In this document: positions 1-64,000 of the stretch, one piece after another
Numbering within the stretch: position 1 is the first letter of the stretch
How the letters are laid out: every line of letters starts with the position of its first letter
NCBI GenBank assembly: GCA_015075325.1
Contig: JABTUP010000011.1
Location: 27,072 to 91,071, forward strand
Length of the DNA: 64,000 bases
Direction of reading: 5' to 3'
Source of the DNA: Flavobacteriales bacterium
GTDB lineage: Bacteria; Bacteroidota; Bacteroidia; Flavobacteriales_E; Vicingaceae
Notes under the pieces: generated by a model
Database searches by the model: none
What the model saw: only the letters and a program-made list of their open reading frames with translations
What the model was told of the DNA's origin: nothing
Position numbers and translations under genes: made by a program

Positions 1-1
1 G

Positions 2-1387
2 TATGCACATCTTTTACAAAAAAGCAACAACATTGAAGAGGCCGTAAAACAATATCAAATTTTAAGTCAGAAAAATCCTCACAATATTGATTTGTTATAT
101 AATTTGGCTGGCACACAATTGTATTCAGGAAAGTACGAAGAAGCATTAAAAACGTATAATAAATTAGAAACTGAAGTGGGTATTTCGGAAGAAATTTCAT
201 TGCAAAAACAAAAAATTTACATCAAGCTAAACAACATCGAAAAAGCTGCCGAAGAACTAGAAAAATTATCCAATAAATTCCCTGACGAAACCAAATATCA
301 AGGCTATTTAGCCGACATGTATTTAGTAAACAACATGCCCGAAAAGGCTTTCGAGATTTATAAAAAAATTTTAGAAAAAGATCCTAACGACCCCTATTCT
401 CATTTGGCTTTATACGAATACTACAAAAATAAAGGCGATAAAGAAAAAGCAGCTCAAGAAATAAAACAAGTTTTTGAAAACAAAGAATTTAGTATCGATA
501 CCAAAATGCAAATTTTATTGCAATATTATGCTCAATCCGAATCAAAAACCGAGATAAAACAAGATGCTTATGACTTAAGTAAGTTACTTATTCAAACTCA
601 TCCTGATGACGCAAAATCTTACACCATTTATGGCGATTTTCTTTATCGCGACAAAAAACTCGACGGAGCAAAAGAAAATTACCTAAAAGCCATTGAATTA
701 GACAGTTCAAGATTTGCTTTATGGAGTCAAGTAATGTTTATCGAATCTGAATTGCAAGATTTTAATGGAATGTTAAAACACAGTAAAATGGCGTTAGATT
801 TATTTCCAAACCAACCTCTTTTCTATTTCTTTTACGGTATTTCAAATATTCAAAATAAAACCTACCAAGAAGCAATTGATTATTTAGAGTTAGGAAAAGA
901 TTTTGTGGTAAGTAATCCTCCTCTTTTGGCTCAGTTTTATGCCAATTTAGGCGATAGTTATTATCGTGTAAAAGACCATAAAAATTCTGATAAATATTAC
1001 GAAAAAGCATTAGAAATAGAACCTAATAATATTTATGTACTAAATAATTACAGCTACTATTTATCATTACGAGGAGAAAATTTAGAAAGAGCGGAAGCTC
1101 TATCATTAAAAGCAAACGAATTAGAACCCAATCAACCCAATTATGAAGACACCTATGCTTGGATTTTATACAAACAAGGCAAATATGTGGCTGCAAAAGA
1201 ATGGTTAGAAAAAGCCATAGAAAATGGAGGGAAAAATAATGCAGTAATCATAGAACATTTAGGCGATGTAAATGCCAAATTAGGAAACATCGAAAAAGCT
1301 TTAGAACTTTGGATTAAAGCAAAATCGCTTGGAGAAACATCTGAATTAATTGATAAAAAGATAGCCGATAAAAAGTTGTATGAGTAA
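2..1387 (+). CDS. Tetratricopeptide repeat (TPR) protein, 5'-partial
   Basis: The frame is open from base 2 (YAHLLQKSNN...), so the gene starts before the window. It has many TPR-like helices (e.g. ALEIEPNNIYVLNNYSYYL, DTYAWILYKQGKY). It precedes DUF4292-like and M23 genes, a common Bacteroidota arrangement. Confidence 0.85.
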   Translation, partial: YAHLLQKSNNIEEAVKQYQILSQKNPHNIDLLYNLAGTQLYSGKYEEALKTYNKLETEVGISEEISLQKQKIYIKLNNIEKAAEELEKLSNKFPDETKYQGYLADMYLVNNMPEKAFEIYKKILEKDPNDPYSHLALYEYYKNKGDKEKAAQEIKQVFENKEFSIDTKMQILLQYYAQSESKTEIKQDAYDLSKLLIQTHPDDAKSYTIYGDFLYRDKKLDGAKENYLKAIELDSSRFALWSQVMFIESELQDFNGMLKHSKMALDLFPNQPLFYFFYGISNIQNKTYQEAIDYLELGKDFVVSNPPLLAQFYANLGDSYYRVKDHKNSDKYYEKALEIEPNNIYVLNNYSYYLSLRGENLERAEALSLKANELEPNQPNYEDTYAWILYKQGKYVAAKEWLEKAIENGGKNNAVIIEHLGDVNAKLGNIEKALELWIKAKSLGETSELIDKKIADKKLYE

Positions 1388-2291
1388 TCAAGTTTTCAGT
1401 CTTCAATCTTCAGTCTTCAGTCTTCGGTCTTCGGTCTTCAGTCTTCCAACTTCAGACTTCTGTCTTCGGTCTTCCAACCTCTGTCTTCTAACTTCTGTCT
1501 TCCTGCTTTTTCTGTTCTCATGCAAAGCTCCAAAAGAGGTAGTAAAAGTTAAGTTAGAACATTATTCAACAAAAGAACTTCTGGAAAAACTAGATTCAAA
1601 CGAAATAAAATTTGAATCGCTTTCTACAAAAGCAGATATAACCGTTTTTGATGAAAAAGAAACTTCTTTTAAAGCACATTTACGTATTAAAAAGGACAGT
1701 GCAATTTGGATTTCGATAACTCCTGCATTAGGAATAGAAATGGCACGCGTACTTATTACAAAAGATACCGTAATGTTTATGGATAGAATTCATAACAAAT
1801 ATTTTGTTGGCGATTTTGCATTTATCAACAAGTCGTTTAATGTAGAATTAGATTACAGTATGCTAGAAGCCCTTTTAGTTGGAAACAGCATTGACTTTGA
1901 AAAAAATGAAAAAGTTAAAACAGCAATCGATCGTCAAAAAGATTATTATTTTATTGGTACCGAACGAAAACGAAAGGTAAAAAAGGATATCAAAAAGGAT
2001 ATTAAAAAAGACAAGGAAGTAATAAAAAATCAAACCCAAATTTTATGGATTTATCCCGAATCGTTTAAAATTGCTGAACTATTGTTAAAAGACCCCGAAA
2101 AAGACCAATCATTACAAGGAGTTTTTTCTGAACACAAATTAGTTAATGAACAATTGTTTCCTTTTAAACTAAATTTTATGGTTGAATCAAAGAAAAACCT
2201 TAAAATTGATGTGGAATACGGAAAAATAACACTTAATAACACTTTAAATTTTTCGTTTAAAATACCCGAAAAGTATGAGCAAATTCAATAA
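1380..2291 (+). CDS. DUF4292-like lipoprotein; N-terminus expanded by a 7-bp repeat array
   Basis: Lipobox-like LFLFSC, then LRIKKDSAIWISITPALGIEMARVLIT typical of DUF4292. ATG overlaps the TPR stop. Confidence 0.75.
   Translation: MSNQVFSLQSSVFSLRSSVFSLPTSDFCLRSSNLCLLTSVFLLFLFSCKAPKEVVKVKLEHYSTKELLEKLDSNEIKFESLSTKADITVFDEKETSFKAHLRIKKDSAIWISITPALGIEMARVLITKDTVMFMDRIHNKYFVGDFAFINKSFNVELDYSMLEALLVGNSIDFEKNEKVKTAIDRQKDYYFIGTERKRKVKKDIKKDIKKDKEVIKNQTQILWIYPESFKIAELLLKDPEKDQSLQGVFSEHKLVNEQLFPFKLNFMVESKKNLKIDVEYGKITLNNTLNFSFKIPEKYEQIQ
1391..1502 (+). repeat. Degenerate 7-bp tandem array (16 units, nnnCTTC)
   Basis: agttttc agtcttc aatcttc agtcttc agtcttc ggtcttc ggtcttc agtcttc caacttc agacttc tgtcttc ggtcttc caacctc tgtcttc taacttc tgtcttc. 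Confidence 0.95.
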
Positions 2292-3531
2292 ATACCTACC
2301 AGTATTTGTGGTTTTGATGTTGTTTTCAATAACATCATCAACCTCTTTTGCTCAAAATAAAAAGGATTTAGAAAACAAAAAGAAGGAACTTCAAAAAGAA
2401 ATTTCGTTAACCAATAAACTGCTAAACGAAACTAAAAAAAACAAAGAACTCACACTTGATGAGCTAGTTAAATTAAAAAGTAAAATTACTGCTCGACAAG
2501 AATTAATTTCTACCATACACCAAGGTATAAAATTGGTAAACAAGCAAATTAGCGAAACACAACAAAACATTACCTCGCTGCAAAACGAATTGGAGAAATT
2601 AAAGCAAGAATATGCTAAAATGATTTATTATGCATATAAAAACCGAAGCAACTTTGATAAGGTGATGTTTATCTTTTCTTCGAGCAGTTTTAACCAAGCC
2701 TATAAACGATTAAAATACATTCAACAATACACAGAATATCGCAAAAAACAAGCAGATGCAATTGTTAAAACCCAACAAGAATTAAAAGAAAAAATTGCTC
2801 AGTTAGAAATTGATAAACAAGAAAAATCAGCATTACTATCGCTAGAAGAACAAGAAAAACAAAAATTAGCCCTAGAAAAGGCCGAACAAGAAACCACTGT
2901 TCAAAAACTTCAAACAAAAGAGCAAGAACTAAAATCGGATTTAAGAAAAAAGGAAGAAGCAGCTCGTAAATTGCAAAAAGCCATTGAAAAAATTATTGAA
3001 GAGGAAATTAGAAAAGCACGAGAAGCTGCTGCAGCTGCCGCTAAAGCAAACAATAAAGACCCTAAAAGTACTTCAACAACTAGTTTTCCGATGACACCAG
3101 AAGCACAAAAACTATCCAATTCATTTGCTTCAAACAAAGGCAGTTTGCCTTGGCCAGTTATGGAAGGGGTTATTACCGATAGATTCGGACAACATCCACA
3201 CCCTGTTTTAACAGGAATTGTTGTAAACAATAACGGTATTGATATTAGCACCACAAAAGGAGCTATAGCAAGAGCTATTTTTGATGGCGAGGTAAGCTCA
3301 GTAGCCATAATTCCTGGAGGTGGAAAAGTGGTGATGATTAGACATGGTGAATACCTCAGCGTTTATTCCTATTTAAGTGATGTGTATGTGAAAAAAGGTG
3401 ACAAAATAACCACCAAACAACATTTAGGAACATTAGTAAGTGAGCCTGATAAAGCCAAAACAACCGTTCACTTAGAAATTTGGAAAGGAATGACCAAACT
3501 AAACCCAGAGTATTGGATTTTTAGAAAATAA
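2275..3531 (+). CDS. Murein hydrolase activator EnvC-like / peptidase M23 family coiled-coil protein
   Basis: Signal peptide, long coiled coil, and C-terminal M23 fold (LPWPV...ITDRFG, NNGIDI, VMIRHGEYLSVY, VHLEIW). Confidence 0.9.
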   Translation: MSKFNKYLPVFVVLMLFSITSSTSFAQNKKDLENKKKELQKEISLTNKLLNETKKNKELTLDELVKLKSKITARQELISTIHQGIKLVNKQISETQQNITSLQNELEKLKQEYAKMIYYAYKNRSNFDKVMFIFSSSSFNQAYKRLKYIQQYTEYRKKQADAIVKTQQELKEKIAQLEIDKQEKSALLSLEEQEKQKLALEKAEQETTVQKLQTKEQELKSDLRKKEEAARKLQKAIEKIIEEEIRKAREAAAAAAKANNKDPKSTSTTSFPMTPEAQKLSNSFASNKGSLPWPVMEGVITDRFGQHPHPVLTGIVVNNNGIDISTTKGAIARAIFDGEVSSVAIIPGGGKVVMIRHGEYLSVYSYLSDVYVKKGDKITTKQHLGTLVSEPDKAKTTVHLEIWKGMTKLNPEYWIFRK

Positions 3532-3541
3532 CCTTTTTTGC

Positions 3542-3601
3542 TCTCGCAGATTTCGCTAATTATCGCTGAAGTTTCTGCGTAAATCTGTGTAATCTGCGAG
3601 A
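3542..3601. repeat. Short inverted-repeat element related to the GxxExxY-flanking repeats
   Basis: tctcgcagatt (3542-3552) pairs with aatctgcgaga (3591-3601). It contains aatctgtgtaatc, identical to 50922-50934. Confidence 0.75.
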
Positions 3602-3618
3602 AATAACATAACCGATAA

Positions 3619-4587
3619 ATGAACTTCTTCCTCCATACACCAACAACAAAATCCAAAGTAAACCTCTCACACCAAGAGGCTATTTTACTATTGGGTTCGT
3701 GCTTTACCGAAAACATTGGTGAAAAACTGTTGAATTCAAAATTTAACGTAAACATCAATCCGTTTGGTATTATTTACAACCCCATTTCAATAGCCAATTC
3801 ATTAACCCGAATCGTAAACAATCAGCTTTATACCGAACAAGAATTATCAGAACAACATAAAAAATGGTTTAGTTTCGACCATCACGGCAGTTTTTCGTCG
3901 TTTAACCAGCAAGAATGTTTAACTAAAATTAACAACGAAATAACTTGTGCCTACCAACATTTACAAGAAACCAAAACCATTGTAATTACTTTAGGTACAG
4001 CGTGGGTTTACGAAAACATAGAAAACAAAAAATTGGTTGCCAATTGCCACAAAATTCCTGCAAAAAACTTTACAAAACGATTGCTTTCTGTTGAGGAAAT
4101 AGTTCATCATTTTTCAGCTTTAGCAAACAAACTAAATAAGATAAATTTTTTATTTACTGTTAGTCCAGTTCGTCATGTTAGCGATGGTTTGCACGAAAAC
4201 AACATCAGCAAATCGGTATTGCACTTGGCAATTCATCAACTAACCTCGCAACATAAGAATTGTTCTTACTTTGCAGCTTACGAAATGATTATCGACGAAC
4301 TTCGCGATTATCGTTTCTATAAAGAAGATATGATTCACCCAACGCCTCAAGCTATTAACTATGTGTGGGAGAAGTTTGTAGATACTTATTTTGCTAACGA
4401 AACAAAAAACCTAATCCTTAAAATTGATAAAATTTTGAGTGCGACACAACACAAACCCTTTAATTTTGATAGTGAAGCACACCAAAAATTTATTTCTGAC
4501 CAACTTAGTTTGATAGATGAGTTAACTAAAAACCATCCGTTTTTGAATCTTGAAAAAGAGAAAAACAAAATTAAACATTTGAAATAA
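3619..4587 (+). CDS. GSCFA domain-containing protein
   Basis: LGSCFTENIG motif; TVSPVRH, YFAAYE, DELRDYRFY and DMIHP motifs typical of the GSCFA family. Confidence 0.9.
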   Translation: MNFFLHTPTTKSKVNLSHQEAILLLGSCFTENIGEKLLNSKFNVNINPFGIIYNPISIANSLTRIVNNQLYTEQELSEQHKKWFSFDHHGSFSSFNQQECLTKINNEITCAYQHLQETKTIVITLGTAWVYENIENKKLVANCHKIPAKNFTKRLLSVEEIVHHFSALANKLNKINFLFTVSPVRHVSDGLHENNISKSVLHLAIHQLTSQHKNCSYFAAYEMIIDELRDYRFYKEDMIHPTPQAINYVWEKFVDTYFANETKNLILKIDKILSATQHKPFNFDSEAHQKFISDQLSLIDELTKNHPFLNLEKEKNKIKHLK

Positions 4588-4723
4588 GTATTGTTTTTGT
4601 ATTAAATCGACCGTTGAGGTACGAAATGAGGGAAAGTTTACATTTTTAATCACATAAGATTAAACCACAACAATTTGAATTTCAATTATTTGAATTCGTG
4701 TTCTGAACTACAGTCACATAAGA

Positions 4724-6172
4724 TTACGCCCAAAACGGAAGATATTTAGCATGTTTTTTAGACTTATTTTCAGGGTCAAAATCTTTTATTTGCCCCGATT
4801 TGATAGCTTCCGATATTATTCTAGAAGCAATAGAATAATTTTTCTCCTCTATTCCAAATCTCTCTCTAAGGGTTTGGTTAGTCATTGATTCACCAGAAAC
4901 ATATTTTAGACAAGAATGTAAGTAACTTGCCCTTATTTTATCATCTTTATCCATTTGTCTCAATGTTTTATGAGCATAAAGAGTCACTCTGGTGTAGTTC
5001 TCTCCTTCAGTAAATTTAGGAGCTGGAAGCTGATAGTATTCACATTCGAAAATAACCTTATCTATACCACTACCTCGTTCTTCACAAATATTAATTCTTC
5101 TCATAAATTGAGCAAGTTTTTCATTTCTTGATTGAGGGTTGTGGTCAACAAATCTCATAGTGCTTATCAACGGTTTTCCAGGGTTAGAAATTTCAATTCT
5201 ATCATCAAATATTTCAATCATTGGACCTGTTCCCTTTTCACTAAAATCTTGATGAATAATTGAGTTAGCAACTAGTTCTCGTATCGCTAATTCTGGAAAC
5301 ATTTTCACCTCTTTTCTAAAAACCTTCCCAATCTCTTCATTCATTGGTAATTGGTCGTTTATGTAATTTATTAATCCTTTAAAGCCAGATGCATATCCTT
5401 TTTTCCCTTCTTGCTCTTTTTTAGTTTTTAATTTGTTTTTCCCTTGATATATAATAACCCTTATAGCTTTCCTTGTTAGTGTTTCAAAATCATCAAGCTG
5501 TTTAGCGAAAAGTATAGCTCCTAAATTTGTAATATCAAATTTTTGTTTCTTTTTTATAATTAATTTTTCTTGTTGTAGTTTTTCAAATATTAAATCTCGA
5601 TTATCAGGAAGAGTGATATTCATTAAATCAAAATAAGAAGGGTAGTCTATAAGTCGCAAAACTTCATCTGCTTCAACATTACTAACAGCGATTCCTTTTT
5701 CAAAAACACTTGGCGGTCTTTTTGTCCAAATCAACCTAGCTTTTTCTGGGAAGTCATCAAGTTTTTTCTTGTAAGAACCTATCCTAATATATGGAATTCC
5801 TTCAAATTTAACTGGAGTATTAGATGCCGCTATAATTTTGAAAATTATTATTTTTTCATTTTCAACTTTAAATTCGAAAAATTCAAAATGTATCCGAGGC
5901 TCAAGTAAACGAGTAATCCAAGGAATCAAATCTTCATTCCCTTTTCCTTTTTGATAGGGATTAAATTTCGTTCCAACTATTCGGTGGGTACGATCATCTA
6001 CGCCAAAAACAATATATGCAAACTCTTTATTATGAATGCAGGCTGAGTTAGAAAGAGCAGATATGTACTCTCCAAGTTCTTGTGCATTATTGGCTTTAAA
6101 TTCTAACCATTCCGTTTCATTAGGAAATGCTCTTAATTCACTTATAAGAATATTAAGTTCTGAATTTGTCAT
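4724..6172 (-). CDS. Schlafen/AlbA_2 + HATPase_c_4 (RecG C-terminal-like) ATP-binding protein
   Basis: N-terminal ETEWLEFK...ISALSN (AlbA_2); ELVANSIIHQD, DRIEISNPG, RNEKLA, EERGSGI (HATPase_c_4); C-terminal HTH-like segment. Confidence 0.85.
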   Translation of the reverse strand: MTNSELNILISELRAFPNETEWLEFKANNAQELGEYISALSNSACIHNKEFAYIVFGVDDRTHRIVGTKFNPYQKGKGNEDLIPWITRLLEPRIHFEFFEFKVENEKIIIFKIIAASNTPVKFEGIPYIRIGSYKKKLDDFPEKARLIWTKRPPSVFEKGIAVSNVEADEVLRLIDYPSYFDLMNITLPDNRDLIFEKLQQEKLIIKKKQKFDITNLGAILFAKQLDDFETLTRKAIRVIIYQGKNKLKTKKEQEGKKGYASGFKGLINYINDQLPMNEEIGKVFRKEVKMFPELAIRELVANSIIHQDFSEKGTGPMIEIFDDRIEISNPGKPLISTMRFVDHNPQSRNEKLAQFMRRINICEERGSGIDKVIFECEYYQLPAPKFTEGENYTRVTLYAHKTLRQMDKDDKIRASYLHSCLKYVSGESMTNQTLRERFGIEEKNYSIASRIISEAIKSGQIKDFDPENKSKKHAKYLPFWA

Positions 6173-6345
6173 ATAAAATTCGTTTTATAATATACAGTAT
6201 TATAGACTGTTAGTATTTAGACACATCTACTTAGTCACATACCAGTCACATAAACAAATATACAAAAATTCAACATTATTGTTATGTTTTTTAAACCCTT
6301 ATAAAACCGCTTTTTTATTTCAACTGTCTATTCAAACAAAAAAAG

Positions 6346-6353
6346 TAACTTTG
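6346..6353 (+). promoter_or_regulatory. Bacteroidota -7 promoter element (TAnnTTTG) for rseP
   Basis: taactttg, 14 nt upstream of the ATG at 6368. Confidence 0.6.
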
Positions 6354-6367
6354 CAAAAAAATATTAG

Positions 6368-7702
6368 ATGGATTACGTTATACAAGCAGGTCAATTATTA
6401 TTAAGCATTTCAATATTAGTGATATTACACGAAGGAGGTCACTTTTTTGCTGCAAAACTATTTAAAACCAAAGTAGAAAGTTTCTACTTGTTTTTTAACC
6501 CTTGGTTTTCGGTTTATAAAAAGAAAATTGGTGAAACCGAATACGGTATTGGCTGGTTGCCTTTGGGCGGTTATGTTAAAATTGCTGGTATGATTGACGA
6601 AAGCATGGACAAAGAGCAAATGAAATTGCCACCTCAACCTTGGGAATTCCGTTCGAAACCAACTTGGCAACGCTTAATTATTATGTTGGGTGGAATTATT
6701 GTAAACGTAATAGTTGGCTTTTTAATTTACAGCTTTGTGTTGATGGGCTATGGCGAAAAATATTTGCCAGCAAGCGAATTAAAAAACGGTATTTGGTGTG
6801 TAAACGATGTGGTAACTGATGAAATTGGCTTAAAAACAGGCGATAAAATTTTAACCATCAACGGAGTTGAACCAACCACTTTTGAGGATATGCAAGAGCA
6901 AATTTTCTATGCAACCTCATTAGAAGTAGATAGAAATGGCGAAAAAATTACATTAAATGTTCCAACCAATTTAATCGACAAATTGATTTCTGCCGAAAGA
7001 GGTCCTATGTTTTTACCTCGTATTCCGTTTACTGTTGGAGGAATAAAAGACGATTACGTTGCTGGAAAATCTGACTTAAAACTAAAAGACCAGATTGTTG
7101 GAGTTAACAATCAAGAAGTAAAATACTACGATCAATTTAAAGAGGTGTTTACTTCGTTAGCCAACCAGCAAGTAATGTTAAATGTTATTAGAGACGGACA
7201 AAAAGTTGATGTTCCAATTTTAGTTCCCGACTCAGCCATTTTAGGTGTTGCTCCTTATGCCTACTCTATTTTAGAATTAGAACAAGCAGGAATTTACAAA
7301 ACAAAAGCAGTTGAATATTCATTTTTTGCAGCTTTCCCAAGAGGAATTGAAATTGCTACTGAAAAACTGGTAAACTACTACAAACAATTTAAGTTGATGT
7401 TAAACCCCGAAACAGGAGCTTACAAAGGCATGGGCGGATTTGCAACCATCAGCAAACTATTTGGAACAGAATGGGTTTGGCAAAATTTCTGGGAAAAAAC
7501 TGCTTGGATTTCACTCGTTTTAGCTTTTATGAACTTACTTCCAATTCCGGCATTAGATGGCGGACACGTAATGTTTTTGTTGTACGAAATGATTACTCGC
7601 AGAAAACCAAACGAAAAAGCCATGGAATACGCTCAAATGGCAGGTATGATTTTGTTGTTGGCTTTTATGATTTACGCTAATACCGATTTCTTGAGGTTTT
7701 AG
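6368..7702 (+). CDS. rseP: RIP metalloprotease RseP (M50)
   Basis: HEGGH zinc motif, WLPLGGYVKI, PDZ region, NLLPIPALDGGH. Confidence 0.95.
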   Translation: MDYVIQAGQLLLSISILVILHEGGHFFAAKLFKTKVESFYLFFNPWFSVYKKKIGETEYGIGWLPLGGYVKIAGMIDESMDKEQMKLPPQPWEFRSKPTWQRLIIMLGGIIVNVIVGFLIYSFVLMGYGEKYLPASELKNGIWCVNDVVTDEIGLKTGDKILTINGVEPTTFEDMQEQIFYATSLEVDRNGEKITLNVPTNLIDKLISAERGPMFLPRIPFTVGGIKDDYVAGKSDLKLKDQIVGVNNQEVKYYDQFKEVFTSLANQQVMLNVIRDGQKVDVPILVPDSAILGVAPYAYSILELEQAGIYKTKAVEYSFFAAFPRGIEIATEKLVNYYKQFKLMLNPETGAYKGMGGFATISKLFGTEWVWQNFWEKTAWISLVLAFMNLLPIPALDGGHVMFLLYEMITRRKPNEKAMEYAQMAGMILLLAFMIYANTDFLRF

Positions 7703-9294
7703 TTTAAATCATAATCTCTTCCATCTTCAAGCACTCGTTTTCTTGGAATGTAATTTGTGTTAAAAACACTGCATTTTTGATTTAACCCAATGTAATCAAT
7801 TTGATTTAAATCGATTATTGCATGAAACAAATCATCGGTGACAAATGGTTGATTTTTATTTTTAACAATAGTTTGATACACTAATTCCTGCTGTTTAAAC
7901 TCTTCCGAAACCCATAAAACAAATGGAATTTCGACATTTGATTTTGGCATTGTACCTGCATAATCATGTCCAACATGATTGTTTTCATCATACACATTTT
8001 CACTATGGTCGGATAGGTAAATTGACGAAAATAATTGATGTTGATTTTTGTTTGCTGCATTATTTAACATTGTAAAAACACTATCCACAATATAATCGTT
8101 ATACAAAATGGAGTTGTCATACTCATTAATAAGTTGTTCTTTATCAGAAGAATGATTGTTAAATTTATTAAAAGTTGAAGGATACCTTTTGTTGTAACTC
8201 GAGTGGCTTCCCATTAAATGCACTACAACAAACCTGTTTTTTTTATCATCTTGCAGCACTGTTTGAAGAGGTTCAAAAATCATTTCATCAAAAGAAGCTA
8301 AATAGGTGCTTTCAAATGATGAATTTCCAAATTTATTAACAAAAACAACTTGATCTGATGTTTGTGCGAGGTTATAAATAGCATTGTCCCACACGCCAAT
8401 TGGCGATTGATTTGAAATCCAATAGGTTTTAAATCCAGCCGAATGAAAAACATCTATTAAACTAACTGCTTCATCAATGTTTAAATTATTTTCAATGGTT
8501 GAATTGGTTAGCATCGATAAAACCGATTTAAAAGTAACAGAATAAGCACTTACCACATCGTCGTAAATTATAATATCACTTCTTTTTTTAAGTTTTGGAC
8601 TGGTTTCCTTTGAATAACCATAAACCGATAGGTGATTTCTATTTGCTGATTCTCCAAGAATTAGAACAAAAGTGTTTCCTTTTGTATGGTTAATGTTAAG
8701 CTTTGCATCAACCTGTTGAACCGTTCTTTTTTTCAGTTTATTATATGATTTTACTTCTTCGGCAAACGAAATAAAAGCTTCAATTGTTTGAGGAACTCCT
8801 TTTCTGACAAACCTATCATTAACATAATTTTCTGTAACAAACCCAATTGGCAACAACAAAAAAGTTGCGTAGAGATAGTTTTTTGGTTGTTGTTCAATAA
8901 TCGTATTTTGTTTTTTTAATGCATAAAAAAACAAACCAAAATAAGGCAAAACCATCAAATAATAGTAATTGAATTTTAATTGAACAAAATCTGTAGCTTC
9001 ATCTAAATTTGTGTTAAGCAATACAAACAAACTCGAAGCTGTTAGAGGTCCTTTTAAAATTATCCAATGAATAAGCGTTAATAATCCTTCTATAAAAAAT
9101 AGCGTAATTAATACATAATAAACTATTTTACTCTGAGAATAATAATGAATTAAAGTGAAAATAGGAACCCAACAAAGTACAATTGCAATTTCTCGAGTAT
9201 CATAAACATCAAAATTAATGAGCATAGCAACCGCTTGCACAAAGAAAATAAGGAGCAAAAGTGGTAAAGGAAATATACGCTGTAAAAAATTCAT
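7699..9294 (-). CDS. Phosphoethanolamine transferase (EptA/CptA family)
   Basis: N-terminal TM helices; LILGESANR, HLMGSH, NEYDNSILYND and YLSDH motifs. ATG 9294 is preferred over the ORF-track start at 9324. Confidence 0.85.
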   Translation of the reverse strand: MNFLQRIFPLPLLLLIFFVQAVAMLINFDVYDTREIAIVLCWVPIFTLIHYYSQSKIVYYVLITLFFIEGLLTLIHWIILKGPLTASSLFVLLNTNLDEATDFVQLKFNYYYLMVLPYFGLFFYALKKQNTIIEQQPKNYLYATFLLLPIGFVTENYVNDRFVRKGVPQTIEAFISFAEEVKSYNKLKKRTVQQVDAKLNINHTKGNTFVLILGESANRNHLSVYGYSKETSPKLKKRSDIIIYDDVVSAYSVTFKSVLSMLTNSTIENNLNIDEAVSLIDVFHSAGFKTYWISNQSPIGVWDNAIYNLAQTSDQVVFVNKFGNSSFESTYLASFDEMIFEPLQTVLQDDKKNRFVVVHLMGSHSSYNKRYPSTFNKFNNHSSDKEQLINEYDNSILYNDYIVDSVFTMLNNAANKNQHQLFSSIYLSDHSENVYDENNHVGHDYAGTMPKSNVEIPFVLWVSEEFKQQELVYQTIVKNKNQPFVTDDLFHAIIDLNQIDYIGLNQKCSVFNTNYIPRKRVLEDGRDYDLN

Positions 9295-9444
9295 CAAGTG
9301 CAAAAAGTACTGAAGCTGAAGCAAATTTATGAATTTAACTCGATGTGATGCTCTCTTTTAATTGAGTTTTAAATTAACCTTTCCATGTTAAAAACACTTT
9401 TTTAGTTGAGTTATTATAGGAATTTATTTGTATAGTTTTACTAC

Positions 9445-10257
9445 ATGAGAAAACTGTTTTTACCAGCTAGCTTACTTTTAATTTTTGCTCTTTTTTTAAG
9501 CACCAAAGGCTTTTCGCAAGAAACAACCAAAGGCGATGTAACAATAAATAACTCTGCTGAAAAAAATAGCGTGTTAATTGTACCTTTCGAACCACGATTG
9601 TATATTTCTGATATCGACAACAACCTTGCAAAAAACAATGAAATGACATATCAGGACATTAAAGCAAAATTTAGAGCAGGATTAGATCAAAACATTTTTA
9701 TTGCTTTAAAACCATACTACAAAGCATTGTCGTTTTATACCGTTGATGAACAAGAAACTCGAACCGAACTCTCGTACATCTATAATTCAATAGGTTATAA
9801 ATACGAAGTGCTGCCCGAAGTACAACCCAAAACAAAAGGAAAAAAACTACTAAACAAGTTTAATAAAAACGAGAAAGAGAAAGAATACCAAAAAGCTGGC
9901 ATTCAAAATGGTGAAATTGTTTCTGAGGTTGATAACCGTGAAAAATACATGAAAACAGTTATTTCCAATACCGAATTAATTGTTAATCTCAACAAAAAAT
10001 ACCAAGCCGAATATTATATTTTTATCAATGAGTTAGATATTAAAAGAGGCTCAGAAGGACAATATTTAGGTGGCGATAAAAATAGCGATAGAGAGATAAA
10101 AGTGCATTACACCATTTTCGATAAAACCGAGAAAGAAGTTGCTTCGGGAGCAATTAAAACTACACTGAGTTCATCTGAAGATGACATCAATAAAATTATA
10201 AAATCCAAGTTTCCGTTAATAGCAGAGCAAATAGTTCAGCAATTGATTGTGAAATAA
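9445..10257 (+). CDS. Hypothetical exported protein
   Basis: 270-aa ORF with signal peptide and native codon style; no recognisable family motif. Confidence 0.7.
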   Translation: MRKLFLPASLLLIFALFLSTKGFSQETTKGDVTINNSAEKNSVLIVPFEPRLYISDIDNNLAKNNEMTYQDIKAKFRAGLDQNIFIALKPYYKALSFYTVDEQETRTELSYIYNSIGYKYEVLPEVQPKTKGKKLLNKFNKNEKEKEYQKAGIQNGEIVSEVDNREKYMKTVISNTELIVNLNKKYQAEYYIFINELDIKRGSEGQYLGGDKNSDREIKVHYTIFDKTEKEVASGAIKTTLSSSEDDINKIIKSKFPLIAEQIVQQLIVK

Positions 10258-10272
10258 GTACTTAACAAACTT

Positions 10273-10887
10273 ATGTATTTAGTAAAAACACCAAAAGTTT
10301 TAAAACGCACCTACCCCAAATACATTTGGGATTTTACCTCTATAGAAAAAACTATTTATTTAACTTTTGATGACGGTCCAACTCCAGAAATTACCTCATG
10401 GGTTTTGGATGAACTAAAAAAATACAATGCAAAAGCTACTTTTTTCTGTATCGGAAAAAACGTAGAACAACACCCCGATTTGTTTAATCATATTTTAGCT
10501 CAAGAACACGCTGTTGGAAACCACACATACAACCATTTAAACGGCTGGGAAACCAAATCTTTCCCTTATTTAAAAGATGTGGTAAAATGTAGCAAAGTAT
10601 TTCAATCAGCACTTTTTCGCCCTCCATACGGAAAGCTTACTCGCTTTCAAGCCAAAGCCATATTATCAGATTATACTATCATAATGTGGGATGTGTTGAG
10701 TGCCGATTTTGATAAAAATTGTTCGCCAGAAAAATGCCTAAAAAATGTGCTACAAAACGCAAAAAAAGGTTCTATTGTTGTTTTTCACGATAGTTTAAAA
10801 GCAGAAAAAAATTTAAAATACACCTTACCTAAAGTATTGGAACACTTTACCAAACTAGGATTTCAATTTAAAGCAATTACTAACTAA
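10273..10887 (+). CDS. Polysaccharide deacetylase (CE4/NodB)
   Basis: YLTFDDGP, ATFFCIG, GNHTYNH, FRPPYG, VVFHD. Confidence 0.95.
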   Translation: MYLVKTPKVLKRTYPKYIWDFTSIEKTIYLTFDDGPTPEITSWVLDELKKYNAKATFFCIGKNVEQHPDLFNHILAQEHAVGNHTYNHLNGWETKSFPYLKDVVKCSKVFQSALFRPPYGKLTRFQAKAILSDYTIIMWDVLSADFDKNCSPEKCLKNVLQNAKKGSIVVFHDSLKAEKNLKYTLPKVLEHFTKLGFQFKAITN

Positions 10888-10898
10888 ATCTAATAACA

Positions 10899-11099
10899 AT
10901 GAAAAAAAACATGGGTAACATCGACAGAATTTTTAGAATTATTCTGGCAATTGCATTTTCAGTAGTATATTTTACAAAAACTGTTGAAGGAACATTAGGA
11001 TTTGTTTTACTGGGTTTGGGTGCAATATTTATCCTAACCAGCATCGTTAGTTTCTGCCCACTTTACACTCTTTTTGGATTAAATACGTGCAAAAAGTAA
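10899..11099 (+). CDS. DUF2892 (YgaP-like) small membrane protein
   Basis: MKKNMGNIDRIFR...FCPLYTLFGLNTC signature. Confidence 0.9.
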   Translation: MKKNMGNIDRIFRIILAIAFSVVYFTKTVEGTLGFVLLGLGAIFILTSIVSFCPLYTLFGLNTCKK

Positions 11100-11654
11100 T
11101 TTTTCAATAACAACAGGAAAATGTTGATATTCTAACGCATGAATTTTTTGAGCTAAGTCTGAGGCATTATCTGATGGTAATACTTCACATTTGGCTTGAA
11201 AAATAACATTTCCTTCATCGTATTTTTCATTTACATAATGAATGGTAATGCCTGATTCTTTTTCATTGTTAGCCACTACCGATTCATGCACTTTATCGCC
11301 ATACATTCCTTTGCCGCCATATTTTGGTAATAATGCTGGGTGAATATTTATAATTTTATCGGGAAAAGCTTTTACTAATTGTTCGGGAATCAGCCATAAA
11401 AACCCCGCTAGAACAATTAAATCAACATTTTTACTTTTAAGCAAATCGACAATTTTAGTGGTTTCATAAAATTGTTGTCTATCAAAAATCTCACAAGGAA
11501 TAGCAAGTCTGTTAGCTCGTTCAATAACCTTAGCAGTTGAATTATTGGTTAAAATCAACGAAACCTCAACTTTATCATTTGCTTTAAAATAGTCGTAAAT
11601 ATTTTCTGCATTAGACCCACTACCTGAAGCAAAAATGGCTATTCTTTTCATCAT
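11079..11654 (-). CDS. purN: Phosphoribosylglycinamide formyltransferase
   Basis: IAIFASGSGSNA, LAGFL, INIHPALLPKYGGKGMYG, ESGITIHYV. Start at ATG 11654 or 11651. Confidence 0.95.
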   Translation of the reverse strand: MMKRIAIFASGSGSNAENIYDYFKANDKVEVSLILTNNSTAKVIERANRLAIPCEIFDRQQFYETTKIVDLLKSKNVDLIVLAGFLWLIPEQLVKAFPDKIINIHPALLPKYGGKGMYGDKVHESVVANNEKESGITIHYVNEKYDEGNVIFQAKCEVLPSDNASDLAQKIHALEYQHFPVVIEKLLFARI

Positions 11655-11857
11655 TTTGTTGTTTTTAACGAACAACAAAAGTAATTAAACTCACCAATAA
11701 ATCGATTTTGCTATTGATGAATATAGAAAAACAAGCAATTCCACAAAAATAACATCAATTTGGAAACGAATAATGTTAAAAATATTTGATTATGTTGATA
11801 GAAATAATTTTCTTTGCAGACTGAAAAATTAAAAACAAACCATTAAAACTAAATAAC

Positions 11858-12094
11858 ATGTCAGATATTAAAGGAAGAGTAGTATCAATTATTGTTGACA
11901 AATTAGGAGTTGACGAAAAAGAAGTAACAGCTGAAGCAAGCTTTACAAACGATTTAGGAGCAGATTCACTTGATACTGTAGAATTAATCATGGAATTCGA
12001 AAAAGAATTTAATATTGCTATTCCAGACGATCAAGCAGAGAAAATTGCTACTGTTGGTGATGCTATCAAATACATCGAAAGCAACGCAAAGTAA
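11858..12094 (+). CDS. acpP: Acyl carrier protein
   Basis: [12 protein letters not shown] phosphopantetheine site. Confidence 0.98.
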
Positions 12095-12119
12095 GAAACT
12101 AAACAGTTTAATTGAAATT

Positions 12120-12148
12120 GCTTTGGATTAAAGTTCAAAGCTTTTTCT
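12120..12148 (+). terminator. Possible intrinsic terminator/attenuator after acpP
   Basis: gctttgga...ttcaaagc imperfect stem followed by a T run. Confidence 0.45.
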
Positions 12149-12178
12149 GTTTATATTAACCATGTTAATTACCTCTAA

Positions 12179-13432
12179 ATGGAATTAAAAAGAGTTGTTG
12201 TTACAGGCATTGGTGCCATTACCCCACTCGGAAATACTTTTCCGGAAACATGGGAGAACCTTAAAAAAGGCGTTAGCGGTTGTGCTAAAATTACTCGCTT
12301 CGACGCATCAAAATTTAAAACACAATTTGCATGTGAAGTAAAAAACTTCAATGCAGAGGATTATTTTGACAGAAAAGAAGCTAGAAAAATTGATCCTTAT
12401 ACTCAATTTGCATTAATCGCAGCAAGAGAAGCAGTTAAAGATGCCAACCTTGAAGTTGAAAAATTAAACCTCGATAGAGTTGGAGTAATTTGGGGTTCTG
12501 GAATTGGAGGGTTAAAAACTTTTCAAGATGAAGTTACTGGATTTGCTCAAGGCGATGGTACTCCTCGCTTCAACCCATTTTTTATACCAAAAATGATTGC
12601 TGATATTGCTTCAGGTATGATTTCTATGGAATTTGGATTTAGAGGACCTAACTTTACAACTGTTGCTGCATGTGCTTCTTCTACCAACGCATTAATCGAT
12701 GCTTTTAACTATATCAGATTAGGAAAAGCAGATGTGTTTGTATCTGGTGGTTCTGAAGCATCTGTTGCAGAAGCAGGAATGGGCGGTTTTAACGCCATGC
12801 ATGCACTTTCTACAAGAAACGATTCTCCAGAAACAGCTTCTCGTCCGTTTGATAAAGATCGTGATGGTTTTGTTATGGGTGAAGGTGGTGTTTCTATTAT
12901 TTTAGAAGAATATAATCACGCAATAAAAAGAGGTGCAAAAATATATGCCGAAGTTGTTGGTGGCGGAATGTCAGCCGATGCTCATCACATGACAGCTCCT
13001 CACCCAGAAGGATTAGGTGCTAAAAATGTAATGCTTTCGGCATTAAGTGATGCTGGATTAAAACCTGAAGATATTGATTACATCAATGTTCATGGAACTT
13101 CTACTCCTCTTGGAGATATTGCTGAATCTCAAGCAATAATGAATGTTTTTGGTGAACATGCTTTTAAATTAAATATCAGTTCTACTAAATCAATGACTGG
13201 TCATTTGTTAGGTGCGGCAGGTGCATTAGAAGCAATGGCAACTTTAATGGCTGTTAAGGAAGATATTGTTCCTCCAACCATTAATCACTTTACTGACGAT
13301 GAGTCTTTCGACCCAAGATTAAACTTTACATTTAATAACGCTCAAAAACGCGAAGTTAGAGCTGCATTAAGTAATACTTTTGGATTTGGAGGACACAATG
13401 CTTCTGTAGTATTCAAAAAGTACAAACCATAA
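12179..13432 (+). CDS. fabF: 3-oxoacyl-ACP synthase II
   Basis: TVAACASS, HGTSTPLGD, KSMTGHLLGAAG, SNTFGFGGHN. Confidence 0.97.
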   Translation: MELKRVVVTGIGAITPLGNTFPETWENLKKGVSGCAKITRFDASKFKTQFACEVKNFNAEDYFDRKEARKIDPYTQFALIAAREAVKDANLEVEKLNLDRVGVIWGSGIGGLKTFQDEVTGFAQGDGTPRFNPFFIPKMIADIASGMISMEFGFRGPNFTTVAACASSTNALIDAFNYIRLGKADVFVSGGSEASVAEAGMGGFNAMHALSTRNDSPETASRPFDKDRDGFVMGEGGVSIILEEYNHAIKRGAKIYAEVVGGGMSADAHHMTAPHPEGLGAKNVMLSALSDAGLKPEDIDYINVHGTSTPLGDIAESQAIMNVFGEHAFKLNISSTKSMTGHLLGAAGALEAMATLMAVKEDIVPPTINHFTDDESFDPRLNFTFNNAQKREVRAALSNTFGFGGHNASVVFKKYKP

Positions 13433-13462
13433 TTAATCCGTTAACCAACGGATGAAATTTTT

Positions 13463-14167
13463 ATGGCTTTAAATATCTTTCGAAAAAAATCTGAATATGC
13501 GTTCAAGCTTGAACGCATATTAGGTTTTTATCCCAAACAGATTTCCCTTTATCAACAGGCTTTTACCCACAAGTCGATGCTAATTAGCACCAACAAACCT
13601 GTTTATGAAAGCAATGAAAGATTGGAGTTTTTAGGTGATGCCATTCTTGATGCGGTTATTTCTGTTTATATTTTCAAAAAATTTCCTTTTAAAGACGAAG
13701 GTTTCCTCACACAACTTCGTTCAAAATTGGTTAGCCGACATTTTTTAAACAATTTGGCAAGTAAAATAGGCTTAAACGAATTTATAGAGTCGAACTTAGA
13801 TAGAGAATCGAAAACGGTATTGGGCGATGCCTTAGAGGCTTTAATTGGAGCTATTTACTTGGATAAAGGCTTTAAAAAAGCAGAAGAATTTGTGTTAATT
13901 CGATTATTTGAAACTCACGTAGTTTTAGAAGATGTATTGGAAACCGAAACCGATTATAAAAGCAGAACCATTGAATACGCCCAAAAAGGAAAACATAAAA
14001 TAGAGTTTGAATCAGAAGAATTAGGCGAAGGAAACAAGAAATTTTATAAAGTAAAATTGTTTATCGATAATCAACTATTAGGTGTTGGCGAAGCCATAAG
14101 CAAAAAATTGGCTGAACAAATTGCCTGCGAACAATTCTTTAAAGAAAAGGAAGAAAATTCAAATTAA
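13463..14167 (+). CDS. rnc: Ribonuclease III
   Basis: NERLEFLGDA, DALEALIGA, C-terminal dsRBD; acpP-fabF-rnc order. Confidence 0.97.
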   Translation: MALNIFRKKSEYAFKLERILGFYPKQISLYQQAFTHKSMLISTNKPVYESNERLEFLGDAILDAVISVYIFKKFPFKDEGFLTQLRSKLVSRHFLNNLASKIGLNEFIESNLDRESKTVLGDALEALIGAIYLDKGFKKAEEFVLIRLFETHVVLEDVLETETDYKSRTIEYAQKGKHKIEFESEELGEGNKKFYKVKLFIDNQLLGVGEAISKKLAEQIACEQFFKEKEENSN

Positions 14168-14169
14168 GA

Positions 14170-14919
14170 TTAAACCAAGTGATGCTTTTCTAATTCTTGG
14201 TGAATTATAGCATACACTTTATCTCTCAATGAATCTACATCAGCCTCTGTTAACCCCTTGGTTGAAATAGGTTCATGAATTATAGCTTTTGCCATTCCTG
14301 GTCCGGCTTTTCCAGTAAATAAACCTCTCATCTCTAATCGTTGGTAATTGCTTAAAAAAGTTATTGGAACAACAGGGACTTGTTTTTCGATAGCCAATTT
14401 AAATGCTCCATTTTTAAAACTTCCCATTTTTGGACAAGATTTTGGAATAGTTCCTTCTGGAAAAAGAACCACCGAATTTCCTTTATCCAATTCTTCCGAA
14501 CACCTATCAAGAGCTGCTTTTCCCGAAGCATTGCTTTTTCTATCCACAGCAATATTCATGTCTTTAAAAAAAATATTGAATAGGGGTATTTTCTTCAATT
14601 CAATTTTGCCTAAGAAAACAAAATAGCTTGGAATAATATGGTACAAAATAAGAATATCGGCATACGAAGTATGGTTTGGAGTATAAATGTATGTTGCGTT
14701 TTTATCTAAAAGATGACGATTTTTCACTTTTAATTTAATTCCCGTTACCACCATCAACAATCGAGTATGAAGCTTTAACAACTGCATGGCTTTGTTAAAG
14801 TTTTTCTCTTGTTTTAACCAAACAACATAGATAGGATAAAGAATAAGCAACAAGCCTGTAAACCAAGTTGCAGCATAAAGTTTCCAAATTCCACCTAATA
14901 TTTCTTTTGTTTTCTTCAT
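14170..14919 (-). CDS. 1-acyl-sn-glycerol-3-phosphate acyltransferase (PlsC family)
   Basis: NHTSYAD (NHxxxxD) and LFPEGT. The ORF-track start at 14988 falls inside a repeat element, so ATG 14919 is preferred. Confidence 0.9.
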   Translation of the reverse strand: MKKTKEILGGIWKLYAATWFTGLLLILYPIYVVWLKQEKNFNKAMQLLKLHTRLLMVVTGIKLKVKNRHLLDKNATYIYTPNHTSYADILILYHIIPSYFVFLGKIELKKIPLFNIFFKDMNIAVDRKSNASGKAALDRCSEELDKGNSVVLFPEGTIPKSCPKMGSFKNGAFKLAIEKQVPVVPITFLSNYQRLEMRGLFTGKAGPGMAKAIIHEPISTKGLTEADVDSLRDKVYAIIHQELEKHHLV

Positions 14920-14975
14920 GTTTTGTAGAAGCAAAGGTATAAAAAAGAGGTTATAGTTTGTATCAAATAGTTTAG

Positions 14976-15064
14976 ACACTAATTTCACTAATTAAAACAT
15001 AAAAATTAATGTAATTCGTGTCAAAAAGAATTCGTTGATGAATAAAATTTGTGCAATTCGTGTC
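14976..15064. repeat. Inverted-repeat element related to the GxxExxY-flanking repeats
   Basis: gacactaatttcactaatt (14976-14994) against the reverse complement of 15046-15064, gacacgaattgcacaaatt. Compare gccacaaattgcactaatt at 50799. aattcgtgtcaaaaa occurs twice. Confidence 0.7.
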
Positions 15065-15072
15065 AAAAAAAT

Positions 15073-15080
15073 TACTTTTG
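15073..15080 (+). promoter_or_regulatory. -7 promoter element (TAnnTTTG) for trpS
   Basis: tacttttg, 4 nt before ATG 15085. Confidence 0.6.
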
Positions 15081-15084
15081 CTAC

Positions 15085-16053
15085 ATGGCACGAATATTAA
15101 CAGGAGTTCAAAGTACAGGAACACCGCACTTAGGAAATTTATTGGGAGCAATTTTGCCTGCAATAGAAATGGCAAACGACCCAAAAAATGAAGCATTTTT
15201 GTTTATTGCAGATTTGCATTCGTTAACTCAAATAAAAGATGCGAAAACATTACGTGAAAACACCAACAATACGGCAGCTGTTTGGTTGGCGTGCGGTTTA
15301 AACCCAGCAACAACAGTGTTTTATCGCCAGTCGGATGTACCAGAAGTAACCGAACTTTCGTGGTATTTGAGCTGTTTTTTCCCTTACCAACGCTTAACCT
15401 TAGCTCATTCGTTTAAAGATAAATCGGACCGATTGGAAGATGTGAATGCAGGTTTATTTACTTATCCGATGCTGATGGCTGCAGATATTTTATTGTATGA
15501 TGCCGAATTGGTTCCTGTTGGAAAAGATCAATTGCAACATTTAGAAATGGCTCGTGATGTTGCCAACCGTTTTAACCATCAAATGGGAGAAACACTGATT
15601 CCGCCACAAGCTAAAATACAAGAAGACTCAAAGCTAATTCCTGGAACAGATGGTGATAAAATGAGCAAATCGAAAAACAATACTATTAATATTTTCTTGT
15701 CGGACAAAGAGTTGAAGAAACAAATTATGGGCATACAAACCGACAGCACTCCATTAGAAGAACCAAAAAACCCAGATACTTGTAATGTTTTTGCCTTATA
15801 CAAATTAGTAGCAAAACCAGAGCAGACCGAAGATTTGAGAAAAAAATATTTAGCTGGAAATTTTGGATACGGACACGCAAAAACAGCATTGTTTGAATTG
15901 TTGTTGGAACGATTTGCAAAAGAACGTGAACGGTTTAACTATTACACTCAGAACTTACCCGAACTGGAAAAAGAGCTACAACTAGGAGCCGAAAAAGCCC
16001 GAAAAGTAGCCCAACCTGTTTTAAAACGAGTTAGAGAAAAGTTGGGTTATTAG
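15085..16053 (+). CDS. trpS: Tryptophan--tRNA ligase
   Basis: TGVQSTGTPHLGN (HIGH-like), YPMLMAADIL, VPVGKDQLQH, KMSKS. Confidence 0.97.
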   Translation: MARILTGVQSTGTPHLGNLLGAILPAIEMANDPKNEAFLFIADLHSLTQIKDAKTLRENTNNTAAVWLACGLNPATTVFYRQSDVPEVTELSWYLSCFFPYQRLTLAHSFKDKSDRLEDVNAGLFTYPMLMAADILLYDAELVPVGKDQLQHLEMARDVANRFNHQMGETLIPPQAKIQEDSKLIPGTDGDKMSKSKNNTINIFLSDKELKKQIMGIQTDSTPLEEPKNPDTCNVFALYKLVAKPEQTEDLRKKYLAGNFGYGHAKTALFELLLERFAKERERFNYYTQNLPELEKELQLGAEKARKVAQPVLKRVREKLGY

Positions 16054-16122
16054 TTCACAAAAGCCAAATTCAATTCAAGAATGGCTAAATACTTTTTTTG
16101 TATTTTATAATGATGAAAAAAA

Positions 16123-16148
16123 AATCCCTCCTTTTTGGTGGAGGGATT
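16123..16148. terminator. Intrinsic terminator between convergent trpS and glyQS
   Basis: aatccctcc-N8-ggagggatt stem with an A run on the left (U tail for the minus strand). Confidence 0.75.
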
Positions 16149-16164
16149 AATACAGGTGATTTTA

Positions 16165-17703
16165 CTATCCTAATAATTTTCTGACATCAAACTTTTCTTT
16201 AAAAAGAGTTTCCAATGCCGAAATACTTACTCGTTGTTGTTCCATGGTATCTCTGTCACGAACAGTAACGGTGTTGTCTTCTAATGTTTGGTGGTCAACA
16301 GTAATACAAAAAGGTGTTCCAATCGCATCTTGTCGTCTGTATCGTTTTCCTACAGAGTCTTTTTCGTCGAATTGGCAATGGTAATCGTATTTCAGTTGAT
16401 TGATAATTTCTTGAGCTTTTTCGGGTAATCCATCTTTTTTAATTAGAGGGAAAACCGCCACTTTTATTGGTGCTAAAAATGCTGGAATAGCTAAAACTGT
16501 ACGTTCCGAACCATCTTCCAATTTTTGCTCTTGAAAAGCAGCAGAAAGTATGGCTAAAAATGTTCGGTCCAAACCAACAGAAGTTTCAACTACATAAGGC
16601 ACGTAGCTTTCGTTTAGTTCGGTATCAAAATATTGTAATTTTTTGCCCGAATGTTTTTCGTGTTGTTTTAAATCGAAATCGGTTCTAGAATGTATTCCTT
16701 CCAATTCCTTGAAACCCATTGGGAAATTAAATTCAATATCGCAAGCTGCATTGGCATAATGAGCCAGTTTAATGTGGTCGTGAAAACGATAATATTTTTG
16801 ATCGATACCTAATGATTGGTGCCATTTTATACGCTCGTTTTTCCAGTATTCATACCATTTCATTTCTTCGCCCGGACGAACAAAAAATTGCATTTCCATT
16901 TGTTCAAACTCACGCATACGGAAAATAAACTGACGGGCAACAATTTCGTTTCTAAAGGCTTTTCCAATTTGGGCAATACCAAACGGAATTTTCATTCGTC
17001 CTGTTTTTTGCACGTTCAAGAAGTTTACAAAAATTCCTTGAGCGGTTTCTGGTCGTAAATATATTTTGTTGGCAGTTTCAGAAACCGAACCTATTTCAGT
17101 GCTAAACATTAAGTTAAATTGTTTTACATCGGTCCAATTCTTTGAACCAGAAATAGGGCAAGCAATTTCTAAATCTTCAATTAATTTTTTAACTCCAGTC
17201 AAGTCATCGTTGTTCATACACGCTTTAAAACGAGCGTTTATTTCATCAATTTTAGATTGGTTTCTTAGTACGTTTGGATTAGTTGCTAAAAACTGTTCGC
17301 GGTTAAAAGCATCGCCAAAACGAGCTTGAGCTTTTTCTGCTTCTTTTTCGTTTTTAGCTTCAATTTTTCCGATGTATTCTTCAATTAACACGTCGGCACG
17401 GTATCTTTTTTTCGAATCTTTGTTGTCGATTAACGGGTCGTTAAAGGCATCAACGTGTCCCGATGCTTTCCATGTTTCGGGGTGCATAAAAATTGCGGCA
17501 TCAATACCCACAATGTTTTCGTGCATTTGCACCATGGCTTTCCACCAATATTCTTTAATGTTTTTTTTGAGTTCGCTACCTAACTGACCATAGTCGTAAA
17601 CCGCACTAAGTCCGTCGTAAATTTCACTCGATTGAAATACATATCCATACTCTTTCGCATGCGATATGATTTTTTTTAGGTTGTCTTCGTTTGTAATTGC
17701 CAT
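16165..17703 (-). CDS. glyQS: Glycine--tRNA ligase (alpha2 type)
   Basis: YLRPETAQG, FRNEIVARQFIFRMREFEQME, VETSVGLDR, YRRQDAIGTPFC anticodon domain. Confidence 0.96.
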   Translation of the reverse strand: MAITNEDNLKKIISHAKEYGYVFQSSEIYDGLSAVYDYGQLGSELKKNIKEYWWKAMVQMHENIVGIDAAIFMHPETWKASGHVDAFNDPLIDNKDSKKRYRADVLIEEYIGKIEAKNEKEAEKAQARFGDAFNREQFLATNPNVLRNQSKIDEINARFKACMNNDDLTGVKKLIEDLEIACPISGSKNWTDVKQFNLMFSTEIGSVSETANKIYLRPETAQGIFVNFLNVQKTGRMKIPFGIAQIGKAFRNEIVARQFIFRMREFEQMEMQFFVRPGEEMKWYEYWKNERIKWHQSLGIDQKYYRFHDHIKLAHYANAACDIEFNFPMGFKELEGIHSRTDFDLKQHEKHSGKKLQYFDTELNESYVPYVVETSVGLDRTFLAILSAAFQEQKLEDGSERTVLAIPAFLAPIKVAVFPLIKKDGLPEKAQEIINQLKYDYHCQFDEKDSVGKRYRRQDAIGTPFCITVDHQTLEDNTVTVRDRDTMEQQRVSISALETLFKEKFDVRKLLG

Positions 17704-17707
17704 GCGG

Positions 17708-17715
17708 CAAAAGTA
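17708..17715 (-). promoter_or_regulatory. -7 promoter element (TAnnTTTG) for glyQS
   Basis: Minus strand tacttttg, 4 nt before the ATG at 17703. Confidence 0.6.
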
Positions 17716-17734
17716 ACTTTTTTTACTTCAAAAA

Positions 17735-18220
17735 TTACTTCATCATTTTTACTTTCGATACATTTTTTTCTTGAGGTCGGAATCCTACTAATATAGATAC
17801 ACAACCTTGAGGTAATATTTTTATTGATTTTTCATCCATTTTAGGCACCGAAACCACCACAATTAATTGCTGTGTGTTGTTTACCCTAAAATCCCAAAAA
17901 GGTTTGGTGTCGCCTTCTTTACTTGAAAATAACTCTTTACCTGTTTTGTCTTTTATTTTAAATGTTACGTTGCCCAACACTTCCTGCCACAATACTAAAA
18001 CGCGGTAATCGTTACCCGCATTAAAAGTCATTTCAATTTCTGCTTCATCGCCAGGCATAAATTTAGTGCTGGTTAATTGCCCATTGTGAATAAATGGTTC
18101 TAAGGCAGGAAATCCTTGTTTTTTGGTAAACGAAGTACATTGTGCAAACGTTGTGTTTGAAAGCCCTATAAAAACAAATAAAATGGAGCTAATGATAAGT
18201 GTTTTATTCAATGATTTCAT
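17735..18220 (-). CDS. Hypothetical exported protein
   Basis: Signal peptide ending TFA|Q; beta-rich mature part; overlaps the upstream lipoprotein gene. Confidence 0.7.
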   Translation of the reverse strand: MKSLNKTLIISSILFVFIGLSNTTFAQCTSFTKKQGFPALEPFIHNGQLTSTKFMPGDEAEIEMTFNAGNDYRVLVLWQEVLGNVTFKIKDKTGKELFSSKEGDTKPFWDFRVNNTQQLIVVVSVPKMDEKSIKILPQGCVSILVGFRPQEKNVSKVKMMK

Positions 18221-19079
18221 TTCTTAATGTTTTTATGTTTTGTGCTATTTCAAAAATTATTTCAGGAGTGTATTGTAGCGATGAACCTCCACTAATTACA
18301 GCAACATTTTCGTTGCTCGAAACACTTGTTGAAGTACTGGAAACTGTTATTTTATCAAAACTTGCTTTTATCACTAAAAGTTTTTCTTTTAGCTTAATGG
18401 TTTCTTCGTGGTCATATAATTCCATTAATTCAATTAGGCTTTCCATAGCGTATTTTTGGTCGGCAATAGCTTTCATAATTGGTTCGCTTGGTTTTTCTTT
18501 TTTAAGACCAGCCGAACCCAAGTATAAACCTTCAATCCATCCTCCTGCTATTGATAAGGCAGATAAATAATCTTGTTGGTTTTCTTTTAAATGCGAGTCG
18601 GCAATCCAATAAGAATCGTTGATGATATTCATTAAAGAATCTCTGTTGTTGAGATTGCGTTCAATACGTTCAATGGTTTCTACATCAAAAGCAGCTGTAA
18701 TACCAAGTTCATCTGCCATTTTTTTCGCACAATTCATATAAAACATACATTGTTGCGATTGATCAAAAATGTTGGCATAACTCAAATCAGCACCATATAC
18801 ACCAAAGTTTAATGCTTGTTTTGTGCTTGTTGAATAATTGCTCACATTATCAATAGGGTTTAGTAATCCTATGTTAAAACCAACCCCAGAACTTTCAAAA
18901 ATTAAGGCGGTTTCGTAAGGTGAAGGAATAGAGTAAAATACTTTTTTGGCTTTGTCAACCCTGCTATTGATTAATGCAGAATCAACTTCGGTTGATAAAA
19001 CATCATCATCGGTTTCAGAGGAGTTTCCTCCGCAAGAAAACAATGTAAAAGCAATTAAAAATAGTGGAATATATTTCAT
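18204..19079 (-). CDS. Hypothetical lipoprotein
   Basis: Lipobox LFSC and predominantly helical sequence; TAnnTTTG (tatctttg) at 19103-19110 upstream. Confidence 0.75.
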   Translation of the reverse strand: MKYIPLFLIAFTLFSCGGNSSETDDDVLSTEVDSALINSRVDKAKKVFYSIPSPYETALIFESSGVGFNIGLLNPIDNVSNYSTSTKQALNFGVYGADLSYANIFDQSQQCMFYMNCAKKMADELGITAAFDVETIERIERNLNNRDSLMNIINDSYWIADSHLKENQQDYLSALSIAGGWIEGLYLGSAGLKKEKPSEPIMKAIADQKYAMESLIELMELYDHEETIKLKEKLLVIKASFDKITVSSTSTSVSSNENVAVISGGSSLQYTPEIIFEIAQNIKTLRNEIIE

Positions 19080-19113
19080 GATTTTTTCAATTAAATTATG
19101 TTCAAAGATATAA

Positions 19114-19159
19114 AAATTAATGAGCCTCTAACCAATTTTTTGCTGAATTCATTTCAACT
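19114..19159 (-). repeat. Displaced duplicate of the polA 3' end (att-like direct repeat, distal copy)
   Basis: 46 bp, 44/46 identical to 21162-21207; encodes VEMNSAKNWLEAH* on the minus strand. Confidence 0.95.
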
Positions 19160-19180
19160 ATATGGATTAGAATAGTTATC

Positions 19181-21070
19181 TTAAAAGAGTGTTGGAATGT
19201 TTTTAAAATTAGTATTTAAATCATAATCATCTACTCGTTCGCCACCTTTAGATGTTGGTAATTTTATAGAAATTAAATAATTTGATTTTTCAAGAATATT
19301 AAATTGATTACGAATTTTTCTTTTAAAGGCATCAAATTTATTAAGCTCTATAACTCTTCCATATTTTAAGAGGTATAAATAATTACCAATTAAACTAGCA
19401 CTTATTTTATTTGATTTTGAAAAATTCTTATGTAAATAAATTGCATTTAAAACTTCCTTATATTCAGGGTTTGGGAGTTCAATGAACTTTTGTCCGAATA
19501 ACTCGGTTAGCTCTAAGTAAAAATTTTTCTTAAAGAAAAGTCTGTCAACAACATAAATTGAATTTATCTCATCACTTTTAGGATGTTTGTAAATTAATTT
19601 TGCTTCTTCAAGAGAATTAATTGCATTCAGATGGTTATTATTTTTTGTTAACATTAGCGTCCATTGATCATTTTTATTGGCAATCTCTGATTTATAAAAA
19701 TAAGCAAGAACAGCCTTTTGGTCTGAATTTAACTCTTCTCCTCCAAGTTTTTCAACTAAATACTTTGAATAAGAAGAAAGTAAAACTTCAAAAGAATCAT
19801 CAACTAATTTACCTTTAGGAATAAATAATGATAATTCATCATTTGAATGAAAAATATAATAAGGCAAATCAATTTCACCATCTAAACAAGCATTTACTAA
19901 ATTTTTCATGCCTCGTCCTTTTCCTTCCCATTTCTGAAAAACATTAAGAACTTTTGCTAATTTAGGGTTGTTAGCCTTTGCATTGTTAGTAATTATCCTT
20001 CTTAAAGGGATTTCTGTTGACTCGTCAAAAATTAATAATAATCTTTTAAACCTACCTGGGTTTCTTATCTCAATGTGTTTTGAAGGAACAACATTAATAT
20101 TAATATATTTATCAATACTATAATCTCTATGAGCTAATGAATTATTTACGCATTCACGGATTAGTTCTTCGGGATACTCATAAGTTTTTGTACCACCTTT
20201 TTCTATCGAAATTCCAGTCTGAATATTCCTAAAAATAAAGCGAGTACTTTCCTCTAAAAGAGGTATAATATTATCTGAAATAATTTTCTTGTTTTGAGGA
20301 AGGTTACCAGGTAATTCAACATAAGCATCCGTTTGACACCTGAAATTTAAGAAATAAGAAAGATTGTTACCACAAACCAACATACCTAATATGGTAGGTC
20401 TATTTTCTCTATACATTCCATTTATAGTGTAAAACGAAATAGCTTCCTCTTGATTTGTTAATAAGTTTTGAACTTTAAATTCAGAATTTAAAAGTTGAAT
20501 ATATTGATTTGCCTTATCTATATCTAAATCGGTTACTTTTGCATTAACAATAGGCTGAAGTTCTCTTAATTCACGAAGTTCTTGCTTATATTCAATTTGT
20601 TTTTCAATGTTTATTCTTGCTATTTTTTCATCACAACTCATCACCCTTTCGTACGCTATTCCTTTATAAAAAACAAATTTTTCGTCAGCAGATAATGAAT
20701 CAACGTATATTACAAGGATTTTTTTGCCAATTAATTCTTTTTGTTCTATGTGAATTTTAGATGAAATATCTATACTCTGATTATTTTCATCTTTTAAGGT
20801 TTTAAGAACTTCTTTTAAAGAGTTCTCATTGTTAAAGTTAAAACCTGTAACCTCATACTTTTTATTTTTTACATCTTCATTTACCCCAAGTATGATGATT
20901 CCATTATCAGTGTTCAAAAAAGCACATACACTTTCCATTACACTATCCCATTTCACTTTGTCTGCATGACCATAATTCTTCAGTTCAATAGTTTCATCTT
21001 CAATTCTTTCGTATTGAGAATTTATGATTGAATCTTCAATTTCTGCAAGTATTTTATCAATTACCTTCAT
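19181..21070 (-). CDS. Schlafen/AlbA_2 + HATPase_c_4 ATP-binding protein
   Basis: EDETIELK, VCAFLNTDNGIIILGV (AlbA_2); ECVNNSLAHRDY, IEIRNPG, NPKLA, WEGKGRGM (HATPase_c_4). Confidence 0.85.
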   Translation of the reverse strand: MKVIDKILAEIEDSIINSQYERIEDETIELKNYGHADKVKWDSVMESVCAFLNTDNGIIILGVNEDVKNKKYEVTGFNFNNENSLKEVLKTLKDENNQSIDISSKIHIEQKELIGKKILVIYVDSLSADEKFVFYKGIAYERVMSCDEKIARINIEKQIEYKQELRELRELQPIVNAKVTDLDIDKANQYIQLLNSEFKVQNLLTNQEEAISFYTINGMYRENRPTILGMLVCGNNLSYFLNFRCQTDAYVELPGNLPQNKKIISDNIIPLLEESTRFIFRNIQTGISIEKGGTKTYEYPEELIRECVNNSLAHRDYSIDKYININVVPSKHIEIRNPGRFKRLLLIFDESTEIPLRRIITNNAKANNPKLAKVLNVFQKWEGKGRGMKNLVNACLDGEIDLPYYIFHSNDELSLFIPKGKLVDDSFEVLLSSYSKYLVEKLGGEELNSDQKAVLAYFYKSEIANKNDQWTLMLTKNNNHLNAINSLEEAKLIYKHPKSDEINSIYVVDRLFFKKNFYLELTELFGQKFIELPNPEYKEVLNAIYLHKNFSKSNKISASLIGNYLYLLKYGRVIELNKFDAFKRKIRNQFNILEKSNYLISIKLPTSKGGERVDDYDLNTNFKNIPTLF

Positions 21071-21164
21071 TATACTTGTCTTTACTTAATTGTTGTGTAT
21101 TAGAACAAATGAAAAAATTAATTGTAAAAATACTAAAATGTGCTTGATATTTATTTCTAATAAA

Positions 21165-23999
21165 TTAATGTGCCTCCAACCAATTTTTTGCTGAATTCAT
21201 TTCAACTTCTAAAGGCACTACTAATTTAAAAGCATTTTCCATTTTATCTTTTACAATGGTTTTAATGGTTTCTAATTCAGGTTTATACACATCAAAAACT
21301 AACTCATCATGCACTTGCAAAAGCATTTTTGATTGAAATTGTTGTTGTTCAAATGCCTCAAAAATATTAATCATCGCAATTTTTATGATATCGGCAGCAG
21401 AACCCTGAATAGGAGCATTAATAGCGTTTCGTTCGGCATGACCGCGAACGATGGCATTTGCAGAGTTGATGTCTTTTAAATACCTTCTACGATGTAAAAT
21501 AGTTTCTACATAACCGTGTTCTTTTGCAAAATCAATGTTATTATCCATGTATGCTTTAATTTTTGGATATTGAGCAAAATAAGCATCAATAATTTCTTTG
21601 GCTTCGCCTCTCGAAATGTTAAGGTTTTGAGCCAATCCGAAAGACGATTGTCCATAAATAATTCCAAAATTCACAGCTTTAGCTTTGCTACGCATTTCTC
21701 TATCCACATCAGCCAAAGCAACTCCAAAAACCTTAGCAGCAGTAGCCGCATGAATGTCTTCTTTATTTACAAATGCTTTTTGCATATTTTGGTCACCACT
21801 TAGTGCCGCAATAATGCGTAATTCAATTTGCGAGTAATCGGCTGCTAACAACGTAAAATCATCGTTTTTAGCAATAAACGCTTTTCGAATTTCACGCCCC
21901 ATTTGTGTTCTAATGGGTATGTTTTGTAAGTTAGGATTCGTTGAACTCAACCTGCCTGTTGATGCAACGGTTTGCATATAGCTGGTATGTATCCTCCCTG
22001 TTTTAGGGCTAACCAATTCTGGCAATGCATCAACGTAAGTCGATTTTAGTTTTCGTACCGAACGGTATTCTAGTATTTTAGGAATAATATCGTGTTTTCC
22101 CATTAACTTTTGAAGTTCATCTTCACCAGTAGCGTATTGTCCGGTTTTGGTTTTTTTAGGCTTTTCAATAATTTTTAAGTATTCAAACAACACTTCGCCC
22201 AATTGTTTTGGCGAATCGATGTTAAATTTCGTTCCAGCCAATGTTAAAATATCTTTTTCGAGATTAGTGCCTAAAATTTCAAGCTCTTTCGAGAAGGAGC
22301 TCAAAGCCTCAACATCTAATCTAATTCCTTCGTTTTCCATAGCTGCTAAAACCGAAATTAAAGGTGTTTCCACTTTTTCAAACACTTCTTTAATCTCTTT
22401 TGTAAGTTTTGGTTCAAGATAAGTTTTGAGTTGCAGCGTAATATCAGCATCTTCGGCAGCATATTCTACTAGTTTTTCAATAGGAACATCTCTCATGTTT
22501 AATTGTCCCTTCCCTTTTTTTCCAATCAAGGTTTCAATAGAAACGGGTTTGTAGCCCAAATACGCTTCTGCTAAAAAATCCATGCTGTGACGCATGTCGG
22601 GTTCTAACAGAAAATGGGCAATCATGGTATCAAACAATTTTCCTTTTACACGAATACCGTATTTATGCAATACGTTGATGTCGTATTTTATGTTTTGTCC
22701 AATTTTTTCGATGGTTTCATTTTCAAAAAGTGGCACAAATTCTTTTAATATGTGGGTGGTTTCTTCTTGGTTTTCTGAGAAAGGAACGTAATACGCTTCG
22801 TGATGTTTAAAGGCAAACGACATACCCACCAATTCAGCCTCAAATGCATTCAGTCCTGTGGTTTCGGTATCAAAACAAAACGATTTTTGATTGGCAAGTT
22901 GTTGAATTAATTCCGCTCTTTTTTGTGGTGTATCAATTAGCGAATAGGAGTGAGGCACATTTTCAATGTTCTTTCCAGCTTCCACAACTTCTAAATCATC
23001 AGTATTGTTTTGGGCTTGATCTCCCCCTCCTTCGGAGGGGGTTGGGGGGAGGCTAAACAAATCCATTTGTCCGTTGGTTGGAACTGCTCCTATTTGAGTG
23101 GTCGGAGCAATTTGAATTTCTCTTCCCAACACTCTTTTGGCTAAATTCCTGAATTCGAGTTCAGCAAATAATGCTGTAATTTTTTCTTCATCGGGCTCTT
23201 CAAGCTCCAATTCTTTATAGCTAAATTCAATTGGAACATCTAAAATAATGGTAGCTAATTTTTTAGAAAGCAACCCTTGTTCAGCAAAATTGATAACATT
23301 TTCTTGTTGTTTGCCTTTTAATTCGTGAGCATGAGCAATTAAATTTTCTACGCTGCCGTATTGTTTAACAAGGAGTTTAGCAGTTTTTTCGCCAATACCA
23401 GGTATTCCAGGAATGTTATCGACAGCATCGCCCCACAAACCTAAAATATCGATTACTTGCAATGGATTTTCTACTTCAAATTTTTCGCACACTTCTTTTA
23501 CACCCAATACTTCAGCTGGTTTTCCAAATGCAGCAGGTTTGTAAATAAAAATATTTTCGGAAACCAATTGACCAAAATCCTTGTCTGGAGTCATCATGTA
23601 AGTGGTAAATCCATCTTTTTCGGCTTGTTTTGCCATGGTTCCAATTACGTCGTCGGCTTCAAAACCATCTTTTAGCAAAATAGGTATTTTAAATGCTTCG
23701 ATAATTTGTTTTACATAAGGCAATGCTTTTCGGATGTCTTCGGGCATTTCTTGTCGGTTGGCTTTGTAGTTTGCAAATTCTAACGAGCGGTTGGTTGCTA
23801 CAGGAGCGTCAAAAACTACCGCAATGTGCGATGGTTTTTGTTTTTCTAAAATCTCGATTAACGTATTGGTAAACCCCAACATGGTAGAAGTGTTTAATCC
23901 TTTGGAATTGTACCGTTGGTTATTGCCAAAAGCAAAGTATGCTCTGTAGATTAATGCAAACGCATCGAGTAAAAAAAGTTTTTTATTGTTTTCTGGCAT
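21165..23999 (-). CDS. polA: DNA polymerase I
   Basis: 5'-3' exonuclease (LLDAFALIYR, FEADDVIG), 3'-5' exonuclease (CFDTETTG), polymerase motifs (TGRLSSTNPNLQNIP, ADYSQIELR, AKAVNFGIIYG, QVHDEL). Confidence 0.98.
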   Translation of the reverse strand: MPENNKKLFLLDAFALIYRAYFAFGNNQRYNSKGLNTSTMLGFTNTLIEILEKQKPSHIAVVFDAPVATNRSLEFANYKANRQEMPEDIRKALPYVKQIIEAFKIPILLKDGFEADDVIGTMAKQAEKDGFTTYMMTPDKDFGQLVSENIFIYKPAAFGKPAEVLGVKEVCEKFEVENPLQVIDILGLWGDAVDNIPGIPGIGEKTAKLLVKQYGSVENLIAHAHELKGKQQENVINFAEQGLLSKKLATIILDVPIEFSYKELELEEPDEEKITALFAELEFRNLAKRVLGREIQIAPTTQIGAVPTNGQMDLFSLPPTPSEGGGDQAQNNTDDLEVVEAGKNIENVPHSYSLIDTPQKRAELIQQLANQKSFCFDTETTGLNAFEAELVGMSFAFKHHEAYYVPFSENQEETTHILKEFVPLFENETIEKIGQNIKYDINVLHKYGIRVKGKLFDTMIAHFLLEPDMRHSMDFLAEAYLGYKPVSIETLIGKKGKGQLNMRDVPIEKLVEYAAEDADITLQLKTYLEPKLTKEIKEVFEKVETPLISVLAAMENEGIRLDVEALSSFSKELEILGTNLEKDILTLAGTKFNIDSPKQLGEVLFEYLKIIEKPKKTKTGQYATGEDELQKLMGKHDIIPKILEYRSVRKLKSTYVDALPELVSPKTGRIHTSYMQTVASTGRLSSTNPNLQNIPIRTQMGREIRKAFIAKNDDFTLLAADYSQIELRIIAALSGDQNMQKAFVNKEDIHAATAAKVFGVALADVDREMRSKAKAVNFGIIYGQSSFGLAQNLNISRGEAKEIIDAYFAQYPKIKAYMDNNIDFAKEHGYVETILHRRRYLKDINSANAIVRGHAERNAINAPIQGSAADIIKIAMINIFEAFEQQQFQSKMLLQVHDELVFDVYKPELETIKTIVKDKMENAFKLVVPLEVEMNSAKNWLEAH
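23021..23054. repeat. REP-like GC-rich palindrome inserted in frame in polA
   Basis: ccccctcc-ttc-ggaggggg perfect 8-bp stem plus ttggggggaggct; homologous to the intergenic copy at 49626-49656. Confidence 0.85.
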
Positions 24000-24071
24000 G
24001 ATGTATTTTTTAAGACCTCTAAAATAAGTTTTTTTAAAGTTGTGATAAGTAATATTTTTACTGTAAAACTA

Positions 24072-24104
24072 AAACCCCCGATTTTAGATTAAAATCGGGG
24101 GTTT
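24072..24104 (-). terminator. Intrinsic terminator downstream of the M43 protease gene
   Basis: aaacccccgatttta-gat-taaaatcgggggttt, a perfect 15-bp stem. Confidence 0.8.
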
Positions 24105-24150
24105 ATTAATTGAGTAAAACTCTTATTAAACTAAAAACGCAAAAGTATTT

Positions 24151-26265
24151 TTATCGAATAATTAATTTTTCAACTGTTACTTTGTTGTCGGCATTAAATT
24201 CAATAAAATAAAGTCCTGATTGTAATTTTTTCTCTTTGTCGATACTTAATGTATAACGTCCAGCTGAAAAATATTGTCCGTTAATGATTTTAGTAACTTC
24301 TTTTCCCAAAACATCTCTCATGGTAATGCTTAAGTTTTTAACCTCTTGCGACAAACCAAATGAAAGCACAGCACTTTCATTCATTGGATTTGGGAAAATA
24401 TTAAGGTTATTAATCACTTTATTTTCTTCCAAACCAACAGTACCATCAATGTTAATGTCATCTAAATAAATGTTGTTACCACCATTGCTTTTAAAGTGAA
24501 ATTTAAAACGAACATTTGTTTTTGATGCTAAAGTAGAATTAAATGTAAATAAATTATCTTTCCATTGAGCAGTTCCTGAAGGAGTAAATGCTACGTTGGT
24601 TGCAGGAGCACTAGACATAGAACTAGCCGATTTGATGGTTAAAATTTGCCATGAAGCACCACAATCGATAGAAGAATACAATGTTAAAATATCATTTCCT
24701 CCGGTTGTTTTTTTAGCATAAGCACATTTCCAAGTGATAAATGGATTTTGCATTGACGATAAATCAAACGAAGTAGAAATTAATTCGGTAATGTCATTTG
24801 TCGCATTGGTAACATTATTTACTTTAACTGAACGACTTCCTGTGTATGCTGCAGTATTTACATTTTGCCATCCGTTACCACTTTGTGTTACTACTTCCCA
24901 ATCGTTGTTGTATGTTGTGGTGTTTTCCATGCCTTCAACAAAAGGTAGCATGTATTGAGCGGTAATTGTACTTACTGTAATGATGTTGCTTTTAGAAACA
25001 GCAGGGGTAAAATATCCAGCAGTTGTACCTGGAGAATATGTTACTCCATAAGAACCAGCTGTATTGTATGTAATAATAGGATTCGCTACATTTGATGTGC
25101 TTGGGGTTCCACCAACAAAAGTCCAATCCCATAAAGTTGGTGTAGCATTATAAGTGTTTAAATCACTAAAAGTTACAGACTCACCTTCACAAACTCTATT
25201 TTTGTTATAAGTAAAATCTGCTCCCCATGGAATACAAACTGGGTTGGTTTCATAAGGATCGGCAGTTCCTGTAAAAGCTAAATTTGAAGGAGCCCATAGT
25301 TGAGCTAATCCTGTTGTAGTATTTGTTGAATTTAAAACTGCCATCATTCTAGTTTTTTGGTCTAAACTAAACATGTTTTGACAAGAGTTGTAACTCATGT
25401 AATTTTCAATTTGGTCAAGCACATCAGTTCCATATGGATCAGCACCATTGGCATCGTTTGAGCAAGTATTTTCTGAGGTATTACAACTTCCGCTCGATGT
25501 CGATACAGGAGGAGTATCGCAACACAAATCGCCACTAGACCCACAATTCGAACCACAACCACTTTGGAAAGTGTGGTAAAGGTTAAAACAGTGACCAATT
25601 TCGTGGGTTAATGTTCTACCTGAAAGGAAACTATTATCGATAATTACTCCATAAGTGTTGTCAATTCCACTGGTAGGAAATTGTGCATAACCAGCAATAT
25701 AGCTTGGAGGTGAAGAACCATCAATAAAATCTACAATCCATACATTAAAATATTTTTTTGAATCCCATCGGCTTGCAGCTTTTACAGCATCATCAGCAGC
25801 CATAGTACGAGAATCTTCAACTCTAACAATACCTTCTGTACAGTTTCCGTTAGGGTCTTTTCGTGCTAAACGGAATTCAATATCTAAACTTGCTGCATAA
25901 GGAGCAAAAATTGCTCTGGTGTTAGATGCGTCAAGATTGGTACGTTTAAAATCTTGATTAATAACATTTACTGCATTTTCAATTTCTGCTTTAGTTGCGT
26001 TTCCATTTCCATTCCATGTTATTACGTGAAATACAATTGGAATAATAATGGTTGCTTTTTTTGCAACTGGGTCGTAAGTTTGTTTGAAGTTTTGAATATA
26101 TGTTTCAAAATCTTCACGTTGTTGAATAATTGAAGGATCTAATTGTTCTAATAACTGAGTTTGCTCATCTGTTTTACACCAATTGCCAGTAGGTGCTTGA
26201 GCAGAAACATTATTTAAACAGAACGCTAGTCCTAAGCCTAAAAAAGTTGTAGATAATTTTTTCAT
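24151..26265 (-). CDS. M43 (pappalysin-like) zinc metalloprotease with PKD domain and T9SS type A C-terminal domain
   Basis: HEIGHCFNLYH zinc motif, NYMSY Met-turn, WDWTFVGGTP (PKD), IFPNP...KLIIR C-terminal domain. Confidence 0.9.
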   Translation of the reverse strand: MKKLSTTFLGLGLAFCLNNVSAQAPTGNWCKTDEQTQLLEQLDPSIIQQREDFETYIQNFKQTYDPVAKKATIIIPIVFHVITWNGNGNATKAEIENAVNVINQDFKRTNLDASNTRAIFAPYAASLDIEFRLARKDPNGNCTEGIVRVEDSRTMAADDAVKAASRWDSKKYFNVWIVDFIDGSSPPSYIAGYAQFPTSGIDNTYGVIIDNSFLSGRTLTHEIGHCFNLYHTFQSGCGSNCGSSGDLCCDTPPVSTSSGSCNTSENTCSNDANGADPYGTDVLDQIENYMSYNSCQNMFSLDQKTRMMAVLNSTNTTTGLAQLWAPSNLAFTGTADPYETNPVCIPWGADFTYNKNRVCEGESVTFSDLNTYNATPTLWDWTFVGGTPSTSNVANPIITYNTAGSYGVTYSPGTTAGYFTPAVSKSNIITVSTITAQYMLPFVEGMENTTTYNNDWEVVTQSGNGWQNVNTAAYTGSRSVKVNNVTNATNDITELISTSFDLSSMQNPFITWKCAYAKKTTGGNDILTLYSSIDCGASWQILTIKSASSMSSAPATNVAFTPSGTAQWKDNLFTFNSTLASKTNVRFKFHFKSNGGNNIYLDDINIDGTVGLEENKVINNLNIFPNPMNESAVLSFGLSQEVKNLSITMRDVLGKEVTKIINGQYFSAGRYTLSIDKEKKLQSGLYFIEFNADNKVTVEKLIIR

Positions 26266-26394
26266 AAAGTTTTAGTTTAGTTAGTTTCTCTTCCCAAAAA
26301 AGAGAAGATATCAAATTTAATAAAATGTTAATTATAAAACAATCCCTTATTTTATTAACGGTTGGATTTTTAAGTTAAACGGTTGAGTGCGGTA

Positions 26395-27117
26395 TTATTT
26401 TTTTAAATCTCTAACCGAACAAACTACATTTTGAGACAATTGAGGTTCGTTAATAAAGCGGAGTATTTTTTGAGCGGTATCGATTGCTGAAGCTAAATCG
26501 CCATTTTTTTTGTATTCAACAAAACGATTAATGTTGGAAAAATTAGAGCTATCGGCACTTCTAATATGTTGTTGCATTTCGGTATCGATAATTCCTGGAG
26601 CAATGCTTAACACCTTAATGTTTGTTTTGTTAATGTTTGATTCTTCTTGTAAAACTCTGCTAAACATATCTAACCCAGCTTTGGTTGCACAGTAAACACT
26701 CCATCCGTCGATAGCAGATTGAGCAGCACCAGAACTGATGTTGATTATTGATTTTTCGATGGTGGTGTTTTGATAGGTTTTTATGAATTCGTTGGCGAGA
26801 ATGGTTGGCACAATTAAGTTAATGGTATAACAATCTATTACTTTTTGATTGGTTAAATTTCCTGCATGTTTTATTTCGCCAACTACACCAGCATTATTCA
26901 TTAACACTACTTTTTTGGCATCTTTTAATGCTGGGAATTTAATTTTTTGAACTGCTTCAATGTTTGCAAAATCAATATGTTTGTGGTAATATCTTTTGTG
27001 TGTAATGCTAGAACTTCTGGCATATCCAAATACAAAGTTGTTTTCCGCCTGTAACAATAATTCTGCAATAGCCTTACCTAATCCCTTACTTGAGCCGGTT
27101 ATAAAGTAGTAATTCAC
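26395..27117 (-). CDS. SDR oxidoreductase (sepiapterin/benzil reductase-like)
   Basis: ITGSSKGLG, NNAG, YCATK (YxxxK), APGIIDTEMQ. GTG start. Confidence 0.9.
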   Translation of the reverse strand: MNYYFITGSSKGLGKAIAELLLQAENNFVFGYARSSSITHKRYYHKHIDFANIEAVQKIKFPALKDAKKVVLMNNAGVVGEIKHAGNLTNQKVIDCYTINLIVPTILANEFIKTYQNTTIEKSIINISSGAAQSAIDGWSVYCATKAGLDMFSRVLQEESNINKTNIKVLSIAPGIIDTEMQQHIRSADSSNFSNINRFVEYKKNGDLASAIDTAQKILRFINEPQLSQNVVCSVRDLKK

Positions 27118-27261
27118 GAGTTAATGAGGTTTGAAAAATTTTACTGCAAAACTAAAGCGTTAAACTCAACGATTTTTAATACTTTTCATAAAAATTTTCA
27201 TGCCAATTCAATACATGATTCGATTCGTTTTTATTGATGAATAATGTTCTAGATATAATTA

Positions 27262-27291
27262 AAAAGTCCCACGCTGTAGCGTGGGACTTTT
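27262..27291 (-). terminator. Intrinsic terminator downstream of the GIN/OMP gene
   Basis: aaaagtcccacgc-tgta-gcgtgggactttt, a perfect 13-bp stem. Confidence 0.8.
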
Positions 27292-27403
27292 CTTTTGCAC
27301 TAACTAAAAGGTGGGTAATATAAGGAAGGAAACAACTAAACTTAATGTAACAATTTTTGTATTATTCAATGTAACGATTCTTTTTTAGTGAAGTTAGGAT
27401 GAA

Positions 27404-28957
27404 TTAAAACCCTAGTAAAGTAACACCAACACTAAAAGGATACAATTCTGGTCCTCTACCGCTCTCAAACAAAGGAGTTAAATTATAGGTTGCAAAAAGG
27501 TTTAACCAACCAACTCCAGCACGAACAGTTAATGCAACTTTAAACGGATTGGTATTAAAATCGCTATTGTCTTTTACTTTTTGTTCATCACCATTGTCTT
27601 TGTATTTGTATTTCATGCGTGTGGTAAATTTGTAGCCAAAAATTGCTCCTGCCGACAAATGAAACGATTTATTTTTGTGTTCGCCTGTGTTTATTTCGAA
27701 AAGCAAAGGGGCATTAATGTAAAACGTTTTAAATCGATTTTTAGAGAAACTTACATTGGTATCAACCAATCCCCAAGTGTAGTTCTCGTTAAAATTGTTA
27801 ATGGTATTTGAAACAAACGCTCCTCCATCTTCTATCAATCTTACGTTATGTTTTAGTTCGTAATTATTGTATTCTAACCCTAATCCTGTTACTAAACCAA
27901 AACGGTGTTGGTAAATTTTAAAAAAATGCTCGTAAAAATTTAAACTAAATACCCACGATTTTGAGTAATCTAACTCCATAAATTGGGTTACTTTTTTTGG
28001 ACTAGTTTGTTCTAAACTGATGTCGTGGTTTAGATTAAAACTACCATTGTTGTTTACAAACCCGTTTATTCCTAAATCAATACCAGCCCAGTGGTTTCTT
28101 CGTTTTTTTGGTGTACGCGTTATCGAAACCGAATCGCTAATAATCAACACATTGGTTCTTCCCATTCTAATTTTTGTGGTATCGTTTACCACTTTTATAT
28201 CACTATTTGCAACACCTGTTATAGTAATATCATCGCCTTCAACAATCACTTTACTGTCGCCAACATTTACTTTAACATTTTCATTCGAGTTTATGCTCGA
28301 TGCTCCAGAAGTTTTTACATTGTTTGTTGTTGGGCTGCCAAGCACTTTTAAATCGGATGCTCCAGAAACTGCTCCTGTTATTTCATTGGTTGCATTTAGG
28401 GTTAAATCAGATGCTCCAGAGGCTTTTACTATCACGTTTGATGCGATTAAACCTCCAGCTTTTAAATTGGTTGCCCCAGATACATCTAAATTAAAATCTT
28501 GAGTGGTTCCTTTTAATTTTACGCTACTTGCACCCGATGATTTTAAGGTAAACACTTGTGCTTTTAAATTTAAATCAATGCTTGATGCTCCGCTGGTTTT
28601 TAATTCAATCGACTTAAAATTAAGGGGTTCTGTGTTTTTTAATACCGACGCCCCGCTAATGTCCATTTTATCTAAATTCACAAAAGTTAATTTAATTATC
28701 ATGTCTTTTTCGGCTTTTATTTTGCCTTTAGCATAAATATTAAGCACTTGGTCGGTTACTTCGGTTGCCAAATTGGGTAAAAACTCTTCAGGAACTCCGC
28801 TAATTTCTACTTGGTTGGAGTTGCCTCGTATTAATTCAACAGTAAATGCCGACGAAATTTTTAAGGCATTAAAATCCGACAACATTCTCGATTCATTTTG
28901 TGCCATTGTTATGGAAGAAATGGAGAAAACAGCTATAGATAAAAATAATTTAGTCAT
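27404..28957 (-). CDS. GIN (DUF2807) domain fused to an outer-membrane beta-barrel
   Basis: Repeated xSGASx beta-helix units; C-terminal barrel (HWAGIDLGINGF...YPFSVGVTLLGF ending in Phe). Confidence 0.8.
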   Translation of the reverse strand: MTKLFLSIAVFSISSITMAQNESRMLSDFNALKISSAFTVELIRGNSNQVEISGVPEEFLPNLATEVTDQVLNIYAKGKIKAEKDMIIKLTFVNLDKMDISGASVLKNTEPLNFKSIELKTSGASSIDLNLKAQVFTLKSSGASSVKLKGTTQDFNLDVSGATNLKAGGLIASNVIVKASGASDLTLNATNEITGAVSGASDLKVLGSPTTNNVKTSGASSINSNENVKVNVGDSKVIVEGDDITITGVANSDIKVVNDTTKIRMGRTNVLIISDSVSITRTPKKRRNHWAGIDLGINGFVNNNGSFNLNHDISLEQTSPKKVTQFMELDYSKSWVFSLNFYEHFFKIYQHRFGLVTGLGLEYNNYELKHNVRLIEDGGAFVSNTINNFNENYTWGLVDTNVSFSKNRFKTFYINAPLLFEINTGEHKNKSFHLSAGAIFGYKFTTRMKYKYKDNGDEQKVKDNSDFNTNPFKVALTVRAGVGWLNLFATYNLTPLFESGRGPELYPFSVGVTLLGF

Positions 28958-29016
28958 GTCTTTAATTTTTTAATTCAATGTTTTTATACTTGTGTCAACA
29001 TGTTGTTTTTGGATGT

Positions 29017-29045
29017 GACGCCTAACTTGTTTTAAAAGTTACAGC
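29017..29045 (-). promoter_or_regulatory. ECF sigma promoter for the GIN/OMP gene
   Basis: Minus strand GCTGTAAC-N17-CGTC, the same motif and spacing as the site upstream of the ECF sigma gene. Confidence 0.8.
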
Positions 29046-29055
29046 ACTACGAAAA

Positions 29056-30084
29056 TTATTTTCTAATTTTTCGTGATAACGAGAATCCACCAATGTTTAA
29101 GGCATATTCTTTTACCTCTCCAGAGGCATCTTCAGTGGTTTCAACTTCGGCATTTTTACCTAAAACTTTCGCAACCACATTAGCAGCAACCAATTCCTTT
29201 GATGATGTTTTTACCTCGTTTTCCAATAAGCGTTTTTGTGCTTCTTTTTTCAAGGCTTCCGAAACCGTTAAAAATTCTTCAGATTGTTTTGGCTCTTCTT
29301 CAGCAACAAATGGTTCAATTTCAATGTATTCTTTCTCTTTAAACGGTTCTATTTCTATCATTTCTTTGCTGGTTGCTGGTTGTTGGTTGCTGGTTGCTGG
29401 ATTCTTGTTATTGTTTTCTGAAGAATGAAAACTGTTAACTGAGGATTTTGAACTGTTAACGGTAGGCTTTGAATTGCCAACTGAAGACTGAGAACTGTAA
29501 ATTGTAAACTGTAAACTATCAACCGAAGACTGTGAACTATCAACAAAAGATTGAGAATTATTTTCTATTGGAAACATTCTGGTATCTACCGAAGAGATGT
29601 TATTGTTGTTATCTGTAACAAACGGATTTAAGGTGAAAACAACAAAAAGCACAGCTGCGGCACTCGATATCCACCAATAAATTGGTACTACTTTGGTTTC
29701 TTTGTGTTTTAAGCTATTTTTATCAGCATACACAATTTGTTCGGGAACTAAAATGGTTTTTTGGTAGTTGGCAAAAAGCGAAGCATACAACGCATTTTCT
29801 TTAATAGCTTGTTGCAATTCTGCCGATTCTTTAGCATTATTTAAACCTTCTAATTCGGCAATCATTAATTCTTCGATGGCTGCTTGTTTTATATCTGCCT
29901 TGTGTTCAAAAGTAGCAACTGGTGTTTGAGCAAACAATGTATTTTCATACTCATCTAATTCGGCTTTTAAATCGGGGTTTTGTTCTAAAAACAACATCAA
30001 TTCCGCCACCATTTCTGGTGATAGATTTTGCTCTACATAATCGAGCAAAAAGGCTTCGTAGTTATTTTTATTGATGTAACTCAT
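29056..30084 (-). CDS. Putative membrane-spanning anti-sigma factor
   Basis: N-terminal INKNNYEAFLLDYVEQNLS typical of Bacteroidota ECF partners; single TM (IYWWISSAAAVLFVVF); 4-nt overlap with the ECF sigma stop. Confidence 0.7.
   Translation of the reverse strand: MSYINKNNYEAFLLDYVEQNLSPEMVAELMLFLEQNPDLKAELDEYENTLFAQTPVATFEHKADIKQAAIEELMIAELEGLNNAKESAELQQAIKENALYASLFANYQKTILVPEQIVYADKNSLKHKETKVVPIYWWISSAAAVLFVVFTLNPFVTDNNNNISSVDTRMFPIENNSQSFVDSSQSSVDSLQFTIYSSQSSVGNSKPTVNSSKSSVNSFHSSENNNKNPATSNQQPATSKEMIEIEPFKEKEYIEIEPFVAEEEPKQSEEFLTVSEALKKEAQKRLLENEVKTSSKELVAANVVAKVLGKNAEVETTEDASGEVKEYALNIGGFSLSRKIRK
29367..29562 (-). repeat. Two degenerate 7-bp arrays inside the anti-sigma CDS
   Basis: 5 x tgctggt-like units (29367-29401) and about 20 aactgnn-like units (29423-29562), giving 7-aa repeats (SSQSSVD...) and NPATSNQQPATS. 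Confidence 0.9.
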
Positions 30085-30566
30085 AATATTTGTTCGATGC
30101 TTCCTAAATATTGTTGTAAAAATTTTCGTCCTCGAAAAATGTACACTTTTACTTGCGATTCGGATAACCCTGTAATTTCTGCAATTTCGTCGTATGCATA
30201 TCCTTCGTAATCTCGCAATAATATCACCGATTTTTGGTCGGCAGGCAATTGGTTTAATGCGTTCTCTAGTACTTCTTGCAATCCTGTATATTGGGTTGAA
30301 TAAGTAAAATTGTTTTCTACAACTTCACTAAATTTTCCTTTCTTTTTTTCTCTTCTCGTTAAATCAATAAAAGTGTGATAAGCAGTGGTAAACAAATACG
30401 ATTTTTCTTTTCCTTGCTGCACTTCGTCTTTTTTGTGCCAAAACTTTTCAAATGTATCTTGCATAATATCTTTCGCCTTGTCCACATCTTTGGTGTTTTT
30501 TAGGACAAAGCGATAAAGACCATCCGAGTAGTCATCAACGCATTTATTAAATTCGTTAACTGTCAA
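30081..30566 (-). CDS. ECF-type RNA polymerase sigma-70 factor
   Basis: DIMQDTFEKFW, SYLFTTAYH (region 2); LRDYEGYAYDEIAEI...SQVKVYIFRGR (region 4). TTG start. Confidence 0.93.
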   Translation of the reverse strand: MTVNEFNKCVDDYSDGLYRFVLKNTKDVDKAKDIMQDTFEKFWHKKDEVQQGKEKSYLFTTAYHTFIDLTRREKKKGKFSEVVENNFTYSTQYTGLQEVLENALNQLPADQKSVILLRDYEGYAYDEIAEITGLSESQVKVYIFRGRKFLQQYLGSIEQIL

Positions 30567-30588
30567 TTTTGTGCACTTTTGTTGGTAC

Positions 30589-30617
30589 GACGAACAACTG
30601 TTTTAAAAAGTTACAGC
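30589..30617 (-). promoter_or_regulatory. Autoregulatory ECF promoter
   Basis: Minus strand GCTGTAAC-N17-CGTC, ending 22 nt before the TTG start. Confidence 0.8.
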
Positions 30618-30678
30618 CAAGTTAAAATTTTTATTGGCAATAGTTGTTTTTTGTTGTTTTCAAACTAAATTTAACAAC

Positions 30679-31014
30679 ATGGAAAACACCGACTTTTTTC
30701 AATTGGTTTATCAGGTTGTTCGCGAAATACCTTATGGAAGAGCAACCAGCTATGGTGCAATTGCTGCCTATTTAGGAGCAAAACGTAGCTCTAGAATGGT
30801 GGGTTGGGCAATGAACAACGCTCATCATCAGCAACCACCTGTTCCCGCACATCGGGTGGTTAACCGCAATGGCATGCTTACTGGAAAAAATCATTTTGAA
30901 ACCCCTTTTTTAATGCAACAACTGTTGGAAAAAGAAGGTGTAGTAGTTAACAACGACCAAATTCAAGATTTTGAAACCGTATTTTGGAATCCCATGAAAG
31001 AATTGGCTTTGTAG
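30679..31014 (+). CDS. MGMT family / alkyltransferase-like (ATL) protein
   Basis: VREIPYGRATSYGAIA, RMVGWAM, VPAHRVVN. The catalytic PCHR is replaced by PAHR, which points to ATL. ATG 30679 preferred. Confidence 0.9.
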   Translation: MENTDFFQLVYQVVREIPYGRATSYGAIAAYLGAKRSSRMVGWAMNNAHHQQPPVPAHRVVNRNGMLTGKNHFETPFLMQQLLEKEGVVVNNDQIQDFETVFWNPMKELAL

Positions 31015-31021
31015 CAATAAG

Positions 31022-32719
31022 CTACTGAATACCAACAACTCCTTCAGAAACGTTAATAATGTGGTCGCCAACTTTTTCTAAGGCATTAAACAATTCGCTG
31101 TAAGCTGTTGCACTTTTAAAGTTGTATTCGCCTTTTTCCACATTTTTAAAATGTTCTTTTCTTAACATGGTTCGAAGGTTATTAATGGCATCTTCTAATT
31201 CTTTTGCTTTTTCTAAGTTAACTTCGTCGTAGTTGCTATTTAAATTAACACACATGTTGTTTAAGGCATCTTCAACTACTTCGAACATGCTTAAAATGTT
31301 TTTTCGTTGATCGGGTGTAAACCACACTTTATTTTCGTGTTTTCGTTCTATGGTTTTCGACATTTGGTAATAAATATCGCCAACACGTTCGAGGTTTACA
31401 ATAATTCTTAGCATACCTCTAATTCTTAACGAAAGTTCTTCGCTCATTTCGCCTTGCGAAACTTTGGTTAAATAATTAGCTACTTCGGTTTCAATTTTAT
31501 CGGTTATGTCTTCGTATTTTTTAATTCTAGCTAAAGCAATGCTAAGTTTTTTGTTGTCTTGTTCGGTAATTAAATCTTTAACAAAACCATTCATTCTTCG
31601 GGTTAATTCTCCAAACTTGGCAATTTCTTTTTGTGCTTCAAAAATAGAAAGGTCTGGCGTTGTCATTATACCTGTGTTGATGTGTTCTAAATGATATTCT
31701 TCATCAAACTCTCCTTTCGATTTAATAGTTTTGGTAGCAACTTTTACTAACCATCCCAACACCCAAATCATAATGGAAACATTAATAATATTAAATGCGG
31801 TATGGAAAATTGCTAATCCCATTGGTGTTCCTTCAATATTTAAACGAGGGTCAACACTGCCTAAGATATCAACAGCAAACCAGCTGATTAAATCTAAAAA
31901 TGGAGTAAAAGAAATAACAAGTACCATCCAAGAAACACCAATGATATTAAACAACGAGTGAATACGAGCCGATCGTTTTGCATGAACATTGGCAGGTAAA
32001 GACGCTAATTCGGCAGTAATGGTGGTTCCAATGTTTTCACCTAACACCATTGCTATGGCGGCTTCATAAGGTATTATTCCCGTAAAACACAAGGTTTGTG
32101 TTAACGCCATGGTTGCAGATGATGATTGAACGATAACAGTTAAAAGAGTTCCAACCAACACAAAAAGTACATTGCTAAAAAAATTGGTGTCGGCATAATT
32201 ACCCAAAAAATGCAACATTTCTGGATTGTTTTTAATATCTGGAACGGCATCTTTTAACTCGGCTAAACCCCAAAACAAAATAGCAAACCCTAAAAGAAAC
32301 TCTCCAGCATATTTTATTTTAGATTTTTTTACAAAAAGCATAGGTACTGCTATTGCCAACAATGGCAACGACAACGCCGACATAGAAACCTTAAATCCTA
32401 ATAAGGCAACCAACCAAGAGGTAATTGTAGTGCCTATATTTGCTCCTAACATTACCCCAGCAGATTCAACTAAAGTGAGTAAACCTGCATTTACGAAACT
32501 TACCGTCATTACTGTTGTTGCAGAAGATGATTGCACTATACAGGTAACGATAAACCCTGTAAAAACACCCATAAACTTGTTTTGGGTCATCATGCTCAAC
32601 ATTTTTCTTAAACCGCTACCTGCAGCTTTTTGAATACCTTCGCTCATGATTTTCATTCCGTAAATGAAAAACCCTAGAGCCCCTATTAATGTTAATATTT
32701 CTACAAATCCGAAGTTCAT
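31022..32719 (-). CDS. Na+/Pi cotransporter family protein (with PhoU-like C-terminal domains)
   Basis: Two QSSS repeats (VQSSSAT), GANIGTT / GENIGTT, C-terminal LERVGD / LEKVGDH. Confidence 0.93.
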   Translation of the reverse strand: MNFGFVEILTLIGALGFFIYGMKIMSEGIQKAAGSGLRKMLSMMTQNKFMGVFTGFIVTCIVQSSSATTVMTVSFVNAGLLTLVESAGVMLGANIGTTITSWLVALLGFKVSMSALSLPLLAIAVPMLFVKKSKIKYAGEFLLGFAILFWGLAELKDAVPDIKNNPEMLHFLGNYADTNFFSNVLFVLVGTLLTVIVQSSSATMALTQTLCFTGIIPYEAAIAMVLGENIGTTITAELASLPANVHAKRSARIHSLFNIIGVSWMVLVISFTPFLDLISWFAVDILGSVDPRLNIEGTPMGLAIFHTAFNIINVSIMIWVLGWLVKVATKTIKSKGEFDEEYHLEHINTGIMTTPDLSIFEAQKEIAKFGELTRRMNGFVKDLITEQDNKKLSIALARIKKYEDITDKIETEVANYLTKVSQGEMSEELSLRIRGMLRIIVNLERVGDIYYQMSKTIERKHENKVWFTPDQRKNILSMFEVVEDALNNMCVNLNSNYDEVNLEKAKELEDAINNLRTMLRKEHFKNVEKGEYNFKSATAYSELFNALEKVGDHIINVSEGVVGIQ

Positions 32720-32770
32720 GCTGATGTGTTTTAAAATGCGTTACAAAAGTAGCCGTTTTGTGTTTTTCAA

Positions 32771-32787
32771 TGTTAAGTTAATGTTAA
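32771..32787 (-). promoter_or_regulatory. Pho-box-like direct repeat upstream of the Na/Pi cotransporter
   Basis: Minus strand TTAACA-N5-TTAACA (11-bp period), 20 nt upstream of a TAnnTTTG element at 32744-32751. Confidence 0.65.
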
Positions 32788-32820
32788 CAAATTGGTTTTA
32801 AACATTAATTTATTTACTAG

Positions 32821-34056
32821 TTAAATTCCTATTTCAATTTGAAAAGTAGTGTTCCAGTTTTTGGTGGTTATTTCATCTAAAAACAAGTTGGTAGATTGGT
32901 TGTAAAACACGTGTCCTTGCAGTTTAACACGGTGTTTTTTTAAATATTTGGTTACTCCCAAACCCATTTCTTCACGCTGAAGTTCTTTCTTTTGAATGGA
33001 AGCAAAAGGAGAAATTCGGGCATATCGTGCAGCAATTTCTAAATTGTTTTTAAACAAATAACTTATTTGAGCCATTTTTCCTTCGCCAATATAAACATGT
33101 CGTTGTTCTTTTAAACTATTGGTTGTAAATGCATTATCGGTAGTTCTGTTGATGTATTCGGCACTTAATGCAAAACCGCGGTACTTAATAAGCATATCGG
33201 AGATAAACACACTTAAGTTTCTGCTTTCGTATAAATCTTTTCCAAGCGTTCCTGCTGTTCTTCTTGCTCGTTCGTTGTAATGATAACCAGCTGCTATCGA
33301 AACTTTTGGTTTTTGTTCTCGTTCTAAATCGCCTTCAAAATAATCGCCTTTGTTGGTAAATTTTCCGAAAGGCAACAACTCTACTCTACCAGTATAAGCC
33401 AAGCCGCCATCAGAAACTGTTGAATTTCTTCCTTCGCCCGAACTAACGGCTCCTTTTAACGCATAATGAATTTTGGATACGTTGTTTAAATAGGCAAACT
33501 GCAAACCAAAATCGCGGTCGGGAGTAAAGGTTGAATTAACAATAGAACGATCGGCAAACTGTAATTCGCCCGAAGAAACCACCCGTTGTCGGTTGCCCGG
33601 AAGTTTGGTTTGTCCGAAAATAATCGATAACTTTTGGGTTGGTTTGTAAATAAACACAGCGTCTCTAACAATGTTTGGACTCGAATTGATGGCAGAATTG
33701 TCGTTATCGGTCCAATCCATATCGCCTCTCGAAAAAGAAAGTTGTAAGTAATAGTTTATTTTAGAGTTGATTACAAAACCTTCCATTCGCAAACGTAAAC
33801 GACGAACTCGTGCTTCTATTTCTGATGCTGTAAAATCGTTTTCGGAAACAGTAGTATAAGCCGACCTTAATTGTGTTCGGAAACGAAAGTTCATTGAAAA
33901 AATACTGTCGGGAGCAACCATTCCAATACCATTCGAAAAATAAAAACTAGCTGGTATTGACTTACGTGTTGTTGTTAATGTATCGTTTTTTTCTTGTGCA
34001 ACAAGCTCTCCTGAGAAAAAAAGAACCGTTAATGTTAACTTAATTATGTTTTTCAT
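32821..34056 (-). CDS. Phosphate-selective porin O/P-like outer-membrane protein
   Basis: Signal peptide; RRLRL, GQTKLPGNRQR, FTPDRDFG motifs; C-terminal barrel strand; adjacent to the Na/Pi transporter. Confidence 0.8.
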   Translation of the reverse strand: MKNIIKLTLTVLFFSGELVAQEKNDTLTTTRKSIPASFYFSNGIGMVAPDSIFSMNFRFRTQLRSAYTTVSENDFTASEIEARVRRLRLRMEGFVINSKINYYLQLSFSRGDMDWTDNDNSAINSSPNIVRDAVFIYKPTQKLSIIFGQTKLPGNRQRVVSSGELQFADRSIVNSTFTPDRDFGLQFAYLNNVSKIHYALKGAVSSGEGRNSTVSDGGLAYTGRVELLPFGKFTNKGDYFEGDLEREQKPKVSIAAGYHYNERARRTAGTLGKDLYESRNLSVFISDMLIKYRGFALSAEYINRTTDNAFTTNSLKEQRHVYIGEGKMAQISYLFKNNLEIAARYARISPFASIQKKELQREEMGLGVTKYLKKHRVKLQGHVFYNQSTNLFLDEITTKNWNTTFQIEIGI

Positions 34057-34155
34057 GTTAATTTTTCTTTATTGATGTTTGTTTAACAAAAAACGCTAAA
34101 AGCATTTAAAACAAGGCAAAAGTAACATTACCAAACTTGCATGCAATAAATTAAT

Positions 34156-34183
34156 TATTAAGGCTGTGTTAAGATAATGTTAA
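34156..34183 (-). promoter_or_regulatory. Pho-box-like direct repeats upstream of the porin
   Basis: tattaa / tgttaa / tgttaa at 34156, 34167 and 34178 (11-bp period); TAnnTTTG at 34117-34124. Confidence 0.6.
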
Positions 34184-34382
34184 GCAATACTATTAAACCA
34201 TAAAACCGCACAAGCTACAAAACAACCAAAACACCATAAATATACAAAACATTAAAGCCTTTTTGATGATTTATAATTTTATTACATTTGAAAATAAAAG
34301 GTGTTTTATTACAAGTTTTAAAATGATTTAATAGTATGCTTCCACTGCCCCAAGTACCAAAGCATTATAAAAAAACTACTAC

Positions 34383-35009
34383 ATGGACAAATACAAAGAA
34401 ACATTTAACACTTGGAACAACATTGCAGCTGTTTACCAAGATAAGTTTATGAACTTGACTTTGTACAACAAATCGTACAACTATATCTGCAAAACGATAA
34501 CCAAACAAAATGCAAAATTGCTGGAAATTGGTTGTGGACCAGGAAATATAACTAAATACTTGTTATCTCAACGGCCCGACTTTGATATTTTTGGAATTGA
34601 CATAGCTCCAAACATGGTTGAACTTGCAAAAAAAAATAACCCAACAGCACATTTTACTATAATGGATAGCCGACAAATTAACTGTCTTAATGAAAAATAT
34701 GACGGAATTATCGTTGGGTTTTGTTTGCCCTATTTATCGACTACTGAAAGCAACGAACTAATTTCTGCCTCTTACAATTTGCTTAACAAAAACGGATTAA
34801 TCTACTTGAGTTTTGTTGAAGGAAACCCAGAAAATTCTGATTTTAAAGTTGGCAGCGGTGGTAGAGTTTACTTTCATTACCATCAGTTAAACGAATTAAA
34901 AAAACAATTGACAAAGACAACATTTAACCAGCTAAAAACCTTTAAAGTAAAATACAAAACATCAGAAACAACATTTGACACACACACCATATTAACAGCA
35001 AAAAAATAA
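34383..35009 (+). CDS. Class I SAM-dependent methyltransferase
   Basis: LLEIGCGPG motif I, GIDIAPNM. Confidence 0.9.
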   Translation: MDKYKETFNTWNNIAAVYQDKFMNLTLYNKSYNYICKTITKQNAKLLEIGCGPGNITKYLLSQRPDFDIFGIDIAPNMVELAKKNNPTAHFTIMDSRQINCLNEKYDGIIVGFCLPYLSTTESNELISASYNLLNKNGLIYLSFVEGNPENSDFKVGSGGRVYFHYHQLNELKKQLTKTTFNQLKTFKVKYKTSETTFDTHTILTAKK

Positions 35010-35014
35010 AAACC

Positions 35015-35527
35015 ATGAACAACGAAATTTTATTTACTGAAAAACAACGATTTAACCAATGGTGGCTCTGGTTAATTATTTTAGGCATTAACGGAATGAT
35101 TTTGTTTGGTGTTTACAAACAACTAATTGGCGGTGAACAATTTGGAAACAACCCAATGAGTAATACGGGGCTTTTAATAACTACCGGACTAACTTTTGCT
35201 TTTACGCTTTTGTTTGCAAACTTTCGCCTTGAAACAACAATTAAAACAGACGGAATTTATGTTCGTTTTTTTCCATTACACATTAAGTTCAAACATTATA
35301 CTTGGAATAGCCTAACAAAATTGTATGTTAGGCAATATTCTCCTTTAACAGAATATGGTGGCTGGGGCATTCGACTTGGTTTGTTTGGAAAAAGAACAGC
35401 ATATAATGTTTCGGGCAACAAAGGTTTACAACTTGAATTTACCAACAACAAAAAATTACTGATTGGAACAAACAAACCAACCGAACTAACCGAAACGCTT
35501 ACTAAAATTGGAAAACTGAACCCATAA
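35015..35527 (+). CDS. DUF6141-like membrane protein (bPH-like C-terminus)
   Basis: LFTEKQRFNQWW, two TM helices, EYGGWGIR...AYNVSGNKGLQL. Confidence 0.75.
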   Translation: MNNEILFTEKQRFNQWWLWLIILGINGMILFGVYKQLIGGEQFGNNPMSNTGLLITTGLTFAFTLLFANFRLETTIKTDGIYVRFFPLHIKFKHYTWNSLTKLYVRQYSPLTEYGGWGIRLGLFGKRTAYNVSGNKGLQLEFTNNKKLLIGTNKPTELTETLTKIGKLNP

Positions 35528-35549
35528 CAAAACCTAACAAAATACAACA

Positions 35550-35807
35550 ATGAAATGCTTTAATTGTGCTGCTGACACTAACCATAAAAAATACGAAATT
35601 CCAATTTGTCATTCGTGCGAAACGGGTTTAAAATTGTTTACTGACGATACCATCATGAGGCAAAAAAAAGAGTATAAATGCTCTGAAAAGTATTCTTCAT
35701 ACCAAGATGAAATAGCTCATCGAATTATACTGTTGGAAAACGACTATTTAAAAAAGAAAATTAAACTGCTTCATGTTTTAGAACGATTGGCTAATTTTAA
35801 GGAATAA
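35550..35807 (+). CDS. Small hypothetical protein with two CxxC motifs
   Basis: CFNC...CHSC; ATG with an A-rich leader; co-oriented with neighbours. Confidence 0.55.
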   Translation: MKCFNCAADTNHKKYEIPICHSCETGLKLFTDDTIMRQKKEYKCSEKYSSYQDEIAHRIILLENDYLKKKIKLLHVLERLANFKE

Positions 35808-35883
35808 TTTACTGCTTGTAGGGTTTTGTTTTGGACAATACAAACTAAACAATTAGAGCTATAACGAATTAAAAAACAAACAA

Positions 35884-36186
35884 ATGAAAACATACAGCAC
35901 ATTATCGGAAGCCATAACCGACCTAACCAAAAAAGGGTACACATTTAATTTCAACTTACAAAAAGAATGTATTTTATGTTCAGAAAACAATTGGCAGCTC
36001 AAACCCGACGAATTTGAAATTGATGCTGTGTATCGTTTTCAAGATCTGTCGGATGTGGATAATGAAAGTATTTTGTACGCTATTTCATCTAAACAACACA
36101 ACTTAAAAGGACTTTTAGTAAACGCTTACAGCATCTATTCCAATAGTACTTCTGCAAAAATGGTAGAGAAATTAAATAAATCATGA
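35884..36186 (+). CDS. Conserved small Bacteroidota protein (often auto-labelled phosphoribosylpyrophosphate synthetase; function unknown)
   Basis: TLSEAITDLTKKGYTFNF...FEIDAVYRF...ESILYAISS...KGLLVNAY signature; far too short to be a real Prs. Confidence 0.75.
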   Translation: MKTYSTLSEAITDLTKKGYTFNFNLQKECILCSENNWQLKPDEFEIDAVYRFQDLSDVDNESILYAISSKQHNLKGLLVNAYSIYSNSTSAKMVEKLNKS

Positions 36187-37064
36187 ACAGAAAGGCTTTT
36201 TTAAAAACTTTGGCACTTTTGCCAATAACAGCAGCAGCTATGAAATTAAACGATTTAAATAAAATCACTTCCACTTTTGACTCCACAGTTAAAATGCCAG
36301 TATTGTTTCTAGGGCACGGTAGCCCTATGAATGCTATTGAAGAAAATGAATTTGTAACGGGTTTTAAAAATATTGCCAAAGACATTCCAAAACCCAACGC
36401 CATTTTATGTATTTCGGCTCACTGGGAAACAAAAGGAACTTTTGTAACTGCCATGCAAAATCCACCTACCATTCACGATTTTGGTGGATTTCCAAAAGCA
36501 TTGTTTGACGTGCAATACCCTGCACCAGGCAGCCCAGAATTGGCAAAAGAAACCAAATTGCTCATAACCAAAACCGAAGTAGGATTAGACGATAAATGGG
36601 GTTTAGACCACGGAGCCTGGAGCGTAATTAAACACTTGTATCCAAATGCCGATATTCCTGTTATACAGTTGAGTTTAGATTACTCTCAATCGCCTCAATA
36701 TCACTATGAATTGGCACAACAAATAAACACTCTTCGTAAAAAAGGAGTGTTAATTATTGGTAGCGGAAATATTGTACACAACCTAAGAATGGTTGAATGG
36801 AAAAGATTGAACGATACTTTTGGCTTTGATTGGGCAATTGAAGCCAATGAAAAAATAAAAAATTTCATTCTCGATGGAAACCACCAACAACTCATCAATT
36901 TCCGTTCGCAAGGAAAAGCATTTGATTTGGCAATTCCTACTCCCGAACATTATTTGCCATTGCTTTATACCTTAGCTTTGCAAGATAAAAACGAAGAAGT
37001 AAAATTGTTTAACGACAAACCCGTTGCGGGGTCGTTATTCATGACTTCATTAAAAATTGGATAA
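36183..37064 (+). CDS. ygiD: 4,5-DOPA extradiol dioxygenase (YgiD/LigB family)
   Basis: FLGHGSPMNA, ISAHW, GLDHGAW, GSGNIVHNL, PTPEHYLPL. Confidence 0.92.
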   Translation: MNRKAFLKTLALLPITAAAMKLNDLNKITSTFDSTVKMPVLFLGHGSPMNAIEENEFVTGFKNIAKDIPKPNAILCISAHWETKGTFVTAMQNPPTIHDFGGFPKALFDVQYPAPGSPELAKETKLLITKTEVGLDDKWGLDHGAWSVIKHLYPNADIPVIQLSLDYSQSPQYHYELAQQINTLRKKGVLIIGSGNIVHNLRMVEWKRLNDTFGFDWAIEANEKIKNFILDGNHQQLINFRSQGKAFDLAIPTPEHYLPLLYTLALQDKNEEVKLFNDKPVAGSLFMTSLKIG

Positions 37065-37079
37065 TAAATTTAAAAGAAG

Positions 37080-37715
37080 TTGGACATAAAACTAACCATA
37101 CTTTTAGACCTGCTGGGCACATTTGCATTTGCAATTAGTGGCATCAGGTTAGCATCAGGTAAACAAATTGACTGGTTCGGAGCATACATTATTGGCTTGG
37201 TTACCGCTATTGGAGGCGGAACTTTAAGAGATTTATTACTTGATTTAACTCCTTTTTGGATATTAGATTCACATTATTTTTTAATTACCGGAGCTGCCCT
37301 TCTGGTAACTTTAGTTTTTAAAGAAAAGCTGTTTAAATTGGGCAGCACGTTGTTTTTGTTTGACACCATTGGGCTTGGATTGTTTACCATTGTAGGTATA
37401 ACAAAAAGTGTTGATGCAGGACTTCCTTTTTGGGTTTGTATAGTAATGGGAACCATTACTGGATCTGTTGGTGGAGTTACACGAGATGTGTTGCTTAACC
37501 AAGTTCCATTACTTTTCCGAAAAGATATTTATGCTCTTGCTTGTGTTGCTGGAGGAGGAATATATTTTATTTGTTATTACATCAACTTACCCACCGGAGT
37601 TACAGAAACAATAGCAGCATTAACCGTTATTATTATTCGGCTTATTGCAGTAAAATTTCACATCCATTTGCCACTACTACAACCCATTGGCAAAAAAAAA
37701 CAATTGATAAAATAA
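37080..37715 (+). CDS. Trimeric intracellular cation channel (UPF0126) family membrane protein
   Basis: GTFAFAISG, TAIGGGTLRD, DTIGLGLF, GGVTRDVL. TTG start. Confidence 0.9.
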   Translation: MDIKLTILLDLLGTFAFAISGIRLASGKQIDWFGAYIIGLVTAIGGGTLRDLLLDLTPFWILDSHYFLITGAALLVTLVFKEKLFKLGSTLFLFDTIGLGLFTIVGITKSVDAGLPFWVCIVMGTITGSVGGVTRDVLLNQVPLLFRKDIYALACVAGGGIYFICYYINLPTGVTETIAALTVIIIRLIAVKFHIHLPLLQPIGKKKQLIK

Positions 37716-37847
37716 TTTTTTTTCTAGCAAACCTTGGTGGTTAATTTGTTTGTTTTGTTTGAGTAAATCATCATTTAGTTCGATACTAAAATCAACAATA
37801 CTTTTTTTGTTTGCTCTTTTCGTAATTTTGTACCAAAATAAATTACT

Positions 37848-38972
37848 ATGAGTTACCAAGAAAAAGATATACTAGAAGCATTAAGCTACGTTATTGAGCC
37901 CGATTTAAAAAAAGACATCGTTGATTTAAAATTGGTTTCAAACATCCGCACCGAAAACAACACTGTGTTTTTTGATTTACAAATAAACAACCCAGCCATG
38001 CACAACAAAAAACGTATTGTTGAAGCATGTGAATTGCATTTGCAACGCGTTTTAGGTACTGAAATAAAAGCTGAAATTAATTTTTCGGCCATACCAAAAT
38101 CGCCCGAAATGCCTAAAAATACTAAGGTGTTGCCACAAGTAAAAAACATTATTGCCATTGCTTCGGGCAAAGGAGGTGTGGGTAAATCTACAGTTACAGC
38201 AAACTTGGCTGTTGCATTGGCTCAAAAAGGCTATAAAGTTGGTTTAGTTGATGCCGATATTTATGGACCTTCTGTTCCGTTAATGTTTAACGTAGAAGGC
38301 GAACGCCCTTTGCCAATTGAAGTAAACGGCAGGAGCTTGATTCAACCAATAGAAAGTTATGGTGTAAAATTGTTGTCGATTGGCTTTTTTGCTGGCACCG
38401 ACCAAGCCGTAGTATGGCGAGGACCAATGGCAACCAAAGCCCTTTCGCAATTGTTTACCGAAGCCAACTGGGGCGAATTGGATTACATGTTAATTGATTT
38501 ACCTCCAGGAACGGGCGATATTCACTTATCGTTGGTACAAACTGTTGCAGTAACAGGAGCTATAATTGTAAGCACACCACAAAAAGTAGCATTAATTGAC
38601 GCTCGAAAAGCGGTGGGTATGTTTAAATTGCCTCAAATAAATGTTCCTGTATTGGGCTTTATTGAAAACATGGCATATTTTACTCCAGAAGAATTGCCGA
38701 ACAACAAATATTATATTTTTGGTAAAGATGGTTTAAAAGAGTTGGCAGAAAAAGAAGGATTACCACTATTAGGTCAAATTCCTTTGGTGCAAAGCGTTAG
38801 AGAAGCAGGAGATGTTGGTCGCCCAGCAGTTTTACAAGAAAACAGTATCCAATCAAAAGCATTTTTAGCGTTTGCCGATAAAGTTATTGAACAAGTAGAA
38901 TTAAGAAACCAAACCCTTGAAGCAACTAAAAAAGTGGAAATAACCAACATGACTGGCTGCTCAACAAAATAA
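37848..38972 (+). CDS. mrp: Mrp/NBP35 (ApbC) Fe-S carrier ATPase
   Basis: N-terminal DUF59-like domain, SGKGGVGKST, DLPPGTGD, ENM; TAnnTTTG at 37823-37830. Confidence 0.95.
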   Translation: MSYQEKDILEALSYVIEPDLKKDIVDLKLVSNIRTENNTVFFDLQINNPAMHNKKRIVEACELHLQRVLGTEIKAEINFSAIPKSPEMPKNTKVLPQVKNIIAIASGKGGVGKSTVTANLAVALAQKGYKVGLVDADIYGPSVPLMFNVEGERPLPIEVNGRSLIQPIESYGVKLLSIGFFAGTDQAVVWRGPMATKALSQLFTEANWGELDYMLIDLPPGTGDIHLSLVQTVAVTGAIIVSTPQKVALIDARKAVGMFKLPQINVPVLGFIENMAYFTPEELPNNKYYIFGKDGLKELAEKEGLPLLGQIPLVQSVREAGDVGRPAVLQENSIQSKAFLAFADKVIEQVELRNQTLEATKKVEITNMTGCSTK

Positions 38973-39010
38973 AAAAGTTTAATTTTAACTGTTCAAAATT
39001 AGTGGTTTAA

Positions 39011-40483
39011 ATGAGAAGTTTAACTTTTATACTATTTACAGTCATTACCTTAAACTTGTTTTCGCAAGATTATCGACTCATTTCTCCAAATAAAGAAGTT
39101 CATTTTAATACCAATTCAATTCTTACTCTTAAAATTGATTCAAATTTTATTTCGGGAACAGACACAACGTATTTTAATCATAAAGCTTTAGTTGTAGATT
39201 ATAATATTTATCCATGTTCAGGAAGAATTTCAGACACTTCTTGGGTTGGTTATGGAATAACCGTTCAACAAAATGGCGATTACATTTTTCGAAATATTCA
39301 AAACGAACCAATTTTAATAAAATCAACCGCTTTATTAAATGATAGTTGGGTTTTATATACTTTTTTAAATGGTGATTACATTGAAGCAAAAATTACTTCA
39401 ATTCTTCAAGAAACAGTTTTGGGAAATATTGACTCTGTTAAAACGATAACACTACAAGCAAAGAACAGTCTAAACTCTATTATTACTCATGCTGTTAATG
39501 GTACTGAATTAAAATTATCTAAATACAACGGTATCATAAAATTGTATGCTTTTAAAAATTTTCCTAATACGTTAACTTCTTGTGTTATAGTTGGTTCGTC
39601 TAATCCAAACAATGGAGTTGTAAACCTAACTGCTGCTGATGTTTATAATTTTGATATTGGCGATATTTTTCATACTATTCAGGAGTATCAAGAACCTTAT
39701 TCTTGGTATTTTACATATCATAGACAAATTATTAATGTGATTGGTAAAACTATTTCTGTCAATCAAGATACTCTTTCATATCTATTTGATAGAAAATTAA
39801 TGACGATAAAAAATGTTTCCTACACGGTTTATAATCCTGATACAACATATATTTTTGATACCATTCCTGAAGTAGTAATACTTTCTCAAAATACCCACAT
39901 TAACAAATTTACACAAGAGCCAAATGCAGAATTAGCCCAAGTTGCTTGGGGATTTTCGGGCTATTTAAATGCTTATATAAACTCAGCTACTCAACGACGA
40001 GAAAAAGAAATATATCCTTATTTGTTAGCAAATTCAGATTCTTGTTGGGAAACGATGATTGATGGACCAACAAGGTATTATCAATACATTGATGGACTTG
40101 GTGGTGGTTATTATGATGATTTTGATTTTAATAATCGTTTCAAATTAGTGTATTATGAAAAAGGCACTGAAACTTGGGGAACACCATTATCAATTATAAA
40201 TACCCAAACAAGTATTGATGATTTTAGCATGAAAAATTTATCTGTTAATGTCTATCCAAATCCAATTACAAATTATGCAACAATTACAATAAAAGGATAT
40301 AACTCTACTGAGAAGTTATCTTTTAAACTTTATAACATCCTTGGAAAAGAAGTTTATTCAACATACATATATGAAAGTAATTTTATTTTAAATAGAAATT
40401 CTTTAACCTCTGGTGTTTATTTCTATACCATCACAAATGATAATAAAAACTCTAAATACTCTGGGAAGCTAATAATTGAATAA
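39011..40483 (+). CDS. T9SS type A sorting domain-containing protein, unknown function
   Basis: Signal peptide; VYPNP...GVYFYTI...KLIIE C-terminal domain. Confidence 0.85.
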   Translation: MRSLTFILFTVITLNLFSQDYRLISPNKEVHFNTNSILTLKIDSNFISGTDTTYFNHKALVVDYNIYPCSGRISDTSWVGYGITVQQNGDYIFRNIQNEPILIKSTALLNDSWVLYTFLNGDYIEAKITSILQETVLGNIDSVKTITLQAKNSLNSIITHAVNGTELKLSKYNGIIKLYAFKNFPNTLTSCVIVGSSNPNNGVVNLTAADVYNFDIGDIFHTIQEYQEPYSWYFTYHRQIINVIGKTISVNQDTLSYLFDRKLMTIKNVSYTVYNPDTTYIFDTIPEVVILSQNTHINKFTQEPNAELAQVAWGFSGYLNAYINSATQRREKEIYPYLLANSDSCWETMIDGPTRYYQYIDGLGGGYYDDFDFNNRFKLVYYEKGTETWGTPLSIINTQTSIDDFSMKNLSVNVYPNPITNYATITIKGYNSTEKLSFKLYNILGKEVYSTYIYESNFILNRNSLTSGVYFYTITNDNKNSKYSGKLIIE

Positions 40484-40507
40484 TTTAGCACTACTTTATT
40501 TTGAACC

Positions 40508-40768
40508 ATGAACAAACAAGAAATACTAGAAAAAGTTAACCAAGCACTCGAACAAATTCGTCCTTTTTTGAACGACGATGGTGGTGATATTGAGTTGGTT
40601 GAAGTTACTGACGATTTGTATGTAAAGGTAAAATTATTGGGTGCTTGCAAAAGTTGTTCAATGAGTTCGATGACCATAAAAGGTGGAGTTGAAGAATCAA
40701 TAAAAAGAGTAATTCCCGAGTTAAAAGGAGTGATTACCATTGAAGACGAAGCACATACATTCAGTTAG
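40508..40768 (+). CDS. NifU/NfuA-like Fe-S scaffold domain protein
   Basis: IRPFLNDDGGDIEL, GACKSC (CxxC). Confidence 0.93.
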   Translation: MNKQEILEKVNQALEQIRPFLNDDGGDIELVEVTDDLYVKVKLLGACKSCSMSSMTIKGGVEESIKRVIPELKGVITIEDEAHTFS

Positions 40769-40844
40769 AAGTTGGAAGTCCGAAGATGGAAGCTGAATAA
40801 ATCTCAATTCGTAAATCATAAATCCCAATTCGTAATTCATATAT
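40761..40844 (+). repeat. Composite 7-bp tandem array (GAAGnnn units, then CnnAAWT units)
   Basis: tcagtta gaagttg gaagtcc gaagatg gaagctg aataaat ctcaatt cgtaaat cataaat cccaatt cgtaatt catatat. Confidence 0.85.
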
Positions 40845-40845
40845 C

Positions 40846-42987
40846 ATGCAAAAAATCATCTTTCCAACCATGGTTATTTTAACCTTAATTTCTTGTAAAG
40901 AGCAAGAAAAAGCCAACGAAACCGTAAAATTGGTTTATCCCGAAACTAAAATGGGCAATGTTGTTGATGTGTATTTTGGCGATAGTGTTGCCGACCCTTA
41001 CCGATGGTTAGAAGACGACCGTAGCCCAGAAACCGAAGCTTGGGTAAAAGCTCAAAATGTGGTAACGTTCGATTACTTAAATAAAATACCTCAACGCGAA
41101 CAACTCAAAAACCGAATTGCTGAATTGTGGAACTACGAAAAAGTAGGTACTCCATTTTTTGAAAACGGTGTTAAATATTTTTACAAAAACGATGGTTTAC
41201 AAAACCAGTATGTGCTTTACAGCCAAAAAGGAGATGAAGCTCCAAAAGTATTTTTAGATCCCAACCAATTTTCTGCCGATGGCACCACGTCTTTAGGTCA
41301 AGTTAGTTTTTCGAAAAGTGGCAAACTGGTTGCTTATTCTATTTCTGAGGGTGGTAGCGACTGGAGAAAAGTAATTATCATGAGTGCCGAAACCAACCAA
41401 ATATTAGAAGACACCTTAATTGATGTTAAATTTAGTGGTTTATCGTGGAAAGGCGACGAAGGTTTTTACTATTCGAGCTACGAAAAACCAAAAGGCAGTG
41501 AACTTTCGGCAAAAACCGATCAACACAAATTGTATTATCACAAACTTGGAACAGCTCAAAAAACCGATCAACTTATTTTTGGCGGTACTGCCGAACAAAA
41601 ACGTCGTTATGTAGGTGGTTCGGTTACCGAAGATGGAAACTACTTAATTATTTCGGCATCGGAAGCAACATCGGGTAACGAATTGTATATCAAAAATTTA
41701 TCGAACGATAAAAACCCTATTGTAAAAATGGTTGATGGTTTTGAGTCGGACAGCTATGTGATTGAAAATGTAGGTTCAAAATTGTTTTTAGTAACCAACT
41801 TTAATGCTCCAAACAAAAAAATTGTAACGGTTGATGCCGTAAAACCTCAACAAGCCAATTGGATTGATTTTATTCCTGAAACCGAAAACGTGTTGAGCCC
41901 TTCAACTGGTGCTGGTTACTTTTTCGCTCACTACATGAAAGATGCTGTTTCGCAAGTAAAACAGTTTGATTATTCGGGCAAAATGATTCGCGAAATTAAC
42001 TTGCCAGGCTTAGGAACTGCTGATGGTTTTGGTGGAAAAAAAGAAGACACCACCATTTATTTTTCGTTTACCAACTACAACACACCAGTAAGCAATTATG
42101 CATTAAATCCTGTTACGGGAGAAACCAGTGTGTATTGGACTCCAAAAATTGATTTCAAATCCGATAATTTTGAGTCGAAACAAGTGTTTTACACTTCAAA
42201 AGACGGCACTAAAGTGCCTATGATTATAACCTACAAAAAAGGATTAAAATTAGACGGTAAAAACCCAACCATACTTTACGGATACGGTGGTTTCAACATC
42301 AGCATTACTCCTTCGTTTAGTATTGCTAATGCCGTTTGGATGGAAAATGGTGGCGTTTATGTTGTTGCCAACCTACGTGGTGGTGGCGAATATGGCAGAA
42401 AATGGCACGATGCAGGTACTCAACTAAAAAAACAAAACGTGTTCGACGATTTTATTGCTGCCGCTGAATTCTTGATTAAAGAAAACTATACTTCGAGTGA
42501 TTACTTGGCTATTATGGGGCGTTCAAACGGTGGTTTGTTGGTGGGTGCATGTATGACACAACGACCAGAATTGTACAAAGTAGCTTTCCCTGGTGTTGGG
42601 GTTTTAGACATGTTGCGTTACCACACCTTTACTTCTGGTGCAGGTTGGGCTTACGATTACGGAACTTCGGAGCAATCGGAAGAAATGTTTAAGTATTTGA
42701 AAAATTATTCGCCAGTACACAATGTAAAAAAAGGCACCAAATACCCAGCTACTTTGGTAACCACTGGCGACCACGACGACCGTGTGGTACCAGCACACTC
42801 GTTTAAATTTGCTGCCGAATTGCAAGCCAAGAACGATGGCACTAACCCAACATTAATTAGAATTGAAACCAATGCCGGACATGGTGCCGGAACTCCAGTT
42901 TCTAAATTAATTGATGCCAATGCTGATATTTTAAGCTTTGCATTTTATAATATGGGGGTTGAGTTGAAAGCTGCTGGAAAAAAATAA
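40846..42987 (+). CDS. Prolyl oligopeptidase (S9A), lipoprotein
   Basis: Lipobox [19 protein letters not shown] (Ser), DHDDRV (Asp), AGHG (His). Confidence 0.96.
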
Positions 42988-42992
42988 ATTTA

Positions 42993-43451
42993 ATGAAGCT
43001 CTATTGCTTAAATATAATTTTATTTGTCACTTTAATTTGTCAAAAAGCTGACGCACAGAAACAGTTAGATAGTGTTCTTGTATCGAGGGTTGTTTTTCAA
43101 GGGGGCGATATTATATCCAGTCAAATTTTATTAAAAAAGGATTTTTTATTAATTTCTGAGTATTTTGGATTTAATACAATAGATAGTGTTACAAAATTTA
43201 TTAAATCGTCACAGGCTTATAGAACACCTATTTACTTTAAGTCTATTTTATACGTCATCATTGTAAATCAGGAGTATGAAACAATAATATCAAATACGCC
43301 ATTATTAGATATTGATAAGTATTTTGAATGGGCTGATATGGCTAGTTTTAGAAATAGTTTAGATAAAACTTTTGGTTTGGAATGGTGGTTTGAGGAAACC
43401 AAAGATTCTAATACTATAATAGTAGCACCAAAAAAAATGAATTACAGATAA
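42993..43451 (+). CDS. Hypothetical exported protein
   Basis: 152-aa ORF with a possible signal peptide; no family recognised. Confidence 0.5.
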   Translation: MKLYCLNIILFVTLICQKADAQKQLDSVLVSRVVFQGGDIISSQILLKKDFLLISEYFGFNTIDSVTKFIKSSQAYRTPIYFKSILYVIIVNQEYETIISNTPLLDIDKYFEWADMASFRNSLDKTFGLEWWFEETKDSNTIIVAPKKMNYR

Positions 43452-43473
43452 ATAATTTTTGACACCCCCCCGC

Positions 43474-43495
43474 TACCGCGAGCGTCCCGCTCGTG
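43474..43495. repeat. REP-like hairpin (cgagcg-tcc-cgctcg)
   Basis: GC-rich palindrome in an AT-rich intergenic region. Confidence 0.7.
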
Positions 43496-43514
43496 GGTTA
43501 ATAAAACTCAAATT

Positions 43515-43539
43515 AGATTCCTGTCTGCACAGGAATGAC
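43515..43539. repeat. ATTCCT-N8-AGGAAT palindrome (dRS3/RPE-like architecture)
   Basis: agattcctgtctgcacaggaatgac, with perfect 8-bp stem attcctgt/acaggaat. Confidence 0.75.
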
Positions 43540-43977
43540 GTAGAAAATTCAAAAAAAATAGAACAATAATTTTAGAGTTCAAATAAATCAAACTTGAAGT
43601 CGCAAAATACGGCATCAAGTTATGACTTCTCTTACAGCAAGCTGTAATAGAAAATCTTAATGGAACAGCAATTTTTAAAATACTTACAGAATGGTATCGC
43701 AAAATGCGATACCACTATCCGCTATAAGCATAGACAAGTAATTTCTATTTCAAGCGTCCGCTTGGAACGTTGTAGTTTAATATTTATTAGAAGAGTTTGA
43801 TAACTTGAGGAGTCAAATTGGCACCACAAACTGAAGAAGAACTCAATATTTATGATTTTATCATATTTTTGGAGTTGTCATAAATATGGTCTCACAAAAT
43901 GTGATACCTTCAAAACCAAAAAATAAATTAATAAAACTTCCATCATATTATCAATCAAACAAGCTCAGCAACTTGCT

Positions 43978-45084
43978 TTGCACTACCAAGGGTTGTTAAA
44001 CTCAAATTTTGGCAAAGGTAAAAACGGAGCATTAAAAGTTGTTGAACATTTGGGCTACATCCAAATCGATACACTTTCGGTGGTGGCGAGGGCTCACCAT
44101 CACACCTTATGGAACAGGTTGCCCGATTACCAAGAATTTTACCTCAACGAACTGTTGGAAAAAGATAAAACCATATTTGAATACTGGAGTCATGCTGCTT
44201 CGTACTTGCCCATGTGCGATTATCGATTTTCGTTGCCACGAAAACAACATTATATTGAAGGAAAATCGCATTGGTTCGACCAAGACAAAAAGCTAAACAG
44301 CTATGTGTTGGACAGAATAAAAGCAGAAGGACCCTTGCAATCGAAAGATTTTGAGCATGTACGAAACACACCAGGCAATTGGTACGAATGGAAACCAGCA
44401 AAAAAGGCCTTGGAGCAGTTGTTTATGGAAGGTAAATTAATGGTGGCTAAACGACAAGGTTTTCAAAAAGTGTACGATATCACCGAACGCGTTTTACCTA
44501 AAAGCGTTGATACCTCAACTCCTACAGAAAAAGAAAATGCTGCTCATTTAATAAAAAGAGCTGTTCGAGCCAATGGATTGGTAGAAGAGAAAGAAATTGC
44601 CTACCTCCAACCCAAATTAAAAACAGCAATTAAAAATGAGCTTCAAAACTTAGTTGAAAGTGGTTTTTTAATTGAAATAAAAGTAGAAAACAAGTCAGAA
44701 ACCTATTTCTCTACGCCAGAACAATTAACTGTTTTAAACACGCTTAAAACGAGTGGAGAAATTCATTTTCTTTCGCCGTTCGATAATGCAATTATTCAGC
44801 GAAAACGTGTTCAAAACCTGTTTAACTTCGATTATCAAATAGAATGTTACGTGCCAGAAGCTAAACGAAAGTTCGGGTATTTCTGTTTGCCCATTTTGTA
44901 CAACAACCAATTTGTTGGGCGTTTCGACCCCAAAGCCGACCGAAAAACCAAAACATTTTACATTAAACAATTGCATTTTGAAAAAGGGTTTAAGCCAACC
45001 CAAAATTTTGAAACGCTTTTTAATGAAAAGCTAAACACTTTTGCTAAATTTAACGGTTGCGAAAAAATAATTCACCTTACATGA
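43978..45084 (+). CDS. YcaQ/AlkZ-like winged-helix DNA glycosylase family protein
   Basis: IQIDTLSVVARAH (QxD motif), FEYWSH, FLSPFDN, FDYQIECYVP...RKFGYF. The true start is probably upstream (frame open to 43927). Confidence 0.9.
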   Translation: MHYQGLLNSNFGKGKNGALKVVEHLGYIQIDTLSVVARAHHHTLWNRLPDYQEFYLNELLEKDKTIFEYWSHAASYLPMCDYRFSLPRKQHYIEGKSHWFDQDKKLNSYVLDRIKAEGPLQSKDFEHVRNTPGNWYEWKPAKKALEQLFMEGKLMVAKRQGFQKVYDITERVLPKSVDTSTPTEKENAAHLIKRAVRANGLVEEKEIAYLQPKLKTAIKNELQNLVESGFLIEIKVENKSETYFSTPEQLTVLNTLKTSGEIHFLSPFDNAIIQRKRVQNLFNFDYQIECYVPEAKRKFGYFCLPILYNNQFVGRFDPKADRKTKTFYIKQLHFEKGFKPTQNFETLFNEKLNTFAKFNGCEKIIHLT

Positions 45085-45866
45085 AAGAGAAACTTTACCA
45101 AATTATATTTGAACACGACACCAAAAAAGGAAAGCAATTTGATGTTGCGTTGCTTTGGTTGATTTTGTTTAGTGTGGTAATAGTAATTATTGAAAGTATT
45201 CCATACTTTCACAATAATTTTTTTACTGGTTTTTATGTAATTGAATGGTTTTTAACCATTGTTTTCTCTGTCGAATACATTTTACGAATTTACTGCTCTC
45301 CAAAACCATTAAAGTACATTTTTAGCTTTTGGGGTTTAATCGATTTGTTGTCTATTTTCCCAACTTATTTTGAATTGTTTGCTACTGGCTACCATTATTT
45401 ATTATCGGTTCGTATATTTAGGTTGTTGCGTGTATTTAGGGTGCTACGTTTGGTTCAGTTTAACAAAGAAGCACAAATGCTTGTGAAAGCATTAAAAGAT
45501 AGCATGTACAAAATCGGAGTGTTTTTATTAGCTGTTGTTGCTATTGTGGTAATGTTGGGTACTTTAATGTATGTAATTGAAGAAGACGAAAGTGGTTTTA
45601 CCAGTATTCCACAAGGAATTTATTGGGCAATTGTAACCATAACTACTGTTGGTTTTGGTGATATTGTACCGCAAACCATTTTAGGTAAAATACTGGCATC
45701 CTTTGCCATGATTTTAGGTTACGCCATTATTGCAATCCCTACAGGTATTGTTACCGTTGAAATGGCAAGAAATAGAGAAAATACTAAAAAATGTACAAAT
45801 TGCGAAAAAGAAAACCCCGAAACTGCCAATTTTTGTAGCAATTGCGGGGTTGAATTATTAAAATAA
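45081..45866 (+). CDS. Ion transporter / voltage-gated K+ channel with C-terminal zinc ribbon
   Basis: S4 RIFRLLRVFRVLRL, selectivity filter TTVGFGD, CTNC...CSNC. ATG 45081 overlaps the upstream stop (ATGA). Confidence 0.92.
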   Translation: MKEKLYQIIFEHDTKKGKQFDVALLWLILFSVVIVIIESIPYFHNNFFTGFYVIEWFLTIVFSVEYILRIYCSPKPLKYIFSFWGLIDLLSIFPTYFELFATGYHYLLSVRIFRLLRVFRVLRLVQFNKEAQMLVKALKDSMYKIGVFLLAVVAIVVMLGTLMYVIEEDESGFTSIPQGIYWAIVTITTVGFGDIVPQTILGKILASFAMILGYAIIAIPTGIVTVEMARNRENTKKCTNCEKENPETANFCSNCGVELLK

Positions 45867-45872
45867 CACAGC

Positions 45873-46349
45873 TTATTTATTTAAAAAAGCAGAATACATC
45901 CACACCAATTTTTCTTGTGCCCTAATGTAATCGCTCATTAGTGCATTGGTTCCCTCATCATCTGCCTCATTAGCTAAAGCAAGTATTTCGCGTTGCATAG
46001 CAATAACCATTTTGAATGAAGCTAAAATGTCTTCTACTGCTTTTATACCATCCGATACCTCTGTTTTTTCCTGAATTTTTGAAGCTTTTCTGTAATCAGA
46101 ATAATTGTGGTTTGGCGCATAACCCAAGGTTAAAATTCGCTCGGCTACTTCGTCAATCTTAAGCACCAAGTCGTTGTACAATTCCTCAAACTTCAAGTGT
46201 AGCTCAAAAAACTTCTGTCCTTTTATGTTCCAATGGTATCCTCTAGTGTTTTGATAAAAAATAGAGTAATTTGCCAATAAATCGTTTAGTTTATCAGCTA
46301 ATTGTTTCGATTTTTTGGTGTTTAATCCAATTGCGTTTGTGTTTTTCAT
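45873..46349 (-). CDS. dps: DNA starvation/stationary phase protection protein
   Basis: RGYHWNIKG, FELHLKFEELY, DEVAER, EKLVWM. Confidence 0.95.
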   Translation of the reverse strand: MKNTNAIGLNTKKSKQLADKLNDLLANYSIFYQNTRGYHWNIKGQKFFELHLKFEELYNDLVLKIDEVAERILTLGYAPNHNYSDYRKASKIQEKTEVSDGIKAVEDILASFKMVIAMQREILALANEADDEGTNALMSDYIRAQEKLVWMYSAFLNK

Positions 46350-46367
46350 GAGTTTATATTTTTTAAG

Positions 46368-46949
46368 TTATTTAATTAGCAGTCGTGCAACGTATTTTCC
46401 TATAATATCAAATTCCAAATTAATGGTGTCGCCCACTTTTATTGTGTGAAAAGTAGTGTGTTCAAACGTATAAGGAATAATACAAACAGAAAATTGGTTG
46501 TCTTTAGAGTTAACCACCGTTAAACTTACTCCGTTAACCGTTATAGAGCCTTTTTCTACCGTAATGTGTTCTTTGGTTTCGTGTTCAAAAGTATAAGTCC
46601 AGCTACCATTTTCTTCCACTATGTTTTTACAAATTGCAGTTTGGTCAACATGTCCTTGAACTACATGTCCGTCGAATCTTCCGCTTGCCGACATGGCTCG
46701 TTCGAGGTTTACTTTATCTCCCACTTTTAGTTTTCCTAAATTGGTTTTTTCAAGTGTTTCTTTAATTGCTGTTACCGTATAGGTATTGTCGTTAATTGCA
46801 ACAATAGTAAGGCAAACGCCATTGTGAGCTAAGCTTTGGTCTATTTTAAGTTCATGTACAAAGCCACAAGTAAAGGTAAAATGTATGTTGTCTCCTTCGT
46901 GAATAATTTGTTTTAACTGCCCTAAATCTTCAATAATTCCAGTAAACAT
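46368..46949 (-). CDS. ribE: Riboflavin synthase
   Basis: MFTGIIE N-terminus, AHNGVCLT, VNLERA, GHVVQGHVD, KGSITVNGVSLT. Confidence 0.96.
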   Translation of the reverse strand: MFTGIIEDLGQLKQIIHEGDNIHFTFTCGFVHELKIDQSLAHNGVCLTIVAINDNTYTVTAIKETLEKTNLGKLKVGDKVNLERAMSASGRFDGHVVQGHVDQTAICKNIVEENGSWTYTFEHETKEHITVEKGSITVNGVSLTVVNSKDNQFSVCIIPYTFEHTTFHTIKVGDTINLEFDIIGKYVARLLIK

Positions 46950-46996
46950 TTCTCAGTAAAAAGTTAAAAGTTTATAAAGTGAAAAGGAAAATGTTC

Positions 46997-49573
46997 CTAC
47001 TTGTTTCTAAGTAAATGCACAAATCCTTTTAATACTCTTGGTTTTATTCCGTCTAAATATTTCTCGTTAACCGTACACACATAAAAATAAACACCATCGG
47101 CACTCATTGCACCGCCCTTTTGGTTTTTCCCGTCCCACAGAATATCTGGGTTGGTAGTTTCAAAAACCAAATTGCCCCAGCGGTTGTAAATTTGCATTTC
47201 AACCGATTCGACATAGCGATAAGGAAATGGTTTAAACACATCATTAAATCCATCGCTTCCTGGAGTAAAAATATTGGGCAACGAATAGCTCGGACAATTA
47301 TCTACACAAACCGAATCGCTAAATATGCTTTCGTTACCTACAGAATCAACAGTTGTAACAACATAACATCCTGCAATTGAATTTAATTTTTCATGAATAT
47401 AACTCAACAAACTTCCATCGGTTAAAGTCGTTACTAAATAATAATCTCCACTAACTGAATCGGTTTTGTAAATGTTGTAGCCCAAAATATCATCATTGCA
47501 ATTTGTAGTTGGATTTATCCAGGAAAGTTTGTTTTGTTGAGTATCGCAAACTGCCTCAATACTTAAAATTGGAGCACAAGGTTTAACATTGTCAATTGGC
47601 TGAGCACAATTTTCTTGAGAAAAGTTAATAATGGGGCTAATTAATCCTGGTGATGAATACGAGCCTATACTTTTAACCTGATAACAATAGGTTTCACCAT
47701 TTATTAACGCAGTATCAACATACGTTGAATTAGAAGTAATATCGAGCGAATCGAACACTAAAGTTATGGGGTTTTGTTTGTAAATAACATGTTGAGTGTT
47801 GGTCCACGGAACAGCTTCGCTCCAAGCTAATGTAATTTGATTATCCGATGGAATTAAGTTTAAAAATACCGATGAAGCAACTGTTGATTTACCCATTAAC
47901 TCTCTTGTGCCTGCAGTTAAGTTATACATGTCTATTCGATAGAAATACTGAACTTCTTTGGTGTTCAACAAATTATCAGTAAAGGTAGTGTCGTTTATAG
48001 TTGCAGTAGAATCTATTAATGTTAATGACGATGAGGTTCCTTGTCCTCTATAAATTAAATAACGATAAGGACCGGGATAAAGAACTACATCAAATTCAGT
48101 TGGTTTACTCCACTCAACAGAAATAGAACCATTGGTGTTTGAAGTATTGTTTACGTTAGCGTGAGTAATAATTGGAACGTCTTTAATCAACTGTTCGCAT
48201 ACTTCTTCCGATGCTTTACTATCAGTTCCATCAGGATAATAAGCAACAATGCGATAACAATACGTTACTCCTGAAATTAAACCAAGTCCGTTGTTATTGT
48301 CGATATAATTGGTGTCGGATATGGTTGATGTTTCTCCTACCAACTGAAATCCGGTATAAGCAGGAACTCCTGTTTCGCAATAAGCGGGGTTCCAGCCCGA
48401 CGCACCTTGTTTTCGGTAAATTTTATATTTAATGGCTTGATTACATGCCGTTTTGCTCCAATTTAAAGCAATAGCATTACTTAAAACTGTTGCATTTACA
48501 TTTTTTGGTGCAGGAGCTAAAACATTAACAAAAAGCGAATGAAAATCGACTAAATTTGGATTACCATTATCAATAGCTTTAAACGACAAAATGTAATCGC
48601 CGCGTTGAATATTTAAACAACCTGGAATCCATGTAAATGTACCGTTTACACTACTCGATGCTCCAGAAGTTTGAAATGATGCAGGATTTGAAGAGGCAAA
48701 AAGTGGCCCTCCTGTTGCAGTAAATGTTACGGAGTTTCCGTCGGGGTCAGTGGCATTATAATTTACGGTTAACGTATCACCAACAACAATACAAGTATCT
48801 GTTGGACCTGTAATAATTGGGGGATTGTTGCTACATGCTGAAACTGTAATTTGCATGTCTCTTAAAATACTCCCTATTTTAATACCATTACGATACTCAT
48901 CTACACGAATTGCAACATTGTATTCGCCAATTGCCAATGGGGTTTCCCAAATTAAATCTCCTGTTATGTAATTTACACTAATATAATTAGAAGCTTGAGG
49001 AAATGTATAGCCAGCAATTGGAGCTCCTCCAGTTTGTTTACATTCTTGAATTGAATAATACAAGCTATCTCCATCAATATCCCAAGCACCGGGATTGTGC
49101 ACGTAAGTTTTTCCTACACAAGCATTATCAATGGGGGGATTAAGTAAAACAGGAGAATTGTTTATTCCAATAAATGGATTAATAATAAGTGAAGTTTCTA
49201 AATAAAAAACCACGTTTACAGAGTTTGGGATGTTAATTATTCCTGAGTTTCTGTTGGGGTCTTCAACACGAATTAAATATGGTGTTGGATTTGCTCCTGG
49301 ATACGTGTGATTTTTGATGTAAACGTTTTTTAAAATATCGCCACCTAAAGAAACACTTGAATTTCTACCTAAAGAATCGATTGGGCTGCCATCTCCCCAA
49401 TAAATTTCTAAAGTTGGTCTGTCTGCAGGACTCGATTCCTTTACATAGGTAATTACTGTTATTTCATAAGTAAACCCAGAAACATGGCGAAAGGTAATTT
49501 CTCCAGCTCTGTTGTGAGTTGCAAAAACTTGGTTTGAAACAAGTAAAAGAAATATGTAGAGTAGTTTTTTCAA
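46997..49573 (-). CDS. Large secreted protein with FN3/Ig-like repeats and gliding-motility-associated (T9SS type B) C-terminal domain
   Basis: ATHNRAGEI N-terminus; PNIFTPGSDGFND...IYNRWGNLV...WDG...DGVYFY...GFVHLLR. TTG start. Confidence 0.9.
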   Translation of the reverse strand: MKKLLYIFLLLVSNQVFATHNRAGEITFRHVSGFTYEITVITYVKESSPADRPTLEIYWGDGSPIDSLGRNSSVSLGGDILKNVYIKNHTYPGANPTPYLIRVEDPNRNSGIINIPNSVNVVFYLETSLIINPFIGINNSPVLLNPPIDNACVGKTYVHNPGAWDIDGDSLYYSIQECKQTGGAPIAGYTFPQASNYISVNYITGDLIWETPLAIGEYNVAIRVDEYRNGIKIGSILRDMQITVSACSNNPPIITGPTDTCIVVGDTLTVNYNATDPDGNSVTFTATGGPLFASSNPASFQTSGASSSVNGTFTWIPGCLNIQRGDYILSFKAIDNGNPNLVDFHSLFVNVLAPAPKNVNATVLSNAIALNWSKTACNQAIKYKIYRKQGASGWNPAYCETGVPAYTGFQLVGETSTISDTNYIDNNNGLGLISGVTYCYRIVAYYPDGTDSKASEEVCEQLIKDVPIITHANVNNTSNTNGSISVEWSKPTEFDVVLYPGPYRYLIYRGQGTSSSLTLIDSTATINDTTFTDNLLNTKEVQYFYRIDMYNLTAGTRELMGKSTVASSVFLNLIPSDNQITLAWSEAVPWTNTQHVIYKQNPITLVFDSLDITSNSTYVDTALINGETYCYQVKSIGSYSSPGLISPIINFSQENCAQPIDNVKPCAPILSIEAVCDTQQNKLSWINPTTNCNDDILGYNIYKTDSVSGDYYLVTTLTDGSLLSYIHEKLNSIAGCYVVTTVDSVGNESIFSDSVCVDNCPSYSLPNIFTPGSDGFNDVFKPFPYRYVESVEMQIYNRWGNLVFETTNPDILWDGKNQKGGAMSADGVYFYVCTVNEKYLDGIKPRVLKGFVHLLRNK

Positions 49574-49625
49574 ATTAAACTTTAAAATTACTTTTTTCTT
49601 TTCAAATTATAAATTGAACTATTTT

Positions 49626-49656
49626 CCCCCTCCCTTCGGGAGGGTCGGGGTGGGCT
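49626..49656. repeat. REP-like palindrome, intergenic copy of the polA insert
   Basis: ccctccc-ttc-gggaggg stem plus tcggggtgggct, abutting the stop of the radical SAM gene. Confidence 0.85.
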
Positions 49657-50783
49657 TAATAATTAATTACTTGTTGTTCCATGTCTTTTGGGAGTTCTCT
49701 GTATTCGTATTCTTGTGTTCGGAGTTGAGGCTCAAAACCAGCTTCTCTAATAGCTTGTTGAATTCCATCGGCAGTAAAACGATGAGGAGCACCAGCTGCA
49801 GAAACTACATTTTCTTCAATCATTATCGAACCAAAATCATTTGCTCCGGCATGTAAACAAACCTGAGCTGTTTTTTCACCAACCGTTAACCACGATGCTT
49901 GAATGTTATCGATGTTTGGCAACATAATTCTGCTCAACGCAATCATTCTAATATACTCGTCGTCGGTTACCTGATTTGAAACTCCTTTTACTCGCTTTAA
50001 CAATGTTCCATCATCCATAAATGGCCAAGGAATAAAAGCAATAAAACCTTTAGCATCGGCAGGTTTTTCTGCTTGCACTTCTCTTAACCAAACCAAATGT
50101 TCAAAACGTTCGGCAATTGTTTCAATATGCCCAAACATCATGGTTGCACTTGTAGTTAGTTTTAATTGATGTGCTGCCCGCATTACATCCAACCATTCTC
50201 TACCAGTACATTTTCCTTTCGAAATTAGGCGTCGAACTCTATCATTCAATATTTCGGCACCAGCTCCAGGAAGCGAATCTAAGCCTGCTTCTTTTAATGC
50301 TTTTAAAACTTCGGTATGTGTTAATCCTTCTAATTTGCTAATGTGTGCAATTTCTGGTGGTCCTAAAGCATGTAATTTAATGTTTGGAAACATTTTTTTA
50401 ATTCCAGAAAAAGTATCAACGTAAAATTTCAATCCCAATTCAGGATGATGACCGCCTTGCAACAACAATTGATTTCCGCCATATTTTATGGTTTCTTCAA
50501 TTTTCACTTTGTATTGCTCCATGGTGGTAATATAAGCCTCGAAATGCCCCGGAATACGATAAAAATTACAGAATTTGCAATTGGCAATACATACATTGGT
50601 GGTGTTTAAGTTTCTGTCAATAATCCAGGTTACTTTATTGCTGTTTTGTTTTTTTATCTTTCTAAGCTCATTTCCAACATACATCAACTCTGCTGTTGAT
50701 GCATTTTTAAATAAAAACTCTCCTTCGGCAGCACTTAAAAACTCAAATTTTAATGCTCTTTCTAATAACGAATGTACTTGCAT
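49656..50783 (-). CDS. mqnC: CofH/MqnC family radical SAM protein (probable cyclic dehypoxanthine futalosine synthase)
   Basis: TNVCIANCKFC (CxxxCxxC), LQGGHHP, SLPGAGAEIL, ATMMFGH, NIQASW, GANDFGS...EENVV. Confidence 0.8.
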   Translation of the reverse strand: MQVHSLLERALKFEFLSAAEGEFLFKNASTAELMYVGNELRKIKKQNSNKVTWIIDRNLNTTNVCIANCKFCNFYRIPGHFEAYITTMEQYKVKIEETIKYGGNQLLLQGGHHPELGLKFYVDTFSGIKKMFPNIKLHALGPPEIAHISKLEGLTHTEVLKALKEAGLDSLPGAGAEILNDRVRRLISKGKCTGREWLDVMRAAHQLKLTTSATMMFGHIETIAERFEHLVWLREVQAEKPADAKGFIAFIPWPFMDDGTLLKRVKGVSNQVTDDEYIRMIALSRIMLPNIDNIQASWLTVGEKTAQVCLHAGANDFGSIMIEENVVSAAGAPHRFTADGIQQAIREAGFEPQLRTQEYEYRELPKDMEQQVINY

Positions 50784-50794
50784 AATTTTCTATC

Positions 50795-50940
50795 TTTTGC
50801 CACAAATTGCACTAATTAACACAGATTTGCTGCACAAATTTTTATGTTAATATTTCAACAATTACTTTTTTTATTTTTTCTCTTCATTTTAATCAATTAA
50901 TCTGCAAATTAAATTTGCGATAATCTGTGTAATCAGTGGC
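50795..50940. mobile_element. Empty (gene-less) derivative of the GxxExxY inverted-repeat element
   Basis: 50795-50850 is a near-exact direct repeat of 50963-51017, including the GxxExxY stop region ttatgttaa. Right end aatctgtgtaatcagtggc at 50922-50940. Confidence 0.7.
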
Positions 50941-50962
50941 ATAATAAAATTTATTTTTTCTT

Positions 50963-51489
50963 TTTTGCCACAAATTGCACTAATTAGCACAGATTGTTGC
51001 ACAAATTTTTATGTTAAAATTACCCTTCTAAAAGTCAAAGAATCCTCACCAAAATTAATTATCAACCCAAGTTTTGATTTCGAACATGCTAAATAATTAA
51101 TGGTTTGTTTAATATCTTCTTCATATATTCCTTCCTGATTGAGCTTTAACTTCTAGAATTAAATCATCATATACAACAAAATCAGCGATATATTTTCTTT
51201 TCAAAAGTCTTCCTTTATAATTTATAGTATAGTGTTTTTCTCTTTCATAATAAATTGAGTTATCTGAAAATTCAATTTCTAACGCATCTTTATAAACAAC
51301 TTCTAAAAATCCTTTTCCAATAATCCTATGCACCTCCATCGCTAAACCTATAATTTTATAGGTTTCGTCTTTCATTAAAAAGTCTTCTTTTTTAGAATAA
51401 AATGCTTCTGGTTCCTCGATAATATACACTATTTTAATCTTTTAATCTGTGAATAGAATCTGCGAAAATTTGTGTAATCAGTGGCAAAA
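50963..51489 (-). mobile_element. Inverted-repeat-bounded element carrying a GxxExxY gene
   Basis: Left arm 50963-50995 and right arm 51457-51489 form a 33-bp imperfect inverted repeat (26/33 by my alignment; terminal ttttgccac perfect). Confidence 0.7.
51009..51429 (-). pseudogene. GxxExxY protein (PD-(D/E)xK-like nuclease), frameshifted
   Basis: GFLEVVY motif and ADFVV...LEVKA. A ttcc duplication at 51128-51135 shifts the frame. Removing it restores GIYEEDIKQTINYLACSKSKLGLIINFGEDSLTFRRVILT*. Confidence 0.9.
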
Positions 51490-51570
51490 TATCGTAGATT
51501 GTGTAATTATAAACTCTTTTATTATTCCTACTTTTGAACCTCTCAAAGTTACTATAAAATTTATCGCGAT

Positions 51571-52977
51571 ATGGAAATAAAAAAAATTAGCAAAATTGAC
51601 TCTAAAAGTCATGTTGCATTTGTTGTAAATACTGAAAAAGAGCTTGATAATACCTTTTTTACTAAAGACGAACTGAGTTATATTAAAACTCAAATAAAAG
51701 ACGAAAATAAACTAATCGTTATCAATCGCTTATCAAAGTTTGTGTTTGTTGTATTTACGGATAAAGGCAACGACTACAAAGCCTATCAAGTAGCTAGAAA
51801 AGCTGCAAGTAAATTGGTTGAAAAAGCCAACGAATTAAAAATTAAAGACTTAATTATTAGTTCAACTACCTCAACAATTGTTGCATTTATCGAAGCTTTG
51901 CTGCTAACCAATTATCAATTTTTAAAATATTATACCGAGAAAAAAGAAAATAGCTTAAAAAATGTTGGTTTAGTTGCTAAAATAACTGCCTCAGAACTTT
52001 CTGAAATTGTTACAGTTGCCACTGCAACCAATATTGCAAAAGACTTGGTAAACGAACCTGTTTCTTACCTAAACGCAACACAATTGGCTAATGAAGCCAA
52101 AAAACTTGGTAAAGAAGCTGGTTTTAAAGTAGAAGTTCTGAGTAAATCAAAAATTGAAGCATTAAAAATGGGTGGTTTGTTGGCTGTAAACAAAGGAAGC
52201 TTAGACCAGCCCACTTTTTCAATATTAGAATGGAAGCCAACGAAAGCTAAAAATAAAAAACCCATTATTTTGGTTGGAAAAGGAGTTGTTTATGACACTG
52301 GCGGATTGAGCTTAAAACCAACACCAAATTCAATGGATATGATGAAGTGTGACATGGCAGGAGCTGCAGCAATTATGGGAGTTTTATATGCTATTGCAAA
52401 AAACAAGTTGCCTTATCATGTAATTGGGTTAATTCCTGCAACCGACAATCGTCCTGGTGGAAATGCTTATGCTCCAGGTGATGTGGTAACCATGCACAAC
52501 AAAAAAACTGTTGAGGTTTTAAATACTGATGCAGAAGGTAGAATGATTTTGGCCGATGCTTTAAGCTATGCTCAAAAATACAAACCCGAATTGGTTTTAG
52601 ATGCCGCAACCCTTACGGGTGCTGCTGCTGCTGCAATAGGGCATTATGGTGTAGTTGCTATGGGAAATGTTGATGAAAAAATAATGAACAAGCTTAAAGA
52701 AAGTGGAAAAAATGTTTACGAACGAATTGTTGAGTTTCCATTTTGGGACGAATATAACGAGCAATTAAAATCAAGTATTGCCGATATGACCAACCTCGGG
52801 AATGGTATGGGAGGAGCAATTACAGCTGGTAAATTTTTAGAAAAATTTACCGACTATCCATACATCCACTTAGATATTGCTGGACCAGCTTTTATAAAAA
52901 CACAAGTAGATTATATTTCTAAAGGAGGAACTGGTGTTGGAGTAAGATTGTTCTACGATTTTATTAAAAATTATTAA
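51571..52977 (+). CDS. pepA: Leucyl aminopeptidase (M17)
   Basis: GKGVVYDTGG, MKCDMAG, NTDAEGR, ATLTGA, HLDIAG; TAnnTTTG at 51529-51536. Confidence 0.95.
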   Translation: MEIKKISKIDSKSHVAFVVNTEKELDNTFFTKDELSYIKTQIKDENKLIVINRLSKFVFVVFTDKGNDYKAYQVARKAASKLVEKANELKIKDLIISSTTSTIVAFIEALLLTNYQFLKYYTEKKENSLKNVGLVAKITASELSEIVTVATATNIAKDLVNEPVSYLNATQLANEAKKLGKEAGFKVEVLSKSKIEALKMGGLLAVNKGSLDQPTFSILEWKPTKAKNKKPIILVGKGVVYDTGGLSLKPTPNSMDMMKCDMAGAAAIMGVLYAIAKNKLPYHVIGLIPATDNRPGGNAYAPGDVVTMHNKKTVEVLNTDAEGRMILADALSYAQKYKPELVLDAATLTGAAAAAIGHYGVVAMGNVDEKIMNKLKESGKNVYERIVEFPFWDEYNEQLKSSIADMTNLGNGMGGAITAGKFLEKFTDYPYIHLDIAGPAFIKTQVDYISKGGTGVGVRLFYDFIKNY

Positions 52978-52978
52978 A

Positions 52979-53034
52979 TAAGACCGAAGTTGGAAGACCG
53001 AAGTCAGAAAACTAGAAACAAGCAACTAGAAAAA
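52979..53034 (+). repeat. Composite 7-bp tandem array between pepA and pdxA
   Basis: taagacc gaagttg gaagacc gaagtca gaaaact agaaaca agcaact agaaaaa. Confidence 0.8.
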
Positions 53035-53035
53035 C

Positions 53036-54088
53036 ATGTTAAAAAGAACTAACGATAAAATACGAATTGGAGTAAGCATTGGCGACTACAACGGCATTGG
53101 TTTAGAGGTTATTATTAAAACCTTTATGGACAATCAAATAACCGATTTGTGTACCCCTATTGTTTATGGTTCAAGTAAACTAGCTAACAACTATCGAAAA
53201 ACCATGGATGTTGGAGATTTTAGTTTTAACAAAATTGCTAATGCTGATGAGGCTCATCCCAAAAAAGCCAATATGGTAAGTTGTTGGAGCGAAGAGGTTG
53301 AACTTTCTATGGGTTTATCAACTGCAAATGCTGGTAAATATGCTTTTTTATCGCTCGAAGCAGCTTGCAAAGATTTGTTTGATGGAAAAATTGATGCAAT
53401 TGTAACTGCTCCAATTAACAAAGATAATATCCAATCCGATCAATTTAAATTTCCTGGTCATACCGAATATTTAACCGAAAAATTTGAAGGCGAATCATTA
53501 ATGCTACTAACCAACGAAAATTTAAAAGTAGGCATTGCAACAAATCACATTCCTGTATCAGCTATTGCAAAAAGCTTAACGGTTGACAAAATTTTTTCAA
53601 AACTCAAAATTTTAAACAAAAGTTTGGTGCAAGATTTTGCCATAAATAGCCCTCGAATTGCGGTTTTAGGATTAAATCCGCATGCTGGCGACAACGGATT
53701 AATTGGAAAAGAAGAGCAAGAAATTATTATTCCGGCTATAAACAGTGCAAAAAGTATTGGATTACAAGTGTTTGGACCTTATCCTGCTGACGGTTTTTTT
53801 GGTTCTGCAAACTATTTAAAGTTTGATGCTATTTTAGCCATGTATCACGACCAAGGACTTATTCCTTTTAAAACATTATCGTTTGGCGAAGGGGTTAATT
53901 TTACTGCAGGGTTAAACATCATTAGAACTTCTCCCGACCATGGCGTTGCATATGATATTGCTGGGAAAAATATAGCTAACGAACAATCGTTTCGTTCTGC
54001 GGTTTATCTTGCCATAGATGTTTTCAGAAACCGACAAATGGATACTGAAATTAATGAGAATGTGTTGAAAGTGAGTAAAGGAAAATAA
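53036..54088 (+). CDS. pdxA: 4-hydroxythreonine-4-phosphate dehydrogenase
   Basis: GDYNGIG, TAPINK, GHTEY, GLNPHAG, MYHDQG, RTSPDHG. Confidence 0.96.
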   Translation: MLKRTNDKIRIGVSIGDYNGIGLEVIIKTFMDNQITDLCTPIVYGSSKLANNYRKTMDVGDFSFNKIANADEAHPKKANMVSCWSEEVELSMGLSTANAGKYAFLSLEAACKDLFDGKIDAIVTAPINKDNIQSDQFKFPGHTEYLTEKFEGESLMLLTNENLKVGIATNHIPVSAIAKSLTVDKIFSKLKILNKSLVQDFAINSPRIAVLGLNPHAGDNGLIGKEEQEIIIPAINSAKSIGLQVFGPYPADGFFGSANYLKFDAILAMYHDQGLIPFKTLSFGEGVNFTAGLNIIRTSPDHGVAYDIAGKNIANEQSFRSAVYLAIDVFRNRQMDTEINENVLKVSKGK

Positions 54089-54096
54089 AAAACTTA

Positions 54097-54780
54097 TTAC
54101 TCAAAAACAATAGAAGAGATAAAGGCCTTGTCTTTCTCAAAAACACGCTGACTATCGAAAGTGTGTGCCTTTACCCAACCCAAACCAGGAACAAACCAGT
54201 CGGTTCTAGGAATTACAATATAGCCCTTGTTGTTTGTATAACCTTTTAAAACCTTATTAAAGTTTTTCTTAATTTTTTCGTTAATTTTTCTATTATCTTC
54301 TTCTATTTGTTTAGCATCAGATGATTTCATACCCTTAGTATCATATTCAAATTCCACTTTATAGCCTTGCTTAATCCAAATTTCGTAATCAATTTTGTAT
54401 GCTTTAAAGGTTTTATCTCCAATTGAAACTTCTTCAAAAGCAATAACTTTAGAATTCATTCCAGAAATCATCTCACCACTTAAATTTACTGTTGATTTTG
54501 TTGCTACGTTAAAAGTATATATTGATGTAGTAATTGTATTTTTTGACAAATCACTTGAACTATACATTGTTTTCACATCACTTCTCCCTTCTTTGGTTAC
54601 GTCAGACATGATTGAATAATCTGAATGAGGCTCTATTGATTGTCCAATTTCAAGTTTCATAGGTATTTTTTGAACACCATAAATCCACCAAAGATTGTTT
54701 TTTTCATCCACTAAAAATGGTTTTCGGGTCATGTACATGGTGTCGTCTTTGCACCAGGAGACTAGAGATAGGGTGTCAAT
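54097..54780 (-). pseudogene. 5'-truncated hypothetical protein (DUF3108/TapB-like C-terminus)
   Basis: EEVSIGDKTFKAYKIDY and DWFVPGLGWVK-type motifs. No signal peptide or native start; the ORF-track start lies inside the antisense agmatinase remnant. Confidence 0.6.
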
Positions 54781-55004
54781 ACCCAAAACTTTATCCACAC
54801 ACCGGAACACCTGTTGCGGGAGGTTTTGAGGTGGAACAAATCAACTTTTTATTGAATAAATTAGCAGAAAGCAAAAAAACAATAATTGGTTTTGATTTAA
54901 ACGAAGTGGGCAACGTAGAGTGGGACGCTAATGTTGGAGCAAGAGTATTGTATCGTTTGTGTAATTTCTTGGCAAAAAGTAATTATGCTAAGAAAGGAGA
55001 ATAA
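54781..55004 (+). pseudogene. 3' remnant of an agmatinase/arginase-family gene
   Basis: PKLYPHTGTPVAGG, IIGFDLNEV, WDANVGARVLYRLC are ureohydrolase C-terminal motifs. The upstream metal-binding DxDxxD is missing. Confidence 0.85.
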
Positions 55005-55008
55005 AAAA

Positions 55009-55047
55009 ACCGAAGTTAAATTTCGATAATCGAAATTTAACTTCGGT
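55009..55047. terminator. Perfect 19-bp inverted repeat between the convergent agmatinase remnant and fibre gene
   Basis: accgaagttaaatttcgat-a-atcgaaatttaacttcggt; continues into nnnCTTC heptamers to 55065. Confidence 0.7.
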
Positions 55048-55066
55048 CATCAAACTTCCAACTTCT

Positions 55067-58000
55067 TTACTTTTTCACCATTTTTTTAGTAGCAATTAAT
55101 TCGCCATCAGCAATAAGGCTGTAAGTGTAAACACCAGTTTTAAGGTTGTTGCCATAAACAGTTAATTTACTTTCGCCGCGCTCTTCAATAATCAGTTCTT
55201 TGATGATTCTACCATTTAGATCGTAAAACAACAATTTAGCCTCCATTACATCATTAGGGATGTTGTAATTAATTACTGTATTTTCAGCAAAAGGATTAGG
55301 CATATTTTGATCTAAGACAATGCTGTTTGAATTTATCAATTCAATACTTTTTTGGTTGGTAGCATTATTCAATTCATTGTTTAATGTCCTGTTGCTTTCT
55401 TCACAAATGTTGGCATTTCTAATACAACTCTCAAGATAAGCTAAACGAGTTTCCAAATCATTATTGATGGAATCTTGTATCTGTATAGTGTTTGACATGC
55501 TATCAATAACCAATTGTTGTTCTTGTATACCTTTTGTTAAAATTGGAATAAATGCTTGATAATTTAATGTTTTAAAATCAAAAGAAGAATTTATTTTTAC
55601 ACCATTTGTATCGTATTCATCGGGGTGTATGCCTTTACCTACTAGTTCTGGAAGCACTAATTCGACTTCTTGAGCTACAAAACCATATTGTTTCGAATCA
55701 TTAAAACCAAGCTTACTGTAATTAATTACGTCGTTTAAATATGTCCTTGGTAATAACTGTGAAATAATACTTAATGCATCTGTAATTGAATCAATGTTCT
55801 TTTTAAACATCTGATCTGATACTCCAAATTGACCTGTATATAATAAATCACCAGCAAAATATCCAGCAAAATGAGGTCCTAAAGTACTACTTGTGTTTGG
55901 GGCTTGGGCGAAAACACCATAATTTATACCAGAAGAACCATTAGCTAAAAAACGACCACCAAAATTTTGAGTAAGAGAACCCGTAGCACTACCATAAACA
56001 CCTACATTTTCTCCAGTATTACCTCCAGATGTTGTTGCACTTCCTGTAACGCCCCAACCAACCGAAGCACCTGGAGCTATTGCACTCCCGTTAACACCGA
56101 CATTTCTAACGGTTGCCATACCACCGCCACTATTTATTCCATAACTGTCTTGACCACCCCATCCACTGGTATGAATACCAGTATTTCTAATTGTTGAATT
56201 TGTGGCAAGCACGTCAATAGACCGAGAATATGGTGAGTTTGCATCTGTATAAATTTGTGCACCAACACTATAATTCGCTGCTTGTTCAGAATTATGTACA
56301 TAAATACCTCTTGACATAGACATTGTTGTAGTTCCTGTTTTATCAACTTGTAATTTAGCTATTGGTGTACAAGTTGTACCTATTCCAATATTGTTTCCAG
56401 TAGTTCCTTGTCCGCTAAAAATTAAATTAAAATCATTCAAAGGTATTTCTCTGTCTGACAATAAATTAGCTGTACTAGATGCTGAGCCACATGCTTGTCC
56501 CAACTGTATATTGTTGGCAGGATTAATACTCAATCCATTATCAGCAGTAACGGTTCCTGTACCTCCCACTGCATCAACCAACACCACATCACCATCTTGG
56601 TCAACGGTTAATACTCTTGTATTATCCACTCCGTTTGTTCCATTAGCAAGAGTTGGTGAAGCCGAAGTTAATTGCGTCAAACGCAACCCGCTCGCATTAG
56701 TATTTCCATATTTGGTGCTTTTCATGTTTGCACTAATCTCTACCGTGTTTCCTGTATTACAGAAAGCTGTTGAAGCAGGTTGACCACCAAAACCAACACC
56801 ACCTGTTTCGGTATCTAAAGAACCTATCCAAAAGTTAAAATCTCTATTGGCAATTACCCTATCCTCTGTAAATTGTGTTGCCAATATCCCAGTAGTATTA
56901 ACATTGCCATTAACATTAAGACATGGAACGCCTAATTGAACCACTCCTGCTGCATTAACAAAGATACCATTATCAGCAGTTACATTACCTCCCAAATTGC
57001 TACCATCAATCCAATGCACTCGGTTGTGGTCGTCAGGGTCGATAGCCAAAATTTGAGTTAGTGTATTGTCCTGTGTTACAGTTCTAATTCGTAAATCGCC
57101 ATCAATATCTAGTTTGGCATTTATAGGATTAGCAACATTAAAAGCCGTTGTCCAGTTACCTATCCCCATCATTCCATGGTTAGTTAAAGGTAAAGTTGAA
57201 GCTGATGCAGGTATAATTCTAGCATCTTCAATAGCACCAGTATAAAAAATCATTGGCAAGTTTTCTTGTTGGTTGATGTGAGCTGTTCCAGTAGTAGTTA
57301 TACCAATTCTTAAACCATCAGTTACGGTTTGTCCTGTGCCTGTTTGGTTAGTCATTTGAAGCCAAACTGGACTTGTTTGATAAAGACTCATGTGCAAGAG
57401 TGATTGAGGGCGGACATAAAGAGGGTCATTTGCACCAAAAGTATTACCTAAACCGAATTCGCCTGTGGCTGTAAATCTTGCAATATGTCTTCCATCCAAA
57501 TCATGAGTGTTAGTTAAATTAGGCACAATAGTAGTAAACCCATTTCCAGCAGTAGTAAATCTAAAAACAAAATCATCTGGTCCTTGACCAGCTGCATTAT
57601 CACTCCATGTTACACCCATTTCTGATAAATCTTGACCAGGAGCTAACGACCTGATGCCAACATACATTAAATCATTATTTCCAGTAAGTGTAATACCTGT
57701 TTGCATCCAAGGACGATAACCTGATTCTTGAACAAATCCACCCCCTAGGCTATTTTGAACCCCACTTAGATGAAGCATTGAGAAAGCTCCTTTTGAATTA
57801 AACAAAGAAGGATTAAAGTCTTGTGTCATCCAATCTTGTCCAAGAAGTAAATAACCACTTGTATTAACTCCTTCTGCCGCACCATAACCTGTTATACTGT
57901 ATTGTGTTGCGGCATTAAAATCACCATTTAACTTCATTCGCCTTTGCGAATTGGTATAAGTATAAATTGGAGAATTCCACATCGTGCCGAAAATGTTGTT

Positions 58001-58171
58001 TGTGGCTGCTGGGTTTAATGTGCCATTCCCACCTCTAAACCAAGCATATTGCCCTTTTTGAACAGCAGGTAATCCTGTTGTTGGATCGGCAGCAGGGTTT
58101 GGTGTAGGAGCTTGCTGTGCAAACCCAACACTACTTAGCAGCACACATGCTGCAATTGTTATTTTTTTCAT
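55067..58171 (-). CDS. Secreted tail-fibre-like protein with peptidase S74 chaperone domain and T9SS type A C-terminal domain
   Basis: Signal peptide; Gly/Thr/Asn-rich body with VTADNG repeats; SDQMFKKNI...YGFVAQEVE...LNYQAFIPILTKGIQE (S74); coiled coil; QNMPNPF...GVYTYSL...KKMVK. Confidence 0.88.
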   Translation of the reverse strand: MKKITIAACVLLSSVGFAQQAPTPNPAADPTTGLPAVQKGQYAWFRGGNGTLNPAATNNIFGTMWNSPIYTYTNSQRRMKLNGDFNAATQYSITGYGAAEGVNTSGYLLLGQDWMTQDFNPSLFNSKGAFSMLHLSGVQNSLGGGFVQESGYRPWMQTGITLTGNNDLMYVGIRSLAPGQDLSEMGVTWSDNAAGQGPDDFVFRFTTAGNGFTTIVPNLTNTHDLDGRHIARFTATGEFGLGNTFGANDPLYVRPQSLLHMSLYQTSPVWLQMTNQTGTGQTVTDGLRIGITTTGTAHINQQENLPMIFYTGAIEDARIIPASASTLPLTNHGMMGIGNWTTAFNVANPINAKLDIDGDLRIRTVTQDNTLTQILAIDPDDHNRVHWIDGSNLGGNVTADNGIFVNAAGVVQLGVPCLNVNGNVNTTGILATQFTEDRVIANRDFNFWIGSLDTETGGVGFGGQPASTAFCNTGNTVEISANMKSTKYGNTNASGLRLTQLTSASPTLANGTNGVDNTRVLTVDQDGDVVLVDAVGGTGTVTADNGLSINPANNIQLGQACGSASSTANLLSDREIPLNDFNLIFSGQGTTGNNIGIGTTCTPIAKLQVDKTGTTTMSMSRGIYVHNSEQAANYSVGAQIYTDANSPYSRSIDVLATNSTIRNTGIHTSGWGGQDSYGINSGGGMATVRNVGVNGSAIAPGASVGWGVTGSATTSGGNTGENVGVYGSATGSLTQNFGGRFLANGSSGINYGVFAQAPNTSSTLGPHFAGYFAGDLLYTGQFGVSDQMFKKNIDSITDALSIISQLLPRTYLNDVINYSKLGFNDSKQYGFVAQEVELVLPELVGKGIHPDEYDTNGVKINSSFDFKTLNYQAFIPILTKGIQEQQLVIDSMSNTIQIQDSINNDLETRLAYLESCIRNANICEESNRTLNNELNNATNQKSIELINSNSIVLDQNMPNPFAENTVINYNIPNDVMEAKLLFYDLNGRIIKELIIEERGESKLTVYGNNLKTGVYTYSLIADGELIATKKMVKK

Positions 58172-58186
58172 CTTGTTAAAGTTTAA

Positions 58187-59254
58187 TTACCTTAACAATT
58201 GTATAAAACCTTTGTATGTTTTTTCTTTTGTTGTTATTAGATAATAATACGTTCCATCAGAAACATCTACTCCGCTTGTAGTTTTACCATTCCAAAAAGA
58301 ATCGTTATTTATACTTTCAAACATCTTGTTTCCCCAACGATTAAATATTTCCACTTTTTCATAAGAAAAATTTAAAATAAACAAATCGTTTTTATTATCT
58401 CCATTAGGAGTAAATACATTTGGTATAATTAGTTGAGTACTATCTATCGAATCAATATTTTCTATAAGCTCAAGTATAATTCCATCTACATAATAGTAGG
58501 CAATACCTGAACCATCTTGCCAATCTGTTCCAGATTTTACACATAAAGTATCAGTAGCAAAATTAAGTGTATCTGCAAAATTACCAATAGTTAAATATTG
58601 TTCTCCGCCTTGAGCAATAAACTCACCTTCCACTTTGGTCCAATTGATGTTATCAGTAACAAAATCAGGACTTTTTATTTGTGGATTTGCAATAATGGGT
58701 TTAAAACAATCAAAACCAATAGAGTCGTTAGTAAATAAAGCACCTATGTTTTTTACTGCATATCCTCCAACAGTATCGGCCAAAGAAATGTAAAAACTAA
58801 AACGGTAAACTGTATTTTCTAACAAAGGAGATACTAATTTTGTTTGAACATATTCTCTACCATAGCTAACCCACTCCAAGTTTGGACATTGTAGTTGTGT
58901 CATAAAATATTGGTTGGAATAAAATCCTACATAACCTTGCCCACTATAAGCTGTTTGATACCCAAGTAAATTATTTGGAACATTAACTGTTGTGGTATTA
59001 CATTCATTAAAATAATCTGATGTTCCAGCAGTAGGCATATACCAACCAGAGGCATGTTCAATTTGGTAATCTAAGGGTTGTGAGAAGTTTGTAGGACACG
59101 TATCATAAATTTCAAAATCACCATTGTAAACAAGATTTTGAGCCTTGCTACTGCCAACGCTTATTATTAGTGAAAGAAATAATATGTATAAAGGTTTATA
59201 CCCCGAAGTTAATCGGGACTGAATGTCTTTTATGTTTTTAAAGGTATTCAGCAA
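58187..59254 (-). CDS. Gliding-motility-associated (T9SS type B) C-terminal domain protein
   Basis: NLVYNGDFE carbohydrate-binding-like start; PNVFTPNGDNKND...IFNRWG...DGTYYY...KGFIQLLR. Start uncertain. Confidence 0.85.
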   Translation of the reverse strand: MLNTFKNIKDIQSRLTSGYKPLYILFLSLIISVGSSKAQNLVYNGDFEIYDTCPTNFSQPLDYQIEHASGWYMPTAGTSDYFNECNTTTVNVPNNLLGYQTAYSGQGYVGFYSNQYFMTQLQCPNLEWVSYGREYVQTKLVSPLLENTVYRFSFYISLADTVGGYAVKNIGALFTNDSIGFDCFKPIIANPQIKSPDFVTDNINWTKVEGEFIAQGGEQYLTIGNFADTLNFATDTLCVKSGTDWQDGSGIAYYYVDGIILELIENIDSIDSTQLIIPNVFTPNGDNKNDLFILNFSYEKVEIFNRWGNKMFESINNDSFWNGKTTSGVDVSDGTYYYLITTKEKTYKGFIQLLR

Positions 59255-59524
59255 TTGTTAAAGTTTGTTTATAGTATAATTAATATTTATTGCTCATTGT
59301 TTGTAAACTCAAAAATAAGCAAAAAAGTGGCTTAGATACTTGCTTTACAAAGTACAGAAGCAATTCATGTTGCAGGTTCATTTCATAGGCAACCTCCTTT
59401 TTGGGTTAAAATGCACTTTTTGTTAACACATAAATAATTTTAAAAAAATAAATATATAAAACAGCTTAGAACTTATGGTTCTATTTAATAATTATTTTAT
59501 TTATTTTTGATTTTTTTTATTACT

Positions 59525-59848
59525 ATGTACATTAAAATAAGAGCCTTACGAAAATTAAAAGGATACAATCAAAGCCATGTGGCGAAGAAATTAGGGATAA
59601 GTCAAAAAGCTTATTCAAAAATTGAATTGGGTCAAACAAAATTGAATTGGCAATACATCAATCAGTTGGCAGAAATATTAGATACCAGCGTGTGGGTTTT
59701 TGTAAACCAAGATATAGCTATAGATGGTGATGAAACAAATCATTCAAACAACATTAATTTGTTGGAACAACTTATTTCTCGATATGAAAATGAAATCAAT
59801 AAACTTAAAGAAGAAATAGTTAAACTCAATAGTAGATTGAGCGAATAA
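59525..59848 (+). CDS. XRE-family HTH transcriptional regulator
   Basis: KIRALRKLKGYNQSHVAKKLGISQKAYSKIELG, plus a C-terminal coiled coil. Confidence 0.92.
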   Translation: MYIKIRALRKLKGYNQSHVAKKLGISQKAYSKIELGQTKLNWQYINQLAEILDTSVWVFVNQDIAIDGDETNHSNNINLLEQLISRYENEINKLKEEIVKLNSRLSE

Positions 59849-59853
59849 TCATT

Positions 59854-60486
59854 TTAAGCCTCACAAGGGACTCTTAAATCGATAAAACCAATTTTCCACG
59901 AATCACCATTTTTGGTAAAATAAAATTTACCAACAGTTGTATTTACAACAGTAAAATCAATTTTTTCAGCAAAAACCGAAATGGCTTGTTTTTCTTTTTC
60001 GTTTAAGTCGGTATAATACCAAAATTCATCGTTAGCAAAAGGGTTTATTTTTTGAGCAAAACATCCTTGTTTGTCGTATGGTGTTGCATCGCAAATAATT
60101 TTGGGTAATTCTTCAAAAACGGGTTGTTGGTTTAGTTGGTTAAAGTTCAATGAAAAAAACTGTTCATCACGAATCGATTTAAATTTGGCAACGTCGTTTA
60201 CCCGCTTAAAATTTGGCATTGCTCCGTTCGATTCAATAAAATAAACACCAAAAACCTCGTCGATAAACACATTTACATTTTCCGCATTTTTGCTTTCTAC
60301 AGCAGATACAAAGGATTGGTAAAATACTAAAAAATCAGCATCTTCAGACGATAATTTTTTTATTTCTTCCACAACAACTTCATCTGTTGTTTCTTCTGCA
60401 AGTTGCTCATCAGTTGGCTGATTTTCGTCAGTTGTATTGCAAGTAAATGCTAATAAAATAGCTGCAATTGATAGTGTTTTTATCAT
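59854..60486 (-). CDS. Hypothetical lipoprotein
   Basis: Lipobox-like LAFTC; ATG 60486 overlaps the pafA TGA. Confidence 0.7.
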   Translation of the reverse strand: MIKTLSIAAILLAFTCNTTDENQPTDEQLAEETTDEVVVEEIKKLSSEDADFLVFYQSFVSAVESKNAENVNVFIDEVFGVYFIESNGAMPNFKRVNDVAKFKSIRDEQFFSLNFNQLNQQPVFEELPKIICDATPYDKQGCFAQKINPFANDEFWYYTDLNEKEKQAISVFAEKIDFTVVNTTVGKFYFTKNGDSWKIGFIDLRVPCEA

Positions 60487-62108
60487 TTTATTAAATCTTT
60501 TATAGGATTTCCAGTACAAGCACTTGGTGCATTAATATTTAAAAGAACTGCTAAAGTAGCGGCAATATCTGGTATTACTACTTTTTTTGTGGTTTCTCCT
60601 GCAGGAATTTGATTACCGTACCAAATAAGCGGCACATGTGTGTCGTAATGGTATGGAGAACCGTGTGTTGTTCCAGTAGAGTAACCAGCATTTATCCAAC
60701 CTGAAGCCAATACATACACCACATCACCCGAACGTACCTGATTAAATCCTCGTTGAATGTTTGCTGCAATATTTTCGGTAATAACCGTAGTTTTTAGTGT
60801 TGTTGCGGTAAATGTTTGTGAAACACCTTCAAAAGTTAACAAGTAATTAGCAATTTCTTGTTCTATTTGAGCTACATTAAGATTGTTTTTTGCTATAATT
60901 TCATGATTTAAAAATACATTTCCATTGCTAATGTTTTCAATTAATTCGGCATTCCACTTGGTTAAGCAAAAGGTTTTTAAATCGGCAACCATTTTCTTCT
61001 TGTCAAAATATCCTGCGGGTATATGGTTGTCGATTAAGAACTGAGGAACATCAACAGCACCATGGTCTGCTGTAATAAAAATTAACACGTCGTTTTTTGC
61101 AAATTTTGATTCTAAAAAGGTAAGTAATTGTGCAATGTCTTGGTCCAAACGCAAATAATTGTCTTGCACTTCAACCGACATAGGTCCATATTGATGTCCG
61201 ATATAATCAGGCGAAGAGTAACTTACCGCAAGAAAATCGGTAAACAAATCATCACCTAAATTTTCTCCAACAATAGCCGCTAAAGCCATTTCAGTGGTAA
61301 TGTTGTTTCCAAAAGGTGTGTTTTTAATTAGGCTATAATTTTCATTACTATCTCTTAAGGCAGGTAAATTGTGAGGAAAAGTGGGTGTTTTTTCTCCTTT
61401 AAAAATACCTTCGTATGGATTGTTATCGGCTATACTTTCGGAGTAATCAGCAATTGGCAACAAAGTGTTCCAAGGCTTGCTTAAATAGGTGTTTGCCGAA
61501 TTTTTTTTGTTCACCTCCTGAACCCATTTGGGTAACTGGTTTAAATAATAAGAACTCGAAATCCATTTTCCAGTATTTTTTCCTTCAAACCAATAAGCAG
61601 CATCTGCTTTGTGTCCCGCAGGAAGTATTGCTCCACGGTCTTTTAGTGAAACTCCTATTACTTTTCCTTTAAAATTAGTGTTGAGTTTTAGTTGGTCGGT
61701 TATGGTGGTCGTAACCATGTTTTTTGGCGACATTAGTCCCTCTTTTGAAGAGCTACCAATGGTTTTAACTGTAGTGTCTTCGGCACAATAAATCATTTTT
61801 TTGGTTTTTTTATTGTACCAATCGTTGGCAATAATTCCATGATTTTCGGGAGTTGTACCCGTATAAATTGAAGCATGTCCAGGTCCGGTGTAAGTAGGCA
61901 TGTAATTGTAATGCGTGTTTTTACAGTTAAAACCACCATTAACTATTTTTTTAAAACCATCATCACTAAATTTGTTCCAATACCTATCGAGATAATCGTA
62001 ACGCATTTGATCGATTACAATACCCACCACCAATTTGGGTTTTTGTTGCTGAGCAAATGAAAAAAACCCAGCAAAAAACAATACAGAAAAAGCAACTAAA
62101 CGAATCAT
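60483..62108 (-). CDS. pafA: Alkaline phosphatase, PafA family
   Basis: GIVIDQMR, YTGPGHAS (Thr nucleophile), VSLKDRGAILPAG, SPDYIGH, TADHG, HGSPYHYDTHVP. Confidence 0.92.
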   Translation of the reverse strand: MIRLVAFSVLFFAGFFSFAQQQKPKLVVGIVIDQMRYDYLDRYWNKFSDDGFKKIVNGGFNCKNTHYNYMPTYTGPGHASIYTGTTPENHGIIANDWYNKKTKKMIYCAEDTTVKTIGSSSKEGLMSPKNMVTTTITDQLKLNTNFKGKVIGVSLKDRGAILPAGHKADAAYWFEGKNTGKWISSSYYLNQLPKWVQEVNKKNSANTYLSKPWNTLLPIADYSESIADNNPYEGIFKGEKTPTFPHNLPALRDSNENYSLIKNTPFGNNITTEMALAAIVGENLGDDLFTDFLAVSYSSPDYIGHQYGPMSVEVQDNYLRLDQDIAQLLTFLESKFAKNDVLIFITADHGAVDVPQFLIDNHIPAGYFDKKKMVADLKTFCLTKWNAELIENISNGNVFLNHEIIAKNNLNVAQIEQEIANYLLTFEGVSQTFTATTLKTTVITENIAANIQRGFNQVRSGDVVYVLASGWINAGYSTGTTHGSPYHYDTHVPLIWYGNQIPAGETTKKVVIPDIAATLAVLLNINAPSACTGNPIKDLIK

Positions 62109-62473
62109 TGAACTTGATTTTTAAGTAGGAAATAAATTAAACCAACACCCACAGCAATACTAATGGTAATGTTTAAAAATGCTACTAAATAATTGCCTGA
62201 TTTCAGCAAATCAAATGTTTCAAAACTAAAGGTTGAAAAGGTGCTAAAACCACCACAAAAACCTGTTATTAATAGTAGTTTTATTAGTTCATTATCAATT
62301 TTATTTTTTGAAAAAATCACTACAGCTGCTAAAATAATACAACTCAACATGTTGGAAATGAAAGTTCCCAATGGGAAATTACCCGTGTAAAAATTCAACA
62401 CCCATTTTGATATGCCAAAACGCAACAAACTTCCTAATCCTCCACCAAAAAACACAGCAAAAATGTTTATCAT
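62105..62473 (-). CDS. crcB: Fluoride efflux channel CrcB/Fluc
   Basis: GGGLGSLLR, GTFISN, GFCGGFSTFSTF. Confidence 0.95.
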   Translation of the reverse strand: MINIFAVFFGGGLGSLLRFGISKWVLNFYTGNFPLGTFISNMLSCIILAAVVIFSKNKIDNELIKLLLITGFCGGFSTFSTFSFETFDLLKSGNYLVAFLNITISIAVGVGLIYFLLKNQVQ

Positions 62474-63102
62474 AACATTAACTTTAGTTTAAAAAAAGTG
62501 TTGGTGAAACATAACATTTTCCACATTACAAATCCTATTATAGCCCCTAATGCAGCTCCACCTAAAATATCGCCAGGATAGTGTACGCCTAAATAAATGC
62601 GGCTGTATGACACTACTGCTGCCCAAATCAACAAAAAAGGGAACATCCATTTAAGGTGATTTTTTAACACCAAGCCTACAAAAACAGCCAATGCAAAAGT
62701 GTTAGCAGCATGAGATGATACAAAACCATATTTACCGCCACAATGATTGTTTACTATATGAACTAAATCAACAATTTCGGGGTTATGACATGGGCGTAAG
62801 CGTAAAAATACATCTTTAAAAAAATGAACCGAAAATTGATCGGAAGTAATGATTAGAAGGGTAATAAACGGCACTAAAACCAACAATTTCCATTTGAATT
62901 TGAAGCCCAACAAAACCGCTAAAATAAGATAAAAAGGTATCCAGCTATAGCGATCGCTAATCCACTCAAAAACCACATCAAAAAATGGCGAATGAATTCC
63001 GTTTAAAAAAAGAAATAACTCGGTGTCGATATGGTTGAGGCTAGAAAAAATATTAATTCGATTTAAAGTACAAACAAAAGTAACGAATTGTTGTAAATAC
63101 AA
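62470..63102 (-). CDS. PAP2 family phosphatase
   Basis: KDVFLRLRPC, GFVSSHAAN, SRIYLGVHYPGD. Start codon uncertain. Confidence 0.92.
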   Translation of the reverse strand: MYLQQFVTFVCTLNRINIFSSLNHIDTELFLFLNGIHSPFFDVVFEWISDRYSWIPFYLILAVLLGFKFKWKLLVLVPFITLLIITSDQFSVHFFKDVFLRLRPCHNPEIVDLVHIVNNHCGGKYGFVSSHAANTFALAVFVGLVLKNHLKWMFPFLLIWAAVVSYSRIYLGVHYPGDILGGAALGAIIGFVMWKMLCFTNTFFKLKLML

Positions 63103-63116
63103 TTTTTATAGCAATG

Positions 63117-63146
63117 AAAAGTAACTAATTATAATTAGTTACTTTT
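63117..63146. promoter_or_regulatory. Perfect 30-bp palindrome, candidate MarR operator over divergent promoters
   Basis: aaaagtaactaattataattagttactttt equals its own reverse complement; it overlaps tacttttg at 63140-63147. Confidence 0.75.
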
Positions 63147-63172
63147 GTAACCAATTTTATAAAACTTATTTT

Positions 63173-63640
63173 TTGAATCAACAAGTTTACGGATATCAAA
63201 TGGCTCTTATTTCAGAGGTTTATTTGAGTACGCTTTCGTCAATTATGAAGCCTTACGGAATAGAGCGATATTTCTATCCTTTGCTTTTTTTATGCGAAAA
63301 TAGTGGCAAATTAACCCAGAAAGATTTGGTTGTTGCCCTTAGGCGAGACAAAGTTTCTGTTATGAGAATGGTAAATTATTTTTGTGAAAAAGAACTTCTT
63401 AAAAGAATTGAGCATAACGAAGACAAAAGATGTCAAATTTTAGAAGTTACCGATAAAGCGATTCAGCTTATTCCTCAAATAAAAACAGCTGTTGATCAAA
63501 CCAACAATCTGTTATTGAAAAACTTCTCGGAAGAAGAAAAAAATCAATTTATGTTAGGCATGGAAAAGTTATTGAGCACTATTGAAACCTTGCCAGAACC
63601 TGATTATATAGTGAAAGCAGTTAGAAGAAAAAATAAATAA
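63173..63640 (+). CDS. MarR family transcriptional regulator
   Basis: LTQKDL...DKVSVMRMV...RIEHNEDKRCQILEVT winged helix. TTG start. Confidence 0.9.
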   Translation: MNQQVYGYQMALISEVYLSTLSSIMKPYGIERYFYPLLFLCENSGKLTQKDLVVALRRDKVSVMRMVNYFCEKELLKRIEHNEDKRCQILEVTDKAIQLIPQIKTAVDQTNNLLLKNFSEEEKNQFMLGMEKLLSTIETLPEPDYIVKAVRRKNK

Positions 63641-63642
63641 AT

Positions 63643-64000
63643 ATGATAAAAAACGCGAATTATAGTTTAGTTTACTTAGTAATAATAGCCTTTTTAATGG
63701 GTTGTGGAGATGGAGAAAGCAATTCAAAAGAAGGAGTAAAAAGCAATATGCAGGTTGAAGGTTTTAAAGTAATTGCCAAACCTTTTAATGACGAAGTAGT
63801 TACTACTGCCGAAATTCTTGCAAACGAACAGGTAGAATTAAAGGCTCCTATTGCGGGTCAAGTTTTAGAAGTTTATTTTAAAGAAGGACAAAAAATAAAC
63901 AAAGGAGATGTACTTATTCGGATTGATGATAGAAGCTGGAAAGCAGAGTTAATTGGCGTAAAAAGTGCTTTAGAAACAGCACAAAAAGAATACGATAGGA
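63643..64000 (+). CDS. RND efflux periplasmic adaptor subunit, 3'-partial (not in the ORF track)
   Basis: My translation: MIKNANYSLVYLVIIAFLMGC...ANEQVELKAPIAGQVLEVYFKEGQKINKGDVLIRID (lipoyl-like MFP motif); open to the window end. Confidence 0.88.
   Translation, partial: MIKNANYSLVYLVIIAFLMGCGDGESNSKEGVKSNMQVEGFKVIAKPFNDEVVTTAEILANEQVELKAPIAGQVLEVYFKEGQKINKGDVLIRIDDRSWKAELIGVKSALETAQKEYDR

Follow-up and report, generated by a model that had tools for sequence, protein, structure and literature searches.

A single accessory gene has entered the chromosome of this Flavobacteriales bacterium at the 3′ end of polA, leaving the end of that gene in two near-identical copies, and the resulting islet cleanly illustrates a route, common but rarely described, by which single genes reach bacterial chromosomes. 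Judging from sequence comparisons, the unit probably entered by host recombination of a recircularised donor fragment through a single crossover, rather than by means of a dedicated integrase. Many defence genes are flanked by core genes, without mobile-element genes in the vicinity, and their arrival is usually unexplained. Here the scar of entry is unusually well kept, comprising a near-perfect duplicated tail, exact empty sites, second and third independent events at the same place and one donor state free of duplication. Together with a survey of 76 homologues of the cargo gene, the polA islet supports a simple route without a dedicated recombinase, i.e., a single crossover anchored in a gene tail.

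The islet lies in a 64,000-nt window, the whole stretch of DNA analysed here, and polA, the cargo gene and a lipoprotein-like gene are all encoded on the minus strand. The target gene, polA (21165–23999), encodes a DNA polymerase I of 944 aa in which Pfam searches recovered all four Pol I domains (DNA_pol_A, 5_3_exonuc_N, 5_3_exonuc and DNA_pol_A_exo1), and its orthologues in congeners are 80–94% identical over the last 299 residues compared. Its last 13 codons fall within the attached copy of the repeat (copy B, 21162–21207), which completes the gene. This copy is followed by a 91-nt leader (21071–21161) reaching to the cargo ATG, the cargo gene itself (19181–21070; 629 aa), a 21-nt trailer (19160–19180) after the cargo stop, and the displaced, non-coding original polA tail (copy A, 19114–19159). 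Copy A is contiguous with the native spacer (19080–19113), which aligns with empty sites and holds a Bacteroidota-type −7 box, TATCTTTG, at 19103–19110; the counterpart of this box in the empty sites of congeners reads TATATTTG. Beyond the spacer lies the lipoprotein-like gene (18204–19079), identified by orthology as a conserved downstream neighbour of polA, with a 291-aa product that has no Pfam match; its orthologues are present in all 11 of 11 congeners and adjoin polA in seven. The foreign unit of 2,002 bp, inserted in a single species of its Bacteroidota genus, is made up of the leader, one Schlafen-GHKL-HTH gene and the trailer, and has a GC content of 27% compared with 33–36% in its surroundings. 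Neither an exact TAnnTTTG box nor a terminator was found in the leader, and a search for an array of binding sites near the cargo promoter found none. Since no transcription terminator was found between polA, the cargo and the lipoprotein gene, co-transcription is possible, as the initial annotation had proposed, and the cargo may be transcribed by read-through from polA.

The direct repeat spans the last 13 polA codons (VEMNSAKNWLEAH), the stop codon and a further 3 nt, and the same peptide is encoded by both copies. These are identical at 44 of 46 positions with a start-to-start spacing of 2,048, in agreement with the initial annotation; about 3 × 10⁻¹³ such pairs are expected by chance in the 64-kb window, and the 26-nt core of the repeat occurs exactly twice in the 3.3-Mb genome. 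Both mismatches, TTG/TTA and GCA/GCT, are synonymous at third positions, and on the 5′ side (gene sense) 30 nt are identical. Three other strains of the species have a difference between the copies at GCA/GCT only; the change TTG>TTA is private to the displaced copy of the present strain and therefore arose after insertion. The GCA/GCT difference is fixed in the four strains; in the closest empty-site congener the codon is GCT, as in the displaced copy. The stop-proximal part of copy B, with GCA, is a candidate imported replacement end of polA. The earlier suggestion of a donor with a divergent polA end can apply to GCA/GCT alone, TTG/TTA being a later change. With one ancestral mismatch, the sequence of this islet on its own fits either an imported end or a long target duplication that afterwards acquired a single mutation. 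Downstream, the distal copy continues (TTATATCTTTGAAC...) into sequence that aligns with the polA–lipoprotein spacer of empty sites, including the TAnnTTTG box, which bears out its initial reading as the native end of the gene; what follows the polA-attached copy is not matched in empty sites.

Empty sites, in which the polA stop lies ~36 nt before the lipoprotein ATG, were found in seven congeners (G001, G002, G004, G005, G006, G007 and G011), and the cargo gene was not found in any of the 11 congeners. A metagenome scan with the full 45-nt repeat gave no match, and a scan with the 26-nt core matched one JGI contig (L141), which is a further empty site from a relative and not from the same species. 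The possibility, raised initially as a refutation, that there are no empty-site relatives and that the gene is vertically conserved behind polA is thereby contradicted. The islet arrangement is common to two ENA assemblies, one NCBI MAG and one Logan unitig; these are independent assemblies of the species, and the layout is identical in the four strains. While the islet is 99% identical among strains and the adjoining ~400–500 nt of polA differ by 7–9%, the idea that the islet is younger than its flanks was rejected, as the region is mosaic and no dating can be drawn from this divergence. The cargo is single-copy in the genome, with paralogues less than 40% identical. Its nearest outside homologue (77%) is located after obg, and no flanking repeats were found around this gene or the other of the two closest outside homologues (71%). 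Among known plasmids and phages, we found relatives at 23–26% only.

The cargo encodes a prokaryotic Schlafen, most likely of the Schlafen-GHKL ATPase-HTH class, which is the most frequent among pSlfns. Its parts were assigned from Pfam, motifs and an AF2 model as an SLFN_AlbA_2 domain, a putative ATPase of the GHKL/HisKinase-like type and, at the C terminus, a putative winged-HTH region. Residues 24–147 match SLFN_AlbA_2 (PF04326; E = 1.6e-12, 48.4 bits against a cut-off of 25.3). The catalytic Ex4(E/D)xK motif, as defined in PMC13056530, is intact (E24-D-E-T-I-E29-L-K31), with E24 and K31 invariant and E29 at least 90% conserved across 35 cargo homologues. The Pfam match to HATPase_c_4/GHKL (PF13749) is weak (20.5 bits, under the cut-off of 26), and the motifs N310/H314-R315-D316-Y317, N337-P338-G339 and G383-G387 are kept in the 35 homologues. 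For the AF2 model (pLDDT 83.7), the best PDB match is 3lmm (DIP2311), followed by the N-domains of SLFN13/SLFN5, HK ATP-binding domains and PadR-type HTH; residues ~430–629 are modelled as helical/winged units, with local Foldseek matches to PadR/MarR-type regulators (probability 0.9–0.99, with high E-values). PADLOC gave only weak local matches. The predicted function of the protein is that of a single-gene phage defence, exerted by a tRNA/RNA nuclease that binds DNA and is switched by ATP, and the cargo is a probable anti-phage gene. HisKinase and HisKinase-HTH pSlfns are the commonest architecture (34% + 19%), and among seven pSlfn systems tested only the DUF262 and Ig-like fusions protected against phage (Nat Microbiol 2026, PMC13056530), so the defence role of the Schlafen-GHKL-HTH class is still unproven. 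The locus described here provides a compact, natural, polA-linked gene of this class.

The polA tail has been used at least three times within the family (87 genomes), which answers the initial proposal to look for other cargo at this site. In one relative (G049), two polA tails (~54 nt) flank a GNAT gene that lacks a promoter, and in two others (G057, G058) the polA–GNAT arrangement occurs without duplication, i.e., in a donor-type state. The attached copy of G049 has the G057 allele and the displaced copy has its own variants. The tail is also the target of a large insert. In G003 and G009 the lipoprotein gene is still preceded by a polA tail in decayed form, with alignment scores reached by 2/2000 and 28/2000 shuffles, respectively. 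In G010, where an insert comprises a histidine kinase and a regulator, a displaced polA tail was not significant. Across these events the extent of the repeat varies (46, ~54 and 25–57 nt). Apparent polA-tail duplicates in G087, G077 and G067 were rejected as insertions, as they reflect a scaffolding gap and redundant contigs. For the Schlafen cargo, no donor-type polA arrangement without duplication was found, nor were remnants of the polA tail found in other cargo loci.

The survey of distant cargo homologues indicates that this footprint is not confined to polA. About nine of the 76 homologue loci, from several phyla, have a duplicated 3′ gene end of 19–303 nt around a single-gene unit of 1.95–2.38 kb; the target genes differ from one another, and both orientations occur. 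A stringent repeat score was reached by 7/76 cargo genes compared with 1/234 neighbouring ORFs (Fisher p = 3e-4), a control made up mostly of core genes and not of other solo accessory genes. Mismatches between copies number 15/10/35 at codon positions 1/2/3 (chi-square p = 1.6e-4), and in most surveyed islets the repeats end 0–30 nt beyond the stop codon (3 nt beyond at the polA islet). This bias towards third positions and the ending of the repeats at the stop codon fit an imported replacement gene end, not a decaying target duplication. No shared boundary motif or conserved non-coding flanks were found among the surveyed islets, and nine islets examined for terminal inverted repeats had none.

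The islet itself contains no recombinase, as had been noted initially, and no tyrosine recombinase (PF00589) was matched on its contig; several non-Xer tyrosine recombinases are encoded on other contigs of the genome (G000). In G000, G003, G009 and G010, neither polA nor the lipoprotein gene has an integrase beside it, and there is no recombinase near polA among the 150 listed of 410 family matches. The unit also has no transposase and no inverted ends, its sole ORF being a non-transposase, and the repeat is 46 nt rather than a short fixed target duplication, which sets the islet apart from transposons and insertion sequences. Its best end-to-end inverted match was no better than that of shuffles (328/1000), and the pair ATTAGAAATA/TATTCTAAT at the islet ends is at chance level.

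Under the favoured mechanism, the donor would already have had the cargo directly behind its own polA. Donor DNA reaching from 39 nt upstream of the polA stop to 21 nt downstream of the cargo stop would have been circularised, e.g., if the incoming molecule was cut, nibbled back and closed again, and the circle would then have recombined once with the recipient's near-identical polA tail in a Campbell-type single crossover. Such an event would duplicate exactly the homologous stretch borne by the circle, the end of the repeat marking the end of donor–recipient homology just beyond the stop codon and its start being the chance start of the fragment. Selection would keep this outcome, since it damages neither polA nor the lipoprotein promoter. 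The 30–35 nt of perfect identity would permit rare RecA-mediated loss or re-circularisation, and an islet circle, if formed, would have the junction ...CCATAT-repeat-ATTAGAAA. There is a laboratory precedent in E. coli, where DNA homologous on one side only gave 60 integrants, of which 56 had arisen by a single crossover of molecules that were recircularised and partly degraded, with 109–950 bp of the gene end duplicated (PMC3240628). Features expected of insertion-duplication are seen here: the target segment is directly duplicated at the islet, the duplication ends just beyond the stop codon, both here and in most of the surveyed islets, and its start varies from islet to islet (lengths of 19–303 nt). 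The donor-type state, with the gene tail followed by cargo and no duplication, is seen for the GNAT cargo at polA (G057/G058 versus G049) and not for Schlafen. Against a single crossover, 46 nt is short for an efficient RecA crossover, and three polA-tail events in 87 genomes could also point to a site-specific enzyme.

Such an enzyme is central to the alternative in which a tyrosine recombinase from an ICE, IME or prophage located elsewhere and specific to the 3′ end of polA would have left the 46-nt repeats as its attL and attR, the islet having been integrated in trans like a CIME and perhaps still being excised. A replacement gene end with a displaced original is the classic att footprint, and the repeated use of the polA tail and the recombinases on other contigs of G000 also agree with this explanation. 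However, no integrase was found beside polA or the lipoprotein gene in the four genomes or near polA among the listed family matches, arm sites would have only 91 + 21 nt of non-coding DNA, repeat extents differ at the same site, and the same footprint at many different genes would demand a different helper each time; we therefore regard mobilisation in trans as unlikely. Integrase-less, att-flanked remnants are common and often retain defence genes, which would suit a larger integrative island that lost its integrase and other genes and kept one selected defence gene between its att sites, but the junctions lie close to the cargo and the layout is identical in four strains. Furthermore, some eight independent events in other phyla share the single-gene size of 1.95–2.38 kb. 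Islands are unlikely to have decayed again and again to just this one gene, and such a relic is highly improbable. Of the three routes initially proposed, homology-assisted recombination is thus favoured over reduction from a larger island, and mobilisation in trans remains a candidate.

A long target-site duplication made at insertion, by filling of staggered breaks around captured DNA or by a transposition-like activity possibly promoted by the Schlafen-GHKL-HTH protein, would account for the nearly perfect repeat (one ancestral mismatch in 46), for the enrichment of the footprint around this gene family and for the predicted nuclease, ATPase and DNA-binding parts of the cargo. Against this stand the older repeats, which differ chiefly at third codon positions and stop at the stop codon, the non-Schlafen GNAT cargo with the same footprint at polA and a duplication-free donor state, and the lack of inverted ends and of multi-copy spread, and we consider it very unlikely. 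That the islet is an assembly artefact, a concern of the initial annotation, or a vertically inherited gene lost in relatives is hardly credible: while the genome is a 62-contig draft, the structure recurs in four independent assemblies, and gain is indicated by the drop in GC, by the displacement of the gene tail and by the empty sites of seven congeners.

A broader and decidedly speculative idea is that stand-alone Schlafen-GHKL-HTH genes, and perhaps other single-gene defence cassettes, would be minimal mobile circles made of a gene and a borrowed gene tail, which would re-enter at conserved housekeeping 3′ ends without a recombinase of their own, via host recombination or the cargo protein. 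If true, such a class would explain defence genes at core-genome sites without mobile-element genes.

The islet can be compared with several known systems. CIMEs (cis-mobilisable elements) and other integrase-less, att-flanked islets are known from ICE accretion in Streptococcus, and the islet shares with CIMEs its small size, its direct repeats at a gene 3′ end and the lack of an integrase; it differs in that no cognate ICE or integrase was found, it has one gene only, and repeat extents vary at the same site. In E. coli, e14 and phage 21 carry a replacement for the 3′ end of icd, and the islet likewise supplies a near-synonymous substitute for the last codons with the original end displaced downstream, whereas those elements are prophages of 20–40 kb that encode their own integrase. 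Core-gene-flanked defence hotspots (cDHS) reportedly lack mobility genes; the islet shares with them a defence-type gene placed between conserved core genes and a site occupancy that varies among relatives, but its entry is marked by the precise duplication of a gene tail. The cargo resembles the HisKinase-HTH pSlfns (PMC13056530), the 'Schlatpase' supradomain proteins (bioRxiv 10.64898/2026.05.29.728809) and DIP2311 in joining SLFN_AlbA_2 with Ex4(E/D)xK, a putative PF13749-type GHKL ATPase and a putative C-terminal HTH, and it is a stand-alone gene, as are the HisKinase-HTH pSlfns; it is ~14% identical to DIP2311 (PDB 3lmm), and its neighbours are housekeeping genes rather than a defence island. 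With a duplication of 46 nt, compared with 109–950 bp in the E. coli laboratory cases, and with a circle that is putative, the islet is nevertheless like the insertion-duplication seen in E. coli conjugation (PLoS One 2011, PMC3240628), in which a homologous gene end is directly duplicated, at variable length, without a dedicated recombinase.

The islet region is made up of three co-oriented genes on the minus strand: polA (21165-23999; a 944-aa product with the complete set of four Pol I domains), the 629-aa cargo gene (19181-21070) and a lipoprotein-like gene (18204-19079, 291 aa). A repeat search agreed with the duplicated polA end described in the initial annotation, returning one outstanding direct repeat in the window, 46 nt at 19114-19159 and 21162-21207 (44/46 identical, spacing 2,048), where 3e-13 pairs of that quality are expected by chance. 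The repeat, whose core occurs exactly twice in the whole 3.3-Mb genome, comprises the last 13 polA codons, the stop codon and 3 nt, and either copy encodes the peptide VEMNSAKNWLEAH*. The GC content of the islet's 2,002 unique bases is 26.9%, versus 36.5% for polA and 33.6% for the whole window.

Comparison with relatives demonstrates that the islet is an insertion and that the displaced copy is the native polA end. Orthologues of the lipoprotein gene were found in 11 of 11 congeners searched and of the cargo gene in none, and seven congeners (G001, G002, G004, G005, G006, G007 and G011) have the empty site that the initial annotation proposed to look for, with the polA stop approximately 36 nt before the lipoprotein ATG; vertical conservation of the cargo gene behind polA is therefore not supported. 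A JGI metagenome contig has the same empty site, with polA joined to the lipoprotein gene. The spacer behind the displaced copy (TAATTTTTATATCTTTGAAC) aligns with the empty sites of the congeners, including the part that holds a TAnnTTTG box (TATCTTTG, 19103-19110), as expected of a native end, whereas the sequence behind the polA-attached copy is islet-specific. An assembly artefact was rejected, since two ENA assemblies, one NCBI MAG and one Logan unitig from this species, whose segments are 94.6-99% identical, share the structure.

The cargo matches the Pfam family SLFN_AlbA_2 (E=1.6e-12), with HATPase_c_4 below threshold, and 35 homologues (46-77% identical) conserve the motifs E24-x4-E29-x-K31, N310/A313-H314-R315-D316-Y317, N337-P338-G339 and G383...G387; the catalytic motif of prokaryotic Schlafens is Ex4(E/D)xK (PMC13056530). 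Its AF2 model (pLDDT 83.7) matches DIP2311 (3lmm) over the full length, with further matches to SLFN13/SLFN5 N-domains, histidine-kinase ATP-binding domains and PadR-type HTH units. The architecture is thus pSlfn-HisKinase(-HTH), the most frequent of 55 pSlfn classes (PMC13056530). Given this domain, motif, fold and class evidence, the cargo is predicted to be a nuclease that is switched by ATP and has a DNA-binding tail. It may act as a single-gene defence, a role that is only putative for this class because both protective genes in that study were of other classes, namely DUF262 and Ig-like fusions. No intrinsic terminators were predicted between polA, the cargo and the lipoprotein gene, and the 91-nt leader ahead of the cargo has no exact -7 box, therefore read-through from polA is plausible, in keeping with the co-transcription suggested earlier for these co-oriented genes. 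The cargo gene is single-copy in the genome, with three weaker paralogues (<40% identical), two on contigs C56 and C34 and one in the window. The last, a Schlafen/AlbA_2-GHKL-type gene (4724-6172, minus strand, 482 aa) about 13-15 kb from the islet, has no orthologue in the 11 congeners and no long flanking direct repeat.

We consider that the islet probably entered by a single crossover. A circle carrying a gene tail and the cargo would meet the chromosomal gene tail, and one crossover would yield, in order, the replacement end attached to the gene, then the cargo, then the displaced original end. In the other strains compared the repeat copies differ at one site only, GCA in the attached and GCT in the displaced copy, and the nearest empty-site congener has GCT, matching the latter; this pattern, resting on one site, would fit import of the stop-proximal segment. 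The divergent donor end proposed initially is thus retained for GCA/GCT but not for TTG>TTA, which is private to the displaced copy of the window's strain and must have followed the insertion. Identity of the islet between this strain and three others is 98.95-99.0%, and the last ~400-500 nt of polA (about 21208-21750) is 7-9% different from those strains, a divergence that drops sharply at the attached repeat's left edge, from 9 mismatches in the preceding 33 nt to 0 in the repeat. As the whole region is mosaic among strains, the drop shows no more than that the repeat is where recombination tracts end, which single-crossover entry and imports from islet-free strains predict alike.

Other cargo was found at the same site in relatives. 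Of 87 family genomes, most contain a single match to the polA-tail pattern, and a reversed control gave essentially none. In G049, a genome of another genus, two polA tails 618 bp apart (repeat about 54 nt, 3 mismatches; contig C4, 883-1521, minus strand) surround a promoterless GNAT acetyltransferase gene, which begins 16 nt downstream of the polA stop and finishes 10 nt short of the displaced tail. In the G049 congeners G057 and G058, polA-GNAT occurs without a displaced tail, the donor-type state; the attached copy in G049 is the G057 allele and the displaced one shows variants of its own, exactly as single-crossover import predicts. Ahead of the lipoprotein gene, G003 and G009 carry at least 4.4 kb and 8.8 kb, respectively, of other genes (a cytochrome c / 4Fe-4S / NrfD-type cluster), and a decayed polA tail lies just upstream of the lipoprotein gene (L043 8600-8671 in G009), its alignment score reached by 28/2000 shuffles in G003 and 2/2000 in G009. 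In both, polA is on another contig, followed by convergent secreted-protein genes. In G010 the polA stop is followed directly by the start codon of a 990-aa sensor histidine kinase, which together with a LytTR response regulator separates polA from the lipoprotein gene (L044 10103-13826), with no polA-tail remnant or duplication in this insert. Two identical polA tails in G087 (C227, 2478-2653) were rejected as a duplication, the run of N between them marking a scaffolding artefact.

The same footprint surrounds cargo homologues elsewhere. Among 80 loci from many phyla encoding homologues (40-66% identical), 76 could be tested for a direct repeat common to the 500 nt upstream and 500 nt downstream of the gene. 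Scores of at least 29 were reached at 7/76 and at least 17 at 9/76, compared with 1/234 and 4/234 neighbouring ORFs (>=300 aa), a control set mostly of core genes (Fisher p=3e-4 and 6e-4); the highest score in reversed sequence was 14. All clear cases duplicate the 3' end of an adjacent gene, which is either upstream and co-oriented (L105, 133 nt; L103, 171 nt; L137, 54 nt; L085, 19 nt; L062/L063, 19-44 nt) or downstream and convergent (L100, 155 nt; L107, 65 nt; L076, 303 nt, a whole 90-aa gene). The unit between repeats is always one gene of 1.95-2.38 kb, with no boundary motif common to the surveyed islets, and nine relatives have the L103 target gene without adjoining cargo. At L076, a locus from a Cytophagales MAG, the Schlafen homologue is bracketed by two intact, 96%-identical copies of the 90-aa gene (5496-5798 and 7873-8175), the repeat stopping exactly at the ATG. 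A separate locus (L185, G116:C208, 800-1220) has a ~230-nt tandem duplication of the tail of L100's target gene plus a GC-rich, REP-like hairpin, with no cargo between the copies, which may be either a scar or an independent small insertion.

Mismatches between repeat copies number 15/10/35 at codon positions 1/2/3 (chi-square p=1.6e-4), which suggests that each copy has evolved as part of a coding gene, one of them being an orthologous gene end that was imported. This third-position excess would not be expected of a target duplication decaying neutrally, and we regard a long target duplication, perhaps promoted by the cargo, as very unlikely. Furthermore, most surveyed repeats end 0-30 nt beyond the stop, at the expected limit of homology between orthologous loci. 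That the polA tail has been used repeatedly is the main support for a site-specific recombinase acting in trans on a CIME-like element, an explanation that we find doubtful. As noted initially, the islet has no recombinase: contig C3, which carries it, gave no tyrosine-recombinase match, and 12 matches are on other contigs of the genome. In G003, G009 and G010 none was found close to either polA or the lipoprotein gene, nor near polA among 150 of 410 family matches listed. The islet contains a single ORF and no tandem array, and its ends show no inverted repeats beyond the level of shuffled sequence. No close relatives of the cargo are on known plasmids or phages. That the islet is a relic of a larger island seems slightly less probable still than a target duplication.

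A laboratory experiment provides a direct precedent for single-crossover entry. When E. coli conjugation delivered DNA with homology on one side only, single crossovers made up 56 of the 60 integrants; the molecules concerned had been cut, partially degraded and closed again, and 109-950 bp of the lacZ end was duplicated, whereas true homology-facilitated illegitimate recombination accounted for the other 4/60 (PMC3240628). Natural survivors would be found at 3' ends through selection, because only there are the target gene and the neighbour's promoter both kept. The islet is a real and clean finding, but of an already known kind.

Follow-up and report, generated by a model that had tools for sequence, protein, structure and literature searches.

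The junction between a nifU-like gene and a prolyl oligopeptidase (POP) gene in a Vicingus genome (Flavobacteriales, Bacteroidota; 3.3 Mb, 32.8% GC) is occupied by 12 in-phase heptamers. Arrays of this sort, a type of bacterial repeat that has been described before though not explained, are spread through the whole genome, and the one at this junction is a typical example. We somewhat favor the view that it is a heptanucleotide tandem array of the STRR/LSSR type (STRR being the class name used in cyanobacteria for heptanucleotide tandem repeats of this sort), grown in place and strand-filtered by selection acting on the transcript. It shares the repeat world of the arms that surround four-helix-bundle (4HB, TIGR02436/PF05635) gene cassettes in the genus, and our leaning, which is not a strong one, is that it is not demonstrably a product of such a cassette. 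The window denotes the whole stretch of DNA analyzed (64,000 nucleotides; contig C3:27072-91071), and congeneric genomes carry G numbers.

The array covers 84 bases (window positions 40761-40844), with five G-rich heptamers of GAAGnnn type (sub-array A) preceding seven G-poor heptamers of CnTAAnT type (sub-array B), and the junction is built as follows:

40508..40768, forward strand: upstream gene, 86 aa, NifU-like domain (PF01106, 6.3e-26)
40761..40795, forward strand: sub-array A, 5 heptamers; G12/C4; lag-7 identity 19/28 vs 7.3 in shuffled sequence
40796..40844, forward strand: sub-array B, 7 heptamers with consensus C-n-T-A-A-W-T; 21-nt repeat x ~2.3; lag-7 identity 26/42 vs 13.7 in shuffled sequence
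40846..42987, forward strand: downstream gene, 713-aa prolyl oligopeptidase (S9A, POP; Peptidase_S9_N PF02897, 5e-127; S9 PF00326, 2e-66)

The units of A read, in order, TCAGTTA, GAAGTTG, GAAGTCC, GAAGATG and GAAGCTG, and those of B AATAAAT, CTCAATT, CGTAAAT, CATAAAT, CCCAATT, CGTAATT and CATATAT. The first units contain the last nifU codons, with the TAG stop (40766-40768) falling within units 1 and 2, while the A/T-rich sub-array B (G2/C9) ends 1 nt 5' of the POP start codon (base 40845 is C; ATG at 40846), the nifU-POP spacer being 77 nt long. An earlier note on this DNA had described a 12-unit composite array running from the last nifU codons to 1 nt before the next ATG, with which both the coordinates and the lag-7 identity of 46/77 (60%) agree; none of 20,000 shuffles scored as high (mean 21.3, sd 3.8), and extra identity peaks lie at lags 14 and 21. 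TRF assigns period 7 to 40763-40792 and period 21 to 40797-40845 (89% matches, score 77), and sub-array B is therefore a 21-nt higher-order repeat of three heptamers. That A and B share a common phase has a 1-in-7 chance and is not evidence by itself.

The best paralogue of sub-array A in its own genome is a 35-nt stretch at 91% identity (C1:226392-226426); A otherwise matches other arrays by the GAAG unit family alone, over short stretches, and no second copy of sub-array B was found in the genome at E<0.05. A hairpin in which A pairs with B was considered and rejected, as its minimum free energy (MFE) of -10.1 kcal/mol corresponds to z=+0.54, with 143 of 200 shuffles folding equally well, and a second fold gave z=+0.72. 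Also rejected was membership in an Rfam family, the sole hit being a sub-threshold chance match at 40493-40525, outside the array.

Within the window, GAAGNNNGAAGNNNGAAG with at most one mismatch has 22 matches at four loci (1394-1509, reverse strand; 40768-40792; 52979-53010; 55041-55065, reverse strand) vs 0.14 expected, in keeping with the earlier observation that GAAGnnn units recur, including as reverse complement near 1391. A fifth period-7 locus lies at 29366-29561. The loci other than nifU-POP are:

1391..1502, forward strand: nnnCTTC array of 16 heptamers (reverse complement of the GAAG family), in frame at the 5' end (signal-peptide region) of ORF 1380-2291
29366..29561, reverse strand: period-7/21 arrays within a 342-aa ORF (29056-30084), translated as Ser-rich 7-aa repeats
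52979..53035, forward strand: sister locus between pepA (M17) and pdxA, with AAGACC, GAAGTTG, GAAGACC and GAAGTCA followed by G-poor AAACTAG, AAACAAG, CAACTAG and AAAAAC; the ATG at 53036 adjoins
55005..55066, reverse strand: units GAAGTTG, GAAGTTT, GATGACC and GAAGT directly 3' of the stop of a 1034-aa gene (55067-58171)

On the sense strand, the array at 1391-1502 is C-rich and close to the start codon, and that at 55005-55066 is G-rich and runs into a perfect 17-bp hairpin with a T-run that looks like a terminator.

A genome-wide period-7 scan, which the earlier note had proposed, was carried out with a detector of lag-k segments (+1 per match, -1 per mismatch, minimum score 13, with shorter periods left out) and returned 183 lag-7 segments vs 14 in locally shuffled sequence; with the same detector the neighboring lags 5, 8, 10 and 11 gave 23, 24, 9 and 20 segments, and TRF likewise detected periods 7, 14 and 21 in excess across the genome. 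Intergenic DNA, defined as lying outside ORFs of at least 80 aa (ORF heuristic with greedy non-overlap) and thus taking in some short genes, makes up 10.4% of the genome and contains 126 (69%) of these 183 arrays. Arrays in spacers between co-oriented genes frequently fill them, 36 of 99 approaching both the upstream stop and the downstream start to 15 nt or less; 79% of intergenic arrays lie between co-oriented genes vs 73.5% of all spacers, and there is thus no extra preference for this gene arrangement. Unit families are many (GAAGnnn, nnAACTG, TTAGGCG, CTAATCA, AATTTCT, GGTGATG, CCAGAAA and others), the units often grade along an array, and the functions of the downstream genes revealed no pattern. 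In many array spacers the MFE over 90-140 nt is close to 0, which means less structure than in shuffled sequence; the proposal that array spacers are extra hairpin-prone was rejected, with z<-2 in 35% of them vs 40% of array-free spacers.

The arrays follow a strand rule. Read in mRNA orientation, arrays abutting only a stop codon have G>C in 16 of 22 cases, and those abutting only a start codon have C>G in 28 of 30; in spacer-spanning arrays the skew passes from +0.27 in the first half to -0.23 in the second (p=2e-5), whereas array-free spacers have hardly any skew. The nifU-POP array obeys the rule through its G12/C4 and G2/C9 halves, as do the arrays at 52979-53035 (G-rich, then G-poor), 1391-1502 and 55005-55066. 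Convergent spacers, in which no cassette was seen, also have G-rich arrays after stops (roughly 9 of 12, as judged by eye).

Comparison with congeners indicates how these arrays come and go. In eight congeners with conserved synteny at nifU-POP, neither a 4HB cassette nor any other gene was found at the junction (0/8), the array itself is absent from at least seven of the eight, and the nifU C-terminal tail is different in every congener. The spacers of seven of them are:

G007: 14 nt, short
G011: 23 nt, short
G001 (sister species): 36 nt, with a 13-nt direct repeat
G002: 68 nt, a degenerate version of the G009 element
G004: 70 nt, other filler
G009: 84 nt, inverted period-8 arrays (z=-2.9)
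G003: 142 nt, a gene-less hairpin with arms of the type found around GxxExxY genes (-37.4 kcal/mol, z=-4.8)

Arrays turn over very fast: against the sister species, whose flanks are 85-93% identical, one of 14 arrays is conserved, and the others are absent or swapped for a different unit family, sometimes at equal length. The pepA-pdxA junction, followed through ten genomes, displays several states. A homologous GAAG array of 2-5 units is present in our genome and in G004, G003, G002 and G009, continuing in each as a G-poor array that differs among species; a clean spacer of 2-3 nt is found in G001, G011, G007 and G006 (at most a few nt in G006, where the start codon is uncertain); and in G010 the junction is filled by a 4HB cassette, with arms that show no sequence relationship to the array of the other species. 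Arrays can thus persist without a gene, vary in unit number and be wholly absent.

Growth in place would most likely have proceeded as follows. A 7-nt duplication in a short spacer would have provided the start, whole units would then have been gained or lost by strand slippage or unequal exchange, and point mutations would have spread or decayed to give graded, degenerate units. Selection at the level of the transcript would then decide which strand survives where, so that G-containing, C-poor units would be kept directly 3' of a stop codon, and the stretch directly 5' of the next start would retain units that are G-poor, A/C/T-rich and unstructured. The array would probably be only tolerated, as a co-transcribed spacer and as a leader for the POP gene. 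What was observed agrees with this reading: an excess of period 7, a bias toward intergenic DNA, a strand polarity, unit numbers that differ between species at a homologous array, very fast turnover and, at nifU-POP, the lack of a hairpin, a known RNA family, a gene or a second copy. Several observations fit it poorly: simple slippage does not account for the constancy of GAAG beside three variable positions, nor for the preference for period 7, and the G-rich arrays after stops are left over, as translation constraints predict only a G-poor leader. Furthermore, arrays can be complete or missing altogether, with clean empty sites of 2-3 nt, a pattern closer to insertion and excision than to gradual growth. 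The remaining difficulties come from the 4HB cassettes.

TIGR02436 matches number 12 in our genome, all on contigs other than that of the window, with none anywhere in the window and no 4HB ORF in the 77-nt nifU-POP spacer. One of the 12, of 167 aa, is kept in every congener and is not a cassette; the other 11 lie in spacers between housekeeping genes. Cassettes are placed exactly between the stop and start codons of co-oriented genes, and on both flanks of the cassette-type genes are heptamer arrays that are mutually reverse-complementary. That 4HB genes in Bacteroidota are often flanked by heptamers had been put forward in the earlier note, together with a proposal for an enrichment test; when the test was run, a flanking array was found at 6 of 11 cassette-type genes vs 201 of 2692 other genes (7.5%; Fisher p=6e-5; 7-fold), and because of this enrichment and the inverted heptamer flanks the suggested association holds. 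Across 12 Vicingus genomes, arm complementarity is above the control 95th percentile in 45 of 64 cassette genes, and left arms have G>C in 50 of 64 and right arms C>G in 44 of 62, the 64 taking in orthologues and the counts across related congeners not being independent. GAAGnnn units form left arms of 4HB cassettes in G002, G004 and G011, and GTAATTC/GTAAATC units form right arms in G001, G002, G003 and G007; the nifU-POP array shares this layout, with heptamers that are G-rich in the left part and C-rich in the right and that lie in the interval from a stop codon to the next start on the same strand. Since arrays of this kind also make up the inverted arms of 4HB cassettes, which occupy similar junctions, arrays and cassettes are related. 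The literature searched contained no paper that connects TIGR02436/PF05635 genes with heptamer arrays outside rRNA intervening sequences (IVS). A link to diversity-generating retroelements was considered and rejected; none of the three reverse transcriptase genes lies beside a 4HB gene, the nearest pairs being 30 kb (C60) and ~32 kb (C8) apart. GxxExxY genes (7 copies) also lie between repeat arms, with units of roughly 10 nt, not 7.

To compare filled with empty sites, 60 congener cassettes were mapped onto our genome, where some 15 of the corresponding junctions lack a cassette that one or more relatives have. About five of these are clean, with spacers of 1-33 nt (C62:43449, C62:41134, C62:10928, C15:49621 and C1:72012), and arrays are therefore not a required target. 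Four hold other fillers (CCCCTCC...GGAGGGG hairpins or other inverted repeats), and five to six hold heptamer arrays when short or degenerate ones are included by eye. Two of the arrays are strong (window 52977-53036 and C1:226377-226464), with a 4HB cassette in G010 at each. With the strict detector, arrays were found at 2 of the 15 junctions vs a background of about 5%, which is not significant. Two further loci bear on the same comparison. At C4:41822 a gene-less array stands here, and a 4HB cassette is present in G008 and G011; at C56:93057-93153 our spacer is a weak hairpin (z=-1.6), the left half of which can be aligned with the left arm of the cassettes in G002, G004 and G011, making it the best candidate for a true cassette relic.

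It is possible, if doubtful, that A and B are the leftover G-rich left and C-rich right arms of an IVS-like hairpin cassette whose 4HB gene was lost, or the product of two successive such events, the arms having since drifted out of complementarity; our doubt applies to the single-event and two-event forms taken jointly. Several lines of evidence speak for such a footprint: the 7-fold enrichment, the complementary arms of 45 of 64 cassettes with the same G-then-C polarity, the occurrence of both nifU-POP unit families as congener arms on the matching side, the gene-less arrays here that are filled in relatives at the four loci just named, and the tandem heptamers that likewise precede the 4HB ORF of the Coxiella 23S IVS (PMC4990558). 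It is, moreover, the sole reading that predicts G-rich arrays after stops as well as common unit families, and growth by slippage has to set aside both the identity of array and arm polarity and the service of both unit families as arms. However, no cassette occurs at nifU-POP in any of the eight congeners, A and B are not complementary, the G010 arms are unrelated to the pepA-pdxA array that five species keep without a gene, and G-rich arrays follow stops in convergent spacers in which no cassette was seen. The numbers, too, fit poorly: arrays exceed cassettes more than tenfold (at least 126 intergenic arrays, 11 cassettes), no more than about 8 of the 183 adjoin a 4HB gene, and the strict detector gave no significant excess at empty cassette junctions. 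Nothing at nifU-POP indicates that a cassette was ever present there.

The earlier suggestion that these arrays are scars or targets of the 4HB system thus stands in part. The shared units, the shared polarity and the G010 cassette at the 52986 (pepA-pdxA) locus support it, whereas the 0/8 count and the missing hairpin at nifU-POP, the clean empty sites and the unrelated G010 arms do not; likewise, a gene inserted at orthologous junctions, which the earlier note had asked to be looked for, was found in G010 at the 52986 locus and at C1:226377-226464 and not at nifU-POP.

Genome samples of 400 kb from four congeners gave array densities of 17 (G010), 15 (G001), 7 (G004) and 4 (G006, the background level) per 400 kb, with 22 in our genome; in the order own, G010, G001, G004 and G006, the cassette counts are about 11, 11, 4, 11 and 0. 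Because G004 has as many cassettes as our genome and ~3-fold fewer arrays, the relation of array density to cassette number is loose, which weighs against a cassette origin, whereas the background-level arrays of cassette-free G006 are not what slippage alone would lead one to expect. A broader proposal joins the two: cassettes or the 4HB protein may seed or propagate 7-nt arrays at operon junctions, many solitary arrays, that at nifU-POP included, being relics of this single system. We think this rather unlikely. Hints in its direction are the polarity shared by arms and arrays, the pairing of heptamer arms with 4HB genes and of roughly 10-nt arms with GxxExxY genes, and the background level in the cassette-free genome.

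Less probable still, and in our judgment a poor bet, is a functional RNA element, in which the arrays would be cis-acting mRNA sites, for example for an S1 or Csp-like protein binding in 7-nt register, or an unstructured translation leader, and expression might be adjusted through the number of units, by analogy with heptanucleotide phase variation. The orientation rule relative to stop and start codons is strong, arrays end a few nt from the ATG, and many array spacers have the near-zero MFE noted above; for TAACTGA repeats, MacGregor put forward a role in translational regulation (PMC4679880), and in Haemophilus the expression of hmw1A is under the control of heptanucleotide repeats in its 5' region (PMC8262952, PMC12721329). 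Against this, the array is missing at nifU-POP in at least seven of eight congeners, the sister species making do with a 36-nt spacer, and is therefore dispensable for nifU and POP; a single binding protein is hard to reconcile with so many unrelated unit families, and the downstream genes share no functional pattern. A dispersed copy-and-paste element of fixed sequence (MITE- or REP-like), to which arrays at many junctions in both orientations and the clean empty sites might point, is highly improbable, since sub-array B is unique in the genome, matches between arrays are short unit-family stretches and not full-length copies, and neither terminal inverted repeats nor target-site duplications were seen. 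Chance periodicity or an assembly artefact, for which one could cite the AT-rich genome (32.8% GC) and the many chance rows in a low-threshold TRF list, is the least credible of all, given that 0 of 20,000 shuffles reach the observed lag-7 identity, that the genome has 183 segments vs 14, and that assemblies made independently for other species contain homologous arrays; these last two explanations are essentially excluded.

Returning to the favored interpretation, an array of STRR/LSSR type grown in place, the question on which it bears, why bacteria accumulate 7-nt repeats and what their role is in transcribed spacers, has stood since STRR and LSSR were first described. The genus offers an unusually clean natural experiment, in which conserved junctions are found clean, with an array only, with a gene-less hairpin or with a gene-bearing cassette, unit numbers shift between species, and a strict strand rule matches that published for unrelated phyla. 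Should the link to cassettes be causal, the 4HB family would acquire a testable function; should arrays and cassettes form one system, the family, including the ORF of the 23S IVS, would be tied to the long-noted excess of 7-nt repeats in bacterial genomes. If the link is not causal, the arrays would be fast-evolving neutral filler, which annotators should take neither for regulatory sites nor for CRISPR-like features.

Among known systems, the STRR/LSSR repeats resemble the present arrays in their head-to-tail 7-nt units, period-7 excess, intergenic bias and a unit number that varies between relatives, and differ in that our genome, a low-GC member of the Bacteroidota, has dozens of mostly degenerate unit families that often grade within an array. 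Heptameric "long simple sequence repeats" (LSSR) are those of Mrazek et al. 2007, as far as the summary in PMC4679880 describes them. TAACTGA direct repeats near start codons have been reported from Beggiatoaceae, Cyanobacteria and five Bacteroidetes (MacGregor 2015, PMC4679880), and further heptamer repeats are noted in the same paper for the intergenic regions of two species, G. forsetii and A. sublithincola. Like our arrays these are intergenic heptamers in "forward" orientation that end a few nt from the start codon, and we observe a (TAACTGA)x6 array in G010 and common nnAACTG units in our own genome; unlike them, our genome has no single dominant heptamer and an extra G-rich class directly after stops, and both TAACTGA and a hairpin are missing from the nifU-POP array.

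In Xanthomonas and Nostoc, according to Rehm et al. 2015 (PMC4692102), GGGNATC heptamers lie with the G-rich strand in sense orientation at most 50 bp after a stop, or in antisense orientation at most 50 bp upstream of an ORF, and prefer spacers between aligned ORFs; this placement is the strand rule of our arrays. The GGGNATC units have G-tracts, form G-quadruplexes and show a preference for four units, unlike GAAGnnn, which has no G-tract, so that a quadruplex is not expected here. In Haemophilus influenzae hmw1A (PMC8262952, PMC12721329), 7-nt repeats also lie in an untranslated region, but there it is the promoter/5'-UTR and the variable repeat number has been shown to tune expression. Lastly, the 23S rRNA IVS of Coxiella burnetii combines a 28-bp stem with a 4HB ORF (S23p, PF05635), which is preceded by GACAGAT heptamers, three in tandem (Warrier et al. 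2016, PMC4990558). A 4HB gene within a long stem, with heptamers before the ORF, is the layout of the Vicingus 4HB cassettes, whereas the nifU-POP array, without ORF or stem, lies in an mRNA spacer and not in rRNA.

The array at the pepA-pdxA junction (window 52977-53036; loci L151-L160) is homologous in five species, in which it comprises two to five GAAGnnn units, and is wholly absent from four species, the sister species among them. Where it is absent, the spacer left measures at most a few nucleotides (2-3 nt if the start codon is clear), and the presence/absence pattern across species is clean.

At the junction between nifU and the prolyl oligopeptidase gene, the spacer of congener G003 is filled by a gene-less hairpin of 142 nt (L014:1761-1902; -37.4 kcal/mol, z=-4.8), the arms of which are tandem CAAAG-type units similar to those around the GxxExxY gene at C9:22590 of the source genome (G000). 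In this congener, the junction is thus occupied by another kind of "empty arms" element. Like the four-helix-bundle genes of the cassettes, GxxExxY (TIGR04256) genes sit between inverted repeat arrays, here with units of ~10 nt (CACAGAT..., CACAAAG...) rather than heptamers, and the cargo gene family appears to be tracked by the arm period. The copies are:

C31:12155, C9:22590, C8:20228, C15:45313, C12:83145, C7:53045: GxxExxY genes with inverted arrays, G000
Window 51018-51366: GxxExxY gene with inverted arrays

One TIGR02436-family gene is conserved in position in 12/12 genomes (C8:45956-46273 in G000, plus a single copy per genome in the 11 congeners), encodes ~165-178 aa with scores of ~58-62 bits, and lacks heptamer arms; in contrast to the cassette copies, this family member is inherited vertically. 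In two congeners, the four-helix-bundle ORF lacks a stop codon (L050, G002:C124:12225-12548; L065, G010:C19:117472-117795) and runs on in frame past the right arm to join the gene downstream, so that the open frames reach 347 and 359 aa; the counterpart junction in G000 is a 1-nt spacer (C62:43449/43451). A third dispersed junction filler in G000 consists of G/C-rich hairpins, often located at junctions where congeners carry a four-helix-bundle cassette:

C8:24579-24711, C1:82403-82549, C16:11620-11710, C6:65927-66111: hairpins of the form CCTCCCCAACCCCTCC-GAA-GGAGGGG

Coding sequence, too, tolerates heptamer arrays, which are translated as 7-aa repeats:

Window 1380-1530: signal-peptide region of ORF 1380-2291
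Window 29366-29561, minus strand: Ser-rich linker of the 342-aa ORF 29056-30084

For some array spacers of 90-140 nt in G000, the predicted MFE is 0.0 kcal/mol, every shuffle being more structured, which suggests that unstructured RNA is selected for there:

C16:24675-24816, C45:115922-116026, C1:35000-35092: array spacers, predicted MFE 0.0 kcal/mol

The source genome and its sister species (G001) carry heptamer hairpins of nearly equal length (102 and 106 nt) at the same junction (G000 C12:31861-31942; G001 C6:128065-128150), with arms complementary within each species and unit families that are unrelated (TTAGGCG/CGCCTAA versus GAAGACC/CTTCTGA). Congener G010 harbors a perfect (TAACTGA)x6 array (C1:263044-263090, L265), the unit of which is identical to the heptamer described from Beggiatoaceae, Cyanobacteria and a few Bacteroidetes (MacGregor 2015, PMC4679880).

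Follow-up and report, generated by a model that had tools for sequence, protein, structure and literature searches.

The published systems nearest to the locus described here are REP/REPIN-RAYT, the Ssn/NTS system and the S23p intervening sequences (IVSs) of 23S rRNA. In REP/REPIN-RAYT systems, a small gene for an HUH/Y1 transposase lies between inverted copies of a repeat, which is a single palindrome tagged with GTAG/CGTC and is dispersed through the genome in hundreds of copies (PMC3116915, PMC3337134, PMC3733652). Ssn proteins are single-domain GIY-YIG nucleases whose genes are bracketed by their own inverted repeats; cleavage of single-stranded DNA near the repeat has been demonstrated for them, and their authors themselves remark on the IS-like architecture (PMC11893778). 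The 23S IVS carries an S23p ORF within an rRNA helix, from which it is excised by RNase III; it is considered selfish DNA, and its mobility is so far a hypothesis only (PMC4990558).

A locus in the genome of a Flavobacteriales bacterium resembles each of these systems in part and shows none of their defining enzymatic features. The window analysed is a stretch of 64,000 nucleotides, and positions are counted from its first letter. As in REP/REPIN-RAYT, a small gene lies between inverted repeat copies, the repeat also occurs as dispersed gene-less intergenic inverted doublets, paralogues each have their own repeat family, and inheritance is mostly vertical with slow turnover. The enzyme, however, is modelled as a Cas4/lambda-exonuclease-like PD-(D/E)xK nuclease rather than an HUH/Y1 transposase, and no match to an IS200/IS605-like transposase was found. 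Arms are arrays of 7-10 bp tandem units without GTAG/CGTC ends, copies number in the tens rather than hundreds, and the gene-bearing unit itself is gained, nested and lost. The role analogous to RAYT that the preliminary description proposed is therefore only partly sustained: cognate arms and gene-less derivatives are present, but the enzyme is not of RAYT type, the gene at this locus is a pseudogene, and hairpins occur in genomes without a cognate gene.

The comparison with Ssn/NTS-SRM rests on a single-domain nuclease of about 100-140 aa, a gene with inverted repeats of its own, 20-50 nt long, on both sides, and lineage-specific pairing of the two (PMC11893778). The nuclease superfamilies are unrelated, with no GIY-YIG domain found here by Pfam; repeats at the present locus are multi-unit arrays, and its nuclease is predicted from sequence and a model, whereas Ssn cleavage is experimental. 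Like the 23S IVS, the locus has a small decaying ORF between inverted repeats, and tandem heptamers (GACAGAT in Coxiella) adjoin the IVS ORF (PMC4990558); the PF05635 family to which the IVS protein belongs has twelve array-armed intergenic copies in this genome. Unlike the IVS, the element occupies an mRNA leader or intercistronic gap rather than an rRNA helix, its ORF is a predicted PF13366 nuclease and not PF05635, and a G-U test gave no RNA signature where RNase III excision has been shown for the IVS. Insertion sequences and MITEs share terminal inverted repeats, internally deleted gene-less derivatives with both ends, presence/absence polymorphism and nesting with the present element, which differs from them in having no known transposase family, no consistent target-site duplication, a unit of about 530 bp and ends made of tandem sub-repeats. 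Cas4, RecB and lambda exonuclease share the predicted fold and the motifs E, D, ExK and QxxxY. Cas4 itself differs in its 4Fe-4S four-cysteine cluster (the intact homologue L171 has a single Cys) and is about 60 residues longer; no CRISPR, cas or recombination-gene context was seen here, the neighbours being mqnC and pepA.

The mqnC-pepA spacer is 787 bp long in this genome and contains a minus-strand GxxExxY gene within its arms, next to a gene-less copy of the same unit (Table 1). The host genome has a G+C content of 33%.

Table 1. Coordinates of the features at the mqnC-pepA locus and of two further repeats in the window.
Feature	Position	Strand	Remarks
Gene-less hairpin, different arm family (CTCGCAGATTTCGC...GCGTAAATCTGTGTAATCTGCGAG)	3536..3600		cognate to G000:C31 paralogue type; in G009 and G003, absent from G001
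Gene-less repeats, third arm family (GACACTAATTTCAC...)	14964..15070		cognate to G000:C7 paralogue type; in G003, absent from G001
mqnC-like radical-SAM gene, 375 aa	49656..50783	-	host gene that follows the insertion immediately downstream; same strand as cassette gene; from ORF list
Left arm, gene-less copy	50795..50827		TTTT + GCCACAAATT GCACTAATTA ACACAGATT; three ~10-bp units; 94.6% identity over 56 nt with left arm of full copy
Remnant of the gene's last codons and stop (ttatgttaa), gene-less copy	50842..50850	-	direct repeat 50827-50854 vs 50994-51021, 93%
Right arm, gene-less copy	50886..50946		direct repeat, 61 nt, 84% to 51431-51491; ends GTGGCA at 50936-50941
Left arm, gene-bearing cassette	50963..50995		downstream of gene in the gene's orientation; inverted repeat 33 nt, 79%
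Predicted GxxExxY / PDDEXK_3 nuclease gene, now a pseudogene	51009..51429	-	GTG start at 51429; stop TAA 51009-51011
AGGA AGGA tandem 4-nt duplication, apparently frame-shifting	51129..51136	-	premature TGA 51121-51123; compared with intact L171, L172
Right arm, gene-bearing cassette	51431..51489		upstream of gene; reverse complement = GCCACTGATTA CACAAATTTT CGCAGATTCTATT CACAGATTAA, four units; L171 arms have the same layout
Conserved host spacer	51529..51551		TACTTTTG (plus, toward pepA) and TAACTTTG (minus, toward mqnC); conserved in same-genus relatives
pepA-like leucyl aminopeptidase gene	51571..52977	+	host gene on the other flank of the insertion

GxxExxY/PDDEXK_3 proteins form a very common family of unknown function that occurs across many phyla. 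At this locus the family matches span a 102-aa minus-strand ORF (51121-51429): PDDEXK_3 (PF13366), the sole Pfam family matched, scores 77.9 bits against a Pfam cut-off of 22, and GxxExxY (TIGR04256) scores 85.4 bits against a cut-off of 35, which upholds the earlier assignment to a putative PD-(D/E)xK-type nuclease gene. Catalytic residues E (GFLEVVY), D (ADF) and ExK (LEVK) are all encoded before a frameshift and QxxxY after it. Following ...LEVKAQSG the frame closes at a premature TGA, and the conserved tail, EEDIKQTINYLACSKSKLGLIINFGEDSLTFRRVILT with its stop, continues in another frame; intact 137-aa homologues (L171 and L172, 70% identity) read ...KAQSGIYDEDIKQTINYL... across the break region. 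On the simplest reading, the frame was broken by the 4-nt tandem duplication AGGA AGGA. An uninterrupted full-length ORF (about 125-137 aa, with the QxxxY/NFG part) is absent here and, judged by its reading frame, the gene is a pseudogene of the GxxExxY family; its GTG start is homologous to the Met of the intact 137-aa relatives.

Among 71 aligned relatives, G37, G39, E42, Y45, D82, E92, K94 and N109 never vary and Y110 hardly does, and the motif set E / D / ExK / QxxxY constitutes a predicted nuclease core that is complete in the family. An AlphaFold model of an intact homologue has a pLDDT of 90.7, with best PDB fold matches to Cas4 SSO0001 (E 3e-4), the LHK and lambda exonucleases, RecE and the Argonaute-associated Cas4-like ACE1; the fold is predicted to be that of a minimal Cas4/lambda-exonuclease-like PD-(D/E)xK nuclease. 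A PDB sequence search found no solved relative. Among 185,579 species genomes, no relative of the gene exceeds 70% identity, and there is thus no sign of a recent transfer or jump. Near-identical cassettes that would signal recent movement were not found either, the best DNA-level match within 40 relatives being 66%. Copy number of the family ranges from 0 to 7 per genome in the genomes examined. GxxExxY proteins are named in passing in three papers, no paper on GxxExxY cassettes was found, and a 2012 survey of PD-(D/E)XK proteins lists PF13366 only as 'unknown'.

Arms bounding the gene had been reported in the preliminary description as imperfect 33-bp inverted repeats, and a repeat search recovers them at 50963-50995 and 51457-51489 with 26/33 complementary positions (79%). 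Each arm consists of three to four tandem CACAGATTA-like units of about 10 bp, which read from outside to inside TTTT + GCCACnGATTA + CACAAATTTA + C(A/G)CAGATT..., and arm ends read TTTTGCCAC / GTGGCAAAA. The arms upstream and downstream of the gene are consistently unlike: one has CGCAGATT as its third unit and the other CACAGATT, and a further unit, CACAAATTAA, is present in the gene-upstream arm. Dispersed copies and the intact relative L171 preserve this polarity. Direct repeats likewise substantiate the adjoining gene-less copy, which was said to retain both arms and the stop region of the gene. Its left part (50785-50854) is 91-93% identical to 50953-51021, 'ttatgttaa' included, and its right part (50886-50946) is 84% identical to 51431-51491. 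The two local left arms are 94.6% identical to each other, compared with 88-91% for dispersed copies, and have private substitutions in common; the gene-less copy is thus a local duplicate minus the gene and not an independent arrival.

Orthologues of mqnC (63-97% identity) occur in 34 of the 41 genomes searched (40 relatives and this genome). All 13 relatives that keep the mqnC-pepA pair, nine of them in the same genus, have an empty junction, which the preliminary description had proposed looking for, with a spacer of 53-159 bp and no GxxExxY gene. By this comparison the block of about 700 bp is an insertion, present in this bacterium only among the relatives compared. The G009 spacer has suggestive but ambiguous similarity to the element and is a candidate vestige. 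The published Bacteroidota -7 promoter consensus is TAnnTTTG, and TACTTTTG and TAACTTTG in the conserved host spacer are candidate promoter boxes by their fit to it. Since this spacer survives to the right of the element, the cassette lies in the mqnC leader, on the mqnC strand. After insertion the mqnC-directed box TAACTTTG is about 760 bp from mqnC, only 11 nt separate the mqnC start codon from the gene-less copy's left arm, and mqnC is probably now transcribed through the element. A scan for sigma-70 promoters and terminators gave no signal above shuffled expectation.

The arms are also dispersed. With ≤3 mismatches allowed, the genome has 26 matches to a 24-nt arm consensus and none to its reversed-pattern control; GCCAC loci number 13 or more. 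Complete hairpins without a gene, about 125 bp long, occupy at least seven loci and have a common layout: a three-unit arm, a GC mini-hairpin, a TTATGTTAA-like remnant in some copies, and a four-unit arm. These hairpins are mutually 55-83% identical. Compensatory pairing was considered for hairpins of this genome and rejected, complementarity being 23.7/31 within copies and 23.9/31 between copies. Over 87 genomes of the bacterial family the GCCAC pattern is patchy: six have 26, 10, 37, 15, 10 and 8 occurrences, all others have 0-2, and controls have 0. Two hairpins previously listed as relatives of the locus, those at 3542 and 14976, are real but fall outside this element's family; with units CTCGCAGATTTCGC and GACACTAATTTCAC, they correspond respectively to the arms of C31 and C7, two other GxxExxY paralogues.

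Turnover of these copies is visible between species. Ten orphan sites of this genome (G000) were compared with its closest relative (G001, mqnC 97% identical): seven GCCAC hairpins, one half-copy and the hairpins at 3542 and 14976. All ten testable sites are empty in G001, so the orphan copies are polymorphic between species, a point on which the first reading of the locus could have failed. A target-site duplication is convincing at only one of eight sites (8-bp ATCAAATA, site C30), and in the other 7-9 filled/empty pairs the duplication boundaries are ambiguous or blurred in AT-rich spacers. Three sites suggest more than simple gain or loss. Site C14 has a GCCAC hairpin in G000, a CCACATAG hairpin in G009 and G003, and none in G001. 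At G000:C12, a complete GAACACAGAT-armed cassette of one clade lies between outer arm remnants CCGCCAAGACGC ... CCTTTGCGG, and the same outer arms at the orthologous site in G001 flank a GxxExxY gene of another clade. The hisH-hisF cassette is intact in G011 and G003, has a stop codon in G009 and is reduced in G000 to a 63-bp remnant that retains GCCACAG...CTGTGGG. These comparisons indicate that cassettes are gained, nested, decayed in place and lost on a within-genus time scale. Many cassettes hold the same locus in different species, so inheritance is mostly vertical. Three near-identical hairpins in G053 were rejected as independent insertions because they have common flanks and are part of a larger repeat.

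Arms are a general feature of GxxExxY genes. Inspection of flanks, which the preliminary description had recommended, revealed tandem-unit arms at 7/7 genes in this genome, of which paralogues C7 and C15 are intact, and at essentially all of about 44-50 inspected from two genera. The best upstream/downstream inverted-repeat score has a median of 19, against 12 in 600 control ORFs, and exceeds the control 95th percentile in 67% of 49 genes (Mann-Whitney p 2e-21; relatives not independent). In a tree of 51 proteins the arm unit is specific to each clade: AGGATT, GAACrCAGAT, GCCACGAATGCAC, GCCACAGATTCACAGATT, the 10-bp GCCAC type, GACACGAATT, CCACATAG, CrCAAAG and CGCAGAT. Sisters of the focal gene in another genus (G053, G058 and the Vicingaceae MAG L171) have the same 10-bp GCCAC arms but different flanks, and the cognate gene of G053 and G058 appears intact. 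Extra copies far above control exist for every arm type of this genome. Presence of the cognate clade and hairpin abundance are positively but imperfectly associated (Fisher p 7e-4; relatives not independent): G002, G051 and G052 have 8-15 GCCAC arms and no cognate-clade gene, and G056 has a cognate gene and zero pattern matches. The proposed division into autonomous and non-autonomous units agrees with the natural history of insertion, derivatives, polymorphism and clade-specific arms, and is weakened by these three of six hairpin-rich genomes in which the cognate gene is missing.

Nuclease genes are not the only genes with such ends. Twelve four-helix-bundle genes of this genome (PF05635, the 23S rRNA IVS protein family) lie between inverted arrays of other short units and encode no nuclease, and PF05635 and PF13366 copy numbers co-vary over 87 genomes (rho 0.60). 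The arm architecture therefore does not need the GxxExxY nuclease; it is older and wider than that enzyme.

Taken together, the locus may be a decaying copy of a small array-ended gene cassette whose arms are mobilised by its nuclease, a joint reading that we prefer tentatively and that could well prove wrong. The unit would be a 137-codon GxxExxY PD-(D/E)xK gene between inverted arms that each end in TTTTGCCAC. Such a unit would have entered the mqnC leader in this lineage, in mqnC orientation, and been duplicated in place; an internal deletion would then have removed the gene from one copy, and a 4-nt duplication would have inactivated the other. The same arm family also exists as gene-less hairpins of about 125 bp, which would have arrived and disappeared between sister species. 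The nuclease of each clade would recognise its own arm unit array and nick or cut there, and cutting would promote rare excision or copying of the DNA between two inverted arms. Gene-bearing cassettes would be autonomous and hairpins non-autonomous; new copies would come to rest in gaps between cistrons, frequently within or next to an element already there, and would be transcribed by read-through from the host operon. The cassette type is widespread, apparently undescribed, and appears to behave like slow-moving selfish DNA. A wider proposal is doubtful but worth stating: GxxExxY cassettes and those of the four-helix-bundle (S23p/Avd-like, '23S IVS') proteins could represent two kinds of cargo within a single, undescribed class of very small mobile elements with array ends that settle in intercistronic gaps or rRNA and ride host transcripts, in which a small nucleic-acid-binding protein of each element would recognise its own clade-specific units and cuts by the Cas4-like nuclease would move gene-bearing and gene-less copies.

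A different role for the enzyme is conceivable, though unlikely: that of a site-specific, probably single-strand nuclease with dispersed repeats as its targets, which modulates recombination, repair or DNA uptake, the repeats at its own gene being a by-product or a means of autoregulation and repeats in general spreading by other means. The GIY-YIG Ssn family provides a published precedent, with the same layout of a gene between cognate inverted repeats and cleavage of single-stranded DNA near the repeat (PMC11893778). Single-stranded DNA or DNA ends are the substrates of fold relatives such as Cas4 and lambda exonuclease, the pairing of clade and arm unit fits specific recognition, and inheritance is mostly vertical. 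Copy number is low, however, at 8-37 arms per genome against hundreds for NTS. A host function is also opposed by the 43 of 87 genomes of the bacterial family that have no GxxExxY gene at all and by the frequency of pseudogenes among those present, and it is the whole cassette, gene and arms together, that is gained, nested and lost.

It is improbable that the element acts mainly as RNA, with the arms forming a stem in the host read-through transcript that RNase III cuts, which would make the insertion harmless, a nuclease with an unrelated role and movement by host recombination. The Coxiella 23S IVS combines an ORF between inverted repeats with tandem GACAGAT heptamers and RNase III excision (PMC4990558), and the twelve array-armed PF05635 copies in this genome extend the likeness. 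Orientation is suggestive as well: the cassette gene is co-oriented with both neighbours in 72/93 cases (77%), compared with 233/396 control triplets (59%; Fisher p 8e-4), and antiparallel to both in only 1/93, a bias that fits dependence on host read-through. Arms of the younger hairpins in G002 and G053 are perfectly paired or co-varying, which also fits a requirement for a hairpin during propagation. Arms of gene-bearing cassettes are only 81% paired and more than 400 nt apart, by contrast, and a stem explains neither the tandem units within an arm nor their clade specificity. An Rfam search of the element gave no match. In 62 clear-armed cassettes, sense-strand G-U-type mismatches number 74 against 68 antisense (p 0.67; no positive control), and most arm mismatches (337) pair in neither strand. 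Left arms in G000 are closer to the left arms of other copies (26.9/31) than to their own right arms (23.7/31). Because of the missing G-U excess, the likeness of left arms to one another and the tandem repetition of a single unit, sequence recognition by a protein is favoured over an RNA stem.

An equally improbable alternative makes the gene a passenger, with hairpins moved by another enzyme or by replication errors at palindromes and with GxxExxY and four-helix-bundle genes as cargo, for example in defence or addiction. Non-nuclease cargo in the same architecture, abundant hairpins in genomes without a cognate gene, and copy numbers of the two cargo families that rise and fall together are what such an account would expect. 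Arm units nevertheless track the cargo clade strictly over 51 genes (a pattern that co-inheritance alone could yield), the loci inspected have no associated transposase or recombinase, and just two cargo families have been seen. That nothing here is mobile, and that local duplication and chance low-complexity similarity in AT-rich spacers account for the whole pattern, is hardly credible despite a genome of 33% G+C and two copies at the locus that do resemble a local duplication, given 26 arm matches against 0 in the control, a site that is empty in 13 relatives, and a 70%-identical gene with the same arms in another genus.

Should the reading of a nuclease-mobilised, array-ended cassette be right, its implications reach beyond this locus. 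Nucleases that cut or bind their own arms would join RAYT and Ssn as a third class of enzyme, unrelated to both in structure, that coexists with dispersed repeats of its own. Much of what is seen as short repeat arrays and hairpins between the genes of Bacteroidota would then be accounted for, and the family could be a source of small nucleases that are sequence-specific and naturally diverse in specificity. The architectural link to the 23S IVS could bear on the origin of IVS elements (PMC4990558). For the GxxExxY family, the anatomy described here provides a concrete and cheap test of function, namely recognition of the units in its own arms.

Cassettes built around a GxxExxY nuclease gene (PDDEXK_3, PF13366) between inverted arms of short tandem units also occur nested or replaced and as remnants. 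In the source genome (G000; C numbers denote contigs), a GxxExxY cassette with GAACACAGAT arms is enclosed by outer arms belonging to a cassette of the CrCAAAG type (G000:C12:83142-83480), and the gene of that CrCAAAG-type cassette persists at the matching site in the closest relative, a sister species (G001:C23:9226-9567); the G000 copy is a nested or replaced cassette. The hisH-hisF spacer of G000 (C56:1118-1182) holds a 63-bp remnant that retains the cassette ends GCCACAG...CTGTGGG, and here the GxxExxY cassette is full-length in three sister species, with a stop codon in one of them. In another genus (G053), three near-identical gene-less GCCAC hairpins of 159 nt have flanks that are identical among all copies and form inverted repeats (AACTACTCAA.../...TTGAGTAGTT); the hairpin thus sits inside a second palindromic element, which also occurs in several copies.

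Outside the window, G000 has 12 four-helix-bundle genes (PF05635, the 23S rRNA IVS protein family). All of them lie between inverted arrays whose short tandem units differ from GxxExxY units; five are listed below and seven more are present. Copy numbers of PF05635 and PF13366 are correlated across 87 genomes (rho 0.60). Also outside the window, successive gaps of one gene run, ~1.7 kb apart, are occupied by a cassette of the four-helix-bundle type (G000:C15:43312-43623) and one of the GxxExxY type (C15:45310-45648); from its flanking reading frames, this run is taken to be a putative Fe-S assembly (suf-like) operon.

Coordinates of array-framed PF05635 genes and of GCCAC hairpins in another genus
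Feature	Genome	Contig:positions
PF05635 gene with inverted arrays	G000	C14:22691-23005
PF05635 gene with inverted arrays	G000	C24:22208-22528
PF05635 gene with inverted arrays	G000	C21:15438-15743
PF05635 gene with inverted arrays	G000	C9:31969-32286
PF05635 gene with inverted arrays	G000	C45:81023-81322
GCCAC hairpin, 159 nt	G053	C19:1736-1894
GCCAC hairpin, 159 nt	G053	C79:15338-15496
GCCAC hairpin, 159 nt	G053	C219:6840-6998

Other repeats occur in the window and at an orthologous position in the sister species. The pepA-pdxA spacer (window 52978-53035) consists of short gene-less unit arrays, GACCGAAGT and AACTAGAAA twice each, which may be leftover arms of another cassette. At the position on G001:C17 orthologous to window ~3536-3600, the sister species carries gtcatgctgagcttgtcgaagcatc, a sequence different from the CGCAGAT-type hairpin of G000, which looks like a further Bacteroidota repeat family.

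Each arm of the dispersed gene-less hairpins carries an outward-facing TAAATTTG ~15 nt from the element end (e.g., G000:C61:22515-22545); in the focal copy its counterparts are weaker. This motif matches the Bacteroidota -7 promoter consensus TAnnTTTG and is a candidate promoter that could drive flanking genes.
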